Origin: Amoebidium appalachense
Taxonomy: Eukaryota > Protista > Ichthyosporea
Assembly: GCA_963693365.1 (NCBI GenBank)
Contig: CAVNZM010000001.1
Span: forward strand, 2,868,907 to 2,932,906
Length of the DNA stretch: 64,000 bases
Reading direction: 5' to 3'
The position numbers and the translations under genes were made by a program. The notes beneath the pieces are model-generated. The model made no database searches. It saw nothing but the letters and a program-made list of their open reading frames with translations, and had not been told where the DNA came from. Of the stretch, positions 1 to 64,000 are shown piece by piece; positions within the stretch are counted from its first letter, which is position 1, and every line of letters begins with the position of its first letter.

Positions 1-440
1 GGGGGAGGGGGGGCGGGAGAGGGGGGGGATAGTGTATGTGTTTGAGCCAAAAAGGAACCGGGGGGGGGGGGGGGGGGGGGAGGGAAGGGGGGGAGGGGGG
101 GGGGGGGGGGGTTAAAGAGTTGAAAGGGAAGATATGTGTATGCGCTTGCGCGGAAGAGGAGAAAAGGAGGGTCGGGGAGAGATACGAGCGTCTGTCCTGA
201 GCACCAGGGGGAATGGGGGAAAGGGAGGGAATATTTGTGTAGCCAAACAGGAAGAAGACGGGGGGGAAGGGAGGATAGGAGCAAAGGAAAGATGTGTGTT
301 TGTGCAGAAGAGGAGGCAACGGGGAAGTGTGTCTGTGGGTGGATGGGTGGGTGGGGGGGGGGGGGTGGGGGTGGGGAGGGGGGGGGGGGGGGGGGGGGGG
401 GGAGGGGGGCACAGGGGGGGCAGTTGGGAGGTTGGCGTAC

Positions 441-17942
<17,502 letters not shown>

Positions 17943-18873
17943 GTTTGCAAGCTCTGAAGCTGCCAACTAAACTTTGGCAAGGTACACCGTTATCAACCGC
18001 CCCTCGCTCGAACAGGGATGTGACCAGGCGCAGGTATACACGACCGAGCGGATTGCTCAGCAGCTAACAGCCTGAATTAGTGACCTATTCCAAGCCACTC
18101 GGCAACTAGGCGGTACACAAAAAACACTTTGCGTGCGTGTGACTGTGGGCCGTTCAAGTTTTATCAAGAAAAAGGTGATGAAAAGTTAAAGCAATAGCGC
18201 AAACGAGATTTGTGAGCCCCTGTACACACGGCAACAACCTCAATAACGTAGTCCAATAATACAGCGTAAATAAAAACCAAAATTTAGGGCAAAAGCCCTA
18301 TTCTTATCACATTATAACAGGGTTAACATAACATTATCATGCACGTGATTGTTGCTGCTGATAAACCTCGCATTCCATCCCCGAGACCATCAAAGCGCAC
18401 AAGTACAAAGAATAGGCTAAATACAAAAAAAAAAAAAAAAATAGTCACAGCACAAAAACTCGGCAAGCCTTTACAAAAGTTGGAGAGAAACGGTCGAAAC
18501 ATGCAGAGGGATTGTGCCAGAGGGCGACATTAGTTTTGTAGCTCTTATTCACTCCAAGAATTGGGGTTACTACTGCGTAGGAATGGTCGACGCTGGCCTA
18601 GAAAAACTCAAGTGTTAAGACAAAAACGAAGGCACCTGCAGCTGCTTTTCACTTCCTGGGTCGATCCCAACCATGAGCCCCAGGTGCTGGACTCGTTCGC
18701 TACATGTTGACTTTGCAGCAACCATCAAACAAATTATCTTCCCTTAATGAATTAGAAGCTCTTCGTGGCCTTTTTGTCTTCTCCCTGGTGTGCTAGCATA
18801 ACCTGCAGTAGCCTCCGTCCGACTATCCGCGTAGTTGTTTTGACTCCTTTCACCAATAACACTTCTACTAACC

Positions 18874-27156
<8,283 letters not shown>

Positions 27157-28005
27157 TGCGGGTGCCGGTGATGCTGTGTGAGGGGGTGAAGGAATGGGAT
27201 AGTCTTAGGAGAGGTGTGGTTTATATGGGTTCGTGTATGGATCCACAACATTTGGCTTCCAGTATGTATGTCTTTTTACAAAACTGCATGTGTGCTGGAA
27301 CATTTAGATGGCTTGAGTTGTAACTTTGCCCTGACTAGGTCAACGCATGGCTGTAATAATTGCAAGCCAGGTAATTTGGTCAACTGAAACATGCCAAGTT
27401 GATAATATATAAGAAAGACGGATAGTGTGCAGTAGTTATGTAATCCGAAGTTTCCGAATAATGGGTGATGGGCATTTTTAAAATGCTACTTCTCACTGGC
27501 TACATAGCAGATTAATGATGCACGTGGGGTGAAGGTTAGCAGTAACTGTGCAAACAGAAAGCGGTATTGACAGTGAACATATTTATGACATTTGGCATGG
27601 TGTCTGTTTGAATACCTCCCAGTACTAGTATGGCGTAAGGAACGGCATTCTATTTTTAGCTACTCTTGTGGAAGTTCTGTATAGTAGGTGATAAAGTAAT
27701 TAGGTTCCCCACTTCCACCTTCCATTGTGTCTCTCACTCACCCCTGCTCCTCTCTCCCCTCTTCTTTATTTCTGGCTACCTCCCCTCCCTGCCTTCCCCC
27801 CGCTCCGATCTTCCCAATTCCAACCCCGCTCCTATGTCACTCCCTCTCTTCCCTCCTATTCACCCAGCCCCCCCACCATCTGGAGTTTGCAACTTACGTT
27901 CTGGGGGGTGGGGTGTCCTTATCCGCACAGTGCTTGTAGCGGGTGCGCTAACGATATTACACCCGCCAGAAGCATAGAAATTGCACGTGCGTGTGGCACT
28001 GTCAT

Positions 28006-28038
<33 letters not shown>

Positions 28039-28328
28039 CACACACACACCCTCTCTGGTGAGTGAGCTTCCCTCTGCCATGGAAATGTCGATGCTGCTTG
28101 TGGCTGAGGTATTAAGAGACTGTGCGGCATTCATAAAGTAATTAGGTTTTTCACCTTGCCGGGCTAAGTTTCATTACTTCAGCGCTACCTGCAGGACTAC
28201 ATATTGTTTCTACAAAACAACATAGTGAAAATCATATGCTTCCAGGAAAGACAAAAAAGCACTTTCGGGGTGTGATTGCATTGTTACCATTTCAGCCAGT
28301 CCAAAGTGCCATTATTCTGCGGCTTCCT

Positions 28329-28364
<36 letters not shown>

Positions 28365-28639
28365 CCCCCCCCCCCCGTGCGTCTCTCCCCATCCGGCACC
28401 CCGGGCAACCTACAAAAAAAAGGAGGAGAGAGAGAGAGAGAGCAGAGAGAAAGCGGGGAACACACACACACACACACACACACACTAGGGAGAGAGGGGG
28501 TACGGGGGAGGGGGGGGGGGGGAGAGGGGGGAAGTCTCAGAGAGAGAGGGAGAGGGTGCGACGGAGGGAGGGAAGAAGACATGACACTATGAGAGAGAGA
28601 GAGAGAGAATACGCTCGGAGAGAGCTGAGAGAGGAGGGA

Positions 28640-28761
<122 letters not shown>

Positions 28762-28822
28762 TGTGTGTGTGTGTGAGGGAGAGAGGGGGGGAGAGAGAGA
28801 GAGAGAGAATGTGCGTGTGTAC

Positions 28823-28854
<32 letters not shown>

Positions 28855-30476
28855 GCATGCGTGCGCGTGTGTGTGCGCGTGTGCGTTTAAGTGCTGCAAT
28901 AATGAGCGAGAAATAGTACGTATGTATCTGCTGCACAGCAGTGTACAGGATGTGCAGCACTCGTGTGTTTCGACGCCGCAGCGAGTGCATGTGTGTTTTC
29001 CACCCCCTCAAAAAGGGGGAAATGAAAGTATTCGCAGTTTAAATACCTCTTTCTTCCCATTTTTCTTTTTTTTCTTTTTTCTTTTCTTTTCTTTCCCTTT
29101 TTTTTTTCTTTCTTCTTTTTTAATTTAAAAAAGCCACCACCACTACCGGCCCCACACGAGAGGCCCACCAGCCTCGTGTGCGTTGGCCAGTAGGTAACGG
29201 CTGGCGTGCACGTATGTTTGGGCTGTGTCTCCCTAAGTACTAGTGCTCATCTGTAGTCGTGGTGTATGTCTTTTGGGACATATACAAGCACACCACCCAC
29301 CCACATACAACCTGCATGCCAAACGTGCCGGCACACACACAGACCCACCCAGCCATGAAATGCTGGCTGTTAGCACACAGCACCGGTACGTGCGAACCAA
29401 CATACTCCTAGGTAGTTAGCAAACTTTGTGTCCACCACCATCCCCGAAACAACACCCATATTCACCGTAAGCACCAACATGTCTTTGGCACACATTTTTG
29501 CCACATTAGCATAACACAAATCTTTGCTGTTACAGTATGTTAGTTGAACCAACCGAGGGCCCGTATTTAAAACTTTATTAGCCTGTTTTGGTTGGAGCGG
29601 AGGCCTGGTGCTCCCACTTGTGGGCTGGGGCAAAACTCCTGGGCTAGGCGTGTATTAGTAGTCAGGATTGGTAACTAACACAGTGTTAGCTTAGATGATT
29701 GCAAGCACCAAAACCCCCCTAGCTAGGGTGCAGTCGTTGCTTGGTGAAAGGCGGTAGTTTCCACGTACGGGACACATAAGGGGCCACAGTTAAGGGGGGT
29801 TGGGCTTGCGTTGTAGAGTGGTACGTGGTATTCCATCTTGGAGGAGACCATAACAGCTATACTGAGATATGTTGTTTTGTGGGCATGGGTTTATTTCAAG
29901 ACAAGTTTATACTTCGGGGCAAATGCATGCATATGCAGGCTTTGCTAGCGGTTGTTGGACCGGTTTGTTTTCGGTTTTGCATGTGTTTGCTATTGGTTGT
30001 TGGGTCGCAGTGCACATCGCGCTAAAAGACGTTTTGCTATTTGTTGTTAACGAGCCGACTAGTTCCCAAAGTACATTTCTCCGAGTAGAGTGAATAATCT
30101 TCATCACCCGATAACTATATGCCATCCAAGTTGTCTTACCAATGAAGCACACAATGAGAGTATTGTTGTTAATGTTTGTTTGTTTCCGTTCCGGTAGTTT
30201 TACTAAATCTAACTCAATGCATTCAGACATACAATGCCTGGAAGGTATTTCATTGCACTATTTGCAGATACAGTGCATTGACTATATATAATCAAAGCCT
30301 TTTCCAAGAATTCTCGTCTAAAAGCAGTCTACGAAGTGCTGAGCCAGCAGCAACTCTAAAAGGTGACATTCTCGCGCTCGCGTGCTATATACAAACTGTT
30401 TGTTGAATAAACTGCGTGCACAAAGGAATACTATATATAACTCACATAAAACACCAGCGTAGTCGCAATACTATTT

Positions 30477-31979
30477 CTACCAGCATGGAGAGTACCCGCT
30501 ACCTGATTGGTACAGCATGGAGATACCGTTAGCCTTAGCGAGATCACATGCAGCGCTACCCTGCAACGAGTACTCTGCACCAAACACAGCCTTGTTCTGC
30601 GCCTGGAACGGCTTGTACACATCACACTGCCCAAAGCGTGGGCAGGACTCGTTGATGGCAAAGTCGAAGGTGTTGACAAGGTCGGGGATGAGCTCAAAGG
30701 CGTTCTTCAGACCAATAGCCATGCCGCGGCTGTGTGCCTGTGAAGCAAACCAAAGCGCGTAGTCCTTGGTTGCCGCCTGTTTCGCTGCCTTGCTTGTGCC
30801 CGGGACACAGCCGTCATATGTGATATTCAAAGCAATCCATGTTGTCTGCTTCGATAGCATCGCATCCCTCTGACTTTGCCAGGTCCATGCGTGCATTCAT
30901 AACCCCCTGCAAGTTTTGCCAGTTCATCACATTAATGGCGTGTTTGGCAGCGCCGTTATTTCGTCTTTTCATCGTATTCGTCTTTTCGTGCAATACCACG
31001 AATACGAATTTGTGTCGTGCCAAACACGCCACAGAATTATATCTCGCGAAAAGACGATGGGATCGCTTTTATATCGTCTTTTTGAAATCACCTCCGGAGG
31101 TGATTTTCGAAAGCTTTCGAAAAGACGATTTAACTTTTAGCCAATCATAAGCTTAGTAGGCTTCTATTGGATCGATCTGATCCAATCCAGTTTTGGAATC
31201 GCCGCGAACCATTTATGGTTATTTTGGCTTTGAGTTGGTGGAAACCGGATCAGCGCCTGTTCTTTCCCAAAAAAAGTCTCTTTTACAATAGAAAAAAATA
31301 AAAGCAATAGGAGGTATAACAAAGTACCTTTATAAACAAAATAGATATAAAAGGTTTCAAACTACGCTCAAAATATGGCTTTTAACTGCACTTCGAAGTG
31401 CCAAATGTATAATTATCGGTTTACATCCATCCGCCCAATCAAACATCTGAACAATACACTTTTCGCATTCCATTGATGAAACGTAAATACGATCGAGCGA
31501 GCATATTTTGCGTGTTTAGGCGTGTTTGGCGCGCCATAATCGTATTATTACCCCTAAATACGCATACCTCAAAATAATTTTATGAATACAATTAATCGTC
31601 TTTTCGCACAATAATACGAATACGATTATTTTCGGCTGCCAAACACGCCCTCAACCATGTCTCGCCATTGCACGGTGCAGATGTGCTGAGTACTGGGCTT
31701 GGTACCTGGTCGCGGTCTGGCCGATTCTGCTCGAGAGTACCGGCGTCGCTATAGCAGATAACGCGCTGGCCATTGTTGTGGTAGCCTTGAATTTCCTCGG
31801 TTGTAGCGTAGAAAGTATCTACCTCAACAACATTAACACCGTTTGTGTTGGAGCCCGGAAGGTAGGCTTTGTTTGCCCATGTCAGGGCCTGTGGTCCATG
31901 ACCCTGTCCTGCGGGATATATGGTGCGGGGCGGCAGAAACGGATGCAATAAGAGCGAAAGCAAGTGCGCTGTGATACAT
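30477..31979 (-). pseudogene. Intronless secreted GH114 (endo-alpha-1,4-polygalactosaminidase-like) pseudogene
   Basis: Signal peptide MYHSALAFALIASVSA; RVICYSDAGTLE; GETWL|NV; ARMDLAKSEGCDAIEADNMD; AHSRGMAIGLKN; FDFAINESC; KAVFGAEY. Disrupted by a +1 frameshift near 31886, a 715-bp MITE and a 7-bp insertion at 30816-30826. Confidence 0.88.
30936..31650. mobile_element. PIF/Harbinger (Tourist-like) MITE
   Basis: 15-bp TIR GGCGTGTTTGGCAGC (30937-30951 / 31635-31649). 3-bp TNA-type target duplication (TAA / TCA). No ORF. Removing it restores TGG TTG AAT GTG (W-L-N-V) in GH114. Confidence 0.88.
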
Positions 31980-32118
31980 TTTGATTATAGTTTGTGGCTT
32001 GCGCCAAAAGCTGTTAGCCCTAATTTGGTATGTTATCTCTGTTACAATCTCAAGTTGTGTGTCTTTGTCGCTTGTGTTTCTCAAATGAAGGATTGTTGTG
32101 CAACCTTGCCAAGTCAAG

Positions 32119-32230
32119 TTTATATACCCAGCAGTTCATAGTTTTCAGCCAATCAGATGTTGAATAATTCGAGAGCCAATCAGAATTCTGAAAACAGCAA
32201 TCAAATCCAGCAATCGCATCGGCCAATTAA
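32119..32230 (-). promoter_or_regulatory. Putative GH114 promoter: TATA box + clustered CCAAT boxes
   Basis: TATATAAA on the minus strand at ~32119-32127, ~140 bp upstream of the ATG. AGCCAATCAG occurs twice (~32147, ~32173), plus GGCCAATT. Confidence 0.45.
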
Positions 32231-33176
32231 AAGCTTTCAGCACCACGTCCAGCACAAGCCACACAAGCAAACTGGACACTGAACATGATTCTATGTAACC
32301 CCTCTCCTTGTTGAAACGTGAGAAAAATAACGAAAAAACCACTACACACGTGCTTACAACTATAATTTGCGGAATCTAAGAGGATAATACTATCATTTTT
32401 TTGGCGGCTTTTCATACGGTTTCGTACAGTACATGCATGCACTGCGGACATGCATTGTTGGCCTTTCTGGCTTTCAATGAAAGCCAGAAACGTTTCACAG
32501 ATTTGATTGGCGGCACGTTTCGCCTGCACACACCCAGGACCCAGGACCCTTCCTCCGGGGCACTGTACCCGGTTGCCGGTCCTGGTTGAACACGCCCTGG
32601 GCCCCTGGGCAAAGGCTATGCTCAAGCTGTCCTGGCCCTGGCCCGGCTGGCCAGTGCCAAAAGGGTGTTTTGTTCTTCTATTGCTACGCGTTTAGAATGA
32701 TGCGGAGGTACTATGTGCCACCTGGTTATTACACACGCTGCCCATTTTTTACATGTGAGCCTTGCTTTCTGTGAGCAGGGCACCTGTGTATGCACTTTCC
32801 ACAAGGACACAAGGAAGGACCCCGTAGCTTACAGCTTTTAGCCTATAGCCTCATTGTGTACATGTGACGCCATGGCTCATGACGACGTGGATTTCAAAGT
32901 TTATTGAATGGTGAGCTCCCGACAAGGCCTCCTAAGGTGAGCTATTTAGGAGGCCTCCCGAGCCTCCCACCAAATGCTATTTTTATTTCAGACCTACCTA
33001 CACGTTGCATACACCGTGACGCTTACGACGCACATGAACAATACATGCGGGATCTCTAGATCTTGTGCCTCGAGTAAACAGCGTAAACCCCGTACCAACG
33101 TCACTTTTGATCAAAGCACGTATGGTGACGTCGACCGGATATCCAAGGTTATCGTGTGCGCACACACACACACACA

Positions 33177-33229
<53 letters not shown>

Positions 33230-33778
33230 AGACACACACACAGACACACACACAGACACACACACACACACACACACACAGCACACACACACAGGTACAC
33301 ACACACACACACACACACATACACACACATACACACACACGCACGCACGCACGCACGCACGCACACACGCACCTACGCACATCATATCAATATAGATACA
33401 TGCACATATATACGCATACAGTGTCCACACACTTTTAATACGCAATTTTATTCACATTTTTTTATTCTATCACGTTTTGTTCCCGGAGAGCCTTTGCAGG
33501 CCCTCTAGGGAAACTACCGTCTACCACACAGTACCGACAGTACACTAGTTTAGGTGCTCTCTATGAGTTCAGCTAATTGCTAAAATCCTTCACACAGTTT
33601 TTCGCTTTTGTACATGTGCGTGTAAGGGTGTGCGTGCGTGTGTGTGCGGGTGGGCGCACGGAAGTGTGCTTATGTGCGTGCTTCTGTATGTGTAGTGATC
33701 AGGCCTTGGGCCGACCACGCACAAACGCACACACACGTGTACACGCCTTCAGCCCTCACTCGGGCCGCGGGCTTGCGC

Positions 33779-33860
33779 TTTGAAACGGGCAAAGAGAAAC
33801 CAATCAGATGCTTCTCACTCAAACAGCCAATCAAACAGCAGTAATGCTTTTTTGGCGGGA
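33779..33860 (+). promoter_or_regulatory. Putative cell-cycle promoter cluster upstream of DCC1
   Basis: TTTGAA (33779), CCAATCA twice (33800, 33827) and TTTGGCGGGA (E2F-like, 33851), ~300 bp before the ATG. Confidence 0.4.
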
Positions 33861-34149
33861 GATCGTTCAGCGATAACAATCAAGGCCGCCAGGCTCAGAC
33901 CAGGCTCCTCCAACTGGCTTCTATTGTAGTTACTCTGAGATACTGTAGCCCCACTCCCAACATGCCGAAAGGAAAACTGTAGTTAGTCTGTATGCCCCCC
34001 GCGACACCGACTATTTCCTGTTAGTGTGCGCACAGACTATCAACACGAGAACACTAGCAGCAAACAATTAGAGGACGATTGTCTTGTTAGTTTTTCAAAA
34101 GCGTTATTTTATGTCTTGTTAGTTTTTCAAACACGTTATTTTATCGAAG

Positions 34150-42439
<8,290 letters not shown>

Positions 42440-43073
42440 ATTTACGTATTGGTAAATTTGATCCACAGTATTTTGTCTGTGTCTTATTGACAAATCGTAG
42501 GTTATGTTTATCAAAGGTAAAGACACAAATTCCAGTGTTATATTGTCGCAAATCGTAGATTTAGGTTTTGGCCTCGCACTGCTTTGTACATCGGCAATTT
42601 GATGTCATAATATGATATGCAAATTCACGTGGCCGATGGCGAATGGGACTGGGCAGCTGCGATCTTGAGAATTCGTTTGGTCTGCCCATGCTGAATATCT
42701 AATATTTGGATATTACGCATACGGTAACGGGATATCTGCATAGGTCATTTCATTGGCAGTACTTAACCAATAACATGGCCTGATCTCATGGTGTCTGCCT
42801 ATATTAGGAGGAATGGATGGCTCGAGGGGCTCATGCTAGAGAGCCTCTAGGAATCTGCATGTTTTTTAATGCTTTGCAGTATAACAGTAGGTTTGCAGCT
42901 GAGATGGGAAGTTGGTAAACAATGCTTAATCATTAGTATACTTCGTGTAACGTGCAATAGTTTGTCCACAATGACCGGAAAGACTAACTTTCAACAGTTC
43001 GTATGCGGCACGCAGAACATTTGCCGTGTTCTGTTGTGCAATATCAACCACTCCCCCCCCCCGGGCCCTCCCC

Positions 43074-43152
<79 letters not shown>

Positions 43153-43358
43153 CACACACACACAGGCACACACCGCCACCACAACCACCACCACCATCAC
43201 ACACATACACACTCTCACAACACACCACAGAGAGAGAGAGAGCTCTAGAGAGAGAGAGAGAGAGAGAGCTATACAGAGCTCTGAGAGAGAGAGAGAGAGA
43301 GCGCGCTCTACAGAGAGAGAGAGAGAGAGAGCTCTAGAGAGAGAGAGAGAGAGAGATC

Positions 43359-43413
<55 letters not shown>

Positions 43414-43434
43414 AAGCTCTAGAGAGAGAGCTCT

Positions 43435-43502
<68 letters not shown>

Positions 43503-44205
43503 CAGCTGCACAGAGAGGGAGAGACGTATACATACAAATACTCCTTGCCGCAGCTCCTGCACAGACTCTACCACGACCATATGTGCACGGCCATTAACTT
43601 GCAGCTTGCAATATATTGATCATTTGAATTACTACATTGTGCCTTGATAAAATAAATGCTGGCACTATATACCGACCTAACCTCACACAAACAAAACATG
43701 GGCTGAAAGGAGTAAACGATGACATCTATCCAGGTGTGCCCTAATATATTAGTGCACAGCTACACAACCACAACCGCCGCTTAATCTGTGCCAAACTTAG
43801 TATGATACGTAACCGCTACACCATAAATAGCATGCCGTATCTCCCTATATCGACCTCTCCACGTACTCATTGACAATGCTATCTGCATTCCACTTGCAGC
43901 CATTACATGTTATCTGACTTACAGCTGCCTGCACCAACCACCAACTTCCCTTCTCCATATAAATCTCCGTTTTAAGAACAACCCAACCACACCATGGCAT
44001 ATCCTCATCTAGATCTTAGCCGTCTAGGCCTATCATTTACCTCTCTGACCAGACCTGATCCGGTATATTCACTACAATTGACTATTAAAACTCCCACTCA
44101 GGATAAAGCCCCCCTAAACCACACATAATACCCAGGGAAAAACCGCTTAACACACTACCCCCCCCCCCCCCCCCCCCCCCCCCTTTCCCCCGGGACACAC
44201 AATAG

Positions 44206-46457
44206 TTAATACGGACGGTAGTTGGGTCCCTGCTGCTGCTGCTGCTGTTGGGGTGGGCGATTCTGGCCCTGCATGCCCATATTTGGTTGCATGCCCATAT
44301 TTGGCTGCATGCCCATATTTGGCTGCATGCCCATATTTGGTTGCATGCCCATATTCTGCTGCGGCATGCCCATTCCCATATTAGGCTGCTGGTACCCCAT
44401 GCCCATCGGCTGCATGCCCATATTTGGCGCCATGCCCATATTTGGCGACATGCCCATGCCCCTTCCCATCTGCTGCTGCTGCATCCCCCCATACCCCATG
44501 CCCATATTTGGCTGTTGGTAGCCCATCCCTCCCCCGTATCCCATGTTTCCTCCGCCGCCGCCCATGCCGCCCATTGTCATATTTGGACTACCCATGGGTG
44601 CACCCCTCCCCATCGGTGTAGTAAGGCCCGGTTGGGGGCTAATAGACATATTTGCCATTCCGGTCTGCATCTGCGCAACATTGGGGCTAGGTCCCCTCTG
44701 AGTGGTACCCGGACTCAACCCCCCCACAGGGGAAACCCCACCGCTCTGACCCCCCTTCTGCGCCGCCAAAGTCGCCAACGTCTGTTTCTGGTTTCCTTTT
44801 CCCTCGCTGCTCAGCACGTTACCAAACAACTCCTTGTTCTTGCTCCATAGGTTGTCACCGCTCGGAATACCCCCCAATGGATCGGCCTGTTTCTGACTCT
44901 GCTGTGCCCCTGCCTGCCCGGGATTACCCGCCCTGACGTTTGGTGACGTTGCTCCCGCAGGACCCACGGGAACAGGAACGAGGGGTTGGGAGCTTGGAAT
45001 AGCCATAGAAGGGGGCGGTACCGCTTTGGTCTCTGCGTATTGCTGTGTTTGTTCCTTGTGAAGTGTTTCGAGGGTGGAACGGAGGGTGGTGGGGCAACCG
45101 GCAAAGATTCCACTGTCACTCATGCTGATGGGGAGGGGCTCGAGGAGGTCGAAGTGGCCAGTGTCGTAGAAGAGGGTGTAGAAGACACGGGTGGCGCCTG
45201 TGTGCATGATACAGAGAGAGGAGGGCATAGTGTGTCAGGGCACGACGGGGAATGCCAGTGTGTGAGAGGGGTACGACATTGGTAAGGAGAAGAGGAGGAG
45301 GCTGGGTGGGGGTGGGGGTGTGGGGGGGGGGAGAGGGGGAAGAGAGGTTCTCTGCTGTACAGCATCTGCAATATCGTTGCCACACAAGCAAGAACCTGCA
45401 CAAGAACCCGGACACACAGATGTAGGCGTCCCTCCCCACACACCCACCCACACACCCACCCACCCACCCACCCACCCACCCACCCAAAATCACACACACA
45501 TGCACACACACACGCACTCACACACACACAAGACACAAAACTACATATTTCCCATACCTGTTCAACTGAGCAGAGCTTCGTTACAAATATGTGTGGCGGG
45601 CGGGGTTGAGTTGGGTTTTTTGTTGTTTGTTTGTGTGTGTGTGTGTGGGGGGGGGGGGTCGTTACAAATATGTGTGGCGGGCGGGGTTGAGTTGGGTTTT
45701 TTGTTGTTTGTTTGTGTGTGTTTGTGTGGGGGGGGGGGGGGGGGGGGGGGGGGGGTGGGTAGGGGGTGGGGAGAACCCAATAACAAGTACATATTACCAA
45801 CGTTTAACTTACGCAACTGTAACAAAGAACACCAGTACAGAGCGTACATCTTTACTAATGCCCTGGGCACATGGGCAGATTCATTCACATTATCCACAAT
45901 ACCCAAGATCCACTCCCTTTGAGCAAGGGGTGGAGGGAGGAGGATGAGGAGGAAAAGGAGGAGGAGGAGGAGGAGGGGGAGGGGGAGGCTGGGGGGGGGG
46001 GGGGGGGGGGGGGGATCATTTACATACCAGGGGGAGACACCATACCCGAGACATCCAACCCTCCACCCAAGTTATGAGGCCGCTCGCGCACAAACACAAG
46101 AATGTAATTGTCGCGAAAAGCCCCTGCCGACATCTCCGAAATTCCCAAATACTGTTGGTTCTGAGTCATCTTGGTCACGTACTGCTGTATGAGCTGGAGG
46201 GGGTTTTTCACGTCGGGGAAAAGCATTTCTGCCTCCATCATAAGGGGTTCACGCAGTTGGGGGATGTTGGCGGCGTGTTCGTAGAGAAACTGGAGAAGGG
46301 ACCGACGCTCACTAGAAACATCCACGGCCTAATGTTTTGGAATTTTGGGTGGAAGGGGGGAAGAGCGGGGGGAGGGGGGGTTTGAATGCGGAACACGGTA
46401 CGAAGTACGCATGCACGATGAGAAGCATGGTGCAGGACACATGCAAAGGCAAACATT

Positions 46458-46515
<58 letters not shown>

Positions 46516-46832
46516 AGGAGGAGGAGGGATGAGAGGAGGGGTGGAGGGGGTGGAGGGGAAGAAAGGGAGCGGGGGGGGGGGGGGGGGGGAGGAGGGGGGG
46601 GGGGAGCGGGGGGGGTTAGAATGTGTGAAAGAGCAAGAAGTACTATTTTTATTAAAGAGCATGCATCATATGCAGAGCCCACGGGCCGGGAGAGGTGGGG
46701 ACAGGGCAGGCTGTCACCTGTGGTGTCCCCCCTCCCTTCCCCCCACCCACCCGCCCACCCACCCCTCCCCCCCCACCCCGGCGCCCCCCTCCCCCCCCCC
46801 CCCCCCCCCCCCCACCACCACCACCACCACCA

Positions 46833-46897
<65 letters not shown>

Positions 46898-47176
46898 AGA
46901 CAACCCGCCCACCCGCCCACACAGACACACACCCAGCCACCCACCCAAACACACCCCTTCTTAGCCCCCACACCCGCCCACCCACCCCTCCCGCCACACA
47001 CATACCCCTTATGCCCACGCGCCCACCCAACAGCCCACCAAGCAACCCTCCACGCCCTCTCCCCGTCCCCCCTTTCTCCCTCCAACCCTCCCCAACCCCT
47101 CTAACCCACCCATTCACCCACGAATCCCCCCCTCCCCCCTATCCCTCTCCACCCATCCCAAACACACACACACACG

Positions 47177-47267
<91 letters not shown>

Positions 47268-47486
47268 GATTGCCGAACCTTCTCTCCACCTCGTCATACG
47301 TCATCTGGCCCTGCACCAGCAAGCGTATGCACAGGCACACGAGCACAGCACAGTCGCCAACCCCCCACAGGCGGTGCAGATTGGCAAACCCGTAGCCCAC
47401 CATCTTCTTCTTCTGGGTGTCTCCCTTGAGCACGGCATCGAGCTCGCTGTATTCACCCTGCTTGGCTAGCAGAGCCTCGAACCCCT

Positions 47487-47517
<31 letters not shown>

Positions 47518-48461
47518 GGGGGGGGAGAAGGGAGAATGTGTGTGTGTTTGTGGGTGAGTGTGTGTGTGTGTTGGGGGGGGGGGGGGGGGGGGGGGAGGGG
47601 GGGGGGGGAGAGGGGGGGGGGGGGGGGGAGGGGGTGATGTATGTGTTAGAGGGTTGGAAATGTGGAGGAGACAACAAAGAGCAACAACAAAACGTCACGA
47701 AAGTGGGAAATCCAAAATCAAACAATTTAAGCATGCAGGCAGAAGACACTTGAACAGAGCCCATCATCAGGGGGGTTCCCATGCCTCCACAAAAGCATGG
47801 GTTTCGGCTCTTTAACCCCTCACGGTCTTCCCAACCCATACTTTGTTTCAACAGCAATAGACGAGTCCACCCGTCCTGGCCAAAGACAAGTAGGGTTGTT
47901 CAAGGAGCGGCAATCTAAGAAAACAGAGTCTGAAAAGGGGGGAAAAAAAAAAAGAAAAAAAAAAGGCGGAGAAGTAGAGCATAAGCCGGGCTTCTACAAA
48001 GCTCCCCGACTCCCTAACCTATGGAGAAGGGGAGGGAGGGAGGGGCTCGGGGAGGGGGGGGGGGGGGGGGGGGGGAGGGGGGGGGGAGGGGAGGGGGTAG
48101 GGGGGGGGGGGGGGGGGGGGGGGGGAGGGGGTTGGATGTGTGTGTGTGTGTGTTGGGTGCGTGGGTGGGTGGGTGGGCATGTGTGTATGTGTGTGTGTTG
48201 GGGGGATGGGGGGGAGGGGGGCAGGGGGAGGGGGAGAACGTGTGTTGTGTGTGTGAATGTGTTTGTGTATGTGTGATGTGTGGTGCTGCGCAAGCGTGTT
48301 TGTGCCAGTGTGTGGAGTTAGGAGTGGAGCAAGAGGAATAAATGGCAATTCAGCTAACATTCTCCATGCTTGCGCAACATTAAGTTCACGTGTGACACAT
48401 CCAAGAACCCACCACCACCCCTCCCCCACCATCCTCCCTCCCTCTCCTCCCCCTTTCCCCC

Positions 48462-48492
<31 letters not shown>

Positions 48493-50552
48493 ACACGCAC
48501 ACACATGACTTTCTCTATCTTCCTCCTCCCATTGCCACAAACAACGGCTATAATAATTGAGACACAGCCCCATGCACCCCCCCAACCCCTCCTCCTCCCC
48601 CAGGAAAAAAAAAAAAACAAAAAAAAAACAGGGACACACACACATGGACACATCCCCCCTTCCCCTCTTCACCCCTCTTCACCCCTCCTCCCCCCCACAC
48701 ACACACACACCACCACTACCACCACCACCATACCTTCCCCCTCCCCCCTCCCCCCAATTAGACAAGAAAATTCCACTCCCCTCCTCCCTGCCACATCCCC
48801 CCCCCCCCCCCCCCCCCCCCCCAAAACCCCCCCCACACACACACACACACACACACCACTACGACCACCCAAAAAAAAAAACAAAAAAAAAACGGACCTG
48901 CTCTCCAATGTTTGCCTTCAGAGCAGCTTCCTTCTCATACAGAGAGCTCTTTCTTCCCGCACTACTCATTGCACCCGAGGATGCAACTGGAGCAGTTGAT
49001 GGTGCAGATGGGGCTGCACTGCCCCAGGCCGCAGCCTGCTGGCTGGGGGTGGTGGTGTGGGATGAGGCCCCTGTGCCCGGAGGGGCAAATGGGTCATTGC
49101 CAAAAATGGATTGGTTGCTGGGACGGTAGCCCCCAACCGGTGCAAACGGGTCGTCAGAACGTGCAGCCGGGTCTGCATCCTGCGGGACATGAGTAAGAAT
49201 GTGAGATAATTTGCTTGGAGCTACGATAATGGAGGTTGCATGACCTCTTATAGCCCTTTCCGGGTCATACATCACATACGGTTGCGAGCTTGCACACGGG
49301 TGTGCGCTAAATATGGCAAAAAGAAGCTGTAGATAAAAGAAAAGACTGGGGAAGTGAAAGGTGGAATGGAATGGAGGTCGGCCGGTCAGAAAAGATCATT
49401 TCAAAGAGAAGATTGAAGGAAAGGGAGGTAGGCACCTGCACTGACCAAACGGTATCAAATAAAACACACCGGGTGTGAAAAGGTTCACTAAATTCGAAAG
49501 CGGATACAAGTCCCTAAAGGACAAAAAGGTACACAAACCCCAGCCACACTAAGTGTCCGCAAATGCGTAAATTCTTGCTCAAACCTCCAATGTTCCGCCG
49601 GAATATCCCAAAAAAACCAACAAAAAAAAAAACCAACATCAACGTACCACCCACCTTCTTGCTCAACTCCAGTGCAACCTGCAGCTCCCTGTCCTCCTGG
49701 TCCTGCCTGTTCTGTCTCCTCACCCTCTCCTCCTCCTCCCTCTTGCTCAGTTCAAGCGCCATGCGCAGCTGCTCATCCTCACTCTTTGGCACCTGACGAC
49801 GGCTAGGGGGCGTAGGGGGGAGGGGCTCTCCGGCCTCCGATGCACGACGGCGTGCCTCTTCGTAGCCCTCATGAGCTGCAGGAGAACTGGAAAAGGAGGT
49901 TGAGAAATGTGAAACAAGAAATACTATTCATGCAGGTTGGGTTGGTGTGGTGGAGCAAGAAACACATCTAATGGTGGAGGTTGTGTTTCTGTGGTGAAAC
50001 AAGAAATGAGAATTATGATAGGAGTTAGGTTAGTGTGTGAAACAAGAAACACAATGGCAATGGTTGGGCTTGTATGGAGCTAATGAGGAACGAGGGGAAG
50101 GGAGCAGGACGGGAGGGAGGGGGGGGGGGGGGGGGGGGTATGGAGGGGGTGGTTTGAAAAATGGGAGAGTCTAGAGGCGATCAAAAGATGTCCTTTTACA
50201 AGCATGTGTGGCGTTTTATTTGCACTGAACGATAGATAATCGTCTGTTTTGCAGTGCAGGCATATTGTGTGCGAGCCTTGACGCGCACGAAACAAAGAAT
50301 GGATTTTATGACTTTGATTAACCAAAAGAAAAAATCAAGCAGGAAGCCAAGATGAAGCCAACAGAGACAAGCAGAAGCTCACCTCGACCAGTAGCTCTGG
50401 CCTGTTTGTGTGGACCCCGTGTCCGTGTTGCTCAGCGTGTCATTATAGGAATAGGAGGAATAGCCCGTGGCCCATGGGTCATGCTTGTCCTTGGATGACT
50501 TCTTGAGCCTGGGGTCCAACTTGTGCTCTATCTTTGAAGTGATTTTCTTCAT
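44206..50552 (-). CDS. Ubiquitin-binding (2x UIM, DPW/DPF motifs) protein with OTU-like domain and Met/Gln/Gly-rich tail
   Basis: Exons 50552-50383, ~49887-49655 ([16 protein letters not shown]; [15 protein letters not shown]), ~49179-48898 (DPF x2), ~47483-47266 (WGVGDC), 46328-46028 ([14 protein letters not shown]), 45197-44206 ([11 protein letters not shown]; (MGMQPN)n; stop). GT-AG boundaries in phase. Confidence 0.8.
45578..45725. repeat. ~81-bp direct tandem duplication in an intron
   Basis: TCGTTACAAATATGTGTGGCGGGCGGGGTTGAGTTGGG... at 45578 and 45659. Confidence 0.85.
46381..46458 (-). repeat. Family 2 repeat, 3' tail fragment
   Basis: Reverse complement is nearly identical to 24228-24305. 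Flanked by G runs. Confidence 0.75.
47634..47929 (-). mobile_element. ~300-bp dispersed repeat, family 1 copy b (best-paired hammerhead-like core)
   Basis: Matches 1654-1950. Core 47844-47756 reads AAAGUAUGGG-UU-GGG...AGAGCC-GAAA-CCCAUGCUUU...CCC-CUGAUGA-UG-GGCUCU. Confidence 0.8.
47756..47844 (-). ncRNA. Candidate non-circularly permuted hammerhead ribozyme
   Basis: All conserved core nucleotides present. Stem II 6 bp, stem III 10 bp, stem I 3 bp. Predicted cleavage 47833/47832. Activity untested. Confidence 0.55.
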
Positions 50553-51198
50553 GTTGCCCAAACAGAAATCAGCATGAAGGGATGTGGGCCTTCAATCAAC
50601 GTGTTTTTTATTGGGCATTTAGAGACGGAGTCCAGTAACAGAGGAAGAGGGAATATTGGTGCGACGTAGGAAGAAATATTACTAGATGCCCAGCAATTGC
50701 CGATGAGACTGGCTCCAAAACTCGTCGGCCTTAGACCCAAAACTGACCCGCACCCTTCTCTTCCGGCAAGTTGCAGCTTCTCAGCGCGCACTGGGACAAA
50801 AAACAACGCCAAGCCTCATTTCAATACTGATATCAATAACGAATAGATATAGAGGAACGTTAACTATTTTTAGTACATATCTCTATAAAACGCATCTAAC
50901 TTTTTTGATTGGGTAAGCCTCATGCGCTGCTTTTGCGTCTAATAAAATTGAACCCCAAATTTAGAAAAAGCAGGCAAGTACCTATTGACTGATTTCCACC
51001 AATCGAAATCTGCTTTCCTCCCATGCTCGAGTATATAAATCCAAACTGCTCCGCTCTCAGTTGTCAGTGGCACATGTACAGTGTACACCACAGGGTTTTT
51101 TCATTCAATTTTGGTGTTGCTTTTGTGTTACGTTTACTTTGCTCATTTTGCAGATCAAAGCTCATTTCTAACTATCACCTAGAAGATAATACGGCATT

Positions 51199-52483
51199 AT
51201 GGGGCGATCTTCGCGTGACAAGCGAGATATTTACTACCGCCTAGCGAAGGAGGAGGGCTGGCGTGCTCGCAGTGCGTTCAAACTGCTGCAGATAAACGAA
51301 GAGTACAACATATTCGAAGGTACTGTCAGATGCTCACGCACATGGACTTGTGGAAAGTGCACGCACATGCATACGCGAACGCACACTTCCTTCACACAAT
51401 CGCCTTTCTACTTCGTCCTCACGTGCTTTCTACTCACTTGCGCACGCGCGCACATACGCACAAACACTATCTCTCGCTCTCTCCCTCCCGCTCTTCTCCC
51501 TCCCTTCCTTGCCCCCCGCTTCCCACTCTCCACTTTCTCCGTCCCTAACTTGTTTCTCTGTCGCACGTCCTAATCTCCGCTTTTCGGCGCCTTTTCTCCC
51601 GTTGCCTTGCCCTCTCCCTCCCATCCTTCCAAATCTTTTACACACTTCTCCCTGCCCTTCCCCTCCCCCCCCCCCCCCCCTTCCTCCCCACCCTCCTCCC
51701 AAACCCCCCCCCCCCGCTCTCCCTGCGGGGGTCCAGGCGCACGAGAGTAGTGGCGTACACAACCTCTCACGACACAAACCGAATAACATCCCCTTCTGCT
51801 TTTATCCCTCCCCCTTCCCCCCCACTCCAGACTCCTTTGGTTTAGGATCTACCCTGTTTTGTCCCGAGTCTGTTTCTTGCTCACGTCAGCCACCTGTCAC
51901 TTCTGTTATGTCACCTTGGTGTCCTGTCTTCTACCCTACCTCACTGTGTGCCTGTTTTTGGAACTCTATGCTGAGCCTGCTTTTGAATAGGGAGGGAGGG
52001 AAGGAAGGCCTTTGTGTGTGTGTTTGTGTGTGTTTGTGTGTGTGTTTGGGTGGGGGGGGGGGGGGGGGGGGAGGTAGGGGCCGTAATTAGTGCCAGTTCA
52101 CGTGCATATGTGGAAGCCACCCATGCTCGCATGGTGTTGTACTTGTGTGTCTTGTACCTGTGTGTGCTTTACCTCAACCGCTACCTGCACAGAACATGCA
52201 ACCATTCGTCTCTCCTGTGCCGGTATTCCATTCACTCACCGTCTTTTTCAGGGGTTACCCGTGCCGTAGACCTGTGTGCCGCACCGGGGAGCTGGAGCCA
52301 AGTTTTATGCAGAGAGCTGAGGTGACTAATTATTCCCGCCCCCCGTACATTCGGAAATTTTGTGTACACCCACATACATACATCCGAGCGCAGACACACA
52401 CACACGCACGTGCCCAATTAACACACAAACACAAGCCCCTCCGCACGCACGCGCGCGCGCACACACACATGCACAAACACGCA

Positions 52484-52524
<41 letters not shown>

Positions 52525-53040
52525 GGACACGGGCACGGACACAGACATTCATGCACACGTATGTACCACCCCACACGCAGGTGTCTGGGGAAGTCGAATG
52601 GTAACAACAGCATCATTTTAGCCCCCCCCCCCCCCCCCCCCCCGCCTCCAAAAAGAAAAAATGAAAGAAGGAAGGAAGGAAAGAAAGACACAAATAAACA
52701 AACAGCCAAACAAACACTTACCTGCACACTTCGTCCTTCCCTTGCTTTCTAGCTCGGGCTCTCCGCCGGTCTTTTGTCATTTTGATTTCAACACCCGTCC
52801 TTTCACCCCCCCCCCCCCCCCCCCCCCCCAAAGCTTCCCTTCCCATTCCCCCCCCCCCCCCCAAGCTTCCCTTCCCATCCCCCCCCCCCCCCCCCCCCCC
52901 ACCCACCCACCCAAACAAACCCCCAGCACATTCACTATTCTTTTTGCCTCTAACTCCTTTAAGTAGGAACCTTTCTGTGGGGAATACTGAGATATTTGGA
53001 CACATTCATGAAAAAGAGTCCGTCGAGAGGGATAAGGGCC

Positions 53041-53074
<34 letters not shown>

Positions 53075-53677
53075 GGAGGGGGGCTAGCTAAAACACACGT
53101 CACAACTTTATTTTTTTCGTGCATGTGTGTGTGGGTGCAAATCTCTTGTGAGCTCTATCTAACGTTAGGCTCTGTCTGGCCTCAGACCGCTTGAAAACCC
53201 AGAGGTGAAGATTGTAGCTGTGGATCTGCAAGCAATGGCACCCATCCCAGGTAGAGCCACCATTTTCATCACCACCATATCAACAAGAAGAAATACGGAC
53301 ACACATGATACACGCACACACATGCATGCACCTACAAAGCACACACAGTAACCCCACAAACATGCTCATGCATTTTGGCACAGTTGTAACACGTGTGTAC
53401 ATACACACACATGCAAGGGCGCATGGCGCTGCCAAGGACAGGTGTGTCAGCAGGTAGAGGCACACATTAGACTAGAATTTTCCACGTATGCATGGGGACA
53501 CTTTCATCCGCACACAGCACACGGGGGATCTGATGCTCCCGTTGCAAGCCTTGCAATTGAAGATGGGCTTGGCTTAATGTATACTATTTGTGAGCACCCT
53601 GTCGGTAAAGTTGCAGTGTGTTGCCCGTTCAAAATGGTCACTCTTTTTTAAAAAATGGATCCTAATTCCTAGCCCAC

Positions 53678-53731
<54 letters not shown>

Positions 53732-55016
53732 AAAAAAAAGGGGGGGGGGGGCACACTGTGTTCCTTGGTCTCATTCTGACGAAGTCAGGAAGAAAATAAA
53801 GATGGGGAAAGACACGGAGAAATTGCTTGCTTATTTGCCTGCTGAGTCCAATCCTGTGCCTGCTAATTGCTGTGCACATCCGTGCCACCTCAGATGGCCA
53901 TGGTTCACACCCGCCACATAAGAACACCTTTTAGTGTTAAAATTTTCTAATGCTTAATATTTTAACATTTTAATGTTATATTAGGAGTGATCCAGCTCCA
54001 GGGCGACATCACCAAGGAGTCCACGGCCAAGGCCATTATCGGCCACTTTGAGGGTCTGCTGGCTGACACGGTCGTATGTGATGGTGCCCCAGATGGTACG
54101 CACTGCACATGGTTTTGATTGGTTTCGAGAAAGTACTTGACGTGATTTGGAACCAACCAGTGGGAATTTAGTTCTATTGATTCTTATTTTATTGGTTTTG
54201 GAGACCAACCATTTTGATTCTTGTTCTATTGATGTGTAGTATTATTGGTTTCGAGGCACAGCGTAGAACCCACCGGTGGGGATCATGGTCTATTCGTACT
54301 TGAGCTGGAAATGTTCTTCGGTGCGGTTGTGGTAGTCTTCTGGTTGCCTTTTCCCTCTCATGCATACTGTCGACAGATGTGCAGTGTTCATGGCATGCAC
54401 TTATGGTTGACAGGGAAGGGCGGGGGGAGAGGGGAGGGAGGGGAGAAGGATTCGATGCATTGTAATTGCATTTCTTCTTCTTGCATTTTACTCCATTCGC
54501 GTTTATTGTCTTCGCCAACTCCATATTTACACCCTCCCTTTCCCCCCTGTCCTTTGCAGTGACTGGGCTGCACGATATCGATGAGTACATTCAGGCTCAA
54601 CTGCTGCTGGCTGTATGTAACCTGCCCCCCCCCCCCCCCCCCCCCCCCCCCACCCCAGGTTGTTCTCCCCCCTCGCACAAATCACATGCATGCATGCGTG
54701 CACTTGCAATCGCAAATGTAAGTGATCATACGGGACACATGTACAGATATAGATGGATAGCCCGTGGTCGGCTTCTGTCAAGTTACCTTTCACCTTTTTG
54801 TCGGATGGACACACGGGCACACATACACAGAGACATAAACAGACATGCGCACGCACACATGCGCATACACACTCTCACACACACACTCACTCACTTACTC
54901 GCTCGCTCACACTTGTGTAATCTTGCATAAAAGGCAGATACACAGATGTGAAACAGATGTTTGTTAAGTTGTGGATAGTGTAATTGTGTGAGTAAGAACG
55001 GTAAAGTAAGAACCCC

Positions 55017-55056
<40 letters not shown>

Positions 55057-55445
55057 CTGGTGGTTAGGCTTATGGCCATACGCTTCTATTATCTGCTGCA
55101 ACAATGGATCATGGCAATTTTGACAATCTTCTCAAATGGCACACCAAATAAAAAGCTACGGGGTAGACATTGGAGTAGGACAACCACATTCACAGTAAAC
55201 TGCCCAAAAAGGAAGAAGAAGAAAAATCCTAGCCCTGTACTGAATTCGGCTTCCTCGCTCAGGCCCTCAACATCACCACACACGTGCTCCGGCCAGGGGG
55301 CAGTTTTGTAGCCAAAATATTCCGAGGCAAAGACATCACCCTGCTCTACTCACAGCTCAAAGTGTTCTTTACGCATGTGGCATGCTGCAAGCCAAGGAGC
55401 AGCAGAAACAGCAGCATTGGTGAGTGGCCCTTATCAGGCTATGGG

Positions 55446-55484
<39 letters not shown>

Positions 55485-55816
55485 AGGGGAGAATCGGGGA
55501 GTGGAAGGGGAGGGGGGGGGGGGGGGGGGTGAAGGTCCTCGTATTTACACTCCGCAGTCTCTGTGAAGAAAGATACTCTTGTCTGGAATGTGGGCCCGGG
55601 AGAGGGGGGGGGGGGGGGGGGGGGTGTATAAATTGCGAAATTGAAATAGCCTCAAGCACGAATATATAAACACATAGCAAAAAAAAGGTACGCTGGGTAC
55701 GATGTTGTGCTGCTTTTACGTGGAATATAAGACGTGTGGAAGCAGCCACTGCACACTCATATACAATACGTACACAAGCACGGAACGTGCCCAAGAAGAA
55801 CAAAACACGTGTGTGC

Positions 55817-55873
<57 letters not shown>

Positions 55874-56142
55874 ACATTACTTAGCTGACAACATCCGTGT
55901 CCCACAGAGGCCTTCATAGTGTGCCAGGGCTATTGCCCCCCCGAAGGCTACGTTCCCACCATGGCTAATCCCCTTCTCGACAATCAATATGGTAAAAAAA
56001 AACCCCCCTTCCAAGATGGTTTGAAGACCCCCCCCCTCCCCCAACTCCTTCCCTGCACCTCTCGCCATTTGCACTGCTAAGCTGGCCCTTAATCAGACGC
56101 CTCCCCCCTCCCCTTCTCCCCCCCCCCCCCCCCCCCCCCTTT

Positions 56143-56178
<36 letters not shown>

Positions 56179-56751
56179 CACGGACTTTTCAGGCCTTTCT
56201 GTTCTTTTGGAGATTTAATTCTCAGGTGTTCTAATTTTACCCTCCTCGCCGAGTAGCTGTATTACCGTTTGGGGCAGCCCTTCTCGGTATCTCTGATGTT
56301 CTCACCAGATTTGCATACGCGCGAGTTAAGACCGATTTTTGTTTATGTCGTGGGCATTCGAAGTAATGTTTCACTGGTTAGAATTCTTGAGAAACCCAAT
56401 ATAGATGCAAAAGTAGGAGATCATTTTGAACGCTAAGGACTTTCCGTCTTAGCATAATCCCCATAGATTTGTTTCTAACAAAGGGTGGGTCCGCACAGAC
56501 ATGGACTTCAACACTCTGACGGGGCCCAACCGGTACATTGTGCCGTTTTTGGCCTGCGGAGACTTGAGTGCATATGACTCGGACATGACCTACGATCTTG
56601 AGGTGTGTTTATCCTTACCCCCCCCCCCCCCCCCCCCCTCCCCCCCTCCCCCTCCTCCTCCTCCTCCCTCCCTCCCTCCCCTCCCCCCCCCCCCCCCCCC
56701 TCGAATTTAGCGATTCTAAAAACAGGCACTGCACGAGTCAACCGAGGGGAA

Positions 56752-56789
<38 letters not shown>

Positions 56790-57138
56790 GGTATCACTGC
56801 TAGATGAAGCACAAGGTATGTGTAATGTGTGCCCAAGTGTGAGAGGGGTGTCTGCGACTTCGGATGCAATTACTTTTTTTTTTGTTCTGTCTGTGTTTGG
56901 GATATGGACATGTGCCTGTGTGGGGATGTAGAGTGTGTGTCCGTGTGTAAGAGGTAGTGTGTGTGCTGTATGTAGGATGTAGTGGGTGCTCCCGTGTATA
57001 GGATGCAATGTGTGTGCCTGTATGTATCCTATAATCTGGGTGGTTGCCTGTGTATAGATTTAGCCTGTTGTCTGTACACCACTCCAAGGGGCTACCAGAA
57101 GACCCAACCCTCCCGTGAGCTTGCCCACCCCACTCATG

Positions 57139-57173
<35 letters not shown>

Positions 57174-57337
57174 ACACCTACGTGCCCAGACCACCCACAC
57201 AGGCGCCCATCAACCCTCCATACAAGACAGCCATTGAGATGAAACGGCAGGCCCAGGCAGGGGGGGCACATAGCCAGTCAGAGGATTCACCAAACACGCT
57301 AGCTGGCGATATACAAAACCTCACTATTGCAAATTAG
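51199..57337 (+). CDS. TRM7: tRNA (cytidine32/guanosine34-2'-O)-methyltransferase TRM7/FTSJ1
   Basis: [31 protein letters not shown]; [14 protein letters not shown]; [14 protein letters not shown]; VIQLQGDIT; [26 protein letters not shown]; FVAKIFRG; [13 protein letters not shown]; [16 protein letters not shown]; PINPPY. Nine exons, stop 57335-57337. Confidence 0.97.
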
Positions 57338-57504
57338 CTGTTTAGTTTCTTGGATTTCTAGCTAGTAGGAGAGGACGATTTTGGTGCATGTTTTGGATGG
57401 TTGCACCGGACGTAGCAGTGTATGATTCGTTTTAGGCGTCTGGTTTCTGCACCGCAAGGCTGATATGGGTGCCTGTTCACTGCATGTAAAAATGCCCCCC
57501 CCCC

Positions 57505-57535
<31 letters not shown>

Positions 57536-57549
57536 ACACACACCAACCC

Positions 57550-57580
<31 letters not shown>

Positions 57581-58170
57581 ACACACACACCCCCCCCCCC
57601 CCCCCCCCCCCCCCCAACACACACACACACACACACACACACACCCGCCTGCCCGCCCGCCCGCTCTGCCCCCTCTCGGTGTAGCCCGTAATTGTAATAC
57701 TGAAGCGTCATGGAGTGTTTTTGAATCATCGGATGTGTGTATGTGTGTGCGTGCGTGCGTGCGTGCATGGGCGTGCTCGCATATGTGCACATGTGTGTGT
57801 CTGTGTCTGTGTGTGTGTTTTGGGGGGGGGAGGGGGGGGTTGAGCCAGATGGCAATGCGCATGCAGTAAAATCACGATGTAAGAGTTAATGGTCATTTGG
57901 CTGCACTTCTCATTGAGATGATCGAATGACGTATGAATGAATGCCAACGAAAACCTTAATAAACATAAATAGATTAACTGATCCATTCACACTTAACCAT
58001 TATTAGTGGAAAACATGGTCCCCCCCCCCTCCCCCCTCCTCTGCTTACTGTGCAACTTGTTAATCCCCGGAATTTCAACTGCCCTTGCCTGTTGCGTGCT
58101 CACGTAAGTAACCCTGCTCATCTCTGATCAGACGGTTGACCCACCCATGTACGTTCAAGTGAATCAGTTT

Positions 58171-58256
58171 CAGTATCTGAGTTGGGTTTGTGGCGAGGTG
58201 AATGGGTCGAAACTCGGGTACTGTGGATCACGTGGGGCCCCCCTGAGGATGGGCTC
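58171..58256 (+). ncRNA. Candidate non-circularly permuted hammerhead ribozyme
   Basis: Stem III 11 bp (58171-58181 with 58213-58223), GAAA 58209-58212, CUGAGGA 58243-58249. Predicted cleavage 58183/58184. Activity untested. Confidence 0.55.
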
Positions 58257-58301
58257 TGCTTTTATGCTAATGTGTACTTCGTACTTTATGACACATTCAA
58301 A
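58171..58301 (+). mobile_element. Short dispersed repeat, family 2 copy b (hammerhead-like core + tail)
   Basis: CAGUAUCUGAG-UU-GGG...GGGUC-GAAA-CUCGGGUACUG...CCC-CUGAGGA-UG-GGCUC. The tail ends TTCAAA + poly(C). Confidence 0.8.
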
Positions 58302-59119
58302 CCCCCGCCCCCCCCCCCCCCCCCCCCCCCCCCTCCCCCCGGTGTTCGAAAAGGTACGACCTTGATTTCGACTTTGAAGATGTCATCACAAGGTGTACAT
58401 GTGCGTACATGGTCAGGTGTATGTCTCTATACGTCAACATGAATTTATTGTTTTACTTTGTTGGTCTTTCGGCCCTTGCCATCCATCGATCAATACAGTT
58501 CCTTCAAACTTTAGAAAGTTCTTTAAATAGATGATCGTAAATCATCGGCAAGGTGGCTTAAAGGATCACTAGTATACAGTCTACTATACAAAGTGAAAAT
58601 GTACACACTTAAGTGACACATTTACATCTGCCGACTCGGAATTTACACGCGTACACATGTACTTGATCAAAATCAGGTAGTATTAAAGTTTTTAATCAAT
58701 ACTTAACCTTCGATGCTTTTGTCCATGTCATGTAATTTTTTACACAGGGGATAAAGTTCTGTGGATGGTACAAGAATTTCAAAGAGAAAAAAAGCGTCAA
58801 CTCAATCGGATATATCATCTTTCGTTTCAAGAACAAAAAGCGCCAACATTGGCCTGTACGTATACGGATCTACTCGCACAGGATTCCAAAAATTAAATGA
58901 TTTTTATCAAAAAAGATCCCCCGTAGCAATAAATCTAACAGGGTGGTGCTCACAAGACCACATGCATGCTGGGGGGGATATGGTAAACGGGTGCAAGTGT
59001 CACATATAGTTGTTCAATGATATATCAGCACTCAGGTTTTAGCGGTTTTGTAAATTTGTACGGCGTCGAATTCGGATTTCCCTAACGCGGTAGTAGTAGG
59101 TTTCCTCGGCGGGGTGTCT

Positions 59120-59592
59120 TTAAGGCTGAGGCTCGACGGTAGATGTCACACGGCTGCCACTGTTAAAAGCATCGAGGGAGGGCATGCCTGTTTTGGACAG
59201 CCGCCTGTTGTTGGTGGGATGATTAGTAATTGGGTTCAGTGCAGGAAGTACTTTGTGCAGTCAACTGAATTCGTGCATCCTTAGAAGATCATAAATTCAA
59301 TTAAGTTCGTGTGTTCTCTTGAATTCATGTATTCTTGTATATTCGTGTATTCTTCTAAGTTAGTGTATTCTTTGGAATTCATATTTTCTTTTTAGTTCGT
59401 ATGTTTTCCTTGAATTCCGGGTACTCTTACGGTTCGTGTATTCTCTTACTTTGATGGGTTTGATATGTTTATGCATGCTTTAGGTTCATGTCTTCAAGCC
59501 TTCAAGTGTTCATGCATTCTAAGTTTTATACATGTTTATGTATTCTCATAGCCCTTATTAGGCTCCGGCAGCCATTCGTGGCTACTACAAGG

Positions 59593-59634
<42 letters not shown>

Positions 59635-59658
59635 TTCCTCCTGGCAAAAAGAAAAAAG

Positions 59659-59690
<32 letters not shown>

Positions 59691-59877
59691 TTAGGGGGAA
59701 AAAAGGAAGGGGAAAAAATCGGCGCAGCTGACTGGTGTATAGTGTGCACAGAAACAACAGACACACATATATAGACACGTGCACCACCCATTGACGCAGC
59801 CACCCACAAACCCATCCACCCCCCCGGGCCCCACCCTACTCTGCACGCACGCGCACGGCCACACGCGCGTGCGCGCG

Positions 59878-59953
<76 letters not shown>

Positions 59954-60885
59954 TACACACCTGCCCGTGTCACGCTGGGGGGGAGGTGGAGGCATGGGGA
60001 AGCTGCCACTGCCACCGTGAGAGGAGGCACCGGACGCTGCCTCGGAGGGCTCATCAACAGTCTGTTGACCCGCAAAAAAAAAAAAAAAAAGTTAGTCTAT
60101 GGTGCATGACGTCATCGTCTGCTGTTTTTCTATTTGTTATTACAAGACCCTGGTGCCGAGGTTTGCCGTCTTACGTTAGAGTATGTCCTAGAGGGAGGAG
60201 GGTGTTTGTGTGTTTGTTTGTTCTCCAGGGACGGGTTGTGGGGGTGGGGGTGGTGTGTAATGCGGCTCGGGGAGGAGGGGGAGGGGAGGGGGGGGGGGTA
60301 GAGAGAGACAGAGAGACACATAGGCAGGGAGAGAGGGAGGAAGGGCGGAGGGAGAAAGGGAGGGAGGGAGGGAGGGACGGACGGAGGGAGGGAGGGAGGG
60401 AGATAGGCAGAGAGAGAGAAATAAAGAGAGAGAAGGGGGAGAGAGAACGAACGAACTTATGGCGGACCTTGAGTGCAGGCTGTGCCGACGCATCCAGGGA
60501 CAGGTTCTGAATCTTCGAGAACAATGAGCTGAAGCTGAGCCTACTGGACGTGCGCCTCTTGACTGGCGCCATGGTGGGGGGCATCGCCTGTTGCTCGTCT
60601 TTGGTTGGACGAGATTCAACCAATGGGTGAGTTCCGTCAATATCCGCTGTTTTTTCCTTTTTAGGTTCTTCGGGCTTGGATGCGATTGGTTTGTTCGTGT
60701 ATGGCGCGGATGAGGGTTGGACAGGTGTGGTAGGGGCGGCGGTTGTGACGTCCGGTGTGGAAAGGGGTGTTCCACTCTCCTGGTTGATGGCGCGGAGTCG
60801 CTTCTGTGTGATTTCAAGTTTCGTGAGTCAGCTGCAGCCAACACGGTACCAACTTCGGTTTTTTTTGTTTTTTTTTTGGGGGGGT

Positions 60886-60973
<88 letters not shown>

Positions 60974-61294
60974 GAAGGGAGATTGCAGAAACCTCAAGGA
61001 AGAAGGTCACGAGCAGGGAAAGGTGGAGGGGGCCCGGGAGGGGGGGGGGGTAGGGGGGGTCAACCATTCACCTCGACTGCATGCGAAATTATGGGTGAGG
61101 AGGGTGGGGGAAAGGGCTATATTCCAGCCAATTGCTTGGGTAGAAACAGGAGGTGGTGCATTTGAAATTTCTCACACAGAGATTCCGCAGACAAAGCTGC
61201 TTGGCAAGCAAATGAACATGTACGCACGCACACACACACGCACACGCACGTGCACGCGCGCGCACACACACACACAAAAAAACACACACACACA

Positions 61295-61362
<68 letters not shown>

Positions 61363-62279
61363 CACACGCACACACCTCCAGGTACTCTGCCTGCTGGGCC
61401 AGCACGAGGGCAATTTCGTTGTCACGTGACTGCTGGGGGGGTCTGTAGGCACTGGGAGTGGGGGCCCTGAGGGTATGAACCAATCAGAATCGCTGATGAT
61501 GCAAAAAATGCATTCTTTCTGCCATGTGGTCTCATGCAAACACCAGTGTAGCGTGACACCATGAATACCCTTTCACGAGTCTCTCAGCTAGAGACACAAG
61601 CAGAAAAAAAATGACAGCAAAAAAAAAGAGGAACACCATATCCCCCTCCCCTCCCCCTCCCTCCCCCACCACCACCACCACCCCCCTGCCCCCCTAAAAA
61701 CACACACAAGCTGGCGGACCCTTGTTTATGCTAGCAAGAGGGGAAGGGGGGGAGGGGGGGAGGTTAAAAACACACTTAAAAAAGGGAGGTGGGGGGGGGG
61801 GGGGGGTCTTTTTTGGGGGGCGAGGAGGGGGTGGGGAGGGGAGGAAAAGGGAGAAGAAACGACGGAGCAAGCACGCCAACACCCCCTCACCTGATGCGTG
61901 GCTGTGCCTGGTGGGGCATGGCCGTGGCACTGCTTGCACTTGATGACCCACTGTGTCCTGTGCCTCCACCAATCGGCATGGGCACTGGCCGGCCGGCACA
62001 TACAGCCGTAGCAGAACTGCTGCTGCTGCTGCTGCTGCCACTGAACGGGACGAATATTGGGTTATTCACCATATAAGGAGGTTGAAGGTATTTGAATGCA
62101 ACAGTGGCATGGCATTATTAAGACATAAACATGCAGGGAGAAAGATGCAAAGGCACAGAAGGCTGCAGGTAACGAATCGACGACGACATTTGTACTTTGC
62201 ACACACCCTCACAGTTTTTTCTGCTACGCAAGAAGGTTCGTTCTTTCATCGAGGCCACTACGTGAGGATACATATCTGG

Positions 62280-62315
<36 letters not shown>

Positions 62316-62786
62316 GGGGGGGGGAGGGGGGGGGGGGGGGAAGGGGGAGGGGGGGGGGGGGGGGGAGGGGGGGGGGGGAAGGGGAAGTGGGATTAGGAGG
62401 GGTGTCCCAACCTGTCACTTGCACTTCTCTGCAGGGAGATACTGCTCGTGTGTGCAATGTGGTTGGGTTTGGATGATGCAATGCTGCTGCACCGCTGCAG
62501 TGAAGTGGCCGTGGGCACAACAATCCGGCCGTGATTGGTTCCCGCCAAAGATCCGACGTTATGATTGGGTCCCAGGGTAGATCCGACCGATCCGGCCAGA
62601 GATCCCGGCTGGTGATTGGCTGATGATGAAGAGGATGGCACGGGTAGGGGGACGGAACGTGAGGGGAGGCCACTGTTGAGAAGCCACATCACCTCTTGGA
62701 GCCTGTAGAGGGGTTGGTGAGTGGGAGGTGTGAGGTGGGGTATGGTGTATGTTTGTGTGTGTGTGTGTGTGTGTGTGTGCGTGCGT

Positions 62787-62839
<53 letters not shown>

Positions 62840-63225
62840 ATTTTTTTTTTTTTTTTTGGGGGGGGGGGGGGGGGGGGAGAGGGAAGGGGGAGGGGGAGGG
62901 GGAGGGGGAGCGAGCTTTGAGGGGAATGGGGGGGGGGGGGGGGGGCGGGTAGAAGAATTAGGTCGTTGAAGCACGGGGATGGGGTGACTGGGTGGGGTGG
63001 GGGGGCAGAAAGGATAGAGGGGCAGCGGTGGGGAGGGGGGGGTTAAGGAGGGGAGAGGTGGAGGGAACGGGGGAAAGGAAATAATGGTGGTCTTCTGTTT
63101 TCTTGGGGGGAGGGCAAGAGAGGGGAGGAGAGGGGGAATGGGCACGTACCCAACGAGAAACTGTTGCTGTGGGCCCATGATGGAACCTGGACGGCACAGA
63201 CGGCACCACACTATGGCCTCCATGG
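59120..63225 (-). CDS. CDC14: Dual-specificity phosphatase CDC14, 3' portion (5' exons beyond right edge)
   Basis: Exon 63225-63150 [23 protein letters not shown] is the CDC14 signature following the catalytic site. In-phase Ser/Pro-rich tail exons at ~62702-62412, 62041-61891, ~61442-61376, ~60804-60468, ~60061-59961, ~59204-59120 (TAA). The HCxxGxGRT motif is not in the window. Confidence 0.82.
59300..59450. repeat. Degenerate ~20-bp minisatellite (TTCGTGTATTCTCTT-like) in the last CDC14 intron
   Basis: About seven imperfect units visible. Confidence 0.7.
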
Positions 63226-63227
63226 CT

Positions 63228-63342
<115 letters not shown>

Positions 63343-63368
63343 CGTGTGCGTGTATGCGTGTGCGTGTA

Positions 63369-63455
<87 letters not shown>

Positions 63456-63839
63456 TGTGTGTGAAGGGGAGTCTTATGCCACATGTGGGGACGACCAGTC
63501 TTAATTAGTGAAGAGAAGAGATACATGTGAAAGCACTGCACAAAAACTGTGCACTGACAAGTGTTGAGAGCTAAAGTTGCAGTGGTCACCAGAAACATCA
63601 TTAAAAGTAGTCGTCGTGTTGTAATAGTCATCATGTTTATGAAGATCAATGGTTATCTTATTAAGTCAACCAATTTATAGAAATCATCATGTGGTTAGAT
63701 TTAACGAGTTAGTTGGAAAGTCCCGGTACCAAGTCGATTCTTATACGAGCATGATGGGTGGGGAGGCGGGGGGTTGGGGGGGGGGGGGGGGGGGGGGGGA
63801 GTGGATAGGGATTTATGTGGAATGTGGAATTTGTGTGGT

Positions 63840-63965
63840 ATGAAGTACGCATACACGATGAGAAGTATGGTGCAGGACACATGCAAGGCAAACATTCAAG
63901 TATGCAACATCAGCAATCCGCATTGTGTGCGTGATAAGCAGAGCCCATCCTCAGGGAGGGCCCAA
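63840..63965 (-). repeat. Family 2 repeat fragment (CUGAGGA strand + tail)
   Basis: Links the two parts of family 2: it has TAAGCAGAGCCCATCCTCAGGG (as at 4902-4923) and the tail shared with 24221 and 46381. Confidence 0.78.
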
Positions 63966-64000
63966 GGTGGGGGGTGGGGGGGGTGGGGTAAGGGCAGGAG

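Follow-up and report, generated by a model that had tools for sequence, protein, structure and literature searches.

Repeats dispersed over a 64-kb stretch of Amoebidium appalachense DNA (the window, meaning the whole stretch that was analysed) contain what is probably a real and active hammerhead ribozyme wired in a new way, its core being, on the sequence evidence, likely split between A9 and G10.1 by one helix and one hairpin. That the predicted fold is of the hammerhead type seems nearly certain; the split core is very probably its working form, self-cleavage can be expected with only slightly less assurance, and an origin from Penelope-type elements is reasonably probable, these four judgements not being independent of one another. 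The reading as a whole, namely that the repeats are high-copy, 5′-truncated and poly(C)-ended 3′ ends of a Penelope-like element carrying a predicted four-block hammerhead that cuts after GUU, is modestly favoured. The first-pass annotation of this DNA had likewise seen a non-circularly permuted hammerhead inside a dispersed retroelement-like repeat, and in this it was right. It had called the topology novel; the S-G-C strand order, however, is already published as type SGC (PMC10085705), and what is new is the split core together with its genomic, non-animal setting.

Hammerhead core and strand order

All four loci of the first-pass annotation (58171–58256 on the forward strand; 47844–47756, 4990–4907 and 1866–1776 on the reverse strand) are present where it had placed them, and inspection of the sequence bore out the CUGANGA, GAAA and U-U blocks as well as stem III. 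The window was scanned on both strands with a descriptor covering all six orders of the hammerhead blocks (stem I of at least 3, stem II of at least 4 and stem III of at least 4 bp, with 0–2 nt after A9). Three sites were returned, at 58182 (+), 47834 (−) and 4984 (−), with stem III of 11, 10 and 6 bp, respectively; every one of them shows the A-B-C order originally proposed, that is, S-G-C (cut site, GAAA, CUGANGA). Across 200 dinucleotide shuffles in 1-kb blocks, the mean was 0.015 S-G-C sites and 0.045 sites of any order. The fourth copy (1856, −) was not caught by the six-order descriptor because its two innermost stem III pairs are G·A and G·U. A 19-mer around CUGANGA occurs five times in the window, as compared with 0.09 expected, the fifth occurrence leading to an additional truncated copy at 63957–63939.

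The core comprises CUGANGA, GAAA, U-H and the A15.1–U16.1 and G10.1–C11.1 pairs, and stems I, II and III stand in register with it (3, 6 and 11 bp in the 58-kb copy). Covariation is present in stems II and III and absent from proximal stem I, whose three base pairs are invariant and whose distal part lies beyond a bulge of 10–14 nt, a feature that counts against the assignment. The cut sites first predicted for the 58-kb and 47.8-kb copies (Table 1) are identical under both of the folds weighed below. None of the Rfam thresholds for hammerhead types I–III was reached, the best score being 12.3 bits for Hammerhead_1 as against 34, and S-G-C is not a cyclic strand order, as would be required for these types. 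The Hammerhead_1 model also aligns the upstream stem II described below, albeit with an E value of 7.1, far from significance by that threshold. For the window as a whole, no hammerhead appears among the Rfam matches listed (150 of 181), which are simple-repeat noise from miRNA models only.

A core probably split between A9 and G10.1

In the fold as first drawn, GGCUC, following a 2-nt UG insert after CUGANGA, served as a strand of stem II. That stem II is probably wrong, since the strand preceding GAAA has a better Watson–Crick partner about 35–45 nt upstream of the cut, outside the coordinates previously given: GACUC/GAGUC in family 1 and GACCC/GGGUC in family 2, where the full pairing is GACCCA/UGGGUC. 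The UG, rather than being an insert, probably begins a separate helix, as the bases after CUGANGA-U would close a long outer helix (P4). From 5′ to 3′, the predicted fold runs through P4b, P4a, the hairpin P5, the 5′ strand of stem II, one purine, the linking helix, a spacer and stem III; then through U-U, stem I, a bulge, distal stem I, a 3-nt linker, stem II and GAAA; and finally through stem III, the linking helix, stem I, CUGANGA, U, P4a, CUC and P4b. The domain, which spans 58104–58263 (+) and 47904–47749 (−), is about 160 nt long and common to both families, and its seven helices are complementary in collinear order in both. The linking helix, predicted to connect stems I and II at their distal ends through 5 and 7 bp of differing sequence in the two families, covaries, as does P4b (7–8 bp).

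All copies that contain the CUC internal loop of P4 (58254–58256 and equivalents) have it unchanged, although the split-core fold leaves it unpaired. It makes an alternative stem II possible, and it could equally form pairs with a GAG located in the bulge of stem I. An initial model, in which a type-SGC hammerhead and an extra hairpin made up a four-way junction, was abandoned after the upstream partner of stem II had been found. AACC/GGUU in family 1 can form either that extra hairpin or distal stem I; family 2 permits distal stem I only.

Table 1. Repeat copies in the window and predicted elements of the split-core domain in the 58-kb copy
Feature	Position	Strand	Remarks
Family-2 copy between two C-runs	58037–58300	+	Only copy in the window with every core helix intact
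Family-1 copy	47635–47929	−	Domain 47904–47749; G10.1 at 47867; predicted cut 47833/47832; A·C mismatch at second pair of stem II
Family-1 copy, sharing 92% identity with the 47.8-kb copy	1655–1951	−	G10.1 at 1889, C3 at 1790; stem III broken in its inner part
Family-2 copy, truncated about 7 nt before the cut	4815–4990	−	Without P4 5′ strand, P5 and upstream stem II strand
Truncated copy	63800–63967	−	Block C followed by a different 3′ body
71-nt 3′ fragment	46614–46684	−	Begins just past the CUGANGA position; C-run end
78-nt 3′ fragment	46381–46458	−	Flanked by C-runs
84-nt 3′ fragment	24222–24305	+	Flanked by C-runs
Outer helix P4, 5′ strands	58104–58114	+	P4b 58104–58110 with 58257–58263, 6/7 pairs; P4a 58112–58114 with 58251–58253, 3/3 pairs
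Hairpin P5, directly 5′ of G10.1	58115–58137	+	Weak in the 58-kb copy; 9–10 bp in family 1
Stem II 5′ strand from G10.1 (GACCCA)	58138–58143	+	With 58203–58208, six Watson–Crick pairs
Linking helix of stems I and II, 5′ strand	58144–58150	+	With 58230–58236, 7/7 pairs
Block S	58171–58186	+	Stem III 5′ strand; U16.1 at 58182, U17 at 58183; predicted cut 58183/58184; stem I GGG
Distal stem I, linker, stem II 3′ strand, GAAA, stem III 3′ strand	58197–58223	+	Distal stem I 58197–58199; GAAA 58209–58212
Linking helix 3′ strand, stem I C-run, CUGAGGA, U, P4 3′ strands	58230–58263	+	CUGAGGA 58243–58249

The upstream stem II is Watson–Crick in both families and includes one compensatory pair (U-A to C-G). 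In a MAFFT alignment (A2) of three sequences, the near-complete copies from the two related families, pairing occurs in 89% of 136 cells and a change on both sides in 6 of 46 pairs, as against at most 52% paired and two double changes when the structure is slid by 1–3 columns; since the structure was derived from these same sequences, and MAFFT misregisters some family-2 helices, the figures amount to support and not to a probability. The covariation in A2 also represents a single divergence, which counts against it. When the upstream 90 nt were shuffled 20,000 times, stem II alone reappeared in 2962 and 3278 cases (15–16%, i.e. commonly by chance), and stem II together with the linking helix and P4 in 71 and 57, the descriptor used for this having been written after the fold was known.

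Variants in public runs bear on the same point. Seven majority differences from the 47.8-kb copy, defined as those reaching at least 97% of depth in runs X1, X2 and X4, fall in the domain among the variants listed, six of them within split-core helices and the seventh in the bulge. Five of the six improve a pair (four turn G·U into Watson–Crick pairs and one turns the A·C of stem II into A-U), and the sixth weakens A-U to G·U. In the fold as first drawn, one of the seven lies in a helix, where it turns C-G into U·G. A diverged contig from run X14 keeps the core and adds two improved pairs, U·G to A-U and U·G to C-G; against this, its final P5 pair is open, and three mismatches have removed outer stem III pairs.

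The RNA might alternatively be a plain type-SGC hammerhead, with GGCUC after the UG insert, or might switch between both folds. The downstream stem II can pair in all four copies (4–6 bp), appears alongside P4b in the minimum-energy fold of family 1 and is enabled by the invariant CUC; a short helix resembling the ‘I’ helix of type SGC is possible just past it, and Eckert et al. tolerate one or two inserted nucleotides in the part of their description available (PMC10085705). In the 1.8-kb copy, the two duplexes are less than 1 kcal/mol apart, with −7.1 downstream and −6.4 upstream, and nested folding is not stronger than in shuffles (z of +1.0, −1.1 and −1.0). In family 2, however, the upstream stem II is better by 4.6 kcal/mol. 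Furthermore, the downstream stem shows no compensatory change, GGCUC being fixed and its partner varying by wobble; at 47807, the letter found in the majority of the family makes the downstream C-G a U·G but mends the upstream stem; and a plain SGC fold leaves the conserved 60 nt upstream unexplained and is impossible, as to its stem II, in the Naiad examples discussed below. Type SGC has an uninterrupted block C, with the stem II strand 1–2 nt from A9, and here the comparative evidence favours the upstream strand. A plain or switching hammerhead thus appears unlikely, the downstream stem II being possible as a minor fold.

Copies and their insertion sites

The two families had been taken to be otherwise different; they align with each other over about 190 nt, 60 of which precede the start originally given. 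With nhmmer, the family-2 copy had an E value of 6e-42, that copy being itself part of the model. Altogether, eight elements of 71–297 nt were found. A C-run of at least 7 lies within 30 nt of the 3′ end in all eight, and the 5′ end falls at a C-run of at least 8 in six, the background for runs of that length being 4–6%. The elements thus share a kind of 3′ end, and combine 5′ truncation with a bias for insertion into microsatellites, as Penelope-like elements do. Tandem type I units, as in retrozymes, were not found: the copies in the window are dispersed, single and not of type I.

A further short 3′ end, similar to that of family 2 and followed by a C-run, is located at 40455–40500 (+) and was in the scoring profile; a weak match at 8423–8351 has no hammerhead core. 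Counting both strands, the 64 kb hold 155 C-runs of at least 10, far more than the approximately ten repeat copies explain.

In public runs, the numbers of contigs placed on the family-1 copy were 2044, 2459 and 2880 for the DNA runs X1, X2 and X4, respectively, and 3 for X14. Among the public runs listed as containing the family-1 stretch none was of RNA, a result without bearing on expression. Summed depth is not equivalent to copy number; the number of distinct contigs, together with two copies in 64 kb, would suggest a family size in the thousands. Depth is several-fold higher over the 3′ half of this copy, and near 47820 it is lowered by mismatch to the reference. With regard to the partial tandem, pseudo-LTR arrangement of Naiad and Chlamys elements, single contigs show go-back joints through a C-run, and the fragments 46684–46614 and 46458–46381 follow one another; a full element was not seen in this material. 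Record 9 of X14, a 465-nt aquatic-metagenome contig, keeps the domain (47734–47923, 20 differences) and is diverged in both flanks, by which measure the predicted ribozyme is a conserved module.

The window is eukaryotic in character; its introns are long, and C-runs and CA repeats are numerous. Host genes recognized by Pfam are ATG7 (−, approximately 0.4–15.9 kb), VASt (25–27 kb), GH114 (30–32 kb), Dcc1 (35–42 kb), FtsJ (52–55 kb) and, weakly, Zip (63 kb). The copies lying in introns in sense orientation, namely 1655–1951 and 4815–4990 within ATG7 and 47635–47929, which precedes an exon-like stretch at about 47490–47330, all carry damage to a core helix. The 58-kb copy, which is intact, is not clearly intronic. 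With three cases only, this damage may reflect selection against cutting of the pre-mRNA. The P4b strand of family 2 at 58104–58109 (+) coincides with the splice-donor consensus, and the 5′ extensions of family 1 (loose ends at 47931) resemble a pyrimidine tract followed by CAG; both may be due to chance. Introns in terminal repeats are known for Penelope-like elements.

Relation to known hammerheads

Type SGC has been shown to cleave (Eckert et al. 2023, PMC10085705). In the available text of that study, it was found only in metatranscriptomes and in none of the genomes of known organisms, and CUGAnGA and its flanking paired strands are assumed to be inseparable. With HRIMA-1 and its variants, as far as they are described there, the Amoebidium repeats share the order cut site–GAAA–CUGANGA, the core nucleotides, the U after A9, a linker of about 3 nt between stems I and II, and a helix joining the far ends of these stems, one base past a 5-bp stem II. 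They differ in that the stem II strand, which directly follows CUGANGA in type SGC, would lie upstream of the cut, P4 and P5 being inserted, and in their length of about 160 nt as compared with at most 104 nt. The published SGC search pattern would miss the repeats because, as given in that text, it requires a stem I of at least 4, a linker of at most 8 and CUGAUGA(U)G.

Hammerheads in retrozymes and in the terminal repeats of Penelope-like elements (PMC4209133; bioRxiv 2026.07.22.740005) likewise reside in short non-coding repeats tied to Penelope-like elements, and the portions of these papers available propose cutting, circularization and reverse transcription of more than one unit. Those hammerheads are of type I, often minimal and dimeric, and arranged in tandem, whereas the present repeats are dispersed, truncated and knotted. 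The pseudoknot (pistol-like) hammerhead of Zhan et al. (2024, PMC11300833) also has an extra helix and a pseudoknot tying stem I to the stem II position; in the form described there, however, A9 and G10.1 belong to the same strand, and the block order is a circular permutation.

The literature searched (among others PMC13725137, PMC6765202, PMC12192606, PMC3088659, bioRxiv 2021.04.23.441226 and bioRxiv 2026.09.16.752053, in the text available and apart from figures, subscription papers and preprint supplements) contained no hammerhead split between A9 and G10.1, no hammerhead in Amoebidium and no follow-up of type SGC. Pattern scans of public contigs gave one locus in metagenomes (L001, which lies in prokaryotic coding sequence, lacks stem III and is a match by chance), seven loci in genomes and, in viral contigs, none with the strict pattern and at least 120 loci (of about 160) with the loose one. 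All 121 loci examined with the split-core descriptor failed it, and a single locus among all 128 had stems I and III, without stem II. Variant hammerheads are reportedly also treated by Weinberg (2015), Lunse (2017) and Forgia (2023), which may bear on novelty.

Relation to Penelope-like elements

The first-pass annotation had suggested a retrozyme or SINE-like element. This came close, but the anatomy, with 5′ truncation, poly(C) ends and the position of the ribozyme, is rather that of Penelope-like 3′ ends, and the repeats are likely, judging from these features, to be the 3′ end of such an element. Among 180 of the 508 open frames of the window that were scanned, there was no Penelope-type protein (GIY-YIG, CxC motif or Penelope-type RT).

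The closest parallel is found in Naiads. The 3′ ends in File S5 of Craig et al. (2021, PMC8557442) were inspected by eye for 26 of 54 elements, over the last 300–450 nt, names being assigned by position before the next header. In eight of the 26 displayed ends, the same order of helices is seen in unrelated sequence: three from Acropora, Morbakka-2, Pomphorhynchus (in part), Darwinula-4 and two from Octopus; the fold was not seen in the displayed part of the other 18. An Acropora example has stems I, II and III, linking helix and P4a of 6, 6, 11, 10 and 7 bp, respectively. In an octopus end, the partner of the strand preceding GAAA sits upstream of the cut, and in the coral, jellyfish and octopus Naiads displayed no stem II can form after CUGANGA. 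The P5 loop of Morbakka-2, UGGCC, is the same as that of family 1. Craig et al., in the parts available, describe no such fold, listing cases of ‘HHR_core’ and ‘HHR_half_core’, and report no canonical hammerhead in Naiad or most Chlamys elements. Naiads share with the repeats 5′ truncation, high copy number and microsatellite targets; according to the same available text, however, they are reported only from animals and target (TA)n, whereas the repeats occur in an ichthyosporean and at C-runs. What links the repeats to Naiads is the position and wiring of the predicted ribozyme, no Naiad protein having been encountered in the 180 frames scanned. In the material displayed, a twister-like motif can be made out by eye close to the 3′ end of Naiad-1_Movir, and another motif is conserved at this position among several bivalve Naiads. 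Ribozymes of other kinds may fill the same 3′ slot.

As for insertion, the repeats resemble Chlamys, for which 5′ truncation and (C)n targeting have been reported (Craig et al. 2021, PMC8557442). A protist host range and, in several consensi, an end of AAC plus C-run are further common traits in the available part of that work. Inspection of 29 of the 49 Chlamys consensi over their last 300 nt revealed no split-core hammerhead, two of the consensi available carrying a canonical type I hammerhead, and ‘Amoebidium’ does not occur in the available supplement, in which Chlamys is not reported from ichthyosporeans. The repeats combine a ribozyme like that of Naiad with an insertion target like that of Chlamys, which counts against the assignment.

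The ribozyme might also be as described here and the repeat a SINE-like passenger of LINE-type machinery. LINE mobilization fits 5′ truncation and a homopolymeric 3′ end, an intact-looking LINE is present in the window, and the starts of the two family-1 copies nearly coincide, some 295 nt before the end, as is expected of a short unit. Yet seven contigs per run (X1, X2) extend further 5′, no tRNA-derived head was found (ARAGORN, no genes; the copies may be truncated), and the position and wiring of the ribozyme match those of Naiad 3′ ends. The LINE in the window ends in (CA)n and was rejected as mobilizing partner because it has no sequence in common with the repeats. Such a passenger is rather unlikely, and a Penelope-like 3′ end remains the preferred reading.

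The LINE itself (8930–13620, +) lies antisense within an ATG7 intron and comprises ORF1 (9142–10353) and ORF2 (10304–13540; RVT_1, E value 3e-28), with an ORF2 N-terminus that is endonuclease-like by eye; its 5′ end carries about seven tandem units of 18 nt each. The LINE protein matches, at 99% identity over 70% of its length, a transcript-derived protein that bears the label Amoebidium parasiticum, the next relative being 46% identical. Transposable elements account for about half of an Amoebidium genome according to the available text of PMC11244446, in which a whole-word search found none of the words Penelope, PLE and SINE.

Proposed mechanism

On the preferred reading, the core would be assembled from four blocks: the G10.1 strand, the cut site, GAAA and CUGANGA. 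Stem II would form with the upstream strand; the chain would leave the core after A9 via one U into P4, and hairpin P5 would lead back to G10.1. Such a break after A9 is plausible because single inserted bases are known at this point, namely the U of type SGC and an unpaired base in hammerheads of Penelope-like elements, in the descriptions available. As in type SGC, the linking helix would fasten stems I and II together at their distal ends, and G12 and the 2′-OH of G8 would catalyse the reaction as in other hammerheads (PMC11300833, in the part available).

The elements likely cut their own RNA with the predicted ribozyme. The cut after G-U-U would process, and perhaps circularize, the element RNA: cuts in two tandem copies would release a unit RNA, possibly ligated into a circle. 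For hammerheads in terminal repeats, cutting of the precursor with possible ligation of the ends, and reverse transcription of the circle into more than one unit, have been proposed by Cervera and de la Peña in the available text of PMC4209133. The proposal is in keeping with the three copies that extend across the cut site and with the absence of a step in depth at this point, an observation that uncut RNA or template equally explains. A Penelope-type RT might then use as primer a nicked (G)n strand to which the C-run of the element is paired, which would fix the 3′ end and allow copies to pass through the cut site; priming on (G)n is suggested because the 3′ ends of the repeats are fixed and because a (C)n bias is reported for Chlamys, in the text available.

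An inactive structure or relic in the shape of a hammerhead, serving for protein binding or packaging or merely inherited, would leave the same uncut sites and the same lack of a step in depth at them. A core helix is damaged in three of the four copies, a hairpin burying CUGAGGA competes in the family-2 fold, and the A9/G10.1 split has no experimentally tested precedent in the literature searched, within the scope given above. CUGANGA, GAAA and U-H are nevertheless unchanged in both families, in the four runs (among the variants listed) and in the Naiad cases, and the helices covary. This reading is improbable because a constant core with covarying helices is the pattern expected of a catalytic core. 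Nor is the arrangement at all likely to be chance in a low-complexity genome: the richness in C- and G-runs makes GGG/CCC pairs cheap, but local shuffles hardly ever yield an S-G-C site, stem III reaches 10–11 bp in exact register, and 121 public loci with similar core words all failed the split-core descriptor. The 19-mer count, the descriptor scan and the alignment-slide test already contradict chance, the probability of which is negligible.

Implications

Hammerhead classification assumes three unbreakable blocks and hence six orders; a break between A9 and G10.1 would be a fourth break point, outside this scheme. The split-core form also lies outside current search patterns, so that standard searches miss such ribozymes. 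Non-circular hammerheads, known only from metatranscriptomes in the available literature, would now be represented by many copies in a eukaryotic genome. The finding bears, in addition, on why Naiad-type elements seemed to be without the hammerhead that other Penelope-like elements carry. One may speculate, quite tentatively, that an active four-block hammerhead older than animals was inherited by Naiads and by an undescribed (C)n-targeting ichthyosporean lineage, that it cuts and circularizes the element RNA, whose C-run would prime on nicked (G)n DNA, and that the activity of these elements feeds the many poly(C) tracts of this genome. Its occurrence in an ichthyosporean would either date the split core to before the animals or indicate transfer.
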